Below are positions 1 to 64,000 of a stretch of DNA of 64,000 bases, in pieces. The notes beneath the pieces were generated by a model that ran no database searches, was not told where the DNA came from, and saw only the letters and a program-made list of their open reading frames with translations. The stretch comes from an uncultured Acidobacteriaceae bacterium. Lineage in GTDB: Bacteria > Acidobacteriota > Terriglobia > Terriglobales > Acidobacteriaceae. The stretch's first letter is position 1; every line of letters starts with the position of its first letter. Location of the stretch: assembly GCA_963815485.1 (NCBI GenBank), contig CAWFGQ010000001.1, positions 762,387 to 826,386 on the forward strand. The letters run 5' to 3'. A program made the translations under genes and the position numbers.

Positions 1-330
1 TATGAGCATGTAGTCGGGTTTGGTCTGAAGGCTGCGCTCCCAGAGGCCCTGTTCGCGGAAGGTTTTGGTGCTGGCTCCGCCTTTGGCCATGTTGACGCAA
101 TCGACTTTCGCGATGAGGTTGGCGCAGAAACCGCGACCGTAGCCGGCGTTGTTGGTCTGAGTTGAGTCGCCGATGAGCTCGATGCGGATCGTGGTGCCGG
201 GAGCGCGAGTTGCCGCAGTTGTGGGATCGAAGGCTTTTGGCGGATCGCCCTGTGCCAGTGCTGCGATTGCGGTGATCGTGGCAAATACAAGCGATGTAGC
301 GATGCGACTGGACCTGATGGAACGTGGCAT
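1..330 (-). CDS. SGNH/GDSL-family hydrolase (rhamnogalacturonan-acetylesterase-like), 5' part only; gene continues beyond the window start
   Basis: Own minus-strand translation from the ATG at complement 328-330 gives MPRSIRSSRIATSLVFATITAIAALAQGDPP...IRIELIGDSTQTNNAGYGRGFC... It has a signal-peptide-like N-terminus followed by the block-I GDS motif. It is absent from the ORF track because there is no stop codon inside the window. Confidence 0.6.
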   Translation of the reverse strand, partial: MPRSIRSSRIATSLVFATITAIAALAQGDPPKAFDPTTAATRAPGTTIRIELIGDSTQTNNAGYGRGFCANLIAKVDCVNMAKGGASTKTFREQGLWERSLQTKPDYMLI

Positions 331-425
331 GCGGAATTTTTCCCCGAGAAAAATCTTACTGCAAAGACGTGGCAAAGTGGCTTGACCACGTTTGAGGTTG
401 ACAGGGTTGGTGCGGAGGCGAAGAC

Positions 426-2312
426 TTGATGGGGGCGCACTTAAGGTTTATGAAGACAGGGATTGCTGAGAAGAGTGTTGTTGAGACCGCCGTCGCGACG
501 CCTCCCACTACGAATAAACACCTGATCCGCTGGGTGGAGAAGATGGCGGATCTGACGCAGCCGGACCGGATTCACTGGATCGATGGGTCGCAGGCAGAAT
601 ATGACTTTTTGTGCGATCAACTGGTCAAGGCGGGAACTTTTACGAAGCTGAACGATAAGCTTTGGCCAGGGTGTTTTCTGGCGCGGTCAGCTCCGAATGA
701 TGTGGCTCGGGTGGAGGACAGGACGTTTATCTGTTCGCTCGCGAAGGATACGGCGGGGCCCACCAACAATTGGGAAGACCCATATGTGATGCGGAGAAAG
801 TTGAAGCAGCTTTTTCGCGGGTCGATGCGCGGGCGGACGATGTATGTGCTGCCGTACTCGATGGGGCCGATTGGCGGGCCGATGTCACAGATTGGAGTGC
901 AGCTTACGGATTCGGCCTATGCCGTGGTGAATATGCGGATCATGGCGCGGATCGGGGCTCCTGTATTTGCGGAGATCGATAAGGACGAGAAGCGCGTAGT
1001 GCCGTGCATGCACACGGTGGGGGCTCCGCTGGCGCCGGGGGAGAAAGATGTGCCGTGGCCTTGCAATGATGAGAAGTACATTGTGCATTTTCCGGAGACG
1101 CGCGAGATTTGGTCGTATGGGTCGGGGTATGGCGGCAATGCGCTGTTGGGGAAGAAGTGCTTTGCGCTGAGAATTGCTTCGAACATTGCTCGGGATGAGG
1201 GTTGGATGGCCGAGCATATGTTGATTGTTGGTGTGGAATCGCCTGCGGACAAGAACGGTAAGACGGAAAAGACTTATGTTGCGGCGGCGTTTCCTTCGGC
1301 TTGCGGGAAGACGAATTTTGCGATGATGATTCCGCCGGCAGGGTTTGAGGGGTGGAAGGTCTGGACGGTTGGGGACGATATCGCGTGGATCAAGCCTGAT
1401 GAGAGTGGGCAGTTGAGGGCGATCAATCCTGAGGCAGGTTTCTTTGGAGTGGCTCCGGGGACGAGCGCGAAGACGAATCCGAATGCAATGGCTACGCTGG
1501 CTAAGAACACTATTTTTACCAATGTAGCGCTGACTCCCGAGGGCGGGGTGTGGTGGGAGGGGATGACGGACACTCCTCCTGCGGAAGTGATTGATTGGCG
1601 CGGGAAGAAGTGGACTCCTGCGATTGCAAAGGAGACGGGGGCTACGGCGTCGCATCCGAATGGACGGTTTACCGCGCCAGCGAATCAATGCCCGACGATC
1701 GATCCTGACTGGGAGAAGCCGGAGGGCGTGCCGATCTCGGCGTTTATTTTCGGGGGGCGGCGGGCCACGACTATGCCATTGGTTTATCAGGCGTTTAACT
1801 GGTCTGCGGGAATTTATGTCGGGGCGACGATGGGATCGGAAACTACGGCTGCTGCGGGTGTGCCTGTGGGCAAGGTGCGACGCGATCCGATGGCTATGCT
1901 GCCGTTCTGCGGGTATCACATGGGGGACTATTTCCGGCATTGGCTGAAGATGCAGAGAAACCTCTCGGCTACGCCGAGGGTGTTTCATGTGAACTGGTTC
2001 CGGAAGGGTGCGGATGGGAAGTTTCTGTGGCCTGGGTATGGCGAGAACATGCGTGTTTTGAAATGGATCGTCGATCGGGTGCGCGGGCGGGCCCTGGGTA
2101 AGGAGTCGCCGATCGGGTGGACTCCGCACTTTGAGGACATCAATTGGAAGGGGCTTGCGTTCCCACAGGCGACGTTTGATGAGCTACAGACAGTGGACCG
2201 TGCGCAGTGGAAGCAGGAGGTTATGGGGCATGAAGAGTTGTTTATTCTGCTGCATGACCATCTGCCGCCAGAGATGATTTATGAGCGGGAGTTGCTGATC
2301 TGCCGGTTGTAA
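426..2312 (+). CDS. pckG: phosphoenolpyruvate carboxykinase (GTP)
   Basis: 628-aa ORF with GTP-PEPCK blocks [24 protein letters not shown] and [14 protein letters not shown]. The true start is probably the ATG at 429 or 450. Confidence 0.95.
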
Positions 2313-2551
2313 CCAACATATTTTTTTCTGCGCGGTGATTGCCCTTGTTTTTCAAGGGGGTGTCGCGATTTTGTGCGGGAAAAACGTGGTCGTTACGTGG
2401 TGCTTAAGTGCAAAACTGTGGTCGTTCCATGGTTGTTATGTGGCGTTTAATGAGCGTTGAAAATTTTCCGCTTTTTTGAGATTTTTTTTGGTTGGACCTG
2501 TTCTGCGGAGCCGGCTTCGAGTCGCAAGGACCTGTCGCGCGTGTGGTGCGC

Positions 2552-2586
2552 AAAAAAGTGAGCCCGCTCGATGGGAGCGGGCTCAC
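2552..2586 (-). terminator. intrinsic terminator of the 2610-3275 gene
   Basis: 12-bp perfect stem GTGAGCCCGCTC / GAGCGGGCTCAC (2558-2569 and 2575-2586) with a 5-nt loop. On the minus strand it is followed by a T6 run (A6 at 2552-2557 on plus). Confidence 0.75.
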
Positions 2587-2609
2587 TTCACCTCCGCCGT
2601 TCGAACTAG

Positions 2610-3275
2610 TTAGTTCCGGGTGGTTCCGGTCTGTTCATCGAGGATGACACGTTCTGCGGCGATGGGCTTACGGTCTAACGGATCGGTCGAGTAACGGCGA
2701 TCCGGAACTGTGTCGACAGGGACTACTGTTTCGCGCTCGACTGCCTTGGTGCTGGAACCGGCCTCACCGGTGGAGGAGATGTCGCTGGCGTCGGTTTCTT
2801 TCAATGCTTTCTTGGCGATGTCGATTTGATCGGAGGTGTCGCAGTGAACGGAGAGCAGAATTCCGCCTCCCTTGACGGCTCCCTCGTAACGTTTCGCCTC
2901 GTACTCTGGAATGCCCATGCCTACAAGGGCGCCTAGGAGACCACCGATGGCTCCGCCTGCTCCGAGTCCTGCAAGTGCGGCCACGATGGGACCAGCGGCG
3001 ATGAGCGGGCCAACGCCGGGGATGGCGAGAGCGCCGATGCCAGCCAGAAGGCCAAGAGTGCCGCCAACGACGCCTCCCGTGGTCGCGCCTGCGGTGGTTC
3101 CTTCGGGTGCCTTGGTGCTCTTCTGATGAGCGAAGGCGCGGGTGGTTTCGTCGTCGGGAAGAAGAACAGAGATGGCCGAGTTGGAGAAGCCGCGAGCGAT
3201 CAGGTGATCGACTGCTGCTTCCGCGGTACCTGGGGTTGCATAGATTCCGAAGACTGCTGTGTTTTTGCTGGACAT
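2610..3275 (-). CDS. YflT/general-stress-protein-like protein with a central glycine-zipper membrane segment
   Basis: 221 aa. The N-terminus VFGIYATPGTAEAAVDHLIARGF resembles a YflT-type domain. It is followed by a Gly/Ala-rich hydrophobic stretch (GGVVGGTLGLLAGIGALAIPGVGPLIAAGPIVAALAGLGAGGAIGGLLGALVGMG) and then EYEAKRYEGAVKGGGILLSV. Confidence 0.6.
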   Translation of the reverse strand: MSSKNTAVFGIYATPGTAEAAVDHLIARGFSNSAISVLLPDDETTRAFAHQKSTKAPEGTTAGATTGGVVGGTLGLLAGIGALAIPGVGPLIAAGPIVAALAGLGAGGAIGGLLGALVGMGIPEYEAKRYEGAVKGGGILLSVHCDTSDQIDIAKKALKETDASDISSTGEAGSSTKAVERETVVPVDTVPDRRYSTDPLDRKPIAAERVILDEQTGTTRN

Positions 3276-3328
3276 CGAATGACTCCTTTGCTGCCGTTGG
3301 CAGTTCTTTCTTGGGGACCGCTTTTTCT

Positions 3329-3718
3329 TTACTGCTTGACCGTGAGTTCGTTGACGATCTTTTCCGGAGGAACGACGGACGCGGCGAGGGAAGCAACTTT
3401 CTGCTTCTCGTCTTCGGTCTGGACGGGGCCCTTGAGAGTTACCTGACCGTTGACGGTGATGACTTTGATGTTGTGCGCGTAGGTCGAAAGATCTTTCTCG
3501 CCGACGATGGCTTTACGAATCTTCGCGGTGGTTTGCCGATCCGCCTTTGAGTTTGCCTGGTTGTCGGCTGTTTCTGTGGAGGCCTTGTTCTGGCTGGTGT
3601 TGTCAGGCGCCTGGATGCCTGACGGTGCTGCCAGAGCTGGTTTGGGGATGAAGGTTGATGTGAGACACAGAGCCGCTGTCGCGGCGAATGCCACGTTTCG
3701 CAAACTTGAGAACGACAT
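3329..3718 (-). CDS. BON-domain periplasmic stress protein (OsmY-like)
   Basis: 129 aa with a signal peptide (MSFSSLRNVAFAATAALCLTSTFIPKPALA). The single C-terminal BON-like block is IRKAIVGEKDLSTYAHNIKVITVNGQVTLKGPVQTEDEKQKV. It lies 53 nt upstream of the YflT-like gene on the same strand. Confidence 0.7.
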   Translation of the reverse strand: MSFSSLRNVAFAATAALCLTSTFIPKPALAAPSGIQAPDNTSQNKASTETADNQANSKADRQTTAKIRKAIVGEKDLSTYAHNIKVITVNGQVTLKGPVQTEDEKQKVASLAASVVPPEKIVNELTVKQ

Positions 3719-3940
3719 AGTTTTGGACCTCTCGCGGCGAGCTGACGATCCCGCGTTTCTCGTGCTGAGACGGGCTTATGCGACTTGCGTTTCGCCCCGC
3801 ACCTCAATACCAGTAGCTGTGATGGCATCGCGTGAGAGGGAGTTGTCTCCGGAGAAAAACGTGCTTAGCAAACGTGTTTTTCTTCGGCATCCGTGAAGGC
3901 GTGCCCTTTCAAAACAAGGCATAGCGATCTTCTGAGCTTC

Positions 3941-5599
3941 TTAGTTCTCGTCCTTTTTTTCTTCGTCGGAGGATTTTGCTTCGCCGGGTTTGGCGTCGGG
4001 TTTTCCTTCGATGATAGGGGGGACCGGGGTGTCTGCGGTGAGGGTTGGGCGGCGTTTGTGCCAGTCGGTTGCCTGCTGGTAGGCGTAGGCGAGGGCGAGG
4101 ACTTTGCCTTCGGCGAAGTGGGGGCCTGCAATCATCAGGCCGATGGGCATTCCCTCTTTTGTGAAGCCGCAGGGGACCGAGATGGCGGGGATGCCGTAGG
4201 CGTCGAAGGGCGAGGTGTTGGTACAGCCGCCGCCGGGGGCGAACCAGTCGTAGACCTTGTTGTCGCCCGATTCGCCGGTAGGGCTGGCTTTGGCTTCGCG
4301 AGCGAGCGAGTCGTTGATCTTTGCGGGATTCTGGCGGGTGGTGGGGACGACGACGAGGTCGAAGTTGGTGAAGTGCGAGTCGATGAGGCGGCGCGTAGTG
4401 GCGAGAAGCTGATGGTCGCGTGCGGCATCTGCCGCGGTGGCCGGCTTGGTTCCGGCGGGCGGATTGTCGATGCGAGCAAAACGCGAGCGATCGATCGGCA
4501 TGTAGTTGAGGCCGTACTTCTCGATGAGGTCGTGGTGGTAGAAGTCGGTGTCGCCGACACCATTGCCGGGAAGACCGTCCCAGAGGGGTGCGCTGGAGGT
4601 GATGCCTGCGGTGAGGCCGGTGAGAACTTCGAGCGCGGCTTTAACGGCTTTCTCGATGTCGGGTTCAACGTGATCGTAGAAGCTGGCGGGCGTGCCGAGC
4701 CTGAAGCTCTTGACGGGCTGATGCATCTCCTTGACGTAGTCGACCGGAGTGCTAGGAACGCTGAAGATGTCGAGTGGGTCGTAGCCAGCCATCTGGCCGA
4801 GCATGAGGGCGCAGTCTTCGACTGTGCGCGCCATGGGGCCGCAGTGATCGACTGAGGCACGGCAGGGGATGATGCCGCGAATGGAGACGAGACCCATGGT
4901 TGGCTTGAGCCCTACGGTTCCGCACCACGCGGAGGGACAACGTATGCTGCCTCCGGTGTCGGTTCCTAATGCGCCAAAGACGAGATCTGCGGAGAGAGCT
5001 GCGGCGGAGCCTGAGGACGATCCGCCGGTGACGTGATCGAGCGCCCATGGGTTGCGCGCGGGACCGAAGTAGGAGATGTCGCCGGTACAGCCGAGCGCGA
5101 ATTCGTGGAGATTCATCTTGCCCATGATGACCGCGCCACTCTTTTTCAGGCGCACGACGATGTCTGCGTCCTCTGTGGGGACGCGGTCTCTGAACATTGG
5201 GCTTGCGGCGGTTGTGCGAGTGCCTGCCGTGTCGATGTTGTCTTTGAGGCCGATGGGGATTCCGTGGAGCGGGCCGCGGAATTTGCCTGCCTTCTGCTCC
5301 TCGTCAAGGATGGCGGCCTGGGCGAGAGCTTCTTTGCCCATGACGGTGATGTAGCAGTTCACTTTGGGGTTGTAGATGTTGATGCGGTCGAGCAGGGCTT
5401 TGACGAGTTGCGTTGAGGTGACGGTGCGTGCGTGGATTCTCTCGGAGACTTCGGTGAGATTGAGAGTTGTGAGGTCTTCGTTGTCCGCTGATGCTTTTCC
5501 TGTTGCCTTGGCCAAGGCGGGCCATGCTGCGGTGAAGGTCTCTGCCAGGAGAGCTGTGCCAATTAGTCCATTGAAACCGCGCCGTGTCAGTTTGCTCAT
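3941..5599 (-). CDS. amidase-signature (AS) family amidase, Tat-exported
   Basis: 552 aa with the AS motif GGSSSGSAAALS and a GLKPT block. The N-terminus is twin-arginine-like (MSKLTRRGFNGLIGTALLA...ALA). The C-terminal tail is K/E/D-rich. Confidence 0.85.
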   Translation of the reverse strand: MSKLTRRGFNGLIGTALLAETFTAAWPALAKATGKASADNEDLTTLNLTEVSERIHARTVTSTQLVKALLDRINIYNPKVNCYITVMGKEALAQAAILDEEQKAGKFRGPLHGIPIGLKDNIDTAGTRTTAASPMFRDRVPTEDADIVVRLKKSGAVIMGKMNLHEFALGCTGDISYFGPARNPWALDHVTGGSSSGSAAALSADLVFGALGTDTGGSIRCPSAWCGTVGLKPTMGLVSIRGIIPCRASVDHCGPMARTVEDCALMLGQMAGYDPLDIFSVPSTPVDYVKEMHQPVKSFRLGTPASFYDHVEPDIEKAVKAALEVLTGLTAGITSSAPLWDGLPGNGVGDTDFYHHDLIEKYGLNYMPIDRSRFARIDNPPAGTKPATAADAARDHQLLATTRRLIDSHFTNFDLVVVPTTRQNPAKINDSLAREAKASPTGESGDNKVYDWFAPGGGCTNTSPFDAYGIPAISVPCGFTKEGMPIGLMIAGPHFAEGKVLALAYAYQQATDWHKRRPTLTADTPVPPIIEGKPDAKPGEAKSSDEEKKDEN

Positions 5600-5785
5600 C
5601 GATCCCCTCGTCGTTAAAAATTGTATGACGACAGCGCCGCTGGAGACGGTTGCGGGAGTGCAGACACGTCAGTCCGACGGCTTGCTTCAGTTCAAGAAAA
5701 AATAAAAGGATTTTGCCGGATCATATCATCGAATCGGCGAAGTACGACACGATCCTTTGAGTGGCGGGGAAGCTTGCAGACCTCA

Positions 5786-5839
5786 GGGGCTAAAGCCCCG
5801 TTACTCCGAGAACACTTACGGCACGGCTGAAGCCGTGCC
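5786..5839. repeat. REP-like intergenic element with two short GC-rich hairpins
   Basis: The two hairpins are GGGGCTAAAGCCCC (5786-5799) and GGCACGGCT-GA-AGCCGTGCC (5820-5839). They lie between the TonB-dependent receptor stop and the amidase start. Confidence 0.5.
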
Positions 5840-5972
5840 CTTAAGCAAGACGGCTTCTTGTTGTAAGAAGTCAGGCATGAACTCAGAACACAAATTGTAT
5901 AGGCGTGGATTCAGAAGGCGGTTTGGGCAGATATGAATTTCAGATTGGCCTGGCTGGGTGAGGGAAAAGAAA

Positions 5973-6023
5973 ATCGAGTTGTGGCTTGAAGTTTGAAGTT
6001 CGAAGTTCAAGCCACAACTCGAT
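5973..6023 (-). terminator. intrinsic terminator of the TonB-dependent receptor gene
   Basis: 18-bp perfect inverted repeat ATCGAGTTGTGGCTTGAA / TTCAAGCCACAACTCGAT (5973-5990 and 6006-6023). On the minus strand it is followed by TTTTCTTTTCCC. It lies 18 nt after the stop at 6041. Confidence 0.75.
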
Positions 6024-6040
6024 GGGTGATTCGATCGGGA

Positions 6041-9000
6041 TCAGAAGGAGAATCTGGCTCCGAATTCTCCGGTGAAGGAGCGTGGGACTACGGTGCTGGA
6101 GGGGTTGATGAAGCCGAGAGGCTTGAGGAAGCTGGTGGCGGCGTCGGAGACGTTGACGTCGTAGTTGGGGCCGTAGTTCGCGCGGTTGGTGATGTTGAAG
6201 GCCTGATAGAAGAGAGCCAGGCTGAAACGCTCGCCAAAGCCGATGGTCTTGCCGATACGGGCGTCGAACTGGAGGAATGGCGTGCTGACGGAGTAGTTGG
6301 AGTTGTAACCGACCTCGCGGCATGAACCTGCGGCGAGACAGTTGCGATAGTAGGTGGCGAGGGTGGTCTTACCGGTGGTGTCGGCGGCGACGGCTGCCTT
6401 GGCTGCGGCGAGATAGCTCACATAACCCTGAGTATTCTCCTGAGCTCCGGCGAGAATTGCGGCGTGGGGATTGCTGCGGCCGGAGCCTACTCCCCAGAGA
6501 TCGGCGGTGGATTCGACGATGCTGAGCGGACGGGCCGAGGCAGTGACGAGGATGGGCGAGATCTCAATACGCCATCGGAGAGCGAAGGTTCCGGCGGCGA
6601 CGAAGTGATGACGCTCGTCGTTAGGGGCGGTGCCGTGGTCGGGCTGACGGAACTCGCCGAGGAATTGATTGGTGGAGGCGTTGCGGAAGGCGGCGGGATT
6701 GCCCTCGAAGGCGAGAGCTTTGCCATAGGTGTAGTTCAGGATGGCGCTGAAGTGGTGAACCATGCTTTGCCGGTAGCTGATGTCGAGCGCATCGTAGTAG
6801 GAGCGGCCAATCGATTTTTCAACACCGAAGCGGCCGAGGACAGGAACACCGGCGGCTGCGAATGCAGCGGAGAAGGGCCGAATGCCTCCGTTGAAGTATT
6901 CGGTTGGATTGATGTTGACGGTCTTGTCTTCGTGGATGCCACGCGCCTGCACGTACTCGACCTCGATAACGCCATGGTTGGTGATGGCATACTGCATGCC
7001 AGCATTAATCTGCTGGGTATATGGATTGCGAAAGCCGGGATCCATCATGCGTCCGGTGGAGCCGGGAGCGAGATTGGGACCAGCGGGCGGGATGACCGGG
7101 AAAGGATCGATCAAGTAACGATAGTTGCTGAGCAGGATGTTGGTGCCGGGGACAACGTTGGAGGGAGCGCAGGCCTTGTCGGTGGGACCATTGCAGTTGA
7201 TGGTGTAGGTGTTCGCGAAGACCAGAGCGTTTGACTGCTGAATCATGAAGAGAGGAATGTTTTCGAAGGTCTGCCCGAAGTAGAGACCGTAGCCTCCGCG
7301 AATCACGAAGCGGCCGTTGCCGGAGACATCGAAGGAGAAGCCTACGCGCGGACTGAAGGCGAGATTGTCATTCTCCGGAAGCGTGGTGTAGTTGCCTCCG
7401 AGGAAGCCGAGGTTGGGCACATAGCCAACACCTGTTGGAGGCGTCTGCGTTGTCGGGACTGTCGGGACATTGGTTTTGGAGGCGGCGACAACCTCCTGGA
7501 AGGTGCGGCTGTTGGCCTGTTTTTTGAGTCCGTAGAGATCGAAGTCCTTATCGTAACGGAGACCCAGATTGAGGAGAAGGCGAGAGCTGGCGCGCCAGTC
7601 GTCTTCAAAGTAGATTCCGAGCATCTTGGGAGTGAGATTGAAGCTTGGATCGCCGGAGGTGCCGGTGGATCCCTGGATGGCACCGGCGGAAGAGAAGCCA
7701 AGGGGGTAGAGCGTTTTGTTGCCCAGGATGGTGGAGGCCGTGGCGAAGTAGTCGAACTCCGGAGTCGGATTGTTCTCGAAGAAGCCGCCGAGTTGTGGCT
7801 GGTAGAGGTAATCCACACCAGCGCGCAGAGTGTGTTTGCCGATCATGTGGGAGAAGTCGTCGCGGAACTGGAATTTGTGCTGGCTGGATTTCTGCGGAAC
7901 GTTGATGTTGGTGCCGAAGCTGACACCATCCGGGAAGGTGAAGTACGGCTTGCGAATTGTTGAGTCGATGAGATTGTTCCAGTACTGAAAGCCGCCGGTG
8001 AAGTTGTTGATGGTCCTTGGAGTAAAGACTGAGGTGAGGACGAGATTGGTGAGGATGAGGTCGTTGATGGTGAAGTTGCCCTCTGTTGCGTCGACCTGAG
8101 CGGTGGACTGGTCGTTGTTGCTCTTGTTGTCCTGCGCAGAGTAGGCGACGAAGATCTTTTCCTTGTCGTTGAAGACGTGATCGAGTCGGCCGTTGTAACG
8201 TTTTTCGTCAAACGGCGTGGGGATAGTGTGGATCGGCACAGCGCCCAGTGGAATGGCGAGGGTGAGTTCCTGGTAGGCGAGATCGGTGACGGCCAGTTGC
8301 GAGCGCTCGCGGAGGGCCTCGTAGGCGAAGAAGCCGAAGTCCTTGTCTTTGCGGATGTGTCCGCCGAAGGCACCGCCGTACTGCTGACGGCTGTAGTCGG
8401 GCTTGGGCTGGTTGGCCTGTTCGCTGATGGCGTTGTTGGTCTGGAGGGCCTGGCTGCGGAAGAAGCCGTAGAGCGCGCCGTGATACTTGTTGGTTCCGGA
8501 TTTGGTAACGATGTTGAGGGCTGCGCCTTCGCTGCGTCCGTTTTCTGCAGAGAAGCGATTGGTGCTGATCTTAAACTCTTCGACGGCTTCGAGGGGGAGT
8601 TGCTGAACTGCGCCGCCGACAGTGTTGTCCTTGTTGTCGATTCCGTTGACGGTGGTGTTGGTGTTGCGTCCGCTGGAACCGTTGACTGCGTAGACCGCAT
8701 AACGATTTTTAGTTGGGTCGTAGCTGTCGACGATCTTGACGCCGGGCGCGAGGATGGCGAGGTTCGCGATGTCACGGCCGTTCAAGGGAAGGTCGACGAT
8801 CTGTTGGGGAGTGACGGCGGCTGAGCTGTCGGTCTTTTCAGTATCGAGGAGCTGGTTGTTGGCTATGACTTCGATAGAGGAGTTGACGACTCCGGCGCGC
8901 ATGGGGAGATTTGCGGTGAAGGTGGTGCCGATGAGGAGCTGGATGTCCTTGATCTCGGCGGAACTGAAGCCAGCGGCTTCGGCTTTGACGTCATAAACGC

Positions 9001-9232
9001 CTCCGGGCAGGAGATCAAAACGATATTGACCGGAGGTGTTGGAGGTGAGGGTTCGGGTGGCATTGGTGCCTTTGTTGGTGACGGTAACCGTGGCGTTGGG
9101 CAGGGCCGCGCCGGTGGCATCGACGACGATTCCGACAATGCTTCCGGTTGCTGTCGCCTGGGCTAAGAGTTGATTAGCGGCCAGGATGAGGGCGAGAACG
9201 ATGAAGATAGAACGCCGAAACATTGTCTGCAT
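6041..9232 (-). CDS. TonB-dependent outer-membrane receptor with an N-terminal carboxypeptidase-regulatory-like domain
   Basis: About 1060 aa with signal peptide MQTMFRRSIFIVLALILAANQLLAQ. The CarboxypepD_reg-like block is GSIVGIVVDATGAALPNATVTVTNKGTNATRTLTSNTSGQYRFDLLPGGVYDVKAEAAGF. The body is a long beta-barrel ending in the aromatic ...GARFSF. The ORF track extends the frame to 9274. Confidence 0.85.
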   Translation of the reverse strand: MQTMFRRSIFIVLALILAANQLLAQATATGSIVGIVVDATGAALPNATVTVTNKGTNATRTLTSNTSGQYRFDLLPGGVYDVKAEAAGFSSAEIKDIQLLIGTTFTANLPMRAGVVNSSIEVIANNQLLDTEKTDSSAAVTPQQIVDLPLNGRDIANLAILAPGVKIVDSYDPTKNRYAVYAVNGSSGRNTNTTVNGIDNKDNTVGGAVQQLPLEAVEEFKISTNRFSAENGRSEGAALNIVTKSGTNKYHGALYGFFRSQALQTNNAISEQANQPKPDYSRQQYGGAFGGHIRKDKDFGFFAYEALRERSQLAVTDLAYQELTLAIPLGAVPIHTIPTPFDEKRYNGRLDHVFNDKEKIFVAYSAQDNKSNNDQSTAQVDATEGNFTINDLILTNLVLTSVFTPRTINNFTGGFQYWNNLIDSTIRKPYFTFPDGVSFGTNINVPQKSSQHKFQFRDDFSHMIGKHTLRAGVDYLYQPQLGGFFENNPTPEFDYFATASTILGNKTLYPLGFSSAGAIQGSTGTSGDPSFNLTPKMLGIYFEDDWRASSRLLLNLGLRYDKDFDLYGLKKQANSRTFQEVVAASKTNVPTVPTTQTPPTGVGYVPNLGFLGGNYTTLPENDNLAFSPRVGFSFDVSGNGRFVIRGGYGLYFGQTFENIPLFMIQQSNALVFANTYTINCNGPTDKACAPSNVVPGTNILLSNYRYLIDPFPVIPPAGPNLAPGSTGRMMDPGFRNPYTQQINAGMQYAITNHGVIEVEYVQARGIHEDKTVNINPTEYFNGGIRPFSAAFAAAGVPVLGRFGVEKSIGRSYYDALDISYRQSMVHHFSAILNYTYGKALAFEGNPAAFRNASTNQFLGEFRQPDHGTAPNDERHHFVAAGTFALRWRIEISPILVTASARPLSIVESTADLWGVGSGRSNPHAAILAGAQENTQGYVSYLAAAKAAVAADTTGKTTLATYYRNCLAAGSCREVGYNSNYSVSTPFLQFDARIGKTIGFGERFSLALFYQAFNITNRANYGPNYDVNVSDAATSFLKPLGFINPSSTVVPRSFTGEFGARFSF

Positions 9233-9535
9233 ATATGCCTCCACTCGAAAGAAGACGCGAACAAAACACTCCACACGAACTTGCGGTGTGAGTGAAAAGG
9301 TGGATTCTGTTCAGCTGATAAAACTGTCGCGTGCTCGGAACTCTATGCCCAATGGGAACTTACACAAGCTCGATCATGGGACACGGCTACGAAAAACCGT
9401 GACGAAATGCTGATTTCAGAGGATGATCGGCGGGTGAAGGCGAAACCGCAACTGGGTTAACTGACAGTTTTAGAGCCGGGAAAAATATGTCGAGCGGAAA
9501 CGAGCCTCGGGCGTCTGTCTGATTAGAAGGGCCTT

Positions 9536-10090
9536 ATGGCGTTGGTCGAGGGTTGGAGTTTGGCGTTGTCTTCCATCGAGGGTGTGGGGTCGGAGATGGA
9601 CCTTGCAGCCGTGGTGGAGAGTTACTCTTCCCTGCTGTTTCGAGTAGTTCATTCAGTGCTCCGCAACCAGGCGGAGACTGAGGATGTGGTGCAGGATGCC
9701 TTTGTGCGCGTGCTGGAACATCGGCGGCGGTTGCCAGAGGTTCGGGAGATGCGGGTGTGGCTGGTTCGGATTGCGTGGAACCTGGCGCTGGATCGACGGC
9801 GGAGGATCAGGCCGGAACAGTTTGATGAAGGGTTCTCCGAGGGGTTGGTTTCGCGCGACCTGCCGGCGGATGAGGTGTTGAACGAGGCTCGGCGGATGAA
9901 GGCTGTGTTGCGGGAGATGGAGCGATTGCCACGGGCAGAACGGGATGTGTTGACGCTGTCGGCGATTGAAGAGTTGGGGATGGGGGAGATGGCGGAGGTT
10001 TTGGGACGAAGCGAGAGTGCGGTGCGGGCTCTGTTGTTTCGCGCGAGAACGCGGCTGCGGGAGCGGCTGGGGGAGGGACAAAGAGGATGA
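9536..10090 (+). CDS. ECF (group 4) sigma-70 family RNA polymerase sigma factor
   Basis: 184 aa. Region 2 blocks are EDVVQDAFVRVL and WLVRIAWNLALDRRRR. The region 4 helix-turn-helix is ERDVLTLSAIEELGMGEMAEVLGRSESAVRALLFRARTRLRERL. Confidence 0.9.
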   Translation: MALVEGWSLALSSIEGVGSEMDLAAVVESYSSLLFRVVHSVLRNQAETEDVVQDAFVRVLEHRRRLPEVREMRVWLVRIAWNLALDRRRRIRPEQFDEGFSEGLVSRDLPADEVLNEARRMKAVLREMERLPRAERDVLTLSAIEELGMGEMAEVLGRSESAVRALLFRARTRLRERLGEGQRG

Positions 10091-10950
10091 GAGACTCCAT
10101 GAAAAATCCGGAGGAAGCGATTGAGAGAGTGCTGAAGGGTCTGCGGGAGGTTGAGGCTCCGGTGGGGTTGGAGCGGCGGATTCTGGATGGGCTGGAAGAG
10201 CGGGCTGCGCGACGGGCTGAGATGGGCTGGCGCTGGTTTGGCCGGGTGTGGCGTGGAGTTCCGGTTGGCTTTGTGGTTGGCGGGATTGCTCTTGCTGGAG
10301 TCGCGGTTGTGATGCTGATGGTTCCTGCGGTTCGGCGGTTTGGGCACGAGCCAGTGCAGTCGCGGATTGGTGTGGCTCGGGTGAATTCTGTTCGCGGTGT
10401 TTTCCCCACTCTGGCCGCGAAGAACGTACCGGATTCTTCGCGGGGTTCGCGTGTGCGATTGAAGACGGAAGATGCGCGTGTTTTTGGGCCGATTGATGCG
10501 ACTGATTCTGCGGCGGATTCTGAAGATGATATTGCTTTGAGCGAGACGCGGGCTGCGAGTTTTCCGGCCCCGCCGATGCCTTTGACCGAGCAGGAGAGGT
10601 TGCTGCTACGGATGGCGCAGAAGAATGACTCGGTGGAGTTGGCAATGCTTGATCCGAGGCTGCGTGAGTTGGAGGAGGCACAGGAGAAGGCTGAGTTTCA
10701 GAGATTTTTTGCGCGGCCTGCGGTGAAGGCGGCTTCAGGACAACCGACGGATGCTGCGACCACAGATTCTGCGTATGATGCGGATCGCTTGAAGATGGAT
10801 TCCGGTGCCGAAGGGACAACGCCACAGCTATCAGAACCAGAGAAGGCAACGCGGGATTTGCCGATGCCGCCTGCTGCAGAACAGCCGAGTGCTGAAAAGG
10901 CGGCTCCGGTGCCAACGACTGCGCCGCAATCTACAGAGACGCCGAAGTAA
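10087..10950 (+). CDS. putative single-pass anti-sigma factor (no recognisable zinc-finger anti-sigma motif)
   Basis: Its start overlaps the sigma-factor stop (ATGA at 10087-10090). It has a ~55-aa cytoplasmic part, one transmembrane helix (VPVGFVVGGIALAGVAVVMLMV) and a low-complexity extracytoplasmic part. The call rests on position and topology only. Confidence 0.5.
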   Translation: MRDSMKNPEEAIERVLKGLREVEAPVGLERRILDGLEERAARRAEMGWRWFGRVWRGVPVGFVVGGIALAGVAVVMLMVPAVRRFGHEPVQSRIGVARVNSVRGVFPTLAAKNVPDSSRGSRVRLKTEDARVFGPIDATDSAADSEDDIALSETRAASFPAPPMPLTEQERLLLRMAQKNDSVELAMLDPRLRELEEAQEKAEFQRFFARPAVKAASGQPTDAATTDSAYDADRLKMDSGAEGTTPQLSEPEKATRDLPMPPAAEQPSAEKAAPVPTTAPQSTETPK

Positions 10951-10969
10951 TTAAGAACGGAGAGAACGA

Positions 10970-11785
10970 ATGAAGATGAGATTCGATTTACAAGGGAGAC
11001 AATTGATGAGGTTTATGTGTGGAGTTCTGGGGGTTGTTTTGACTTTGACTGGAGCGGCCGGGGCGCAGACCGGGGCGACGGCAGGGACGCAGGCGACGGA
11101 GAAACCGGTCGGTATCCCCCAGCAGGATTCTTACGGACGCGTGGATACTCGTCCGATGCAGAGCTTTCATCTGATGAATATCAGTTCGCAAAATGATGCC
11201 AATGAGGTTACGGTTGCCGTACGCAACCTGCTCGATCCAAGTGTGAAGCTCTATCTTGTTCCCAACCAGAACACGATTGTGATGCGGGGTAGTACGGAGC
11301 AGATTGCACTGGCGCAGAAGGTCGTCAATGAACTTGACCGGCCGAAGAAGCTTTATCGACTGACCTACACGATTACCGAAATTGATGGTGGAAAGCGAGT
11401 GGGTGTGCAGCACTTCTCCATGGTTGTGGTCGAGGGGCAGAGAGCGGTGATGAAAGAAGGGAACAGGGTTCCGGTCATGACCGGTTCTTATAACAGTGCG
11501 AGCTCGCAGGCGGAGTCGCAGGTGACTTTCATTGACGTTGGAATGAACTTCGACGCCACGCTGGATCCGTACGCCAATGGAGCCCGTCTGAAGACGAAGG
11601 TGGAGCAGATAGGGATCGCGGAGGAGAAGTCGGGAGTCGGGCCGCAGGATCCGATTTTTCGTCAGACCGCGTTGGAGGGGACCTCGCTTCTGGTTCCCGG
11701 TAAGCCGATCGTTTTGGGATCGCTGGATATTCCGGGGAGCACCCGGCATCTCGATGTGGACGTTATGATGGAGCCGATCGGGTAG
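10970..11785 (+). CDS. short secretin-like protein (one Secretin_N-type domain plus a truncated secretin core)
   Basis: 271 aa with a signal peptide. The Secretin_N-like block is FHLMNISSQNDANEVTVAVRNLLDPSVKLYLVPNQNTIVMRGSTEQIALAQKVVNELDRP. The secretin-core-like blocks are VTFIDVGMNFDATLDP and IFRQTALEGTSLLVPGKPIVLGSL. The protein ends where full-length secretins continue. A GGAGAG RBS lies upstream. Confidence 0.6.
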   Translation: MKMRFDLQGRQLMRFMCGVLGVVLTLTGAAGAQTGATAGTQATEKPVGIPQQDSYGRVDTRPMQSFHLMNISSQNDANEVTVAVRNLLDPSVKLYLVPNQNTIVMRGSTEQIALAQKVVNELDRPKKLYRLTYTITEIDGGKRVGVQHFSMVVVEGQRAVMKEGNRVPVMTGSYNSASSQAESQVTFIDVGMNFDATLDPYANGARLKTKVEQIGIAEEKSGVGPQDPIFRQTALEGTSLLVPGKPIVLGSLDIPGSTRHLDVDVMMEPIG

Positions 11786-11791
11786 CCGTTT

Positions 11792-11817
11792 TTGCGGCCG
11801 GTTGGGGCCGCAATTTT
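11792..11817 (+). terminator. intrinsic terminator of the secretin-like gene
   Basis: Stem TTGCGGCC / GGCCGCAA (11792-11799 and 11806-11813) with a 6-nt loop, followed by TTTT. Confidence 0.65.
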
Positions 11818-11899
11818 GCAGGCAGAGAGCGCCTGCGACGCAGTTTTGGACTCGCAGATGGGTCTTGACTCGGAGGGCATTGCGATTTACCTTAGAGGA

Positions 11900-12010
11900 A
11901 TGGCAAGACTCCCTTCGGGTTGAGTCGGTCATAACGAAGTCCACCCACTTCGTTGCTTTACCGGAATACCCACGCAACAGCCCCCACCGCGCTGCGTGGG
12001 TTTCCTTTTT
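11900..12010 (+). ncRNA. candidate ~110-nt small RNA (unclassified)
   Basis: It lies after the 11792-11817 terminator and has its own terminator: ACCCACGCA / TGCGTGGGT at 11968-11976 and 11993-12001, then TTCCTTTTT. A possible promoter is TTGACT (11865-11870), a 17-nt spacer and TACCTT (11888-11893). Two internal hairpins are a C(UUCG)G-capped stem at 11907-11926 and AACGAAGT/ACTTCGTT at 11933-11954. There is no convincing ORF. Confidence 0.25.
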
Positions 12011-12102
12011 AACGTGCTTATTTTCTTAGGCTTGGAGGTCGAGGCTGAGACAGCCCGCAAAGTTCACGAGCTTATCCCAAAATACCTCGAGATCGTACTT
12101 TT

Positions 12103-13491
12103 TCATGCGGCGATTTTGCTCTCGGGCGCAGGGGTTTCATGGAGGGAGGCTTTCACCTGATCGACGGTGCGTAGACGCATCTGCTGCTGCAGCATCTTGC
12201 GCTTGAGTAGAGGCAGCGCATTCACAAAACGCATTCCGACGCGTGCGATCGCAAGTTGCAAGCGGCCGAGTACCGGCTTGTGGATGACGGAACTTGCGTC
12301 CATTTGCTTTCTGGATTCGAGCACAGCGTCTTTGCTGTAGGCGAGCATCTCGACTTCGTATTCGTGCAACGCCTCGAGGAGTGGCTTGCCGTCGCGGATT
12401 TCGATCAGTCGCTTGCACAGGAGAGCAGCATCGCGGAGTGCTGTATTGGCGCCTACGCCGCGGCCAGGTGTCATGGTGTGAACTGCGTCGCCGAGGAGGG
12501 TGACGTTCGAGGTCTCCCAGGGTTCCAGAGGGACGGAGGTGCGGATGTTGACTGGGAATACGGTGGAAGGATCGGTGAGGTCGATGAGACGGCGCATGTT
12601 GGGGTGCCAGCCGTGCGTAATCTTTCGGGCGATATCGAGCTGCTGTTCGCGGGGTAGGTCGGTTGGATCGGCGGGGAGATTTTTGCGCGCTCCCCAGATT
12701 CCCCACATGATGTAGTCCTGGGTGTTGTCGTAGAGCATGCCCGGCCACTCGGAGATGAGTTCGGCGTCGCTGCCGCCGACGTTGCTTTTCAGGCCTGTAC
12801 GATCCCACTTGAACTCCATGACGTGGAGGATTGCGCCGAAGCCTTTGGGGGCCATGATGAGCGAGATGCCATTGAAGACCTTGTTGGAGATGAGGGCTTT
12901 GCTTTCCGGAGTGAGTGGCGCCTTGCCGCCGATGGAGAGAATTCCGGTCTCCTCCATGCGGGCCTGCGGGAGCCTCTGCTTGCGGAGACGCGAACCGGCA
13001 CCGTCGGCACCGACGAGGACGTCGCCGATGGCCTGAGTGCCGTCTTCGAAGCTAACGATGACTCTGCCGTCGGAGTAGTGTTCGTAGTGCGAGAATTTTT
13101 TGTCGAAGACGACAACGTCTTCGAGGCCGGTGAGCAGAACCTGACGGAGGGTCATTCGGCTGACGGACTTTTCACTGTCGACGGGATCGTTGCCACTGAA
13201 GCGGTCCATCGAAAGCAGCTCTGACATCTGCTCGGTGAGCATGTTGAAGTAGCGGGGCGGTCGCGCGCAGGTGGCGACGAACAGATCGTAGAGCTCGGGC
13301 GAAAGACATTCCTTGAGGGCATAACTTCCCGCCGGGCTGATGCCGACGCGATAGCCCTGGAGGCCGTCTTTACGAGTACGATCGCGTTCATACACGGTGA
13401 CGTTGATTCCTGCGCGTTTGAGTCCATGCGCCAGGCACAATCCGCCGGTACCTGCGCCGATGATGATTACATGAAATGTTTTCTTTTCCAT
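12103..13491 (-). CDS. FAD-dependent aromatic-ring monooxygenase (group A flavoprotein hydroxylase family)
   Basis: The dinucleotide-binding motif FHVIIIGAGTGGLCLAHGLKRAGINVTVYER follows MEKKT directly. The conserved block is LLGDAVHTMTPGRGVGANTALRDA. The ORF track extends to 13539, but that would overlap the padR stop; ATG 13491 fits. Confidence 0.85.
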   Translation of the reverse strand: MEKKTFHVIIIGAGTGGLCLAHGLKRAGINVTVYERDRTRKDGLQGYRVGISPAGSYALKECLSPELYDLFVATCARPPRYFNMLTEQMSELLSMDRFSGNDPVDSEKSVSRMTLRQVLLTGLEDVVVFDKKFSHYEHYSDGRVIVSFEDGTQAIGDVLVGADGAGSRLRKQRLPQARMEETGILSIGGKAPLTPESKALISNKVFNGISLIMAPKGFGAILHVMEFKWDRTGLKSNVGGSDAELISEWPGMLYDNTQDYIMWGIWGARKNLPADPTDLPREQQLDIARKITHGWHPNMRRLIDLTDPSTVFPVNIRTSVPLEPWETSNVTLLGDAVHTMTPGRGVGANTALRDAALLCKRLIEIRDGKPLLEALHEYEVEMLAYSKDAVLESRKQMDASSVIHKPVLGRLQLAIARVGMRFVNALPLLKRKMLQQQMRLRTVDQVKASLHETPAPESKIAA

Positions 13492-13516
13492 TGCACACCT
13501 CATTTTTGGTTGTTGG

Positions 13517-14137
13517 TTATCCGTCTTGCTGCCCGGCAAACTGCTTCGCCATCTTTCGCAGCCACTTTTCGTTCCAGGTCAATTTGCCCGATCGCAGGTC
13601 TAGGACGACCGAACGAACCCATTTCAATTCCGTTGCGCAGTTCGCGCGTAGAAGCTCCATCTCAAGCAAGAAGATCCTTGGGAGGAAACTCGTTTGTGCA
13701 AGAATTCCTTCGAGCCGCTTCAGCTCGGCTTCAAGGGCTTCCAGTCTGCGCTCGAGTTGTTGCCGCGCATCCTTTACCGTGAGCACGGCCAACACCGACA
13801 ACGCCGCAGGAAACTCGGGAAACTCGGGTGATGGTGTGGAGAGAATCTCGCGCATCCAATCGACCATGGTCTGGCGACCCTGATCGGTGAGTTCGTAGAC
13901 CGTGCGTTCCGGCCGGTTCTGATCGCGCGAGACGCTCTGCGCTTTGATGAGCTCTTCGCGCTCGAGCCGGTTAATCGTCTGATAGAGGCTAGCGCGCTGG
14001 GTTACGTTGATGACCTCGTCCTTGCCGCGCTCCTTGATGAGCTGCTGCATACGGTAAGGGTGCATCGGCTCCTCATACAACATGGTGAGAATGGCGAGGG
14101 CGATGGCGGAACGTCTGACCGGCTTCTTCATAGTCAT
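13517..14137 (-). CDS. PadR-family transcriptional regulator with a C-terminal dimerisation/effector domain
   Basis: 206 aa with a winged-helix block LAILTMLYEEPMHPYRMQQLIKERGKDEVINVTQRASLYQTINRLEREELI. It lies immediately upstream of, and on the same strand as, the monooxygenase. Confidence 0.85.
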   Translation of the reverse strand: MTMKKPVRRSAIALAILTMLYEEPMHPYRMQQLIKERGKDEVINVTQRASLYQTINRLEREELIKAQSVSRDQNRPERTVYELTDQGRQTMVDWMREILSTPSPEFPEFPAALSVLAVLTVKDARQQLERRLEALEAELKRLEGILAQTSFLPRIFLLEMELLRANCATELKWVRSVVLDLRSGKLTWNEKWLRKMAKQFAGQQDG

Positions 14138-14144
14138 TAAATTA

Positions 14145-14163
14145 ATAGTTATAATATAACTAT
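14145..14163. promoter_or_regulatory. 19-bp palindrome, candidate PadR operator
   Basis: ATAGTTATA-A-TATAACTAT is a perfect inverted repeat in an AT-rich stretch, 8 nt upstream of the annotated padR start. Confidence 0.45.
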
Positions 14164-14270
14164 GTCAAGAAAAAAAAAGAGATACAACTGAAAAAGACGC
14201 GTCGAGCAGAAGAGCTTGCGGCAGAGTATCTCGACTGTTCTTCGAAGTGTTTAGGAGTCTAAAAGGCTGC

Positions 14271-14765
14271 CTACGCTTGCAGATCGAGGACTTTGTGTGC
14301 GGTTTCGACTCCGTACGCAGGAAGGCTCTCGTCCTTCAGGAGTCCGATTTGCTTGAGGACGGAGGCTTGGTCCCAGTAGATGTTTTCGTGGGCCAGCTTG
14401 CCGTCGCGAAAGCCCACGATGGCGACGAGAGGAACTTCGACGTAGCGGTTGGTGGGCTTGATATTGGGGAGGAGCCAGGGCATCTCGATGGTGTGTGTGA
14501 AGGAGATGACCATCTCGTCGACGAGGCGGTCTTTGCCCACGGTGCGGGAGACGTCGGTCATTTTGAAATCGGGCGGCATGCAGGGAATGAAGTCGTTGCC
14601 GTAGAAGTGGCGGAGAGCGGTTTTTCCTTTGCCGCCGGTCATGACAGGCACGTGATTGACGTAGGCGTCTTCGACCATGGTGGCGAGAGTGGCTTCGACA
14701 TCGGGGGTGGCGAACTCGTACTTTGTATGCTCTTCCCAGAGCTTTTCCAGATCGTATGTTTGCAT
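14271..14765 (-). CDS. NTF2/SnoaL-like fold protein
   Basis: 164 aa, soluble. The pattern LWEEHTKYEFATPDVEATLATMVEDAYVNHVPVMTGGKGKTALRHFY...IVGFRDGKLAHENIYWD is typical of SnoaL-like cyclase/isomerase-fold proteins. Confidence 0.55.
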   Translation of the reverse strand: MQTYDLEKLWEEHTKYEFATPDVEATLATMVEDAYVNHVPVMTGGKGKTALRHFYGNDFIPCMPPDFKMTDVSRTVGKDRLVDEMVISFTHTIEMPWLLPNIKPTNRYVEVPLVAIVGFRDGKLAHENIYWDQASVLKQIGLLKDESLPAYGVETAHKVLDLQA

Positions 14766-14872
14766 GCAGGAATTTTACTTTGCGATTTGAGTTGGGACGG
14801 TTTCAGGGTGTGAATGTTGAGTTTTTTTGAGAGAACGCGGGGTTGGAGCGAGACCGTAAACTAAAACAAACC

Positions 14873-16570
14873 ATGCCCTTTGAAACTCCAAACACCGTCC
14901 CGCTGGCCGCAGTTGCGCCGCCGCCGAGGCCGAGCGGGTTTGCGCCTCTGAGGATTCCGCTGTTTCGCGACCGGTGGATTGCGAGCACGGTGTCTTCGGT
15001 GGGGACATGGATGCAGGATACGGCGGGCACGTGGCTGATGACGGTGCTGACGACGTCTCCACTGCTGATTGCACTGATGCAGACGGCGGCAAGTTTGCCG
15101 GTGCTGATGCTTGGCCTGCTGGCGGGAGCGACAGCGGATATCTTTGACCGGCGAAAACTGCTGATCTTCTGGCAGTCGTGGATGCTGGCTTCGGTGGGGA
15201 TTCTGGCGGTGCTAACGTTTGTGGGTTACGTTTCGCCGTGGGCGCTGCTGGCGTTTACGTTTCTGTTGAATATCGGGTCGGCGATGAATAATCCGGCGTG
15301 GCAGGCGATTGTGCCGGAGCTGGTGCCGCGGGAGCTGATTCCCGATACGGTGAGTTTGAATGCGGCGAGCAATAACCTGGCGCGAGCAGTGGGGCCGGCG
15401 CTGGGTGGACTGATGGTGGCGGCGTTCAAGACGGCGCATGGCGGCGCGGGGAGCGTGTTTGCGCTGAATGCAATCTCGTTTGCGGGTGTGATCTGGGTGC
15501 TGGTGAACTGGAAGCGAGTACCGCTGTTCAAGTCAGCACTGCCATCAGAGCGAATTGCGGGATCGATCCGGTCGGGGCTGCGGTATGTACGGTATGCGCC
15601 GAATCTGCAGGCGTCGCTGGTGCGGGCGTTTCTCTTTCCGTTTTTTATCTCGGCGATCTGGTCGTTGCTGGCGGTGGTGGCGAAGCGGGATTTGAAACAG
15701 GGGCCGCTGGGTTATGGCATTCTGAACGGGTCACTGGGTGTCGGTGCGTTGATGGCAGCGGCTTTTCTTCACCGGCTGCGGCGGCGGTTCACGGCTGACC
15801 AGATTCTGACGACTGCAACGTTTTATAACGTTTTCGTGCTGCTGGTGCTGGCTTATGTGCGGAGTCCGCTGGTGATTATTCCGGCGCTGATTGTTTCGGG
15901 TGCGGCGTGGACGAGCACGATGTCCACGATCAATGTGAGTGTGCAGCTTGCAGTGCCGGCGTGGGTGCAGGCTCGGGCGCTGGGGACTTACCTGATGACG
16001 TTTCAGGGTGGGATGGCGCTGGGGTCGATTCTCTGGGGAGCGATTGCGGAGCGCAGCTCGACGCCGATTGCTTTGACGTGCGCCGCCGGGGGGCTGCTGG
16101 TGACGTTCCCGTTCGCACGGCGGTATCGAATTCTGCAGGGGCCAGTGCCGGACCATACTCCGTTTCAGCCGCGGCGGCCGGCACCGCAACTTACGATCGA
16201 GACGGAGCCTACGGATGGGCCAGTGCGGATCTCAATCGACTACCGGATTCCTGCGGAGAATTATGCAGAGTTTACGCGGGCGATTCACCAGCTACGCGGG
16301 GTGAGATTGCGGGATGGCGCGATGCGGTGGGGGATTTATCGGGATGCGATCGATCCGGAGCATCTGAACGAGAGTTTCATTATGGAGTCGTGGCTGGATT
16401 ATCTGCGGTCGCGGGAGAGGATTACGGCGGCGGATGAGCTGATCCGGGCACGGGTGCGGGCGCTGCACAAGCATGACGATCCGCCGAAGACGACCTATCA
16501 GATTTATGCGCGGGAGATCGCGAATCCGGTGCCGGCGGAGGTTGCGGAGGTTCCGCCAGAGGTGGACTGA
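14873..16570 (+). CDS. MFS transporter (EntS/MFS_3-like) with a soluble C-terminal extension
   Basis: About 12 predicted hydrophobic segments. The N-terminus LRIPLFRDRWIASTVSSVGTWMQDTAGTWLM is typical of this MFS subfamily. A ~130-aa hydrophilic C-terminal domain follows. The ORF track starts at 14843; the ATG at 14873 is preferred. Confidence 0.8.
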   Translation: MPFETPNTVPLAAVAPPPRPSGFAPLRIPLFRDRWIASTVSSVGTWMQDTAGTWLMTVLTTSPLLIALMQTAASLPVLMLGLLAGATADIFDRRKLLIFWQSWMLASVGILAVLTFVGYVSPWALLAFTFLLNIGSAMNNPAWQAIVPELVPRELIPDTVSLNAASNNLARAVGPALGGLMVAAFKTAHGGAGSVFALNAISFAGVIWVLVNWKRVPLFKSALPSERIAGSIRSGLRYVRYAPNLQASLVRAFLFPFFISAIWSLLAVVAKRDLKQGPLGYGILNGSLGVGALMAAAFLHRLRRRFTADQILTTATFYNVFVLLVLAYVRSPLVIIPALIVSGAAWTSTMSTINVSVQLAVPAWVQARALGTYLMTFQGGMALGSILWGAIAERSSTPIALTCAAGGLLVTFPFARRYRILQGPVPDHTPFQPRRPAPQLTIETEPTDGPVRISIDYRIPAENYAEFTRAIHQLRGVRLRDGAMRWGIYRDAIDPEHLNESFIMESWLDYLRSRERITAADELIRARVRALHKHDDPPKTTYQIYAREIANPVPAEVAEVPPEVD

Positions 16571-16600
16571 TTGCGGTGGGGTGATTGTTAAAAAGGAAAA

Positions 16601-16628
16601 CGTGCAGGAGCTAGTTGGCTCCTGCACG
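16601..16628 (-). terminator. intrinsic (probably bidirectional) terminator between the MFS and PEP-CTERM genes
   Basis: 11-bp stem CGTGCAGGAGC / GCTCCTGCACG, followed on the minus strand by TTTTCCTTTTT. Confidence 0.7.
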
Positions 16629-16683
16629 CCTTGGATTCGCTCACGGTTGGCCAGTTTTGGCTTGGCCGGGAGAGCTTGAACGA

Positions 16684-17415
16684 CTAGGAACGCATGCGGC
16701 GGAAGAGCGCACCGGCGGAGCCGATGAGACCTGTTCCGAGGAGCATGAGAGTGTTAGGCTCAGGAACCTGAGACAACGATGCGGCGAAGTCCAGACCAGA
16801 AGGATCGCCTGTTCCGCCTTTCGGCCCCGCACCCTTTTGTTCTACGACAAAGGCGAGGGTGTTCTGACCGGCGAGAAGGTTGACGCTGACGTTGATTGCG
16901 TCCAACGACAGGCAGGTAGGCGCGTTATCAGAGCAATGTCCATCGCCACCCAGACTGGGAAGAGGCGAAGAGATCAGGTTTCCATTGAGCCAGACCGAAG
17001 TGGTGTCATCGGCTGCAAGACTGAACGTGCCGCCGTAGAGACCACCCGCTGCGTTGAAGGTTGTTCCAAAGGTGTAGAAGCCAAAGTCCGGATTGTCGTT
17101 ACCGCTGGGACCTGCGTCCGCTGCGATACCAACCCATGCCGTACCGGCTACCGGGTTCATCCAGACGCCAGCGGGGTCGAGTTCGAACGCTGGGTTCGTT
17201 ATGACGCCTTGCGGGCTCTGCGAACCGGTCAGGAGTCCGACGAGCGTAGCGAACTGCATCGCAGTGTTGTCGAGTCCAGCACCAGTGGAAGTGACAGAGG
17301 AAGGCAGACCGGAGGGAATAACTCCCCAGCTACCAAGGGTGAGTGTGTCGGCGGACGCGAAGGTTGAAGCTGCCAAGGCGGCGACCATCAAGTTTAGTTT
17401 CAAGAAATTCTTCAT
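16684..17415 (-). CDS. PEP-CTERM-anchored secreted protein (paralog 1)
   Basis: 243 aa with signal peptide MKNFLKLNLMVAALAASTFASA. The C-terminal sorting signal is VPEPNTLMLLGTGLIGSAGALFRRMRS (PEP motif, transmembrane helix, basic tail). Confidence 0.9.
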   Translation of the reverse strand: MKNFLKLNLMVAALAASTFASADTLTLGSWGVIPSGLPSSVTSTGAGLDNTAMQFATLVGLLTGSQSPQGVITNPAFELDPAGVWMNPVAGTAWVGIAADAGPSGNDNPDFGFYTFGTTFNAAGGLYGGTFSLAADDTTSVWLNGNLISSPLPSLGGDGHCSDNAPTCLSLDAINVSVNLLAGQNTLAFVVEQKGAGPKGGTGDPSGLDFAASLSQVPEPNTLMLLGTGLIGSAGALFRRMRS

Positions 17416-17572
17416 TCAATTCCTCCTAAGATTTCCGCTCATCGCGGGGCCCATTGATTCGGTTGCGGGTGGCGCCAAATCCAAGCCGTACCTAAAACTC
17501 GTTTTGTTCCCCCGGATTTGTGTCGTAATCTCCCTCAACCCTTGAACAAGGGCACTTACGCGGAGAGAGGGT

Positions 17573-17588
17573 TGCAGCCTTACTGCCA
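17573..17588 (-). promoter_or_regulatory. sigma54-type -24/-12 promoter candidate for PEP-CTERM paralog 1
   Basis: The minus strand reads TGGCAG-TAAGG-CTGCA against the consensus TGGCAC-N5-TTGCW. The GG and GC dinucleotides are correctly spaced, and 9 of 11 specified positions match. It lies about 160 nt upstream of the start codon. Confidence 0.5.
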
Positions 17589-17728
17589 ATGAACTTCAAG
17601 ATTCAGATAGATGTCGTACGTTTGCTAAAGGAAGCACTTACGTGGCCATTGTGGAGGGCCTAGGGCGAGAAGTGCATGTCCTTATTTTTTAGTGATTTAG
17701 GAAATTGGGACTGGAGGGGCGCGTTTCC

Positions 17729-17766
17729 CTTGCAGGTATACCTGCAAGTTCTTGCAGGTATACCTG
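17729..17766. promoter_or_regulatory. tandem palindromes, candidate enhancer (UAS) for a sigma54 activator
   Basis: CTTGCAGGTATACCTGCAAG (17729-17748) is a perfect 20-bp palindrome. It is followed 2 nt later by a second copy, CTTGCAGGTATACCTG (17751-17766). Both lie about 140-180 bp upstream of the -24 element. Confidence 0.5.
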
Positions 17767-17864
17767 AGAATGCGGTTTCCTGTCGGGGAAAACTTTTGCC
17801 ACTTTCGGGCCTGATGGGGGGATCAGACAAAACGCGCAGCCACAATCCGATAACTCTTTGAAAA

Positions 17865-17903
17865 AAAATAGATAGCTGAAAAATCAGCTATCTATTTTCT
17901 TTT
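17865..17903 (-). terminator. intrinsic terminator of PEP-CTERM paralog 2 (bidirectional architecture)
   Basis: 12-bp stem ATAGATAGCTGA / TCAGCTATCTAT (17868-17879 and 17884-17895) with loop AAAA. It is flanked by an A8 run and a T-run, so the minus strand has a U8 tail. Confidence 0.8.
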
Positions 17904-17941
17904 GGGTTCGGGCTGCCAGTTGGGGACTGATGGAGAAACAA

Positions 17942-18697
17942 TTACAAATTTTTGCGACTAGCGATAGTAACGGCAGCACCGATGAGACCGGTGCCAAGGA
18001 GGGCGAGAGAGCTGGGTTCAGGAACAGAACCAAGCGATGTCAAGGTTGCGACGAAGTCGAGGCCGGAAGGATTGAACGATCCACCCGTTCCGCCGATGCC
18101 AGCCTGCTCCACTACGAAGGTGAGAGTGTTAATGCCCGGCAGAAGCATGACGCCTCCTGCCTGCGAGATTATAGATTCGCCGAGGCAGGATATGCCGGTA
18201 TCGGCGCAATGTCCATCGCTGCCCAAAGGGTTGATGCCCATGAGCTGCTGCTGGTTACTCGTGCCGAAGTCCAGCCAGACGGAGGCGGTGTCGTCGGCTG
18301 CGATGGTAATGGCACCGGCGTAAAGCCCTCCCACCGCATTGAAGGAGGTGGAAAAGGTGTAAAAGCCCTTTGCGGGGTTGTTATTACCTGTTGGGCCAGC
18401 ATCAGCGGCTATACCTACCCATGCACTGCCTGCTGCGGGAGCTATCCAGGTGAGGCCGGGGTTGAGTTCGAAGGCAACGCTGGATGGCGTGCCTTGCGGA
18501 GTCGACGATCCACCGAGGTTTTGGAAGATCGGGTTATACAACAGCGGTGTGTTGTTTAACGTAATTGGGTTGACACCAGGCTGGGAGAAGCCACTGGTAT
18601 TGCCGTAACTGGCAAGGGTGAGTGAATCGGCAGAGACGAATGTTGCGGATGCTGCCAACACTGCGACGACTGCGCTGACTTTCAAAAGAGACTTCAT
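17942..18697 (-). CDS. PEP-CTERM-anchored secreted protein (paralog 2)
   Basis: 251 aa with a signal peptide and C-terminus VPEPSSLALLGTGLIGAAVTIASRKNL. It shares blocks with paralog 1: AWVGIAADAGP, GFYTF, AADDT.SVWL, NTL.FVVEQ and PSGLDF. Confidence 0.9.
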   Translation of the reverse strand: MKSLLKVSAVVAVLAASATFVSADSLTLASYGNTSGFSQPGVNPITLNNTPLLYNPIFQNLGGSSTPQGTPSSVAFELNPGLTWIAPAAGSAWVGIAADAGPTGNNNPAKGFYTFSTSFNAVGGLYAGAITIAADDTASVWLDFGTSNQQQLMGINPLGSDGHCADTGISCLGESIISQAGGVMLLPGINTLTFVVEQAGIGGTGGSFNPSGLDFVATLTSLGSVPEPSSLALLGTGLIGAAVTIASRKNL

Positions 18698-18825
18698 TGA
18701 TTCCTCCTAAAGTATTCCGCTGCTGCGGGCCTATAGGTTGCGGATGGCGGCAAATCCTAAACCGTACATGAATTCGTTACTCCGGCTGCTGTCGGTCTCT
18801 CCATTGAACTAAAAAAGAGAGAGGG

Positions 18826-18840
18826 TTCAGCCGAGTGCCA
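18826..18840 (-). promoter_or_regulatory. degenerate sigma54-like element upstream of PEP-CTERM paralog 2
   Basis: The minus strand reads TGGCAC-TCGGC-TGAAC. The -24 half is perfect, but the -12 GC is missing because of a one-base gap relative to the paralog-1 promoter. The same flanking GAGAGAGGGTT block is present. Confidence 0.3.
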
Positions 18841-19216
18841 TGACCACCAAAGAGAAGCGAGCGGTTGCTACCGACGTGCAAGGAAGGCTTCGGCGGCCAA
18901 TCTTTTTGAGGCTTTGATGTTGCAACTTAACCAAGTGCCGGAAAGCCAGGGGCGCCGGGAAGGCTGCCCTAAAAAACTGCTAGGGGATGCAGATTATTTG
19001 CAGCAAGCAGTACCAAAACGGAAAATCGGCTAAAACGGCTACTTCGAGACACAATGACTTTACTGCTCAAGAAATACCATGCTAACCCCTGAGAGATATT
19101 AATGGGGGAATAAGGTTGTCTAACAAACTGAAGCAGAGTTGTTTTTGTTCACCAGATGAAAGTCCGCTTCAGTTCGCCCAAATCTCTGCTGGAAATACAC
19201 TTTGATGGTCCGGGGG

Positions 19217-21700
19217 CTATACGGCTGAGCCGAGGGCGAGATCGATGAGGGTCTTTTCTTCGATCTCGTGAGCCTTGGCGGAACCTGTTGCAGGAGAAGC
19301 GTTTGCACGGCGCTTGACGCTCAGGACCTTGCGATTGCCGGCCAGACGGCGGAGCTGCGGCATGACGTAGGAAAATGCTCCCATATTGGCGGGCTCTTCC
19401 TGAACCCAAACGATCTCGTTGGCGGTGGGATGCTGATCGAGGGCGGCTTGGAGTTCGGCTGCTGGCCAGGGGTAGAGCTGCTCGAGGAAGATGATGCCGA
19501 CAGACATGTCTTTGCGTTTGGCACGCTCGACCCGGAGGTTGTGACCGATCTTTCCTGTGCAGACGAGGAGGCGGTGCGGATTGGTGACGTCGTTGTCAGG
19601 GAGGACGTTTTCGAAGGCTGGCTTGCCGAATTCGGCTACCGGGGATGAGGCGTCGGGGTGACGGAGCATGCTCTTGGGCGTGAAGACGACGAGCGGCTTG
19701 CGCCATGTACGCAGCGCCTGACGGCGGAGGAGATGGAAGTATTGCGAGGCGTTCGAGGGCTGCGCGATGACCATGTTGTCGCTGGCGGCGAGTTGGAGGA
19801 AACGCTCCATGCGGGCGGAGGAGTGTTCAGGGCCCTGGCCGTCGTATCCGTGCGGGAGGAGCATGACGACGCCGGAGAGGAGACCCCACTTGGCTTCACC
19901 GGCGGCGATGAACTGGTCGATGATGGACTGCGCACCGTTGACGAAGTCACCGAACTGGGCTTCCCAGAGGACGAGAGCTTCCGGATAGTCGCGGGCATAG
20001 CCGTACTCGAAGCCCAGGGCTGCGGCTTCGGAGAGAAGTGAGTTGTGAACCTCGAAGCGGGCCTGCTTGCCCGTCATGTGATCGAGGGGGGTGTAGCGGA
20101 CTTCGGTCTCCATGTCGACGAGGACGGAGTGGCGCTGGTTGAAGGTGCCGCGCTGCGAGTCCTGCCCTGCAAGGCGGACTGGGGTTCCCTGGGTGAGAAG
20201 CGAGGCGTAGGCGAGGAGTTCGGCTGCACCGTAGTCGAAGAGACGCTTGCCTTCGCCCATCTCGATACGCTGCTCGTAGAGCTTCTGGACCTTGGGGTGG
20301 ATGTGGAAGCCCGCGGGGTAGTTCGTGGCGAGGCGTGAGAGCTCGAGGACTTGTTCGGCAGGGATGCCGGTGGTTAGTTTGGCGTCGGCTTCGGCGAGTG
20401 CGCCGCCGTGATAGGGCTTCCAGTATTCGGGGAGCGTGGAGAGTTTGGGGCGCCTGGCTTTGGTTGCGGCGCTTTGGTCGGCCAGGAATTTTTCCTGAAT
20501 TGTTTTGGCCTCCGGGGCCGGGTCGACGCCGAGGGATTTTGCGTAGGTCTGGAAGAGGAACGGGCGCTCTTTGATGGCGGCGTAGCGACGCGGCTGGGTG
20601 ACGGTGGCGTCGTCGGTTTCGTTGTGACCGTAGCGGCGGTAGCCGATGAGATCGACAACGACGTCGGAGTGGAAGCGCTGCCGGTACTCGGCTGCGATGG
20701 CGGCGATGCGCATGGCGGTGTCGGGGTCTTCGCCGTTGACGTGGAAGATGGGAATGGGGAGGCGCTTGGCGAGGTCGGTGGCAAAGCGCGTGGAGTTGGA
20801 CTCTTCGGGGTTGGCGGTGAAGCCGAGGAGGTTGTTGGTGATGATGTGCATGGTGCCGCCGATGGAGTATCCGGTGAGCGCGGCAAAGTTGAGGGATTCG
20901 GCGGTGATTCCCTGCCCTGCGAAGGCTGCGTCGCCATGGAGGATGATGGGAAGGACCTGCTGCCTGCCTTCTTCGCCGATACGGATCTGCCAGGCGCGGG
21001 CGCGGCCCATGGCAACGGGATTGACGGCTTCGAGGTGGCTTGGGTTCGAGGCGAGGTGGAGTGCTACGGTTTTGCCGTCGGGTGAGGTGTACTCGCCTGT
21101 GGCTCCCATGTGGTACTTGACGTCGCCACCGCCGAGGACGCTGCGCGGGTCGACATCTTCGAACTTGGCGAAGATCTCGGATGGGGAACGGCCGATGGTG
21201 TTGGTCATGACATTGAGGCGGCCGCGATGGGCCATGGCGATGATGGAGCGCGTGACTCCTGCGACGGATGCGGTGGAGAAGACATGATCGAGGAACGGGA
21301 TGAGGACGGTGAGGCCTTCGAGCGAGAAGCGCTTGGTGCCGAGATAGCGCTGCTGGATTACCTGTTCGAAGAGGTCGGCGCGGATGAGCTGGGTGAGGAT
21401 GTGGGCTTGATCTTGTTTCGGCGCAGGGCGCTCGATTTGTTCCTGGAGCCACTGACGCTGCTCCAGATTTGGGATGTGCATGAACTCGATGGCGAAGTTG
21501 CCGCAGTAGAAGGCGCGGGCCTCGGCGGCGATGTCGCCCTCGGGCGTTGTAGCGATAGGGAAGGGCTCGGGCGGGAGATATTGGCCTAGCGGATCGAGAG
21601 ATGCCTGGAGGTATCCCCAGCGGCGAAATGTGTCGAAGATTTGTTCGCGATCCTGCACTCCCGCGGCTGGTGCGGTGAGTGTCTCTGCCTTGCTGGCCAT
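19217..21700 (-). CDS. sucA: 2-oxoglutarate dehydrogenase E1 component
   Basis: 827 aa with blocks FRRWGYLQASLDPLG, HGDAAFAGQG, GYRRYGHNE and LLPHGYDGQGPEHSSARMERFLQL. Confidence 0.95.
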   Translation of the reverse strand: MASKAETLTAPAAGVQDREQIFDTFRRWGYLQASLDPLGQYLPPEPFPIATTPEGDIAAEARAFYCGNFAIEFMHIPNLEQRQWLQEQIERPAPKQDQAHILTQLIRADLFEQVIQQRYLGTKRFSLEGLTVLIPFLDHVFSTASVAGVTRSIIAMAHRGRLNVMTNTIGRSPSEIFAKFEDVDPRSVLGGGDVKYHMGATGEYTSPDGKTVALHLASNPSHLEAVNPVAMGRARAWQIRIGEEGRQQVLPIILHGDAAFAGQGITAESLNFAALTGYSIGGTMHIITNNLLGFTANPEESNSTRFATDLAKRLPIPIFHVNGEDPDTAMRIAAIAAEYRQRFHSDVVVDLIGYRRYGHNETDDATVTQPRRYAAIKERPFLFQTYAKSLGVDPAPEAKTIQEKFLADQSAATKARRPKLSTLPEYWKPYHGGALAEADAKLTTGIPAEQVLELSRLATNYPAGFHIHPKVQKLYEQRIEMGEGKRLFDYGAAELLAYASLLTQGTPVRLAGQDSQRGTFNQRHSVLVDMETEVRYTPLDHMTGKQARFEVHNSLLSEAAALGFEYGYARDYPEALVLWEAQFGDFVNGAQSIIDQFIAAGEAKWGLLSGVVMLLPHGYDGQGPEHSSARMERFLQLAASDNMVIAQPSNASQYFHLLRRQALRTWRKPLVVFTPKSMLRHPDASSPVAEFGKPAFENVLPDNDVTNPHRLLVCTGKIGHNLRVERAKRKDMSVGIIFLEQLYPWPAAELQAALDQHPTANEIVWVQEEPANMGAFSYVMPQLRRLAGNRKVLSVKRRANASPATGSAKAHEIEEKTLIDLALGSAV

Positions 21701-22057
21701 TTGTTCCTCGCTTCAGGTCTGTGTGTGCGCGAAAAATGGATTTTCGCGGCTACTTCTATGCTAGACCTTTTGGCGGGTCGGCGCATGTTTCGAGCATGCA
21801 ACGTTAATTTGAGTTTTTTTGTCGCCGTGGATTCTTGCACGTGCATGGGGTATGACCACACCCTATACAGACACCGTCGACACGGCGCTCCTGCGTCTTC
21901 TCGAACGCTGGCGATGGGTGTTTTAAGCCTTTGAAGAGATTCCAGTGCCGGAATTTACCAGAGCGTGGATCGCCATTTGGCACTTCTTTGTCTTTCACAC
22001 GGTCATGCTCTCACGCGTACAGAAGTTTCCACAAGGCAACGACGCAGCTGGCTAGGA

Positions 22058-23584
22058 TTAAAGCGTGGCGCCTTGCAGCCAGGGCTGAAACTCTTCTTCA
22101 CCAAAGCCGTGGATTTCGCTGCGGGTGAGTTTGCCCGAGGCCATCGCTAAGATTTCGTCGAAGATTCTTTGGCCCGCCTGTTCTACATCTTCTTCGCCGT
22201 CGATGATGGTGCCGCAGTTGATGTCCATGTCGTCGGACATGCGGTTGTAGAGGGTTGTGTTGGAGGCGATTTTGAGCGAAGGGGTGGGCTTGCAGCCGAA
22301 GACCGAGCCGCGGCCCGTGGTGAAGCAGATGACGTTGGCTCCGCTGGCAACCTGGCCGGTGGCGGAGACGGGATCGAAGCCGGGTGAGTCCATGAAGACG
22401 AGGCCGGGGGTGCGGATGGGCTCGGCGTAGAGGTAGACGTCGTTGAGATTCGTGGTGCCGGCTTTCGAGACCGCGCCGAGGGACTTTTCGAGGATGGTGG
22501 TAAGGCCACCTGTCTTGTTGCCCGGCTGCGGATTGTTGTCGATGGAGCCGCGGTGGCGTGCGGTGTACTGCTCCCACCAGTGGATGCGGTCGATGAGGCG
22601 CTGCGCGACGTCTGGAGTGGAGGAGCGGCGAGTGAGGAGATGCTCGGCGCCGTAGATCTCGGGGGTCTCGGAGAGAATCGCCGTGCCGCCGTTGCGGACG
22701 AGGATGTCGACGGCTGCGCCGAGGGCGGGGTTGGCGCTGATGCCGGAGTAGGCGTCGGAGCCTCCGCACTGCAGGCCAAGGATGAGCTTGGATGCGGGGA
22801 CTTCGGTGCGTCGGGCCTCGTTGGTTTTGGCGAGCATCTCGTAGACGGTGGCGATGCCCTTCTGAATGGCGGGGACCGTGCCGCCTTCTTCCTGAATGGT
22901 GCTGGTGCGAAGAGTTCCGGTGTCGTCGGTGAGACCGCCGGGGCCAGCGAGATTGATGAGTGGTTCGATCTGGTTGGTCTCGCAGCCGAGGCCGAGGAGA
23001 AGGACGGCAGCGAAGTTGGGGTGTGTTGCGTAGCCGACGAAGACGCGACGGAGGAGGTCGGCTGGCTCGCCGTGCTCGGCCATGCCGCAGCCGGTACCGT
23101 GGGTGATGGCGACGACACCGTCGACGTGGGGATAGGCGCTGAGGACCTCTGGAGTGAAGTGGGCAGCGACGCGCCGGGCAACGGTGGCGGAGCAGTTGAC
23201 GGTGGTGAGGATGCCGACGTAGTTGCGGGTTGCGACCCGGCCGTTGGGGCGAACTATGCCTTGAAAAGTGGCTGGTGCTTCGAGAAGAGCGGTGGCGCGG
23301 GAGTCGGAGCCGATAGCGTAGTCACGGTTGAAGTCATGAGTGATGAGGTTGTGAGTGTGGACGAGTTCGCCGGGGGCGATGGGCTGGGACGCGAAACCGA
23401 TGATCTGATTGAATTTACGGACCGGTTCACCCAGGGCGATGGGGCGAATGGCGAGCTTGTGTCCTGCAGAGATGTCGGAAAGCGCGATGAGACGGGCCCC
23501 GTTGAGCGATTGCCCCGCGGTAACGGGCTTGAGTGCGACGATGACGTCGTCGGAACTTCCGAGTTTGAGAGTCTGGTGGCTCAA
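22058..23584 (-). CDS. altronate/galactarate dehydratase family enzyme (UxaA/GarD-like)
   Basis: The N-terminus is SAF-type (DDVIVALKPVTAGQSL...ISAGHKLAIRPIALGEPVRKFNQIIGF), followed by a large C-terminal dehydratase domain. The ORF is open to 23710, but the family N-terminus fits the TTG at 23584, which has a GAGGAAG RBS upstream. The start is uncertain. Confidence 0.8.
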   Translation of the reverse strand: MSHQTLKLGSSDDVIVALKPVTAGQSLNGARLIALSDISAGHKLAIRPIALGEPVRKFNQIIGFASQPIAPGELVHTHNLITHDFNRDYAIGSDSRATALLEAPATFQGIVRPNGRVATRNYVGILTTVNCSATVARRVAAHFTPEVLSAYPHVDGVVAITHGTGCGMAEHGEPADLLRRVFVGYATHPNFAAVLLLGLGCETNQIEPLINLAGPGGLTDDTGTLRTSTIQEEGGTVPAIQKGIATVYEMLAKTNEARRTEVPASKLILGLQCGGSDAYSGISANPALGAAVDILVRNGGTAILSETPEIYGAEHLLTRRSSTPDVAQRLIDRIHWWEQYTARHRGSIDNNPQPGNKTGGLTTILEKSLGAVSKAGTTNLNDVYLYAEPIRTPGLVFMDSPGFDPVSATGQVASGANVICFTTGRGSVFGCKPTPSLKIASNTTLYNRMSDDMDINCGTIIDGEEDVEQAGQRIFDEILAMASGKLTRSEIHGFGEEEFQPWLQGATL

Positions 23585-23916
23585 ACGATCCTGTTCTTCC
23601 TCGTGTCTCAACAATGGAGCGAGCCCGAGACAAATAGTGGTACGACCACACTGTACTCTAATTCGATGACAAAGGATAGTGTCGTATGCCTGCGCAATGA
23701 TTTTGTGCAAACTCTTCTATCTTTTGGGATAGAAGAGGAACCAATGGACGGATTGCAGCTTTCCAGATTTGCTGGACAACATGTTGGATTCAAGTCGCTT
23801 AGAGGAGATCTCGTCACAACTTCCACAGGCGAAATATCAGATTATTTCGGATATTAAATTTTGCCGTTTTGGAAGCGGGTCTCGACGAGTTCGGTCGGCC
23901 AACTATAGTTGAGGAT

Positions 23917-24876
23917 ATGGCGGGTTCGGGTCGCAGATCACTTGTGTTGATGGTTGGATTTGGGACCCTGAGTCTGGGTGGTTGGGTTGCGTTTGGTCAG
24001 AGTTCGGCAACATCTGCGGCACAACAGGAGCCGGTTGGGTCAAAACCTGAGGATGCGGCGCGAGTGGATCGGCCGCTGCCGGAAACTACTGCGCTGATGC
24101 GTGCAGTCGAGGCAAACGAGAAGACTTCGGAGGCAGTGGAGAAGGATTATCTGTACCGGTCGGTTGTGACCGGAGCACAGACGGACGGGCATGGAGCAGT
24201 GAAGAAGACCGAGACGACGGAGTATGACGTCTTCTGGCTTGAGGGTGTTGAGGTCCATCGGCTGGTGAAGAAAGATGGCAAAGAGCTGAGTGCGGACGAG
24301 CAAAAAAAAGAGAGTGACCGGATCGATAAAGAGGTCTCCAAAGCGAAGGAGAGACGTGCGAAGGCTGACGCAAAAGGGAAGGAGACGGATTCGCGTGGAG
24401 GGGATCTGGTGACGGTGTCGCGCTTGTTGGAGCTGGGGAGTTTCACGAATGCAAGACGCGAACAAGTCAATGGGCGGGATGTCATTGCGGTGGACTTTGC
24501 GGGTGATCCAAAGGCGAAGACGAAGAACCGGATGGAGGATGTGATTCGCAATGTAGCAGGAACCGCGTGGATGGATGAGCAGGACAAGGTGCTGGTGAAG
24601 GCAGAGGGGCACTTCATCAACAACTTCAAAATTGGCGGCGGCCTGGTGGTGAACGTTCAGAAGGGAACGAGTTTTTCGATGGAGCAACGGAAGATCAATG
24701 ATGAGGTGTGGCTGCCTGCGAGGTTCGAAGGGCAGGGGTCTTTTCGTTTTCTTTTGTTCGCGGGTATGAATGGCACGGTGAAGGTTGTTGATTCGGATTA
24801 CAGGAAGTTCAAGGCGACTTCGACGATTCTGCCAGGGATGAGTACGGTGAAACCGGAGCCTGATCCGCAGGAATAA
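23917..24876 (+). CDS. exported hypothetical protein
   Basis: The ATG at 23917 is preceded by GAGGA. The N-terminus is signal-like (MAGSGRRSLVLMVGFGTLSLGGWVAFG). A charged coiled segment and a beta-rich C-terminus follow. I recognise no motif. The ORF track starts at a TTG at 23869. Confidence 0.5.
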   Translation: MAGSGRRSLVLMVGFGTLSLGGWVAFGQSSATSAAQQEPVGSKPEDAARVDRPLPETTALMRAVEANEKTSEAVEKDYLYRSVVTGAQTDGHGAVKKTETTEYDVFWLEGVEVHRLVKKDGKELSADEQKKESDRIDKEVSKAKERRAKADAKGKETDSRGGDLVTVSRLLELGSFTNARREQVNGRDVIAVDFAGDPKAKTKNRMEDVIRNVAGTAWMDEQDKVLVKAEGHFINNFKIGGGLVVNVQKGTSFSMEQRKINDEVWLPARFEGQGSFRFLLFAGMNGTVKVVDSDYRKFKATSTILPGMSTVKPEPDPQE

Positions 24877-24900
24877 CGGCTGCACCCTTACAATCTTTCC

Positions 24901-26880
24901 ATGGGCCGCATTCGAATTCTCTCTGACGTTGTGGCGAACCAGATCGCCGCCGGCGAGGTCGTCGAACGTCCCGCTTCTGTTGTCAAAGAGCTGCTTGAAA
25001 ACTCGCTGGATGCCGGGGCGAGCCGGATTCGCATTGAAATCGAAGCCGGTGGACGCAAGCTTATCCGCATCATCGACAACGGCCATGGGATGGGCCGCGA
25101 CGATGCTCTGCTGGCCTTTGAGCGGCACGCTACGAGTAAACTGCGCAGCTCGGATGATCTGCTGTCGATCGCTACGCTGGGATTTCGTGGTGAGGCTTTG
25201 CCTTCGATCGCGAGCGTGTCGCGCCTGCAACTCGAGACGCGGACCGCAGAGGACGAAGCAGGTACCGTAGTCGAGATTGCGGGAGGCTCGATTCTGCGAG
25301 TCGAAGACGCGGGGCTTCCTGTCGGCACTACGATCACCCTTCGCGATCTCTTTTTCAATACGCCTGCGCGACGAAAATTTCTCAAGTCGGAGCAGACGGA
25401 GCTTTCACACATTGCCGCGCTTGTGACGCACTATGCACTTGTTCACCCGACGAAGCATTTTGAGCTGCACTCCGCGACGCAGGCTCTGCTGATTGCGCCG
25501 GTTGTGGCGAGTGCGGCTGATCGGCTGTTCCAGATCTTCGGCAGAGACACGAGCAATTACATGCTTCCGATCACGGCTGAGATGGACTTTACGCGAAGCG
25601 GAGTGCCGGAACCGCCTCCGTGGAAGCGCGACGAGGACTGGACTCCGCCTGAGCCTGGGTTTCTGCGAATCACGGGATTCGTTTCCAAACCTGAGTTGCA
25701 GAAACTCAATCGTAACTCGATCTACATCTTCGTCAACCAGCGGTTGATTCGCGACAAGCTCGTGTTGCATGCGTTGAGCGAGGCTTATCGCAATATTCTG
25801 CCGCCAACCTCGTTTCCTGTTGTGCTTCTCTTTCTTGAGATGCCGCCGCAGGAGGTTGATGTGAATGTTCATCCTGCGAAGACTGAGGTTCGTTTCCGTC
25901 AGCCCAGCTTTGTGCACGACTTTATCCGCGATACGGTTCGCACGGTGTTGATGCAGGCAAGGCCTGCGGCCAGTTTTGCGAATGCCGTGAGCAGCGGTCC
26001 GCAGGGGGCGTCCAGTTCCCTGCTGCTCGATGTAAGCCCGCTCCCGGGCGGTGATGATGCGATTCCTCAACCGGTCTTCGAACCGAATGCCGTTCCGCAA
26101 TCGGAGCCTTATAACGCCGCGGATACGGAGACGTTTCACGTTGCGCCGATTCACTCCCCGACCTTCGATCTGTCAGCGCCTATCGTGCCACCTTCGCCGG
26201 GACGCTTCGCTTTCTCCGGGCACTCGATTCCGGTCGGATACGACGAGCCGGAAGGTGCGGCCTATGACGCCGCTCCGCAACAGACGGACACGCTCAATGC
26301 GCTGACCACGCTTAAGCCACTCGGCCAGTTACGAGACTCTTTCATCCTTGCCACAAACGAAGAAGGGTTGTGGATCATCGACCAGCATGTCGCGCACGAG
26401 CGCATTCTGTTCGAAAAAGTTCTTCGCGAGCGCGATACCGAGCAGGTTCAGCGACAACGGCTTCTGATGCCGCTACTGATCGATCTGCTTCCGGCGCAGA
26501 TGATCACCTTTGCCGAGATCGCCGATGAGCTTGATCGCAACGGCTTCGAAGCCGAGCCGTTCGGGCCTCGGACTCTTGCGGTCAAAGCCGCTCCTGTTGG
26601 CCTTGAAGGGCGCGAGCTTGAGCAGATGCTGGAGGAAGTTCTCGCTGTTCCAGATCGCAATCAGCAGAACGAAAACGCTGAGGCTCGACGACGACGCATC
26701 GCCGCATCGATTGCCTGCCATGCGGCTATCAAGATCAACCAGGCGCTTGACCATGCCAAGATCGACTGGCTTTTGACAGAACTCGGTAAAACGGAACATC
26801 CTACGGCGTGCCCCCACGGGCGTCCAATCGCTCTGCGCTACTCTCACAAAGATATTCAGCGCGCCTTTCAGAGGATCTAG
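24901..26880 (+). CDS. mutL: DNA mismatch repair protein MutL
   Basis: 659 aa with the GHKL ATPase N-terminus ANQIAAGEVVERPASVVKELLENSLDAG...IDNGHGM and the C-terminal dimerisation block ACHAAIKINQ. Confidence 0.95.
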   Translation: MGRIRILSDVVANQIAAGEVVERPASVVKELLENSLDAGASRIRIEIEAGGRKLIRIIDNGHGMGRDDALLAFERHATSKLRSSDDLLSIATLGFRGEALPSIASVSRLQLETRTAEDEAGTVVEIAGGSILRVEDAGLPVGTTITLRDLFFNTPARRKFLKSEQTELSHIAALVTHYALVHPTKHFELHSATQALLIAPVVASAADRLFQIFGRDTSNYMLPITAEMDFTRSGVPEPPPWKRDEDWTPPEPGFLRITGFVSKPELQKLNRNSIYIFVNQRLIRDKLVLHALSEAYRNILPPTSFPVVLLFLEMPPQEVDVNVHPAKTEVRFRQPSFVHDFIRDTVRTVLMQARPAASFANAVSSGPQGASSSLLLDVSPLPGGDDAIPQPVFEPNAVPQSEPYNAADTETFHVAPIHSPTFDLSAPIVPPSPGRFAFSGHSIPVGYDEPEGAAYDAAPQQTDTLNALTTLKPLGQLRDSFILATNEEGLWIIDQHVAHERILFEKVLRERDTEQVQRQRLLMPLLIDLLPAQMITFAEIADELDRNGFEAEPFGPRTLAVKAAPVGLEGRELEQMLEEVLAVPDRNQQNENAEARRRRIAASIACHAAIKINQALDHAKIDWLLTELGKTEHPTACPHGRPIALRYSHKDIQRAFQRI

Positions 26881-26912
26881 AGGGCGGCGCCATCTAACGC
26901 CAATGCCTTCGT

Positions 26913-29165
26913 TTGCCTGCCTGGAGCCTGTCCGGAGCACGATTTTGCGGTATTCTTGATAGAGACGTGCAGCGGTCCCCTGACGCGAATCCAACCGCGC
27001 CGCAGCTCCCACAAAATACTGCACCTATCACCGATTCAGCCCAGGCTGAGTTCGCTGTTGCACGCACGATCGCTCAGCAGGAAGGCAACGCCTTGAGTAC
27101 CTCAACGATTCCCACGGCCGACCAGCTCGCCGCCGCCCGCAGCAACCATTGGCATCACAATGCCGACCCTATTCTTACGGTCAATATGCTGCGCGACTGG
27201 CTGAACACCTCCGGACTGGTGCTCTTCACTCCGCGAGCCGCTCAGCTTGCTGCGCCTGGGCCTTCCTTCGTGGAAGCTACGCTTGGCGCAGCGAATGCTG
27301 CTCCTTCCCTCGCTGAGACTGAACAGTCGCGAACCCTGCTTATACGGCTTGCGCTTGATGGCGGAGCGATCCCTCTCAATCTTCTCGGTTCGCCTACCGG
27401 CGTCGGCACGGAAGTTCCTGATTTCCTCGTCTCGCCGCTTGCGTTTCCTTACATCTTCACACTGCGTGGCGATAAGGCCTGGAAGCAGCCACCTGTGACC
27501 AGCGGCGCCAACAAGGTTTCGCCACTTGCTCTGAATGCCTATGTCCTGCTTGGAGAGCATGCGAAGGACAATGGCGCGGGCATGTCTGCTCGCGATCTTG
27601 CGACGCAACTCGGCAAAGAGGTTACTGAGACCGCGGTGCTTCGCGCTCTGACTGAGCTTTGGCAGCACCTTCGCGTTATTCCTGTGCCGCAACCTGATGG
27701 CGCAGCCACGTTGTGGGAGCTTACTACAGCTCGTTTTACGAAACAGATCAAGGCCGGAGCCAATGCCGGACAACCCTCGGCGCTCTCCGCGCTCATCTCG
27801 CTTTATCTTGGGCAGGCGATCGTTGCCTCGGAAGATGAGATCGAGACCTTCCTGTCTCCTGTTGCTGCGCGTTCGCGAATTCGCGAGGTTGTCCATGCGC
27901 TTCTCTCTGCGCGCCAGCTTGAGACCCTGGCTATCGAAGGCCGCACTGTTCTTCATCTTCCCGGCGGACTGCCTGTGTTCGCAGCTCCCCCTGAACCGGC
28001 GCACGATGATATCGACCTTCTCGTCGTTACCGGTGAAAGCGATCCTGCACCTGACACGACCGAGCCAGCCGAATCTCATGAGCGGATTACGAAGTTTATT
28101 CCCAAGCCTCGCAAGGTTGGCACAGGATTTGTAACCAAAACCGGTTCTAATTTCAAAGACAAACCAGTGGAGCGGGAACGCCGTCCGTTTACCCGGGATA
28201 GCGGCCGTCCTTCCTTCGAGAAGAAGTTCGAGAAGAAGAGAGAACAGACCTTCAGCAAACCCTGGGATGAAGAGCGAACTGCGCGTGTCTCCGCGGCGGG
28301 AAGACCCTCACGAGTTCGAGGCGAGGGAGAGGAGGGTTCACGCGAGAAAGAACCACGAACCTTCGAACGAAGACCTGCTTTCAATTGGGACGAGAAGCGC
28401 CCGTTCAGCAGCAAACCGCGGTTTGGTGAGCGCTCGTCGGCCCCGGGCGGCAAACAATTCTTCAAAAAAGATCGTCCCGGCTTCCCGCCGAGAGAAGGCC
28501 GCGGCGAGCGTCCCCCACGACGCGAGTTCACTCCACGCCCGCAAGGTGAAGGCTTCACGAGCGACCGGCCGCGCAAATCGTTCTCAAAGCCCAGCGGCTT
28601 CGCGGGCAAGCGCGAGGGCTTTGCAGGCAAACCTTCTTTTCCACGCGACCGAGAGGGTCGGCCGCCACGACGCGACTTCGGCGATAAACCCTACAAACCC
28701 GCGTTCAAGAAGTTCAGTGGAGAACGCGAGGAACGTCCAAGGCGCAGCGAAGGCCGCAGCGACGGCCCTCCTTTCCGCAAATTCGACGCTCCGCGAACGC
28801 CGAGACGTACTTTTGAAGATCGTCCCGACCGTCCTGCTCGCCCCGCTCGTCCTGCTCGTAGTGAGGGAGGATCGAGCGACTATCCGCGAAAGCCGGGCGG
28901 CAACTTTGGCGCGAAGAAACCATACAGCAAGTCTGGATTCAGCAAATCCGGATTCGAAAAAGGCGGGAAGAGTTTCGCTGGCGGTAAAAGCTTCGCAGGG
29001 AAATCGAGCGGGAGTTTCGCTAAAAAACCAGGTGGCTTCGCTGGCAAGAAGACGTTCGGCAAACCTGCAGGCACCTTCGACAAGTTCAAAGACAATAAGA
29101 AGCCGTTCGGCAAACGCGCCCCCGCTCGCAAATACAAACCTGAAGAGAACAAATCGTCCGAATGA
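26913..29165 (+). CDS. hypothetical protein: structured N-terminal half (possible winged-helix) plus a ~370-aa basic low-complexity C-terminal tail
   Basis: Continuous 750-codon frame. The tail is extremely rich in R/K/G/F/P/E, with motifs RPARPARPAR, GKSFAGGKSFAGKS and FEKKFEKK. Its stop overlaps the cmk start (ATGA). The start is uncertain: TTG at 26913, GTG at 26967, or TTG at 27093 (preceded by GGAAGG). Confidence 0.6.
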   Translation: MPAWSLSGARFCGILDRDVQRSPDANPTAPQLPQNTAPITDSAQAEFAVARTIAQQEGNALSTSTIPTADQLAAARSNHWHHNADPILTVNMLRDWLNTSGLVLFTPRAAQLAAPGPSFVEATLGAANAAPSLAETEQSRTLLIRLALDGGAIPLNLLGSPTGVGTEVPDFLVSPLAFPYIFTLRGDKAWKQPPVTSGANKVSPLALNAYVLLGEHAKDNGAGMSARDLATQLGKEVTETAVLRALTELWQHLRVIPVPQPDGAATLWELTTARFTKQIKAGANAGQPSALSALISLYLGQAIVASEDEIETFLSPVAARSRIREVVHALLSARQLETLAIEGRTVLHLPGGLPVFAAPPEPAHDDIDLLVVTGESDPAPDTTEPAESHERITKFIPKPRKVGTGFVTKTGSNFKDKPVERERRPFTRDSGRPSFEKKFEKKREQTFSKPWDEERTARVSAAGRPSRVRGEGEEGSREKEPRTFERRPAFNWDEKRPFSSKPRFGERSSAPGGKQFFKKDRPGFPPREGRGERPPRREFTPRPQGEGFTSDRPRKSFSKPSGFAGKREGFAGKPSFPRDREGRPPRRDFGDKPYKPAFKKFSGEREERPRRSEGRSDGPPFRKFDAPRTPRRTFEDRPDRPARPARPARSEGGSSDYPRKPGGNFGAKKPYSKSGFSKSGFEKGGKSFAGGKSFAGKSSGSFAKKPGGFAGKKTFGKPAGTFDKFKDNKKPFGKRAPARKYKPEENKSSE

Positions 29166-29965
29166 GTGAAACTCCGCAAACCAACGATGCGAAGCTGCGT
29201 GAAGCCACGCCCAAAAAACGCGAGCGGCCTGTGATCGCGATCGACGGGCCTGCCGGCGCAGGTAAGAGTACGCTCGCCGCGCATCTTGCCCGCCGCTTCG
29301 GCTTTCTCAACCTCGAAACGGGGGCGATGTACCGCGCACTCGCTCTGAAGGCTATCGAGAATGATTACGCGTTTGACGAGGAGGCTCCGTTGATGGACCT
29401 GGCTACGCGAACGAGCATCCGGCTTCAGCCGCAGTTGGAAGGCAACCGTGTGTTGCTGGACACGGTCGACGTTTCACGGCGGATCCGCGATACCGACGTC
29501 ACCTCTGCCGCCTCGAAGGTCTCGGTCCATCCGCGTCTGCGTGCGTGGATGGTGCAACAGCAGCGGGCGCTTGGGGAGGCTGGCGGGATCGTAATGGAAG
29601 GCCGCGATATCGGCACTGCTGTCTTTCCCGACGCCGAAGTCAAGATATTCCTCGACGCGGCGCCCGAGGTTCGCGGCAATCGCCGGTTCCGTCAAAGTGT
29701 TCCGGAGCCCAAGGACTTGTCGTTGAAGGACAATCCTGATCGGCAAAAACCTGATCCTGTGACCCCCGAGGAGCAACGTCTCGCCGAAGAGGCTGTGATT
29801 CGCGAATTGAAAGAAAGGGATTACCGCGACCGGCACCGGGCCGAGTCCCCGCTGCAGCCTGCACGGGATGCGGTCATCCTCGATTCGACCGCGATGACGC
29901 TCGAGGAGGTTCTGACCCGTGCCGAGGAGATTGTACGTTCTCATCTCCCACGTGAATCCTCGTGA
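29162..29965 (+). CDS. cmk: cytidylate kinase
   Basis: P-loop IAIDGPAGAGKST, plus the blocks GAMYRALAL and VMEGRDIGTAVFPDAEVKIFLDA. At 267 aa it is longer than usual because of an insertion before the C-terminal helix. Confidence 0.9.
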   Translation: MSETPQTNDAKLREATPKKRERPVIAIDGPAGAGKSTLAAHLARRFGFLNLETGAMYRALALKAIENDYAFDEEAPLMDLATRTSIRLQPQLEGNRVLLDTVDVSRRIRDTDVTSAASKVSVHPRLRAWMVQQQRALGEAGGIVMEGRDIGTAVFPDAEVKIFLDAAPEVRGNRRFRQSVPEPKDLSLKDNPDRQKPDPVTPEEQRLAEEAVIRELKERDYRDRHRAESPLQPARDAVILDSTAMTLEEVLTRAEEIVRSHLPRESS

Positions 29966-30217
29966 TATCTAACATCGTCACACAACGTTTGTCGAATCGG
30001 AAAAGGCAAAAATTCCTCTTTTTGGGGTAATTTTCCACAGATACTGCACCATAAATTGTGCAATTGTTACAATTTAGCCGAATTCGTAAAAAAAACTTGG
30101 CATATGTGCTAACCTTCATTCATCGTTTGAAACAGATTGGATTCTGCAAAGCTAGTACTGTACGAACCCCGATTTGGATCTACGGCAAATTCAGTAGTAC
30201 CTAAGGAAATAACGAAC

Positions 30218-30418
30218 ATGGAACAGGGAACAGTAAAGTGGTTTAACGATGCCAAGGGGTTTGGCTTTATCAGCCGTCAGAACGGCGAGGACGTGTTCGT
30301 TCACTACTCGGCGATCAATTCAAACGGTTTCAAGAGCCTTCAGGAAGGTCAAGCAGTTCAGTTCAACGTAGTTAAGGGACCCAAGGGTTGGCAGGCGTCC
30401 GACGTTCAGCCTCTCTAG
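30218..30418 (+). CDS. cspA: cold-shock protein (CspA family)
   Basis: 66 aa: [33 protein letters not shown]..., with the RNP1/RNP2 motifs. An AAGGAA RBS is present. The ORF-track start at 30137 is an upstream in-frame extension. Confidence 0.9.
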
Positions 30419-30472
30419 TCTTTAGCGGTTCGACTGCAACACTTCGGCTACGGTGACAAAAAAGGTTTGCGT

Positions 30473-30499
30473 AAGGGATGGCTCCGGCTATCCCTTTTC
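30473..30499 (+). terminator. possible terminator after csp
   Basis: Stem AAGGGAT / ATCCCTT (30473-30479 and 30490-30496) followed by TTT. Confidence 0.35.
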
Positions 30500-30614
30500 G
30501 CGCTTAACCGAAGGCCATCGGTTTTCTCATTCAAAATTCGAGATTCCCTGCACGGAAAACGGAGAAGCCACGCAGGACATCTTACCTCCGTAGCGCGGCG
30601 GGCGGAGGCTGGAG

Positions 30615-30764
30615 ATGATTCGTAAATTGAAGACAGGCGAGTTTCGGATTTATTCCCGACATGCAGATCCGAGAACAGGCAAGCGAAAGAACCTTGGGAC
30701 CTTTACGACGCGCGAGAAGGCTGAACAGCATGAGAAGGCTATTCAGTACTTCAAGCGGCATTGA
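30615..30764 (+). CDS. small conserved basic protein (49 aa), function unknown
   Basis: Own translation: MIRKLKTGEFRIYSRHADPRTGKRKNLGTFTTREKAEQHEKAIQYFKRH. A GGAGG-type RBS lies upstream. From memory it resembles a widespread small-protein family (MIRKLKSG.YRLYSRK...GTF.....A..HE.AVQYFKR). It falls below the ORF-track length cutoff. Confidence 0.55.
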   Translation: MIRKLKTGEFRIYSRHADPRTGKRKNLGTFTTREKAEQHEKAIQYFKRH

Positions 30765-30771
30765 GGGATAA

Positions 30772-32334
30772 TCAGCGCTTTTTCTTTTTCGCAGCAGACT
30801 TCTTTTTTGCAGGCGCGGATTTTTTCTGTGGCAGCTCCGGGATCTCTTCGTTGTCCCGGTCGCCGACCATATGGAGACGCATGAAGTTGGTGGCGCCGGA
30901 TTTGGTGCGGGTTCCGGCGACGATGCCGACGATCTGGCGTTGCTGGACGTGGCCTTCCTTTTCGAGGATGTCTTCGGCCATCTGAACGAGCTTGTCGGTG
31001 TCGTGGAAGCGGTCGCAGAGGATGGGATAGGTTCCCCAGAGGAGCATGCAGCGGCTGATGACCTTCTCGAAGGGTGAAAGCGCGAAGATGGGCGGCTCGG
31101 GATGGTACTTGGAGAGCAGGCGGACGGTGGCGCCAGACTCGGTGAAGATGGCGATGGCAGCGACGTCGAGGTCGTCTGCGGCGTGGGACATACACTCGCA
31201 GATGGTTTCGGCGACGGAGAGACGAACGCTTGGGTGGTGGCCGAGGGCAGGTGGTGGATCGATGCGAATCTGGTGCTCGGTTTCGGTGATGATCTTGGCC
31301 ATCATGGCGACAGCTTCGACGGGGTACTTGCCAGCGGCGGATTCGGCAGAGAGCATGACAGAGTCGGTGCCATCGTAGATGGCGTTGGCAACGTCGGAGG
31401 CCTCGGCGCGGGTGGGGCGCGGATTGTCGATCATCGACTCGAGCATTTGCGTGGCAGTGATGACGGGTTTGCGATACTCGGCGGCGCGGCGAATGATGTG
31501 TTTCTGCAGCGCGGGGACTTTTTCGGGCGGGACTTCAACTCCAAGATCTCCGCGAGCGACCATGATGGCGTCGGTGACTTCGAGGATCGAGTCGAGATGT
31601 TCGATGGCCTGAGGCTTTTCGAGTTTTGCGACAACCCAGGCGTCGGATTTGAGCGCCGCGAGACGGTTTTTGACGTGGCGGATATCCGCGGCCGTGCGGA
31701 CGAAGGAGACTGCGACGACATCAACACCCTGGCTGACTGCGAAGACGAGATCTTCTTCATCCTTTTCGGTCAATGAGGGAACCTTAACGGGGATGCCAGG
31801 GAGGTTGATGCCCTTGTTCTCGCCGAGCATGCCGCCGTTGATGATCTCGCAGGTGACGTCTACGCCTTTGACGAAATCGACACGCAACTCAATGAGACCG
31901 TCGGAGAGGAGGATGCGGGAGCCGGACTCGAGATTTTCAGCAAGGGTCTTGAAGGTGGTGGAGACGAGGGCAGCGTCGCCTTCGATCTCGCGCGGGGTAA
32001 TGGTGAGGCGCTTGCCTGCGACGAGTTGGACGGGCTTGTTGCCCTTGAGTTTGCCAGTGCGAATCTTGGGGCCCTGAAGGTCCGCGAGGATGCAGATGGG
32101 CTTGTGCTCTTCCTTCGCGATGGTGCGGACCATGCGGATGAGTTCGGCTTTCTGTTCGTGGCTTCCATGGGAGAAGTTGAGACGGGCGACGTCGAGGCCG
32201 GCGCGGACGAGTTTGCGAAAGACTTCCGGGGTGTTGGAGGCCGGGCCGAGCGTGGCGACGATCTTGGCGCGACGGATGCGCTCCGTCGAAGCGACAGGGA
32301 TAATGTTCGAACTTGGGTCTAAAGATTTCTTCAT
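30772..32334 (-). CDS. pyk: pyruvate kinase with a lysine-rich C-terminal tail
   Basis: 520 aa with blocks KIVATLGPAS, ARLNFSHG and MVARGDLGVE. The C-terminus is ELPQKKSAPAKKKSAAKKKKR. Confidence 0.95.
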   Translation of the reverse strand: MKKSLDPSSNIIPVASTERIRRAKIVATLGPASNTPEVFRKLVRAGLDVARLNFSHGSHEQKAELIRMVRTIAKEEHKPICILADLQGPKIRTGKLKGNKPVQLVAGKRLTITPREIEGDAALVSTTFKTLAENLESGSRILLSDGLIELRVDFVKGVDVTCEIINGGMLGENKGINLPGIPVKVPSLTEKDEEDLVFAVSQGVDVVAVSFVRTAADIRHVKNRLAALKSDAWVVAKLEKPQAIEHLDSILEVTDAIMVARGDLGVEVPPEKVPALQKHIIRRAAEYRKPVITATQMLESMIDNPRPTRAEASDVANAIYDGTDSVMLSAESAAGKYPVEAVAMMAKIITETEHQIRIDPPPALGHHPSVRLSVAETICECMSHAADDLDVAAIAIFTESGATVRLLSKYHPEPPIFALSPFEKVISRCMLLWGTYPILCDRFHDTDKLVQMAEDILEKEGHVQQRQIVGIVAGTRTKSGATNFMRLHMVGDRDNEEIPELPQKKSAPAKKKSAAKKKKR

Positions 32335-32412
32335 GAGTCGCTTTGCTGGAACTTTCTGGCCATCGCGATTTACGGATGGTATGTCCTGTGAGTTTTAACT
32401 CCGAGGCCCATT

Positions 32413-33354
32413 CTAAACGGGCGGGAGGGTATTTGGGGGGGAGGGGGTCGATCGAATCGTATGAGCACGCGTTACGCGGGCGTGAAATTCGGCGTTAAAC
32501 TCCGCGCCGTAGAGGATACAAAGCGAGATGATGTAGAGCCAGAAGAGGAGCGCAATACCTGCTCCCAGTGAGCCGTAGACCTGGGAATAGTTGGCGAATC
32601 GGGTGACATACCAGCCGAATGCGAGCGTTGTAAGGAACCACGTTGCGGTAGCGAGAAAGGCGCCCGGAAGCACCCTCTTCCACGATTGCTGCATGGGCGA
32701 CCCGAGATGATAGATGAGGCCGATGATACCTACGCTCGCCGTGAGGGCTACCCCCCACCGGATGATGAGGGAGACGGCGTAGATCGATGTCTGGACTTCG
32801 GGGAAGATATAAACGGCGAGCCAGGTGGTGATGAATTGTCCGAAGACGAGGAGCACGGTTGCGACGGCGAATGGCAGAAGCGACAGAGGAATGAGAAGGA
32901 AGGCGCGGCTACGGCGCTGGAAGAATGTCCAGCAATCGGCGGGAAGCTCGTTGGCGCGACGAACACCCTCCATAAGGGTAGCGATGACGCTGGAGGCTCC
33001 GATGAGACTGACGACGAATGCGGCGATGAGGGCGCGGGTGGGGCGGTTGCTGTGGGTCTCCACGAAGTAGCTTTGGAGAAGCGGGCTGACGTCAGGCGGA
33101 AGAATGCGGTCGAAGAAGAGAGAAAGCTGAAAGCGGAGTGGAGCGTTGTCGGGCAGGAGACTGACGACAGCGGCGGCAACGATGAGTGCAGGAAAGAGCG
33201 AGACCATCGCAGAGTAGGCGGTGGATTGGGCGAGATTGAGACTGTCGTGCCTGTTTGCTCGAAGCACCGCGCCGTGGAGGATGCGGGGAAGGCGCATGAG
33301 TCTTCTCATGGGATCCACCCGCGATTCTCGATGATGACGGATTATGCCTTCCAC
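32413..33354 (-). CDS. YihY/BrkB (ribonuclease BN-like) family membrane protein
   Basis: 313 aa with about 6 hydrophobic segments and the family N-terminal block LNLAQSTAYSAMVSLFPALIV. The start may be one of the internal Met codons. Confidence 0.75.
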   Translation of the reverse strand: MEGIIRHHRESRVDPMRRLMRLPRILHGAVLRANRHDSLNLAQSTAYSAMVSLFPALIVAAAVVSLLPDNAPLRFQLSLFFDRILPPDVSPLLQSYFVETHSNRPTRALIAAFVVSLIGASSVIATLMEGVRRANELPADCWTFFQRRSRAFLLIPLSLLPFAVATVLLVFGQFITTWLAVYIFPEVQTSIYAVSLIIRWGVALTASVGIIGLIYHLGSPMQQSWKRVLPGAFLATATWFLTTLAFGWYVTRFANYSQVYGSLGAGIALLFWLYIISLCILYGAEFNAEFHARVTRAHTIRSTPSPPNTLPPV

Positions 33355-33438
33355 TTGTTGAGGAAGTCCGTGACAGATTTGGGATACATGCAGCGCACAT
33401 CGCCTCCGGGTAATTGTTGAAGTGAAAGCAGTTCGTTG

Positions 33439-33924
33439 TCAGGCCTTCCAGCGTTTGAGAAATGCGGTGAGGGCCTCGGGGCTGGTGTGTTCGAACTCCT
33501 TCTCTTTCTCGGCGTAGAGAAGATTGCCATGCGAATCGAGGATACCGAGGGCAGGAACGCCTCGCGTGATGGGGACTCCGTATTTTTTTGCGACGTCGAC
33601 GTTTTTATCCATGTGTCCGATGTCGATATGGACCAGGACAAAGTTTTTGGCGAGGAGTTCGGCGTTGGGACTCTGATGATAGTAGATGTCGAGGAGCTGG
33701 CAGTCGCCGCACCAGTTGCCGCCGAAGTCGAGCAGGACGCGTTTGTGTTCCCTGCGGGCCTGAGTGAGAGCGGCGGCAATGTCGGCGGTGGGGTTGGCGG
33801 TCTCGGAGTAGAGGTTTTTGTTGGGCAGGATTTGTGCTGAGGCTCGCGGCAGAGGCACAAGTGCCAGTGACATGAGCGTAACGGCGATAACTGCCATCGG
33901 CGTGTTGCGGGATTTCTGATTCAT
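33439..33924 (-). CDS. secreted thioredoxin-fold protein
   Basis: 161 aa with a signal peptide (MAVIAVTLMSLALVPLPRASA) and the CxxC active site in LLDFGGNWCGDCQLLD. Confidence 0.75.
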   Translation of the reverse strand: MNQKSRNTPMAVIAVTLMSLALVPLPRASAQILPNKNLYSETANPTADIAAALTQARREHKRVLLDFGGNWCGDCQLLDIYYHQSPNAELLAKNFVLVHIDIGHMDKNVDVAKKYGVPITRGVPALGILDSHGNLLYAEKEKEFEHTSPEALTAFLKRWKA

Positions 33925-34035
33925 GGGTGTACCTAGCCCCGATCCCCCGGGGATGCGCAGGCGAGCTGCGACTGTTACAGATGATGATGCATGAAGGATA
34001 CGGCGTGACGCAAAAACATGTCGTTGCCTGGCGGG

Positions 34036-35259
34036 CTACTTTCCGGTGTAGTAGCCGTCGCGGGTCTGAATGAGAAGGTCTTTTTTGTTATGGAGGCTGA
34101 GCTCGATCTGGTGGTAGCCATCGGAGGCCACTTCACCCGCCGGAGTGTAGCCGAGACGGTACTGGGCGCGGAGCTCTTCGACGATCTGGTTGTAGATCTG
34201 CGCGACGGTCTGGTTTTTTTTGACTTCGAAGAGCCGGCCACCTGTCTCGTGAACCATGCGTTCAAGGACTTTCTTGCCGTCAACGCGGGGCTGGTTGTTG
34301 GGATTGCGCCCGCCACCATTGCCGCCACCGCCGTTGCCTCCACCGCCGGGATAGCCACCGCCGCCGCCCGGGTATCCTCCTCCGGGATAATGGCCGCCGC
34401 CCGGGTAGCCGCCCCCTCCGGGATAGCCTCCGCCGCCGCCACCACCGCGTCCTCCATGCTGGGGAAAGTTCTGCGAAGGTTCTTCACCCTTGAAGTAGAT
34501 GGCGTAGACAATCGTGTCGGCGCGCTGGGCGGCTTCGATGGATTTGACGAGAGTCTCCTTGCTGCCGCGGTCGTCGCCGTCGGAGAGGATGATGATGGCT
34601 TTGCGGCCGGTCTGCTTGCTCATCAGTTCGTCGGACGCGAGGAAGAGGGCATCGTAGAGAGCGGTTCCTCCGCCTCGCCGGCGGTTCCCGGTGTTGTTGC
34701 TGTCGTCGGTTGAGGAGCCGGAGTCGCGGCTCGGAGTATCGATCTCTTTGAGGGCAGCCTGGAGCTGAGGCCGGGATGAAGTCGTGTCCTGCAGAAGTTC
34801 GACTTGAGCGGCGAACTGCAGGATAAAGGCTTTGTCTTTGGGGGTGGTCAGCATCTGATCGAGGAAAGTGCCGCTGGCGGCGCGCTCTTCGTCGATGACC
34901 TGACGCTGGGAGAGGCTGGTGTCGACGAGAAGGCCGAGGGTGAGGGGTAGATTGATGTCCTTGTCGAAGTAGCGGATGCTCTGAGGCTTGCTATCGACCT
35001 GGAGGGCGAAGTCGTCTTTGGTCAGGTTCTGGATGAGAGCTCCCTTCTTGTCGCGAACGACGACCGGGATATTGACCAGGCGGGCGTCAACGGCGATGGT
35101 GGGAGCGGTCGAAACGGGTGTTTGAGACGAAGTGCTGTCCTTGTCTGGTGTCTGAGAGGAAGTTTTGTCCGAAGCGGCGGGTTTCTGTTGCGCAACAAGG
35201 ATAGGCGCAGAGAGAAACACGGCCAGAAGAGCTGGCCGGAGGGGGCGAAGGACGTTCAT
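34036..35259 (-). CDS. VWA-domain protein (acidobacterial VWFA-related, TIGR03436-like) with a Gly/Tyr/Pro repeat insertion
   Basis: Signal peptide MNVLRPLRPALLAVFLSAPILVAQQ. Family blocks are VDARLVNIPVVVRDKKG and AIIILSDGDDRGS. The insertion is GGRGGGGGGGYPGGGGYPGGGHYPGGGYPGGGGGYPGGGGNGGGGNGGG. The ORF track extends to 35367. Confidence 0.75.
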   Translation of the reverse strand: MNVLRPLRPALLAVFLSAPILVAQQKPAASDKTSSQTPDKDSTSSQTPVSTAPTIAVDARLVNIPVVVRDKKGALIQNLTKDDFALQVDSKPQSIRYFDKDINLPLTLGLLVDTSLSQRQVIDEERAASGTFLDQMLTTPKDKAFILQFAAQVELLQDTTSSRPQLQAALKEIDTPSRDSGSSTDDSNNTGNRRRGGGTALYDALFLASDELMSKQTGRKAIIILSDGDDRGSKETLVKSIEAAQRADTIVYAIYFKGEEPSQNFPQHGGRGGGGGGGYPGGGGYPGGGHYPGGGYPGGGGGYPGGGGNGGGGNGGGRNPNNQPRVDGKKVLERMVHETGGRLFEVKKNQTVAQIYNQIVEELRAQYRLGYTPAGEVASDGYHQIELSLHNKKDLLIQTRDGYYTGK

Positions 35260-35433
35260 GTGTGTATAGACGAGGCTGGCCGGACTGGGTTTCAGGTTGG
35301 CTCTGCGGATGCGACCCATTGAGCGGGTATTTGTTAGGCTCGAACCTGAAGACTTCGGTTCCAACAAGTTTTACTGGCAGTTTGAACGCCGTCTGTTGCA
35401 ATATATTGCATCGCCATGTAGAGACACGGGGCT

Positions 35434-36954
35434 ATGGACAAAAATAGATCCAGCGGCGGAGATTCCCTCGACGGGGATGAGGCGGCGTACGGAGTTGTGC
35501 GGCCGGAGCCTGTACCGTGGTTGCACCTGATCGGCACTTTTTCTGTTTTGCTTCTGTTTTCCTGGCTCGGAATCGATTTGTCGCGGCAGTCCGATGGCGT
35601 AGCGACGATCTGGTTTACCAATGGTCTGCTGTTTGCGGTGGTGGTGACGCGACCGCGGCAGGTCTGGGTTCCCTACTTTATTGCGGGTTTCGTCGCAGAC
35701 ACGCTGGCCGACGTGATTTATGGGGATCCTCTGAAGCTTGCGGCCGGGGTCTCGCTGGCGAATTCGGTTGAAGTAATTACCTCCTCGGTGTTGTTGACGC
35801 GGTTGTTCAGCAGTCCGTTTCCTTTAACGAATCGGCGACCGCTTTTGGGATTTCTTGGCGTGGCGGTGTTGGGCGCGACGGCGATAACAAGCGCGTTGGG
35901 AGCCTCATGGACGCTGCTGTTTGTAGATGCGGGACCTTGGTGGATGCTGTTTCGCACCTGGTGGCTGGGCGATGTGTTGGGAATGGCGATCATTGCGCCG
36001 TTGGTCTTTATTCTTCAGCGGCCTGGCTTTTTTACCATGCTGCAACCGCGCCGTCTCAAGGAGACGCTGCCTCTGCTGCTGGTACCGGCAATCGCGACCG
36101 CGCTGGTCTTTAGCTACAGCAAAGACCCACTGATCTTTTTTATCTTTCCCGCATTGCTTCTGGTGGTCTTCAGGCTGGGCTTTCCCGGCACGGTGGTTTC
36201 CATCTTCGTGATCGCACTGATCTCGATCTGCTTCACGGTTTCGGGGCATGGGCCGCTGATGCTGATTACGGGATCGACCCTGCTGCATCGCATTGTGGTT
36301 GAGCAGATTTTTCTTGCTGTAGCGATCTTTACCTTCTTTCCTGTCGCGGCTCTGCTCGAAGAGCGCCAGGAATTGCAGCTCTCGTTGCAACGAAGCGAAC
36401 AGCAGTTTCGTGAGCTGGCAAAGGCCGATGCGTTGACAGGATTGGCGAACCGCCGAGGATTCGACGAGAGGCTTGAAGAGGAGTGGACACGTGCGGCGCG
36501 GGCTGGGCAGTCCCTGGCGCTGCTGCTCATCGACGTGGATCTGTTCAAGTCATACAACGATATCTACGGACATGTTGGCGGAGATACTTGCCTGCGTTGT
36601 ATTGCCCGCGTGATCGCCGACGGGTTGCAGCAGCACTCGGATGTGGCGGCACGATTCGGAGGCGAAGAGTTTGCGGTGATCCTGCCGGATACCGAGTTGG
36701 AAGCGGCGATGAGAGTAGCGGAGAGTATTCGCGTGGCGGTTGCGGGGATGAATGTTCCTCATTCCGGCAATCCCGAGGGGGTGCAGACGATCAGCATAGG
36801 AGTTGCGGCGGCGGTTCCGGAGCAGAATGGGTCGCTGGTTTCGCTGCTGACGACGTCAGATCATGCGCTGTACCGCGCCAAGTACCTGGGCCGCAATCGT
36901 GTTGAAGGCACAGCGGTTGCAATGCCGTTGCCTGAGATGTCGGCTCTAGATTGA
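35434..36954 (+). CDS. membrane diguanylate cyclase (MASE1-like N-terminal domain plus GGDEF)
   Basis: The N-terminal half has 8 or so hydrophobic segments. The GGDEF domain has RFGGEEFAVILPDT and the LTGLANRRGF linker. Confidence 0.85.
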   Translation: MDKNRSSGGDSLDGDEAAYGVVRPEPVPWLHLIGTFSVLLLFSWLGIDLSRQSDGVATIWFTNGLLFAVVVTRPRQVWVPYFIAGFVADTLADVIYGDPLKLAAGVSLANSVEVITSSVLLTRLFSSPFPLTNRRPLLGFLGVAVLGATAITSALGASWTLLFVDAGPWWMLFRTWWLGDVLGMAIIAPLVFILQRPGFFTMLQPRRLKETLPLLLVPAIATALVFSYSKDPLIFFIFPALLLVVFRLGFPGTVVSIFVIALISICFTVSGHGPLMLITGSTLLHRIVVEQIFLAVAIFTFFPVAALLEERQELQLSLQRSEQQFRELAKADALTGLANRRGFDERLEEEWTRAARAGQSLALLLIDVDLFKSYNDIYGHVGGDTCLRCIARVIADGLQQHSDVAARFGGEEFAVILPDTELEAAMRVAESIRVAVAGMNVPHSGNPEGVQTISIGVAAAVPEQNGSLVSLLTTSDHALYRAKYLGRNRVEGTAVAMPLPEMSALD

Positions 36955-36996
36955 TCCAAAAAGAGCGGACGATGACAGTAAAAACCATTAAGCAAG

Positions 36997-38025
36997 GTGA
37001 TGGCACAGAAGAAGGTTAGTTTTTTGCTGGATGCCCAGCTTGAGGGGGCGTATGCTGACGGCACGATGAAACAACTCCTTTTGCTGGTGGGTGCGTGCCT
37101 TTGCGCGTGTTTTTGCGTGGGTTGCGCTCCGGTTACGGCTACAGCTTCGACTGCCGCGAAGGCTGTCCCGGCCGCAACGGTCACGACGCCTCCGACAGGT
37201 TATGCGAAGACGATTGTGCTTTGGCCGAATGGAGCTCCCGGAGCGCTGGGGAACGGGGATGGCGATGTTCCGAAGATGTTTGTCTATCCGGCTCCGGGCG
37301 AGGGCGTTCATACGGCGGTGATTGTGATGCCGGGCGGCGGATATACGCATCTTGCGATCGAGAAAGAGGGTGGCGCCGAGGCTCGGTGGCTGAACGAACA
37401 CGGGGTGACGGCGTTCGTGCTGGAGTACAGGCTGGGACCGCGGTATCACTTCCCCTCTCCGATGCTGGATGGGGCTCGGGCAATGCGCTATGTGCGGAGT
37501 CATGCGACAGAGTTGGAAGTGGCGAAGGACAGGATTGGGTTGTGGGGGTTCTCGGCGGGAGGGCATCTGGCGGGCTATCTCGCAACCGTGCATGATGCCG
37601 GAGCAGCGAGCGCAACCGACCCCATTGAGCGTGTGAGCGACCGGCCAGACTTTGTGATTGTCTCGTATGGGCGGTTCAGCCTGGACGATTCCATCCCGCG
37701 TAAGACGAATATGGAAGGTTTGCTGGGAGAGCATCCGACGCAGGCGATGCTGGATTCCGTCTCAGTGGTGAAGCTGGTTACGAAAAATACTTCGCCGTGC
37801 TTTATTTTTTCAACGACGGAAGACCAGACCGTGAACGCAATGAATGCGACAGCCCTCTACGATGCGTTGAAGACAGCGGGCGTTCCCGTAGAACTGCATA
37901 TCTTCGAGCGCGGAGGGCACGGAGTAGGAATGGCTCAGGGGATGAAGAATCTGCCTGAGCTGGCGATTTATCCAACGTTGCTGGCGAACTGGATGGAGGT
38001 ACACGGATGGATGGCGGGAGATTAG
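36997..38025 (+). CDS. alpha/beta-hydrolase esterase (probable lipoprotein)
   Basis: Blocks VIVMPGGGY and the nucleophile elbow GFSAGGH. MKQLLLLVGACLCACFCVGC looks like a lipobox, so the real start is probably ATG 37066. Confidence 0.75.
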   Translation: MMAQKKVSFLLDAQLEGAYADGTMKQLLLLVGACLCACFCVGCAPVTATASTAAKAVPAATVTTPPTGYAKTIVLWPNGAPGALGNGDGDVPKMFVYPAPGEGVHTAVIVMPGGGYTHLAIEKEGGAEARWLNEHGVTAFVLEYRLGPRYHFPSPMLDGARAMRYVRSHATELEVAKDRIGLWGFSAGGHLAGYLATVHDAGAASATDPIERVSDRPDFVIVSYGRFSLDDSIPRKTNMEGLLGEHPTQAMLDSVSVVKLVTKNTSPCFIFSTTEDQTVNAMNATALYDALKTAGVPVELHIFERGGHGVGMAQGMKNLPELAIYPTLLANWMEVHGWMAGD

Positions 38026-38168
38026 ATGTGCCGAAATGGAAATCTGCGGTGCAGCAAAGGAACACCTGTGTTTTTTGATCGCTAAACAGGTGGTTTGTTC
38101 AGTTAGGCTAGCGAACGGGGTTCTATCATGATGTTGGCAATCTCAGGCCATGTTGCTCGAGGTATCTC

Positions 38169-40532
38169 TTGAAGGCTCGGGCACTTGATTTTCCACGACC
38201 GCGGGTTTGGAAGGCAGCATTATGCTCGTTGTCAGCCTGGCTCGCTTTTGAGTTGTACTGGCGCGTGAATCATGGGACTCATCTGGCAACGTTAGTCAGC
38301 GGGGTGGTGGCACTTGCGGGGGTTTTGGTCGCAGTGTGGGCGCTGTGGCGGGAGTATGGGCGCATGGCTCAGTTGAAAGGCGCTCAGGAGGCGCACTCGC
38401 AGTTTCTTGCGGCGGCGGAGTCGAGTCTCGATGCGTTCGGAATACTGGAATCCGTGAGAAATGAGGCAGGCGAGATTGTCGACTTTCGAATCTTGTACGT
38501 AAACGCCAATGCAGAACGGCTGGTGGGACAGCCTCGATCGCATTTGCTGGGACAAATGTTGTGTACGGTGACTCCGGCAAGGTGCGACAGCCCGATGTTT
38601 GGCAGATTCCGCAGGGTAGTGGAAACAGGGGACCCGCTGCATGACGAGTTCCAGATCGACCTTCCGGGAATCAAGGCGAAATGGCTGCGAAGCCAGGTGG
38701 TGAGGTTGAATGACGGGTTGGCAATGACCTTCAACGACATCACCGAGGCGAAGATCGCGCAGGAACGATATGTGCATCTGGCGGAGTTTACCGATTCGGT
38801 CTTCCAGAATGCTCCTTTCAGCATCGTGGCGACGGATACGAATGGGTTGATTACAGCGATGAACGTCGCGGCGGAGAAGCTGACGGGATATAGCCGCGAA
38901 GAACTGGTTGGGAAGGTTCCGCTGACCATGCTGCACGACCAGCGCGAACTGGCGGGCAAAGCACTCGGCCTCGATCCTAGCGCCAATATTGAGCAGCTTG
39001 GGTTTAAGGTGCTGACGGCGGGGATGTCCGACGGCGAGACGGAGCAGGAGTGGACGCTGGTTCGACGCGATGGAGGACGCACTCCGATCAATCTCGCGAT
39101 GCGTGCCGTGATGTCGGAGACTGGCGAGGTTAGCGGCTATGTGAGCATCGCGTTCGACGTGACGGAGCGGCGGCAGATGCTGGACTACGTAACTCATCTC
39201 GCGAGCCACGACCAACTGACGGGACTCGTAGGACGCGCGCTGCTGCAGGACAAGACAGTGCAGGCAGTGGAGCTGGCGCGGCGCTACGGCACGAAAGTTG
39301 CGGTGTTCGTGATCGACCTCGATCATTTCAAGAGAATCAACGATTCGCTCGGACACGCTTCGGGTGATCAGCTTCTCATAGAAGCGGCGAAGAGACTGAC
39401 CCGCTCGGTGCGCAGCACGGACGTTGTGGCCCGCGTCGGTGGCGATGAGTTTGTCGTGGTGATGCCGGACATCACGAGTGTGCATGATGTCGATCAGTGC
39501 GCAGCCAATTTGGTGGCGAAGCTGGCGCCTGAAATCTCAATTGACGAACACCTGGTGCAGATGACCGGAAGCGTAGGGGTTTGCATCTACCCGGACTTTG
39601 CGAGCGATGCCAAGCATCTGCTGAAGCGCGCAGATTCGGCGATGTACGTCGCTAAGGAGAACGGCCGCAACCAATATCAGATCTTCAGCGAAAACATGCT
39701 GAAGGAGACAACAGAACGGCTGACGATGGAGCATGCTCTTCGTCATGCGCTGGCTAACGGCGAACTTAGCCTGCGTTACCAGCCGCAGATCTCGTTGACG
39801 ACCGGCGCAGTAACAGGCATGGAGGCGTTGCTGCGATGGACGCATCCGAAGCTGGGAAGCGTTTCTCCCGCTCAGTTTATTCCTCTGGCCGAGGAGACTG
39901 GGCTAATCGTGCCGATTGGCGAGTGGGCCTTTATGACGGCGTGCTGCGAGGCCAAGGCGCTGCAGGATGAGTTGGGCTGGGACCTGACGGTCTCGGTGAA
40001 TCTATCGCCGCGGCAATTTCAGCAAAAGAACCTGGTGCACATCGTTGAGAACTCGCTGGCGAAGAGCGGCCTGGTTGCGGAGCGGCTCCAGATCGAGATT
40101 ACGGAGAACATGCTGATGTCCAACTCCGAAGGCGTTCTGCAAAAGCTTCAGAAGATTCGGGAGCTTGGCGCGCGCATCTCGATCGACGACTTTGGCACGG
40201 GGTTCTGCAGCTTTTCCTACCTGCTGCAGTACCAGGTCGACCGGTTGAAGATCGATCAGAGCTTTGTGAAGAAGGCCGGGACCGATGCAAACGCCGCAGC
40301 TGTTGTACGCACGATCATTGCGATGTCGCATGGGTTGAACATCAAGGTGGTCGCGGAAGGCGTGGAGACCGATGAGCAGCTTCGCTTTCTGTTAAGGAGA
40401 AAGTGCGATGAGGCGCAGGGAAACTTCATCGGCCGACCGGTGGCGGCAGAGGAGTTTTGCGAGGCTGTGCGAACCTACACGAGCCAGGTGCCTCTTCGTG
40501 CGATCGAGCTGATGAGCAGCATGATGAAGTAG
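38169..40532 (+). CDS. membrane-anchored PAS-PAS-GGDEF-EAL c-di-GMP signalling protein
   Basis: 787 aa with two N-terminal transmembrane segments. It carries GGDEF (RVGGDEFVVVMP) and EAL (EALLRW, DDFGTGFCSFSYL, KIDQSFV) motifs. Confidence 0.9.
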   Translation: MKARALDFPRPRVWKAALCSLSAWLAFELYWRVNHGTHLATLVSGVVALAGVLVAVWALWREYGRMAQLKGAQEAHSQFLAAAESSLDAFGILESVRNEAGEIVDFRILYVNANAERLVGQPRSHLLGQMLCTVTPARCDSPMFGRFRRVVETGDPLHDEFQIDLPGIKAKWLRSQVVRLNDGLAMTFNDITEAKIAQERYVHLAEFTDSVFQNAPFSIVATDTNGLITAMNVAAEKLTGYSREELVGKVPLTMLHDQRELAGKALGLDPSANIEQLGFKVLTAGMSDGETEQEWTLVRRDGGRTPINLAMRAVMSETGEVSGYVSIAFDVTERRQMLDYVTHLASHDQLTGLVGRALLQDKTVQAVELARRYGTKVAVFVIDLDHFKRINDSLGHASGDQLLIEAAKRLTRSVRSTDVVARVGGDEFVVVMPDITSVHDVDQCAANLVAKLAPEISIDEHLVQMTGSVGVCIYPDFASDAKHLLKRADSAMYVAKENGRNQYQIFSENMLKETTERLTMEHALRHALANGELSLRYQPQISLTTGAVTGMEALLRWTHPKLGSVSPAQFIPLAEETGLIVPIGEWAFMTACCEAKALQDELGWDLTVSVNLSPRQFQQKNLVHIVENSLAKSGLVAERLQIEITENMLMSNSEGVLQKLQKIRELGARISIDDFGTGFCSFSYLLQYQVDRLKIDQSFVKKAGTDANAAAVVRTIIAMSHGLNIKVVAEGVETDEQLRFLLRRKCDEAQGNFIGRPVAAEEFCEAVRTYTSQVPLRAIELMSSMMK

Positions 40533-40584
40533 CGGCGCGTGGATTCGTCCCGACGTTGCAACTTCGTGTCCGGCTCCCGTATGG

Positions 40585-40842
40585 CTAGGTCGTGGTGCCT
40601 CGCCTGAGCAAATGGTAGATACCGAGCAGGATGAGAGCGCCCACGAGGGACATCCAAAAACCCGCTGAGTCTTCAGGTCCATAGTTGCCGACAACGCGAC
40701 CAAGCCGAGTCCCCAGAAAAGAACCAACAATGCCGATGAGCATGGTAATCAAGATGCAGCCAGGTTCCTTGCCGGGCATGATGAGCCTGGCGATGGCGCC
40801 GACGACGAGACCGATCAGAGCCGTCCAGAGCAGATGCAACAT
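40585..40842 (-). CDS. GlsB/YeaQ/YmgE-family small membrane stress protein
   Basis: 85 aa: MLHLLWTALIGLVVGAIARLIMPGKEPGCILITMLIGIVGSFLG... A GGAGGA RBS lies upstream of ATG 40842. The ORF track extends to 40947. Confidence 0.75.
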   Translation of the reverse strand: MLHLLWTALIGLVVGAIARLIMPGKEPGCILITMLIGIVGSFLGTRLGRVVGNYGPEDSAGFWMSLVGALILLGIYHLLRRGTTT

Positions 40843-41016
40843 AGTTGATCCTCCGTGCTGGGTTACCAGGGACGACCGGGCATGTCTCGGTTGTTGGGGA
40901 ATAAGCACCCTCTTGCTGAGGGTGAACACAACTGCATGATTCAGCATGGAGTTTTTTGTCTTCGATACCTGGGGTGGCTTAGCTCTGGCTGATTTTGAAG
41001 ACGTGCTTTCCCAGCG

Positions 41017-41769
41017 TCATTGCTGCTTTCGAGAGGGTTTAAGATTGCGCGCGGGTTTCAGATCGTTGGAGGCTCTCTTTGCGGTGGTTGCAGCCGGAGC
41101 CGAGGACACTGGAAGTACGGTATCTTCCCACAGCTTCAGACCGCCATCGATGGCGTTGCTATTGGCTCCGAGGATCACGTGGGTGGGCAAGCCCTTCATC
41201 ATTTTCGCGTTGCCGCCGCCAAGCAGTACTGAGTCGCAGACCATTGCGGCCTGAAGATGGCTGATAACGTCGAGGACAGATTTTCTCCAGGCCTTTTTGC
41301 CTCGGCGATTGAGACCGGCGACGCCGACATAGTCCTCGTAGGTGCGACCGTTTTTGTAGGGCAGATGGGCCAGTTCGAGCGGGATCACAACGCCGTCAAA
41401 GACCATGGCAGAACCAAGGCCGGTGCCCACTCCCAGAAACAGCATACGGCCACCCTTGTAGCCACCCAAAGCCTGCATGGCTGCATCATTGATGAAGCGG
41501 ATTGGCTTGCCGAAGCGGCTGGCGTAAGGAAAGTCGATCCATCCCGGAGCAAGGTTGTGAGGCTCGGCGAGAGGATGGTCGTGAGCGACCGGGCCCGGGT
41601 AGCCAATCGATATGCGGTCATAGTCCCAGCCCTCTGTGGTCACCAGAACCGCTGTTGTCATTTGCTCTGCAGTCATGGTTGGTCCGGAGGGAATCTTGAC
41701 CGGAACACGCATGTCCGTCGATGCGACTTTGACGTGGGTTCCACCGATATCAATGACAAGGATTTTCAT
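41017..41769 (-). CDS. ROK-family sugar kinase (glucokinase/polyphosphate-glucokinase-like)
   Basis: 250 aa starting MKILVIDIGGTHVKV (ATP-binding DxGxT), with further blocks INDAAMQALGG and GVGTGLGSA. The ORF track extends to 41961. Confidence 0.75.
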   Translation of the reverse strand: MKILVIDIGGTHVKVASTDMRVPVKIPSGPTMTAEQMTTAVLVTTEGWDYDRISIGYPGPVAHDHPLAEPHNLAPGWIDFPYASRFGKPIRFINDAAMQALGGYKGGRMLFLGVGTGLGSAMVFDGVVIPLELAHLPYKNGRTYEDYVGVAGLNRRGKKAWRKSVLDVISHLQAAMVCDSVLLGGGNAKMMKGLPTHVILGANSNAIDGGLKLWEDTVLPVSSAPAATTAKRASNDLKPARNLKPSRKQQ

Positions 41770-41800
41770 TGTGGCTTGGATGTTATCAGCGGCGCACACG

Positions 41801-42403
41801 TCACGGCTTCCCTGAGTCGATTGTCGCGCGGATGAGTTTGTCGAGTTTGGGAAATTCCCGGTCGAGATAAGCATTGCCGCCTTCGAACATCTCGTCCTGA
41901 TGGCCGGCGCGCATGCCTCCGCCGGAGTGCTCACCGTAGCCGCTGTAGAGTTTTTCAACAACGTCCATACCTTCGACGACTTTACCGAATGGGGCGAAGC
42001 CCGCTTCGCCGTCGTTACGCGCGCTGTTGTCTCCGAGGTTGATATAAGCCTGCGTGGATCGCGTGTTGGGGCCGGTGTTAGAGAAGGCGACGAAGCCGGG
42101 AGTGTTGTGCTGTTTGAGCGTGTCGTCGGGGATGGTGGCCTTACGTTGCTGCTGAGCGATTTTCGGGTCGCCGTTGATGCCGAACTGCGCCCACCGGCCG
42201 GGAACGACGCGGAAGAAACGTGAGTCGTCGTAATACTTCGACTGGATGAGCGAGTAGAAACGATCTGCGCCGTTTGGAGCCCAATCGCGGTGAACCTCGA
42301 TCACGAAATTACCAGCCGTGGTTTCGAACTTCGCGCGAAAGACTTCGGGAGATTGGTTGGGGGCGAAGGAAAGAGCAAGCAGGAGTGAGAGCAGGTAAAC
42401 CAT
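41801..42403 (-). CDS. cyclophilin-type peptidyl-prolyl cis-trans isomerase, exported
   Basis: 200 aa with blocks FETTAGNFVIEVHRDWAPNGADRFYSL...FFRVVPGRWAQFG and FAPFGKVVEGMDVV. Confidence 0.85.
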   Translation of the reverse strand: MVYLLSLLLALSFAPNQSPEVFRAKFETTAGNFVIEVHRDWAPNGADRFYSLIQSKYYDDSRFFRVVPGRWAQFGINGDPKIAQQQRKATIPDDTLKQHNTPGFVAFSNTGPNTRSTQAYINLGDNSARNDGEAGFAPFGKVVEGMDVVEKLYSGYGEHSGGGMRAGHQDEMFEGGNAYLDREFPKLDKLIRATIDSGKP

Positions 42404-42602
42404 GCACCCAGACTAATCGCTGTTGATTTTCTGCTGTGCGATTTTCGATGCGCCTCATGGAATTTAGCTGTTTTCGGGGCAAGGCGTAAATCTAAATTGC
42501 TGAAAATTATGGATTTACTAAATCGAAAGAAAATTTATTGACAATCATATCTCAATTGGATTATTGTGGTGGTGGGCACTCCTGCCCCGGAGATTCGAAA
42601 TT

Positions 42603-43067
42603 ATGCGTAAAGTACTTGTGGCCACCCTCGCCCTGACCCCGATGCTTCTTCACGCTCAGGTAAATTCGCCTGCCCAACCCCAGAGCACCCCGAATACCTT
42701 GCAGTCCAGGCTCGATTCGCCTGCAGACGTTTCTGCAGCGGATCCTGGCACAGCACACGTCGCTCCGGTTCGCATTTCCACCGGAGTAACGGCTCCGAAG
42801 CTGGTTTACACCGTGCCGGTAGAGACGGACTCCGACACGGCCCGCTCCGGCTTCAACTACGACAGAAAGACTGTTGTTGCAATGACGGTCGATGCAACTG
42901 GTAAGCCAGGTGAGTTGAAGATTGTCAAACCGATCAATCCTGTGATGGATAGGAATGTTCTCGCAGCGGTAAGGCAGTACCGGTTTGCTCCAGGCACACT
43001 GGACGGTAAGCCGGCAGCGGTTCCTGTGAATCTTGAGATCGTTCTCCGCAATTCGGCTCGGTATTAG
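42603..43067 (+). CDS. secreted TonB C-terminal-domain-like protein
   Basis: Signal peptide MRKVLVATLALTPMLLHAQ. The C-terminus VVAMTVDATGKPGELKIVKPINPVMDRNVLAAVRQYRFAPGTLDGKPAAVPVNLEI resembles the TonB_C fold. It has no transmembrane or Pro-rich TonB parts. Confidence 0.6.
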   Translation: MRKVLVATLALTPMLLHAQVNSPAQPQSTPNTLQSRLDSPADVSAADPGTAHVAPVRISTGVTAPKLVYTVPVETDSDTARSGFNYDRKTVVAMTVDATGKPGELKIVKPINPVMDRNVLAAVRQYRFAPGTLDGKPAAVPVNLEIVLRNSARY

Positions 43068-43106
43068 AACGGCTGTTGCAGCGCCCTCCCTGAAGAATTT
43101 GAAAAC

Positions 43107-43143
43107 AAGAGGCGGACTCTGATGAGTCCGCCTCTTGCTTTTT
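43107..43143. terminator. bidirectional intrinsic terminator
   Basis: 13-bp stem AAGAGGCGGACTC / GAGTCCGCCTCTT (43107-43119 and 43124-43136) with loop TGAT. T-rich runs flank both sides. Confidence 0.75.
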
Positions 43144-43181
43144 GTAATCGTTTAGCGTGTGTTTCCGGTCATGCGATAGAG

Positions 43182-43304
43182 TCATCTGGGACGAAGGACC
43201 AGAAACAATACAAACATAATGACAATAATGCCCACGATTACATAGATCATCATGGGGCCAGCGAAGCTGGGGCGTTTCTCCGAGGGCTGGACTGGCTGCT
43301 CCAT
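43182..43304 (-). CDS. possible 40-aa single-pass membrane peptide
   Basis: Own translation: MEQPVQPSEKRPSFAGPMMIYVIVGIIVIMFVLFLVLRPR. It ends 46 nt before the bidirectional terminator. I have no conservation evidence. Confidence 0.25.
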   Translation of the reverse strand: MEQPVQPSEKRPSFAGPMMIYVIVGIIVIMFVLFLVLRPR

Positions 43305-43500
43305 CGTTAATTGGATGCAGATCGTGGCCAAGCGGAATTTTTTTCAGACATTCGCACATGACGGTGGACTCACCTGAGGATGGGTTCAAGTGCAAAGTGC
43401 CCAGTATCAAGGAGCTGTAGGTCGCGTTGGGCTGCATTCAAAGACGATTGACGTTTTGGCTGCTAACCGTTGAAGATGGGAATATTTTATGGGGTGAGAG

Positions 43501-44298
43501 TTGAGGATTGGTCAGACTGCGTGTGTCGTTCTTGCTGTTTCGGTGGCCGGTGGTTTGGCGCAGAGTGCCGCTCCTCGTCCGAAGTTTGATGTGTTTGAGG
43601 TGGCAACGATCAAGCCGGTGGAGCCCGATGCCAAGGCTGGGCGATACATCGTGATGCAGGGCACGAATCGGTTTGTGGAGAAGGCTTACACGCTGAAACT
43701 GCTGATTGCGGCGGCTTACGATCTTAATCCGCGTGAGATTTCAGGCGGGCCGGGATGGATTGAGTCGGACCACTATGACATTGTTGCTGTGACACCTGGG
43801 GGAGTTCGTCCGACGCATGATGAGCAGATGTCGATGCTGCGCCATTTGCTTAGCGATCGATTTCAACTTGCGTTTCATCGCGAACAGAAAGTGTTCTCGA
43901 TCTATGAGCTGGAGATTGCGAAGGGTGGGCCGAAGCTGAAGGCGAGCGCGTCGCCTCCGGATGATCCGCCGGCACTGATCAGTACGGTTTATCCGCAGCG
44001 CATTGTGATGCCAGCGCGGAACGTGACGATGAACGATCTGACACGGTTGATGCAGCGAGCGATTCTTGATCGACCAGTTGTGGATAAGACTGGTCTTTCA
44101 GGACGATATGATTTCGATCTGGAGTGGGCTCCGGATGAGACGCAGTTTGGCGGCGAGGTTCCGGTAGCATCGGCAGATGCGCCGAGTCCGCCGCTGTTTA
44201 CGGCGATGCAGGAACAGCTTGGGTTGCGACTGGTGGCGACGAGAGGGCCGGTGGATGCGCTTGTGGTGGATAGGGCCGAACGGCCTTCGGCGAACTGA
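43501..44298 (+). CDS. TIGR03435-like (DUF3738) secreted protein, copy 1
   Basis: 265 aa with a signal peptide and family blocks FEVATIKP, GPGWIESDHYDIVA, VVDKTGLSGRYDFDLEW and LGLRLVATRGPVDALVVD. Confidence 0.8.
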   Translation: MRIGQTACVVLAVSVAGGLAQSAAPRPKFDVFEVATIKPVEPDAKAGRYIVMQGTNRFVEKAYTLKLLIAAAYDLNPREISGGPGWIESDHYDIVAVTPGGVRPTHDEQMSMLRHLLSDRFQLAFHREQKVFSIYELEIAKGGPKLKASASPPDDPPALISTVYPQRIVMPARNVTMNDLTRLMQRAILDRPVVDKTGLSGRYDFDLEWAPDETQFGGEVPVASADAPSPPLFTAMQEQLGLRLVATRGPVDALVVDRAERPSAN

Positions 44299-44384
44299 TT
44301 GGTGCGTCGTTGTGAAGGATTTTGGGGCGATAGGGGGTGTCGCCAGTATGATTCAGGAAACCCTCTTTTCGAAAGGAAGTCCCC

Positions 44385-45650
44385 TTGATCCGATTCCGTG
44401 CGCTCGCTGCTGTCGCTCTTTTTAGCTCTGCTTTGCTTTCCGCCGCGCAAACGCCGCGTACCAAGCCCGTTACGGACGCGGAGGTTGCGAGTATTACGCG
44501 TGACGCGATCCTGATCGACACACACGACGACGTTACCTCGAAGACTGTCGATGGCTACAACATTGCCACTCCGAATAAAGGTGGGCAGACGGATCTGGCG
44601 CGCATGAAGGGTTTTCTAGGGGCTGAGTTTTTTGCTGTGTACGTCGGGGCGGAGTATGTCGAGGGGAATCACTCGGCGAATCGTGCACTGCAGATGATCG
44701 ATACGACGCGTACGGATATTATTGCGGCGCATCCGAATGATTTTGTGTTTGCGACCACGGCGGACGAGATCGTTGCGGCGCATAAGCAGCACAAGATTGC
44801 GGCGTTGATGGGGATTGAGGGTGGGCACGCGATTGAGGATTCGCTGCGGCTGCTGCGGGACTACTATGCGCTGGGCGTGCGGTACATGACGCTGACTCAC
44901 TTCAACACGAACAACTGGGCTGACTCGCAAGGGGACTTTGAAGATGTGAAGGTGAAGCACCATAACGGGCTTACTCCGTTTGGAAAAGATGTTGTGCGGG
45001 AGATGAACCGGCTGGGGATGATGGTGGATATTTCGCACACGGCGGATAAGACGTTTTACGATGCGCTTGAGGTTTCGACTGCGCCGATTATTGCGTCGCA
45101 CTCGAGTTGCAGGGCGGTGTCGAACCATACGCGGAATCTGACGGACGATATGATTCGCGCGCTGGCGGCGAAGGGTGGGACGATGCAGATCAACTTCGAT
45201 TGTGCCTATCTTTCGCAGCACTACCTGGATGCTTCGAAGCCGATTATGGCGGAGTTGCGGCCACGTTTCCTGGAGGCGATGAAGATCCAGGATCCGATTG
45301 CGAAGGCGGCGGCGATCGATAAGCTCGAGGAGGAATCAACTGCGAAGCTACCGCCGGCTACGCTGGCTGATGTGGTTGAACAGATCGACCATGCGGTGAA
45401 GATTGGCGGGATCGACCATGTGGGGATTGGGACGGACTTCGATGGGGTGGGATGCGTGCCGAAGGAGCTCAGTTCTTACGCTGAGTTCCCTGCTCTGACT
45501 CGGGCGCTGCTGGAGAAGGGATATTCGGCTGGCGATATAAAGAAGATTTATGGGGGAAATCTTCTTCGGGTGATGCGTGCGGTGGAGCAGCGGGCTCGAG
45601 AGTTGAAGTCGATGCCGCCGATTGAGACGAAGATAGAAAAACAGCCCTGA
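44385..45650 (+). CDS. membrane dipeptidase (peptidase family M19)
   Basis: 421 aa with a signal peptide and blocks DTHDD, GIEGGHAIE, LTHFNTNNWADS, VDISH and GTDFDG. Confidence 0.85.
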   Translation: MIRFRALAAVALFSSALLSAAQTPRTKPVTDAEVASITRDAILIDTHDDVTSKTVDGYNIATPNKGGQTDLARMKGFLGAEFFAVYVGAEYVEGNHSANRALQMIDTTRTDIIAAHPNDFVFATTADEIVAAHKQHKIAALMGIEGGHAIEDSLRLLRDYYALGVRYMTLTHFNTNNWADSQGDFEDVKVKHHNGLTPFGKDVVREMNRLGMMVDISHTADKTFYDALEVSTAPIIASHSSCRAVSNHTRNLTDDMIRALAAKGGTMQINFDCAYLSQHYLDASKPIMAELRPRFLEAMKIQDPIAKAAAIDKLEEESTAKLPPATLADVVEQIDHAVKIGGIDHVGIGTDFDGVGCVPKELSSYAEFPALTRALLEKGYSAGDIKKIYGGNLLRVMRAVEQRARELKSMPPIETKIEKQP

Positions 45651-45963
45651 AAGGCTTTGAGATGAGTCGTGCGAATTGGCGAAATGTTGCTGAGGAAGGG
45701 AGTGAGTTCTCCTCGACCATTGGCTGATCATGCAGTAATTTGCGCAGTGCGGTTGAAATCTGTTGCATGATGACTATGGTGGTTCTGCGGAAGAAATGCA
45801 CTGAAACGGGTATTTCCAGATAATGTGCTGCATGGATAGATTGGCAACGCAGGTCGTGGGAGATATTCCACGAATTTCGTTGTTCGTCAGGTGATTTAAG
45901 ATTCCACCCTCGGCCCATCCCAGCCAGGTTGCCTTTCTGATTCTGGCTCATCACGAGCCCGCA

Positions 45964-46881
45964 TTGCTCCATCGTCTTCTGTCGAGACTCTCGACGGAGT
46001 GGTCGCATTGCTTTGTGCATGTCGACAGGAAGGCCGACGTGCGACAGTTTCAACGCAGTCATTCTGACGAGAACGTGACGTTTCTGCCGAAGAGCCAACG
46101 CGTCAATGTGCATTGGTGCGGCTATAGCACCTCGGCAGCGATCTTGAATCTTTTGCGTCATGCGATGGCATCGGATTTGCGGCCTGAACGGTTTGTTCTG
46201 TTGTCGGGTGTGGACTATCCGGTTCAGCCTATGGACCGGATCCGTGAGGTGATCTCGGAGGACAGAGAGTTCATCCAGATCGATCGTGAGACAGATCCTG
46301 ATGGGACGAGCCAGTACGATCGGTGCCTGAACAGGCGATTTCTGGGGGACAACAAGGTGCTGAATCCACGTACAGCGCCAGCTCGGGTGGAGGAGTTTGT
46401 ACGCAGGCTGGAAGATCGGTGGGTGAGACGGTATCCGAAGGGGCTGCGGGTGTTCTACGGGCCAACGTGGTGGACGCTGACGAGGGAAGGGGCCGCCGAG
46501 GTGTTGCGGTACGTCGAGGAGAACCGGGCGGTGGCGCGGTGGTTTGCCGGGGCGCGTGTGCCTGATGAGAGCCTGTTTCACACGATCCTTAAGACGTCGT
46601 CGCGTTCGGAAGAGATTGAGTTTGATGCGACGCGATTGGATGAGCCTTCGTTTGGTATGCATCGCCATGCATTGCATTACATTGACTGGACGAATCGAAA
46701 CCCGACCCTGCCGAGGACTCTGGAACTGAGCGATCTGGGAACGATTACCGCGAGCGGCGCCCTGTTTGCTCGGAAGATGGACTCGTTGCGATCAGCCGAG
46801 CTGCTCGATGCGCTGGATGAAGCGTGCGGCGTGGAGCCGTGGAGTTTGAGCGTGAGGCGGGATGTGGTCTTCTCTGCGTAG
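45964..46881 (+). CDS. glycosyltransferase family 14 (core-2/I-branching 'Branch' domain) protein; N-terminus problematic
   Basis: Blocks HCFVHVDRKAD, LSGVDYP, YGPTWWTLTREGA and DESLFHTIL. The conserved first strand (VAFLILAHHEPA, 45928-45963) lies upstream of the first canonical start (TTG 45964). It is preceded by an in-frame TGA at 45892-45894. Confidence 0.7.
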   Translation: MLHRLLSRLSTEWSHCFVHVDRKADVRQFQRSHSDENVTFLPKSQRVNVHWCGYSTSAAILNLLRHAMASDLRPERFVLLSGVDYPVQPMDRIREVISEDREFIQIDRETDPDGTSQYDRCLNRRFLGDNKVLNPRTAPARVEEFVRRLEDRWVRRYPKGLRVFYGPTWWTLTREGAAEVLRYVEENRAVARWFAGARVPDESLFHTILKTSSRSEEIEFDATRLDEPSFGMHRHALHYIDWTNRNPTLPRTLELSDLGTITASGALFARKMDSLRSAELLDALDEACGVEPWSLSVRRDVVFSA

Positions 46882-46935
46882 AAACGGTTCGCGCTGAGCG
46901 CGAATGCCACCTTAGGCGCAAAAGACGCGCCGAAG

Positions 46936-47032
46936 ATGGGGCACCCAGATTATTTTCGATGGGTTAGATGTGAGCCACCCGTCCATGAATGGGGCACCCG
47001 ATGTGTCGCTAGTTTCTATGCATGGGCCACCG
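46936..47032. repeat. four dispersed copies of a 10-11-nt GC-rich motif in the intergenic DNA
   Basis: The copies are ATGGGGCACCC (46936-46946), TGAGCCACCC (46971-46980), ATGGGGCACCC (46989-46999) and ATGGGCCACCG (47022-47032). Two short hairpins precede them: TTCGCGC..GCGCGAA and GGCGC..GCGCC. Confidence 0.6.
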
Positions 47033-47138
47033 CCGAAGGAAGCTCCAAATTTAAAAACAAAAAATTGTTGTTGACGCAGTAATGTGGATGCCTCACATTC
47101 GTTGAAAATCCCGACTGTAAGTTGGAACGAGTCTTCCC

Positions 47139-47723
47139 ATGCAGAGCATTACTCTTTCCCCCTCGACCGCTTTAACCGGACTTGTCCTCATCTTAGCGCT
47201 GGCCATCTCAGATGGCATGCTTGTCCACGCATTCCGGGAGCAAAGAGCAGTACTGGATTCCTTCGCAAATCGCCAAGCGCAGACCTTACCTGCAGTTGGT
47301 GAGGGGTTGCCCACGCTGTCAGGCCGCAAGTTGACGACTGGTGAGGACTTCAGTGTAGTTCCGGCTTCCACAGAGCTCATGACACTCCTGGTGTTCCGGG
47401 AGTCATGCCAGTACTGTGAACAAAACTGGAAGAACTGGGAAACGCTCTATAACACGCCCTCCAATAAGATGCCCATCGTCTTCATCAGCGGCGATAGTGC
47501 GGTCAGTGCATCCTACCGACAGAAACATCCCTTGTTGGATGGACATATCGCTTTGGTTGGAATAAAGCCGGAAATCTTGGCGTCGTTGAAACTGGGAGCG
47601 ACACCCCAGACCGTCCTCGTGGTCGATGGGAAGGTAAAGCGAGGTTGGCCTGGCGTTCTCACTGACGACGACATTAAGGAAGTAAAGCAAGCGGCCTCGG
47701 ATGAGCTAGCTCGCCACGACTGA
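47139..47723 (+). CDS. membrane-anchored TlpA/ResA-like thioredoxin-fold thiol-disulfide oxidoreductase
   Basis: 194 aa with an N-terminal transmembrane anchor (ALTGLVLILALAISDGMLV). The CxxC lies in LLVFRESCQYCEQNW, and a cis-Pro-type block is LGATPQTVLVVDGKV. Confidence 0.7.
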   Translation: MQSITLSPSTALTGLVLILALAISDGMLVHAFREQRAVLDSFANRQAQTLPAVGEGLPTLSGRKLTTGEDFSVVPASTELMTLLVFRESCQYCEQNWKNWETLYNTPSNKMPIVFISGDSAVSASYRQKHPLLDGHIALVGIKPEILASLKLGATPQTVLVVDGKVKRGWPGVLTDDDIKEVKQAASDELARHD

Positions 47724-47774
47724 GCATTTTGTTGAAGTCAGCGCAACAATAACTGTTCTACGGAGGAAACCATA

Positions 47775-47978
47775 ATGCAAAAACTTTTCACGACGATATT
47801 GCGTACAAGTCTTGCGGCTGCGGCAATCACGCTTGCTGTGGGTCTCATGACCCTTCCTAAGACCTTTGTTCGTCCAGTTCATGCTCAAAGATCTTGTACC
47901 TGTTGCGCGGACGCGCCGTGTGGTCTGTGCAGCTATGATTGCGGCGTTTGCACGGGCGGCGGTACATGTTCACACTGA
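47775..47978 (+). CDS. secreted cysteine-rich peptide precursor (67 aa; predicted 30-aa mature peptide with 8 Cys)
   Basis: A strong RBS (GGAGGA) lies 7 nt upstream of the ATG. The leader is Sec-type (MQKLFTTILRTSLAAAAITLAVGLMTLPKTFVRPVHA). The core is QRSCTCCADAPCGLCSYDCGVCTGGGTCSH. An intrinsic terminator follows directly. It lies 51 nt downstream of the TlpA-like gene. Confidence 0.6.
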   Translation: MQKLFTTILRTSLAAAAITLAVGLMTLPKTFVRPVHAQRSCTCCADAPCGLCSYDCGVCTGGGTCSH

Positions 47979-47990
47979 TGCGAGAGCCTC

Positions 47991-48026
47991 TCCGACCCCA
48001 TCCATTAGGGGGTCGGACCTTTTCTC
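47991..48026 (+). terminator. intrinsic terminator of the TlpA-like / Cys-peptide unit
   Basis: Stem TCCGACCCC / GGGGTCGGA (47991-47999 and 48009-48017), followed by CCTTTTCTC. Confidence 0.75.
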
Positions 48027-48116
48027 GGTGACCCGGACTTTTGTTACCTTGGGGCCTTGTTATCGTGCCAATTCCCCACACAATCGTTTTGCTGCTTGCC
48101 CAATGATTGAGGCATT

Positions 48117-48980
48117 GTGCCTATGGTGTTCCGTCGACAGCTAAGCATTCTCTTTGTCCTCGTGATTCTCTTCTTCACGGGGCGGTTGAGCGGCATGGTA
48201 CGTCTTCCACCGGCTCATACCGTTCTTTCGATTCAGGAGCCGAGGTCGGTCACGGCAAGCCGATCGGTATCGGACCTTCCGAGCTTTGAGGTCGTATCCG
48301 TAAAACCTAATCTTGACCCGAATGCCCCTTTCTATGTCCGATTCACGCCGGATGGCTTTTCTACCCGGAATTGCACAATCAAAACCCTAATCAAACTCAC
48401 TTTTTATTTGAAAGACGATCGTCTGGTCGTAAACCTTCCTCACGACAAGGAAGCTTTCTATGATGTCGAGGCCAAAGTCGCCGAAGGTGACATGGCAAGG
48501 TTCAAGCGACTCTCTGACCTGCAGAAACATTTCATGCTGCAGAGTCTTCTCACGGAGCGATTTCAGCTCAAGTCCCACTTCACTTCGAAAGAACTTCCTG
48601 TGTATGCCCTCGTGATCGACAAGAGTGGCGTAAAGCTTACCAATGCCAAGCCGAATGCAGACGGAGAGATCGAGAAAGCGATGAAGTTGACGGGCAGGTA
48701 TACCGTCGCCGTTACCGGATGGGCGACAGAAGACTTCTTTGCTCTGCTTACTCAGATGTCAGGCAGATATGTGGTTGATCGAACTGGGTTGACTGGGCGC
48801 TATGATTTTACTCTTAGCTTCGGTCCAGATCCGAGTGTAGACCCAAGGGAAGACGTTCCGTTCGATGGTCCTGTCATATTTACGGCCCTGCGAGAGCAAC
48901 TGGGTCTTGCGCTTGTGCCATCCACCGCCATACTCGACGCGATCGTGATCGAACACGTCGAAGTCCCAACACCGAATTAG
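48117..48980 (+). CDS. TIGR03435-like (DUF3738) secreted protein, copy 2
   Basis: 287 aa with an N-terminal hydrophobic anchor or signal. Family blocks are FEVVSVKPN, YDVEAKV, VVDRTGLTGRYDFTLSF and LGLALVPSTAILDAIVIE. It is clearly paralogous to 43501-44298. Confidence 0.8.
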   Translation: MPMVFRRQLSILFVLVILFFTGRLSGMVRLPPAHTVLSIQEPRSVTASRSVSDLPSFEVVSVKPNLDPNAPFYVRFTPDGFSTRNCTIKTLIKLTFYLKDDRLVVNLPHDKEAFYDVEAKVAEGDMARFKRLSDLQKHFMLQSLLTERFQLKSHFTSKELPVYALVIDKSGVKLTNAKPNADGEIEKAMKLTGRYTVAVTGWATEDFFALLTQMSGRYVVDRTGLTGRYDFTLSFGPDPSVDPREDVPFDGPVIFTALREQLGLALVPSTAILDAIVIEHVEVPTPN

Positions 48981-49089
48981 ACGATTTCTGAACGTCACGT
49001 TGAATTCGCCCGCGATCTCACTCGGCGAGTTCAGTGGTATGAGCGGCCGTCAGCGCGGAATTGCTGCTATATCGTTGTTTGCAGCATGT

Positions 49090-49125
49090 AACAACGGGCG
49101 GACTCTTTCGAGTCCGCCCGTTGTT
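49090..49125. terminator. strong hairpin between the convergent TIGR03435 and rpoC genes (no clear U-tract)
   Basis: 16-bp perfect stem AACAACGGGCGGACTC / GAGTCCGCCCGTTGTT with loop TTTC. Confidence 0.5.
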
Positions 49126-49182
49126 GGTTGAAAAGCAGATTCCTTCGCTACGCTACGGAATGACAACCAAGAAAAATCGACG

Positions 49183-53373
<4,191 letters not shown>

Positions 53374-53546
53374 ATTTTGCGTCTCCCGTATGCAGCGGGT
53401 TAGCTGCTGTTGCTAAATCTGTGCGATGGCTTTCGGTGCATCGCGTTACCGGTGGTTCTGTTGCAGTTGCTTTTTTTCGATTGTGGGTGCCACCTGAGGT
53501 GGCGACCTGGGGAGTGTACGCAGTGACCTCCCCAGGCCTTAGTGCA

Positions 53547-58034
<4,488 letters not shown>

Positions 58035-58655
58035 GCTCTCTCCTGAAAAACTGACCTTCGAGGCCTCTTGAGCGTGATCGCCAGCATCTGATTGGCTGGC
58101 TATAACTCGCGAGGGGAGGGTTTTGGTCATGCCCTCCGGGGTGGTTCTGATTGCGCAATTGCTACTTTCTTCGGTTCCTGTTGCTCTCGATAACGACAGG
58201 TTCCGTGCGCAGAATGTCTCGCCGTATTGTGTTTCCCGGCACTTACGAAATCTCGAAACTTTTACTGACCGCAAGCGCCCGAAGCTGCTATAAATGACGC
58301 GTGCAGACGGTTGCTATGCCTGTAAACACGGCAAAGCGCTCGATGGGACAGCGCGTCCCATGAGCGCAAAGGTCGACTTGTGCACTATTTCTGAATTGGT
58401 GATAGTAATGCCTGCCGCCATTTGAGGTTCGCCTTACCCCAAAGTTGCTGCTCGCTGATGCCAATTGCACTATTCGCGTCCGCCGCTAGAAACGAATAGT
58501 GGCCGGTTCCTTAGCCTGTTCTCGAACAGGATGATCCGGGTACTACCAAAGTTTGCCGAAAAGTAGGGCCGCCAAGGGACACGCCGAGGCGGAACGAATT
58601 TTTCTCTAACAACAAGAATATCGCGTTCCGCCCCAGGTTGCAAGGTGGCAGGTAA

Positions 58656-59033
58656 CTACTTGATTTCGACAGTGGCGACGCCTTCGAACTTCTTGGCGAT
58701 CGCAGCCGCATCGTCCTTCGAAATGTTCTCCTTCAAGGGCTTCGGAGCACCGTCGACCAGGTCCTTGGCTTCCTTGAGGCCAAGAGCGGTGACTTCGCGT
58801 ACAGCCTTGATGGTGTTGATCTTATTCGCGCCGGCATCCTTGAGGATGACGGTGAACTCGGTCTTTTCCTCAGCCGGGGCTGCTGCTGCCGCGCCGCCGC
58901 CTGCTGCCGGGGCGGCTGCGACTGCTGCCGCTGCCGAGACGCCAAGACGCTCTTCGAGCTTCTTGACCAGAGCCGAGGCCTCAAGGAGGCTCAGGCTAAC
59001 GATTGATTCTTCCAACTGCTGGATGTCTGCCAT
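58656..59033 (-). CDS. rplL: 50S ribosomal protein L7/L12
   Basis: 125 aa: an N-terminal dimerisation helix, an Ala/Gly/Pro hinge and the C-terminal domain [34 protein letters not shown]. Confidence 0.97.
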
Positions 59034-59179
59034 GTTATTTCTCCAATAAAACTGAACTTTGTACTGCCCTGTTGCTGATTGCTCGCCGAAACCCGACTGC
59101 GATTCGGTTGCCTATGCCTTCCAGGGTTTCCGTTGCGCCCAGACCGGCGCACCCGGGAAGACCAGGCGAAACTTGGTTG

Positions 59180-59902
59180 TTACCCCTCGACCGGTTCCGT
59201 GGTCGCGGCTTCGCCACCCTGCGACGCAGTGGCATTTTCAGGTTGCGCTGCACCTGAAGGCTGCTCGCCTGCCGCGGACTCCTCGACGTGGGCGGCTTCG
59301 ACTACAGGAGCTTCGGCCTTTACTTCTGCCGCCGGAGCTTCAGCCTTGGCTTCTGCCGCGACGGGAGCTGCGGGACCCGCAAACTTACCCTTCTCGACGC
59401 CCTGATTGATGACGACGGCGAGATCGCGGCCGGTGGCATTGATAACCGTGGCCAGACGCTGCGCCGGGGAGTTGATGAGGAAGAGAAGCTTCGAGAAGAG
59501 CTCTTCCTTGCCCGGCATCTTGGCCAGCTGATCGATCTCGGTAATGTTGATGACCTTGCCGTCAACGATTCCGAGCTTGAAGGTGAACTCTGCGTTGTCC
59601 TTGACCCAGTCGGACAGGGCCTTCGCCAAGGCAACCGGATCGCCGGAGGTGTAGGCCACAGCCGAGACGCCCTTGAGACCCTTGAGTGCGTCCTGAACCT
59701 TGGTGCCTTCGCCAGCGCGTGCGGCCAGCTTGTTCTTGACGACGTGATAGCTTCCGCCAGCCTTGCGAATGGTCTTACGCAGCTCGAAGTCCTTCGAGGC
59801 GGTGAGGCCCTTGAAGGTGCCGATGATCGCGGAGGTTGAGTGCTCGAGCTCGGCTGCGAGCTTGGCTACCTTCTCCGACTTGGATGCTCTGGACAGTGCC
59901 AT
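59180..59902 (-). CDS. rplJ: 50S ribosomal protein L10 with a ~70-aa acidic Ala/Glu/Pro-rich C-terminal extension
   Basis: Typical L10 N-terminus (KSEKVAKLAAELEHSTSAIIGTFKGLTASKDFELRKTIRKAGGSYHVVKNKLA). At 240 aa it exceeds the usual ~170. Confidence 0.93.
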   Translation of the reverse strand: MALSRASKSEKVAKLAAELEHSTSAIIGTFKGLTASKDFELRKTIRKAGGSYHVVKNKLAARAGEGTKVQDALKGLKGVSAVAYTSGDPVALAKALSDWVKDNAEFTFKLGIVDGKVINITEIDQLAKMPGKEELFSKLLFLINSPAQRLATVINATGRDLAVVINQGVEKGKFAGPAAPVAAEAKAEAPAAEVKAEAPVVEAAHVEESAAGEQPSGAAQPENATASQGGEAATTEPVEG

Positions 59903-60004
59903 AAAAACCTTGCCTTTAGCTGCTAGCTACAGTCGCTAGCTGAAAATTGCTCCGCTTGCGCGGGCTGAAATCCTGAATCGCTGACAAACGAACCAGCGAA
60001 ATCG

Positions 60005-60715
60005 TTACGCCTTGCTGGCTGCCTCGACTGCGGCAAAGTCCAGCTGAATGCCGGGACCCATCGTAGAGCTGAGCGTGACACCCTTGATGTACTTGCCCTT
60101 GGCTGCTGACGGCTTGGCCTTGATGACGCTGGTCATGATCGTCGTCGCGTTGTCGACCAGCTTCTGTGGGTCGAACGAGAGCTTGCCGACGGGAACATGC
60201 ACGAGAGCAGTCTTGTCGGTGCGGAACTCAACTTTACCGGCCTTGATCTCTTTGACCGCCGAAGCGACGTCAGTGGTGACGGTACCGGTCTTCGGATTGG
60301 GCATCAGGCCCTTGGGTCCGAGAACCTTACCGAGACGGCCGACCGACTTCATCATGTCGGGCGTGGCGATGAGGGCGTCGAAGGCGGTCCAGTTTTCTTT
60401 CTGGATCTTTTCGACGAGCTCTTCGCCGCCGAAGAACTCGGCTCCGGCTGCCTGTGCGTCCTTAACCCTGTCGCCTGAGGCGATGACGGCAACAATCTTG
60501 GTCTTGCCAAGGCCGTGCGGGAGGACGACGGTGCCGCGAACCATCTGGTCGGCGTGCTTGGGGTCGACACCGAGACGCATCGTCAGATCGACGGTCTCGT
60601 CAAACTTGGCATACTTTGCTTTTTGCAGGAGCGGAACTGCATCCGCCAGAACGTAAGGACGGGGCTCAACGAGCGCACGCGCCTTCGCTAAATTCTTTGA
60701 AATCTTCCTGGCCAT
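60005..60715 (-). CDS. rplA: 50S ribosomal protein L1
   Basis: 236 aa with blocks [34 protein letters not shown] and [19 protein letters not shown]. Confidence 0.97.
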
Positions 60716-60942
60716 CTTTCCTCATCTCCCACTCCACTCGGATCACTTCCCGGGGCGTGGTTATCGACTGCGCTCAACGGCTGGTTGAGACGCTCTTATA
60801 AGTATGCCAAAGATGGGCCATTTTCGCAAGGCGCCGTTTGAATCAGTTGCGGTTTGGGGCTTCGCGTTCTTTCGCTCCTGCGAGCGAAGAAGAGACGAGA
60901 AGAGAATCTTTTCGAGTTCTGCTAAAGGTTGAAAAATGCCGC

Positions 60943-60971
60943 TTGACGGAGCCCTCCGGGAGGCCTATATT
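60943..60971 (+). promoter_or_regulatory. sigma70-type promoter candidate for the radical-SAM gene
   Basis: TTGACG (60943-60948), a 17-nt spacer and TATATT (60966-60971), ending 21 nt upstream of ATG 60993. Confidence 0.5.
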
Positions 60972-60992
60972 CGTCCCACGGTAGGCGAATAA

Positions 60993-62089
60993 ATGGCGAA
61001 AATATACGGCAGCTCGCTCTTCCCTATTCTTCCTTCTCAATCGACCGGAATTGCCCGCCTGGCTGCGGAGGCCGAGCGTACCGGCGAAGGTCATTTGGTC
61101 GAGTTCAAGGCGCTTGAGGTGCGTAGCATTCTCAATAAATCAATGTCGAAGCGGCAGCTTTCGCTGGCCTACAGCATCAACCCTTATCGAGGGTGTGAGT
61201 TTGGCTGCAAGTACTGCTACGCGAGGTACACGCATGAGTTCATGGCACCAAATATTGTTGCGGACGAGGGAGAACCAGCGGATGGGCTGGTTTCGGCTGC
61301 CTTTAATTTTCGCGATCCGGCTTCGTTCGAGCGGCTGATCTTTCTGAAGCAGAATGCAGCCTGGTTGCTGGAGCAGGAGTTGAAGAAGATCGACCCGGCC
61401 AAGGAGATTGCTCTCGGAACTGCGACCGATCCCTATCAGCCGGTTGAACGGCAGGCGCGGATCACGAGAAGTTTGCTCGAGGTGTTTGCGCGGAAGCAGG
61501 GCTATCGTCTCGGCATTGTGACCAAGTCGCGGCTGATTGAACGGGATATCGATCTGCTCAAGGAGATCTCCCGACACAATACGCTGGTGGTGCATGTGAC
61601 GATCACGACGCCGAATATCAAGCTGGCGCGGTTGCTGGAGCCGCGCGCTCCGCGACCTGATCTCCGCTTTCAGGCGGTAAAGCGGCTGCGCGAGGCGGGA
61701 ATCATTGCGGGTGTCTTTGGTTCCCCGCTTCTGCCTGGAATCACCGATAACGAGAGAGCGCTGGACAGCCTGGCTCGACGCGCCGCAGCGGTGGATGCGA
61801 GCTTCTTTACGGCGCATCCGCTGTTCTCAAGCCGTGCTCACGTCCTACTTACCTGAGCTTCGTTCGTGAGCACTTCCCTTCTCTCGAGGCGGACTACGCC
61901 AAGCGTTTTGCGCATGCCGATTTTGCCAGCAGAACTTATAGCTCGAGCATGGCGGAGATGGTGGGAGCAGCGTGCAGGCGATATGGCCTGCGGCAACGGT
62001 GGAGTGGGGAAGGACAGCTGACGAAGTACGAGGGCAGGCGGACGCCTCAGAGTGTTGGAGCTCCGGCACAGCAGAGGCTCTTTGCCTAG
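60993..62089 (+). pseudogene. radical-SAM protein of the COG1533 / SplB-like ('DNA repair photolyase') family, interrupted by a 1-nt frameshift
   Basis: The CxxxCxxC cluster is in NPYRGCEFGCKYCYARYTHEF. Frame 1 stops at 61856 (...FFTAHPLFSSRAHVLLT*). From about 61826 the next frame reads LKPCSRPTYLSFVREHFPSLEADYAKRFAHADFASRTY... to TAG 62087-62089, which is the expected family C-terminus. Confidence 0.7.
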
Positions 62090-62418
62090 AGTTGGAGAGG
62101 TGTAAACGATGCGAACATATTGGACGCTTCGGGCAGCGAGGCCAGTGGGACGATGTCGCAGGCGGCGGCGTAGCGCTCCCATAGTTTCAGCACTACGGCG
62201 TTTTTGTGGGCGCGCTCGACACCGCCGGGCGCCCATTCGAAGACCTCCACAACGGTGCCGTCCTTGGCCTGGCATGCAGTGACTGGAAAGTCGGTTGCGA
62301 GTCCTTCGGCACGCAGCGACGGAACATGTTCGCGGGTGAGTTGCAGCAGATCGGCTTCCTTGCCGGGCTTTGGCTTGTAAGCGACGATCACCATCGTATC
62401 GCCAGGTCCAGCCTGCAT
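62086..62418 (-). CDS. small ABM/dimeric alpha-beta-barrel-like protein
   Basis: 110 aa from ATG 62418, with a GGGAGGAG RBS. The N-terminus is MQAGPGDTMVIVAYKPKPGKEADLLQLTREHVPSLRAEG... It lies downstream of, and on the same strand as, the LysR gene. The fold assignment is tentative. Confidence 0.45.
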   Translation of the reverse strand: MQAGPGDTMVIVAYKPKPGKEADLLQLTREHVPSLRAEGLATDFPVTACQAKDGTVVEVFEWAPGGVERAHKNAVVLKLWERYAAACDIVPLASLPEASNMFASFTPLQL

Positions 62419-62484
62419 GTTCTCCTCCCAGAAAACCAATTTGGAAACCGAGCTTTTGGGGCTCAGCTTCACCATACGCTTTTG

Positions 62485-63399
62485 CTAAAGTGCGATGTCG
62501 CGGGAGAGCCGGAAGATCGTCTGGCGAAGCCAGGTGTGCGCGGGATCGCTGCTTAGCCGAGGGTGCCAGACGGCTTGAAAGGCGAAGCCCGTAAGTTCTT
62601 TTGGCGCGTCGAGAACGCGCAGATCAGGATGTTTGCTCGCGATCTGTGCAATTCCCGAGGTTGCAGTCAGAATGAGATTGGTCCGCGGCAGGCACTCGAG
62701 TGCGGCTCCGAAGTACGGCATACGGATTGAGGATCGGCGTGTGAGCCCCAGCGCGGCGAGCCGTTTGTCGGGAATCGTCTGCACGCCGTCCAGTACCGGC
62801 ACGCTGATGTGATCTGCGGCGAGATAGCGTTTCAGAGTAAGCTGCGATGGCCACTTGTCCGCTCGCGCAACGATGCAGTACCACCGGACACGAAAAAGTG
62901 TCTGCGCCTTGAGATGGGCCGGAACAAGTACTTCGTCGTTGGAGAGGACGAGATCAAGGTGTCCATGATCGAGGCCTGCAAACGCATCGCTGCTCCACGG
63001 AACAAAGTGAAATTCGACCCTGGGAGCCGAGCGCAGCACGTGGCGGCAGAGCCGAGGACAGAGTGTCGAACAAGCGTTGTCGGGTCCAGTCAGCCGAAAT
63101 GTTACCTGTTCAGTGGCACCATCGAAGGCCGGACGACCGATCAGCCGGTCGAGCTCAGGCAGAAGGCGGTTCAATTCAGTTTGGAGACGAACTCCTTCCG
63201 GCGTGAGCTGATATCCGCGTGCGCCACGAACCAGCAGGTCGTCCTGAAAGAGAGCCTGGAGGCGCTGAAGCGTGCGGCTTGCAGCCGACTGGCTTAGAAG
63301 AAGACGTTTGGCGGCCGCGGTGATGTTGAGCTCCTCGGCAAAAACCGCGAAGGCAACGAGCAAGTTGAGATCAATTTGACGTAGTTGCTTCCAACGCAT
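62485..63399 (-). CDS. LysR-family transcriptional regulator
   Basis: N-terminal helix-turn-helix MRWKQLRQIDLNLLVAFAVFAEELNITAAAKRLLLSQSAASRTLQRLQ plus a periplasmic-binding-protein-like effector domain. The ORF track extends to 63444. Confidence 0.9.
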   Translation of the reverse strand: MRWKQLRQIDLNLLVAFAVFAEELNITAAAKRLLLSQSAASRTLQRLQALFQDDLLVRGARGYQLTPEGVRLQTELNRLLPELDRLIGRPAFDGATEQVTFRLTGPDNACSTLCPRLCRHVLRSAPRVEFHFVPWSSDAFAGLDHGHLDLVLSNDEVLVPAHLKAQTLFRVRWYCIVARADKWPSQLTLKRYLAADHISVPVLDGVQTIPDKRLAALGLTRRSSIRMPYFGAALECLPRTNLILTATSGIAQIASKHPDLRVLDAPKELTGFAFQAVWHPRLSSDPAHTWLRQTIFRLSRDIAL

Positions 63400-63406
63400 T
63401 GTTTGT

Positions 63407-63421
63407 ATGCATATTATGCAT
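63407..63421. promoter_or_regulatory. LysR-type T-N11-A palindrome in the divergent promoter region
   Basis: ATGCATA-T-TATGCAT is a perfect inverted repeat. It contains T-N11-A and lies between the LysR start (63399) and the SDR start (63488). It is followed by the direct repeat GCATGAT-TC-GCATGAT. Confidence 0.55.
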
Positions 63422-63487
63422 GATTCGCATGATCTGCTCCCCACATCCTATCTCTGCCGGGCGATTCGCTCGCGAAAGGAGCAAAAG

Positions 63488-64000
63488 ATGAAAGATCAGA
63501 AACTTGAAGGCAAGAAGGTCGTGGTGCTCGGGGGCACATCAGGGTTTGGGTTGGCGGTGGCGAAGGCAGCGGCAGAAGAAGGTGCAAGGGTAGTCGTCGT
63601 CTCGCGCAGCCAAGCCAATGTCGATAACGCTCTGCGGGAACTGCCCAAGGGGACGGAAGGGACAAGTCTCGATGTGACTGATGAGGCGGCTGTACAGAAG
63701 TTCTTCGCGGCCACCGGCGAACTGGATCACCTCGTCTACTGCGCCGGCGATTCTCTTCCAGCGACCGTCACAACAACCGAAGAAGCAAGGAAGTTCTTTG
63801 AGGTCCGTTTCTGGGGAATGTATATTGCGGCGCGGGCGGCGTTCCCGAAGATACCGAAGGGCGGTTCGATCACGCTGACGAACGGAATCCTTGCGCTGCG
63901 GCCGTGGAAGGGATGGAGCGCGGTGTCAGCCGTTGCCGGGGCCGTGGAGTCGCTGACTCGCGGGTTCGCTTTGGATATGGCGCCCGTTCGTGTGAACGCG
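63488..64000 (+). CDS. short-chain dehydrogenase/reductase (SDR), 5' part; continues beyond the window end
   Basis: Own translation: MKDQKLEGKKVVVLGGTSGFGLAVAKAAAEEGARVVVVSRS..., with the TGxxxGxG Rossmann motif. A GGAG RBS lies upstream. It is divergent from the LysR gene. Confidence 0.8.
   Translation, partial: MKDQKLEGKKVVVLGGTSGFGLAVAKAAAEEGARVVVVSRSQANVDNALRELPKGTEGTSLDVTDEAAVQKFFAATGELDHLVYCAGDSLPATVTTTEEARKFFEVRFWGMYIAARAAFPKIPKGGSITLTNGILALRPWKGWSAVSAVAGAVESLTRGFALDMAPVRVNA

Follow-up and report, generated by a model that had tools for sequence, protein, structure and literature searches.

How can a 67-aa reading frame with a very cysteine-dense C-terminus, lying beside a gene for a CxxC thioredoxin-like protein, be explained? 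The question is raised by a locus in a 64,000-nt stretch of an uncultured Acidobacteriaceae genome, which we have analyzed as a whole (the window). The original prediction described a self-contained two-gene operon for a TlpA/ResA-like oxidoreductase and a secreted peptide. The conserved unit in fact consists of three genes, and the two-gene description is too small. In their order on the + strand, the genes encode the CxxC thioredoxin-like protein, the peptide (after a gap of 51 nt) and a protein of the DUF3738/TIGR03435 family. The features of this cassette are listed in Table 1. The explanation that we prefer, and to which we would give an even chance, is a Sec-exported, disulfide-knotted peptide that is folded by a dedicated thiol-disulfide oxidoreductase and has the DUF3738 protein as its periplasmic partner.

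Table 1. Features of the three-gene cassette and its surroundings (positions in the window)
Feature	Position	Strand	Basis
Upstream intergenic, presumed promoter region	46882-47138	+	Repeats seen in sequence
194-aa membrane-anchored thioredoxin-fold protein	47139-47723	+	ORF; 12 homologues; predicted fold
Single transmembrane helix, residues ~11-29, with invariant Asp25	47169-47225	+	Hydropathy scan, alignment
CQYC redox motif, residues 90-93	47406-47417	+	Sequence, alignment
Shine-Dalgarno GGAGGA of peptide gene	47762-47767	+	7 nt before ATG 47775
67-aa Cys-rich peptide ORF	47775-47978	+	ATG at 47775; ORF listing
Sec-type signal peptide, residues 1-37	47775-47885	+	R10, L-P-K-T-F conserved in family; V-H-A at -3 to -1
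Predicted mature 30-aa core QRSCTCCADAPCGLCSYDCGVCTGGGTCSH and stop codon	47886-47978	+	8 Cys, pI 5.2
G+C-rich hairpin 3' of peptide stop codon	47981-48027	+	Folding, -25.2 kcal/mol
287-aa signal-peptide-bearing DUF3738/TIGR03435 protein	48117-48980	+	Pfam 1.1e-44, NCBIfam 7.9e-49

The gene coordinates, the ribosome binding site, the Sec leader ending in VHA|Q, the eight cysteines in 30 residues and the CQYC motif of the neighbouring protein were all found where the original prediction had placed them. Cysteine density by itself is no proof of a gene; the peptide ORF ranks second among the 839 reading frames of the window, and the densest frame is spurious, an out-of-frame reading of the strand complementary to rplL. 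The ORF is nevertheless beyond chance because it recurs with the same neighbour, because its core is constrained and because its cysteine codons drift synonymously. Besides the window, 10 independent loci from metagenomes have it directly behind the thioredoxin-like gene, and the peptide is always paired with a CxxC gene. The core dN/dS is 0.08-0.28 (0.14 between the window and locus L001, 0.08 between L002 and L010) and is lower than that of the signal region. The cysteine columns are kept while both TGT and TGC are used. These alignments show the small ORF to be a true gene under purifying selection, as had been proposed for a conserved Sec-type, cysteine-rich peptide.

A peptide profile search of 1.84 billion proteins returned only 11 members. 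The gene is often missed by gene callers and is unannotated in several records; it illustrates a class of small genes currently overlooked by genome mining. Among GTDB species-representative genomes, a motif scan with the thioredoxin-like protein detected no relatives, and the only matches to a degenerate DNA pattern encoding PCGLC...CGVCT were 3 chance ones, all out of frame. Viral contigs and PLSDB plasmids also yielded no relatives, and a scan of JGI metagenomes added locus L009 alone. The cassette is rare; it has a low GC content and a patchy distribution, and it lies near mobile genes in other loci. The peptide appears to belong to no family known in Pfam, NCBIfam or PDB, as had been anticipated. 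No Pfam model, including those of toxin, bacteriocin and metallothionein families, matched any of the 14 peptide members at E<=1, NCBIfam gave only stray single-member matches (E>=0.03), and a PDB profile search only aligned a GPCR helix to the signal peptide (E>0.5).

Since the trio recurs in about a dozen related soil sequences, the cassette is real. A DUF3738 gene adjoins the pair in 8 of the 9 testable loci (adjacency is listed for L001, L002, L004, L009, L010, L016 and L017-19), and the outer flanks are unrelated between loci. In a distant relative the DUF3738 gene starts 49 nt after the peptide gene with no hairpin between them. Because of this linkage and spacing, the pair is not a self-contained two-gene operon. 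An intrinsic terminator had been proposed immediately after the peptide gene. There is a strong hairpin at this place, with 9 G+C-rich base pairs (inner stem 47991-48017) and a loop of 9 nt, a loop length that caused a consensus terminator scan to miss it; the sequence that follows, CCTTTTCTC, is a weak U-tract. Strong hairpins with different stem sequences occupy the same place in L001, L002, L008 and L010, but are absent in L004, L019 and L021; within the near clade the structure is thereby conserved. The U-tract is also weak in L001 and is absent in L002 and L010. The hairpin is probably a terminator, an attenuator or a 3'-end stabiliser.

The protein encoded upstream of the peptide has one hydrophobic helix at about residues 10-29 in every homologue. 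Residues C90, C93, E94, N96, W97, K98, W100 and T155-P156 are invariant in the 12 homologues, in which the active site takes the forms CNYC, CHFC, CVYC, CHYC, CGYC, CPFC and CPYC. A low-confidence AF2 model (pLDDT 50) has the topology beta-alpha-beta-alpha-beta-beta-alpha, in which alpha-1 begins with the CxxC and beta-3 is preceded by a cis-Pro loop. With this pLDDT 50 model as query, the top Foldseek matches were CcmG 1kng (E 2.5e-5, TM(target) 0.55), FetE 8t4c, ResA, TlpA and DsbE; those to TlpA include its complexes with ScoI and CoxB, 4txo and 4txv. The best match by sequence is to FetE (E 0.033). The predicted likeness to TlpA/ResA therefore held at the level of the fold only, as seen in the pLDDT 50 model, and the Redoxin, AhpC-TSA and Thioredoxin_8 models were unmatched above threshold. 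The sole Pfam match of the window protein, to Thioredoxin_3, is sub-threshold (17.5 bits, cut-off 24.8), and NCBIfam gave none. Among the 12 homologues, the Pfam matches to Redoxin (one protein, E 0.19), Thioredoxin_3 (five) and Thioredoxin_2 (three) are likewise all sub-threshold. On the modelled structure, the enzyme resembles a divergent TlpA/CcmG/ResA/FetE-like fold. It shares with TlpA/ScoI/CoxB, CcmG, ResA, Mt-DsbE/DsbF and C. jejuni FetE an N-terminal anchor, a single thioredoxin domain, a CxxC and a cis-Pro loop. Its active-site dipeptide is x-[Y/F], with S/A/G ahead of the motif where Trp is usual. The charges around the anchor helix (K+R of 0-2 on the N-terminal flank and 0-4 on the C-terminal flank) point neither way clearly under the positive-inside rule, and we assume that the thioredoxin domain is periplasmic.

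The pattern of cysteines bears most directly on what the exported core would do. The family scaffold is a 6-Cys core with the spacing C-x2-4-C-x5-9-C-x3-8-C-x1-2-C-x8-10-C, to which the window clade has added one pair, C43 and C49. Published spacing ranges for knottins are compatible with this pattern, and by alignment the peptides would be compatible with cystine-knot frameworks. Pro and Gly residues around the cysteines are conserved, as is an aromatic residue inside the cysteine cluster (C-[ST]-[YF]-x-C). The number of cysteines is even (6 or 8) in 13 of 14 cores; the exception, L008 with 7, counts against disulfides. A serious, if unlikely, alternative is that the core binds soft metals (Cu(I), Zn, Cd, Hg, As) in the periplasm as a metallothionein-like buffer or chaperone, with the TlpA-like protein as a reductant that maintains its thiols and the DUF3738 protein in metal hand-over or sensing. 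TlpA, which keeps the cysteines of ScoI and CoxB reduced, provides a model for this, and the reductants CcmG, ResA and TlpA (the latter in the 4txo and 4txv complexes) are among the closest fold relatives of the enzyme. The core is acidic and Gly/Ser-rich with CxxC, CxC and CC motifs, and a low GC content, patchy spread and nearby mobile genes are frequent in resistance cassettes. We prefer disulfides over metal binding because of the cysteine parity and the jointly gained pair. The aromatic residue in the cluster is untypical of metallothioneins; the core has almost no His or Met (His 0-2, Met scarce), bacterial metallothionein models are unmatched, and the conserved positions of the compared loci contain neither a metal transporter nor a metal-sensing regulator or metal riboswitch. 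The metallothioneins SmtA and BmtA are similarly small, Cys-dense and Gly/Ser-rich, but they are cytoplasmic, have no signal peptide and use Cys and His as ligands; the cassette peptide differs in its export signal as well as in its few histidines, its aromatic residue and the lack of a model match. Haem or Fe-S binding by the peptide was considered and rejected, as CxxCH and CxxCxxCxxxCP motifs are absent. The peptide also differs from the partners of the CcmG and TlpA pathways in lacking a CxxCH haem motif as well as any site of the Sco or Cox type.

Features of a Sec signal were found in all 14 family members by rule-based inspection. The n-region contains 1-3 K+R (K3 and R10 in the window peptide), the 15-residue h-core has a Kyte-Doolittle value of 1.9-2.9 (the h-region of the window peptide spans 15-17 residues), and the predicted cleavage motif is V/A/I/L-x-A, with Ala at -1 and a small or aliphatic residue at -3. 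For 11 of the 14, cleavage is predicted between residues 37 and 38. It is quite improbable that this segment is instead a permanent anchor, and that the product is an uncleaved small membrane protein whose tethered Cys-rich tail is a redox partner, or a sensor, for the thioredoxin-like protein and perhaps for the DUF3738 protein too. Such an arrangement could account for the L/V-P-K-x-F motif and the fixed length of 37 residues, a conservation unusual for a signal peptide, and the invariant Asp in the anchor helix of the enzyme could be matched by a charged side chain in the helix of a partner. However, V/A-x-A is kept in 13 of 14 members exactly at the expected signal peptidase I site, the core is under tighter selection than the hydrophobic segment, and the Lys of PKxF is missing from the L002/L008/L010 subclade, which keeps Asp25. 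A salt bridge between Asp25 of the enzyme and Lys29 of the peptide was dropped as a candidate on account of this subclade.

Neighbouring genes other than the trio differ from locus to locus, and among the compared loci no RiPP-modifying enzyme is conserved beside the cassette, in agreement with the original prediction. Nor is there a conserved gene for CcdA, DsbD, DsbB, VKOR or MauE at these loci. Glycosyltransferase genes flank two loci, a GT14 gene in the window and a GT4 gene in L016. A glycocin-like reading based on the upstream GT14 gene was dropped, as that gene is not conserved in other loci. There is only a slight probability that the peptide is a RiPP precursor whose cysteines are modified (thioether, sactionine, S-glycosyl or other) by enzymes encoded elsewhere, with the thioredoxin-like protein as an accessory. 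The flanking glycosyltransferases and the conserved leader region would suit such a precursor, and candidate RiPP families in Streptomyces pair MauD/MauE homologues with precursors of at least 8 Cys (PMC7794033). On the other hand, neither radical-SAM, LanB/C/M or YcaO enzymes, nor a glycocin-type glycosyltransferase, leader peptidase or ABC exporter, is conserved beside the cassette, and export by a Sec signal would put the precursor out of reach of modifying enzymes in the cytoplasm. Finally, a chance ORF or decaying pseudogene without function is effectively refuted, even though gene callers skip the ORF and another frame is by chance denser in Cys, by a dN/dS of 0.1-0.3 and by the conservation of ORF, ribosome binding site (GGAGG or GGAGA at the same position in all related loci), frame and Cys columns across loci with saturated synonymous sites.

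In the disulfide-knotted peptide that we prefer, the 67-aa precursor would be targeted to the Sec pathway, where signal peptidase I would cleave it behind V-H-A and release an acidic, Gly/Pro-rich core of 30 residues. In the window clade the new N-terminus would be Gln, and it may therefore cyclise to pyroglutamate. The eight cysteines (six in the wider family) would form four (or three) intramolecular disulfides, which the membrane-tethered CxxC enzyme would make or shuffle beside the translocon. The calculated monoisotopic mass of the core is 2957.05 Da when linear and reduced, 2948.99 Da with four disulfides, and 2931.96 Da if an N-terminal pyroglutamate is present in addition. The exported DUF3738 protein would be a third, obligatory partner, whose possible roles towards the folded peptide are those of binder, carrier, receptor or immunity protein. 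The membrane-anchored TlpA/CcmG/ResA proteins characterised so far are mostly reductants, and the cassette itself contains no re-oxidant of the DsbB, VKOR or MauE type; both points count against oxidative folding. Also weighing against our preferred explanation, the acidic cores differ from typical antimicrobial peptides, and L009, which has a distant thioredoxin-like homologue and a DUF3738 gene, shows no peptide gene in the downstream 930 nt. In its favour, members of this fold can be oxidants for small multi-disulfide proteins; Mt-DsbE and Mt-DsbF fold hirudin (PMC3853704), and FetE is oxidase-like (PMC10783030). If this explanation is correct, the cassette would be a new compact route to a highly cross-linked 3-kDa peptide in a Gram-negative soil bacterium, one that needs a private disulfide enzyme and a single helper but otherwise just the Sec pathway. 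Cross-linked peptides are of interest for use as stable scaffolds, and they are candidate toxins, signals and inhibitors; the activity of this one may lie in any of these three.

Several known systems resemble parts of the cassette. The six-disulfide small subunit (MauA) of methylamine dehydrogenase (MADH) has a CxxC protein dedicated to it, MauD (bioRxiv 10.64898/2026.03.05.709764). The MauD/MauA system, the proposed mauD/mauE families of Streptomyces and the present cassette are alike in that a CxxC thioredoxin-fold protein is encoded in the cluster of one Cys-dense exported polypeptide. The cassette differs from the MauD system in having neither a MauE-type membrane partner nor mau genes; its presumed substrate is a 30-aa peptide, not the subunit of a TTQ-cofactor enzyme, and its third partner is a DUF3738 protein. 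Moreover, the window protein matches no NCBIfam or Pfam model above threshold, and to our knowledge NCBIfam includes a model for MauD. Bacteriocin clusters with their own thiol-disulfide oxidoreductase, namely those of the glycocins enterocin F4-9, pallidocin and sublancin and of pediocin with PedC (PMC8620827, PMC6405829, PMC4919988), likewise encode a ribosomal Cys-containing peptide next to an enzyme on which its correct disulfides depend. These systems are Gram-positive, with double-glycine leaders, ABC exporters, S/O-glycosyltransferases (in glycocins) and peptides that are usually cationic, whereas the cassette has a Sec signal, an acidic core and no exporter. Its TlpA-fold enzyme also has no sequence match to their accessory proteins. 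The heat-stable enterotoxin STa of E. coli is likewise made as a Sec-dependent precursor of about 70 aa with a short Cys-rich C-terminal core, in which 6 Cys form 3 disulfides; their oxidation takes place in the periplasm, before the toxin is released. STa depends on the general DsbA, has a long pro-region and is accompanied by neither a dedicated oxidoreductase nor a DUF3738 partner. Sequence similarity to STa is nil, in keeping with the absence of a Pfam match for all 14 peptide members.

The third gene product clearly belongs to its family, with 153 bits to PF12543 (cut-off 22) and 166.5 bits to TIGR03435 (cut-off 40). TIGR03435 is a large family, expanded to many copies in Acidobacteria; we know of no role for DUF3738/TIGR03435 proteins, and a full-text literature search for either name found no paper. 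No match to PDB sequences was obtained, also with a 9-sequence profile, and an AF2 model built from 2 sequences had a pLDDT of 41, with meaningless Foldseek matches (E>0.2). The cassette-linked DUF3738 copies cluster together, separate from two unlinked paralogues. The cassette offers a hint at function from gene neighbourhood, the first for any protein of this family. We think it improbable, but worth stating, that the trio forms, in Acidobacteria, a self-contained system of peptide and receptor or of toxin and immunity protein, in which the oxidoreductase would make a cystine-knot peptide and the DUF3738 protein would recognise it. This would supply the first ligand and function for a TIGR03435 subgroup and a new class of Sec-dependent knotted peptides in bacteria.

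No sigma-70 consensus promoter was found upstream of the cassette, an Rfam scan gave no family matches, and no upstream operator shared across the loci was visible by eye. In the presumed promoter region an 11-nt sequence, ATGGGGCACCC, occurs twice as a direct repeat, at 46936 and 46989, with a degenerate third copy at 47022.

The Cys-rich small ORF in the window is a real, conserved gene. Both ORFs of the original prediction are present as described, with the CQYC motif, the hydrophobic helix, the 51-nt gap, the strong ribosome binding site (the peptide ATG lies 7 nt 3' of a GGAGGA Shine-Dalgarno sequence) and eight Cys per 30 residues in the core, the part remaining after predicted signal cleavage. 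In related loci the thioredoxin-like gene is followed by a similarly built small ORF wherever the DNA suffices (L001, L002/L003, L004, L008 and L010); the contigs of L005-L007 stop right at the start of an ORF of this kind or of its RBS. Every related small ORF has GGAGG or GGAGA 5-9 nt ahead of its ATG. The CxxC protein also precedes the more distant peptides, with CPYC in L019, CHFC in L020 and CGYC in L021, and as a C-terminal fragment in L016, so the expected conservation beside the CxxC gene is borne out. Nei-Gojobori dN/dS values are 0.18 for the window-L001 pair (core 0.14) and 0.14 for the L002-L010 pair (core 0.08), with the signal region under weaker selection than the core. The anticipated retention of Cys positions with synonymous drift is mostly seen, the Cys columns being encoded by TGT as well as TGC. 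A six-frame HMM scan found exactly one peptide copy per locus and none in L009. A chance ORF is effectively excluded by the low dN/dS, the Cys columns kept with mixed codons and the single copy per locus. Cys density alone is no proof of a gene: the peptide ORF ranks second among 839 window frames, and the frame that out-ranks it (9 Cys in 30 residues) was rejected as an off-frame artefact opposite the Ala-rich rplL.

Features of the cassette, its surroundings and related loci (positions refer to the window unless a locus is named)
Feature	Position	Strand	Remarks
Thioredoxin-like ORF, 194 aa	47139-47723	+	one hydrophobic helix, residues 11-29; CQYC, residues 90-93
Peptide ORF, 67 aa	47775-47978	+	starts 51 nt past 194-aa ORF; encodes MQKLFTTILRTSLAAAAITLAVGLMTLPKTFVRPVHA/QRSCTCCADAPCGLCSYDCGVCTGGGTCSH
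DUF3738/TIGR03435 gene	48117-48980	+	next same-strand gene; product bears signal peptide
Whole cassette	47139-48980
Asp25 codon, thioredoxin-like gene	47211-47213
Weak terminator-like hairpin	47709-47725		5-bp stem, then ATTTTGTTGA
P-x-x-N, DUF3738 C-terminus	48960-48977
Direct repeat ATGGGGCACCC, 11 nt	46936, 46989		degenerate third copy at 47022 (region 46936-47032)
Imperfect inverted repeat, 13 nt	46968-46980, 47086-47098
TonB_C-domain protein gene	42564-43067		precedes second DUF3738 gene
Second DUF3738/TIGR03435 gene	43501-44298		3.6 kb upstream of cassette
Most Cys-dense frame	58656-59003	+	artefact
rplL	58656-59033	-
Peptide ORF, L001	5607-5813
Peptide ORF, L002	1758-1991
Glutaminyl cyclase gene, L004	6388-7272		PF05096, E 3e-88
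Region of thioredoxin-like homologue, L009	458-1950
Three DUF3738 paralogues, L010	1046-3310
AhpC-TSA/Redoxin protein gene, L021	1797-2498		CPYC
Window flanks			GT14 and rpoC
L001 flanks			dnaX/recR, SET-domain gene
L002 flanks			ParE/Phd pair, ffh-like gene (judged by eye)
L004 flanks			DUF4096, glutaminyl cyclase, TnsA
L016 flank			GT4 glycosyltransferase
L021 flanks			AhpC-TSA and IS3

The JGI annotation omits the peptide ORFs of L001 and L002. Only Logan and ENA calls record the window's exact peptide sequence; its thioredoxin-like neighbour is recorded by NCBI and JGI as well. L009 is the single departure from the pairing: its thioredoxin-like homologue, the most distant one (39% identity, CPFC), starts 18 nt past the end of a DUF3738 gene, and no peptide ORF could be recognised in the 930 nt that follow.

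The original prediction of a self-contained two-gene operon does not hold. A DUF3738 gene is adjacent in nearly all loci, lying downstream in the window, L001, L002, L010, L016 and L017-19 and upstream in L004 and L009; it is absent only from L021, in which an IS3 transposase follows the peptide. Thirteen nt past the window's peptide stop codon begins a G+C-rich hairpin with a 9-bp stem, after which comes CCTTTTCTC. The hairpin claimed as a terminator is thus present, although it is unlisted in a consensus terminator scan because its loop is 9 nt. A strong hairpin with differing stem sequences occurs 3' of the peptide gene in the near clade; none was found there in L004, L019 or L021, and in L019 the peptide and DUF3738 genes are only 49 nt apart. 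Given the DUF3738 linkage and the clade-limited hairpin, a three-gene cassette that contains a hairpin in one clade is the better description of the unit. Cassette-linked DUF3738 proteins form a group that excludes two unlinked paralogues (identities of 38-43% against 33-36%), a grouping that lends slight support to co-inheritance with the cassette.

The second DUF3738 copy of the window shares only 33-34% identity with the one in the cassette, and no Cys-rich ORF adjoins it. In L010 three paralogues stand side by side, one peptide-linked and two on the opposite strand. All nine DUF3738 proteins carry P-x-x-N (PTPN, PSAN, PTLN, PVPN or PGDN) at the C-terminus or one residue short of it; eight end exactly on its Asn and the second L010 copy is one residue longer. 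Invariant polar residues in these nine are D116, R148, H154, Y229, D230 and Q261. The conserved C-terminus and polar residues could point to an active site or to a signal for processing or sorting. DUF3738 structure prediction with a fold search gave nothing usable.

The stop codon of the thioredoxin-like gene falls within a weak hairpin. No obvious Shine-Dalgarno sequence was seen for that gene, and the contrast with the strong one of the peptide gene suggests that the peptide may be translated at a much higher level. The direct repeats all lie in the intergenic region 5' of the cassette and nowhere else in the 64 kb; the upstream repeats may be a putative regulator site. No motif shared upstream of the cassette was seen across other loci, and an Rfam search with promoter and operator inspection found nothing useful.

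Searching 1.84 billion representative proteins with a peptide profile (E<=1e-3) gave 11 matches, comprising the close group and eight distant members of 71-88 aa. All 14 aligned peptides have a positively charged n-region with a nearly invariant R10, and the family shares an L/V-P-K-x-F motif. The cores are acidic (pI 4.0-5.8 in 12 of 13), Gly/Pro/Ser/Thr-rich and 30-51 residues long, with His and Met almost absent. A common six-Cys scaffold, C-x2-4-C-x5-9-C-x3-8-C-x1-2-C-x8-10-C, is extended to eight in the window clade by C43 and C49, added together. The Cys count is even in 13 of 14 cores; in L008 a single TGC-to-CGC change leaves seven. As had been supposed, the peptide lies outside known families: Pfam gave no match for any of the 14, NCBIfam only stray single-member matches, and a PDB profile search only chance matches to the hydrophobic segment. 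Judged by sequence, the family is new and a member of no known system compared. In the six peptides most alike, the window's among them, the predicted cut would leave Gln at the N-terminus, and in L004 a glutaminyl cyclase gene is found 530 nt 3' of the peptide gene, so that an N-terminal pyroglutamate on the predicted mature peptide is plausible; no such gene adjoins the cassette in other loci.

The thioredoxin-like protein has six relatives among 5.8 billion protein clusters, and one in JGI metagenomes (L009). Its predicted TlpA/ResA-like character stood as to fold and not as to sequence. Pfam searches with the protein and its homologues, including the proposed check for Redoxin-type membership, gave only sub-threshold matches (Thioredoxin_3, Thioredoxin_2, TraF, Redoxin), NCBIfam none, and the top PDB sequence match was C. 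jejuni FetE (E 0.033). Family membership by sequence was therefore rejected, no curated family being matched, and the thioredoxin-fold family is one without a curated model. The AF2 model has the thioredoxin strand-helix order but is poor (pLDDT 50.4); Foldseek with this model consistently returned CcmG, FetE, ResA, DsbE and TlpA (E 2.5e-5 to 1e-3), and on this modelling we accept a TlpA/CcmG-like thioredoxin fold. C90, C93, E94, N96, W97, K98, W100, H130 and the T155-P156 loop are invariant across twelve homologues. So is Asp25, which lies inside the single transmembrane helix and often directly follows a Ser or Cys; the N-terminal nine residues, M-x-x-[IV]-[ST]-L-x-x-x, are conserved as well. 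A charge-bias count of the helix flanks (K+R 0-2 on the N-terminal side, 0-4 on the C-terminal side) favoured neither membrane orientation. An Asp25-Lys29 helix pairing of enzyme anchor and peptide was proposed and dropped. In L021 the AhpC-TSA/Redoxin gene lies immediately upstream of the thioredoxin-like gene, so that two thiol-redox genes precede the peptide gene.

We give about an even chance to a mechanism in which the precursor would be Sec-exported and then cleaved by signal peptidase, its core would fold into three or four disulfides aided by a private thioredoxin-fold enzyme, and the DUF3738 protein would be an exported partner. Several features favour disulfides: the Cys parity and the paired Cys gain, Pro/Gly turns that are conserved, the presence of an aromatic residue within the Cys cluster, and the near-absence of His and Met. 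Many members of the TlpA/CcmG-like fold are reductants, and such an enzyme could hold a thiolate metal-binding peptide reduced; against those features of the core we regard this as unlikely. Mt-DsbE and Mt-DsbF carry out oxidative folding of the three-disulfide protein hirudin (PMC3853704), FetE is seemingly oxidase-like (PMC10783030), and MauD serves the MADH small subunit, with its six disulfides (bioRxiv 10.64898/2026.03.05.709764). A hydrophobic core of 15 residues is common to all 14 peptides, and a V/A-x-A site is predicted to be cut after residue 37 in 11 of them; that the peptide stays uncleaved as a membrane-tethered redox partner is quite improbable. Still less credit is given to a RiPP precursor, whose modifying enzymes would have to be unlinked. 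Glycocin, haem and Fe-S ideas were tried and dropped.

By design, the cassette would belong to a known kind of system, in which a Cys-rich peptide for export comes with an oxidoreductase dedicated to it. Parallels are MauD and the MADH small subunit, bacteriocin clusters that encode a thiol-disulfide oxidoreductase of their own, and candidate Streptomyces families combining mauD/mauE with precursors of 8 or more Cys; the cassette is a sequence member of none. The E. coli STa precursor is likewise similar in architecture to the peptide, with no sequence membership. The third partner, DUF3738, is unprecedented in such systems.

The outer neighbours of the cassette are unrelated from locus to locus; in the window rpoC is convergent with it on the other strand. 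Ribosomal protein L1 of the window shares a 90%-identity cluster with Tunturiibacter empetritectus and Edaphobacter aggregans, which places the host in the Acidobacteriaceae (Terriglobales). Motif and DNA-pattern scans did not find the cassette in 185,579 GTDB species representatives, nor was it found in viral contigs or plasmids. Its G+C content is 52.4%, compared with 57.8% for the window, and is the fourth lowest of 311 sliding windows. Absent from these databases and low in G+C, the cassette therefore has the look of an accessory element with a patchy distribution. Mobile or addiction genes lie beside it elsewhere (ParE/Phd in L002, DUF4096 and Tn7 TnsA in L004, IS3 in L021), which together with the low G+C suggests horizontal mobility.
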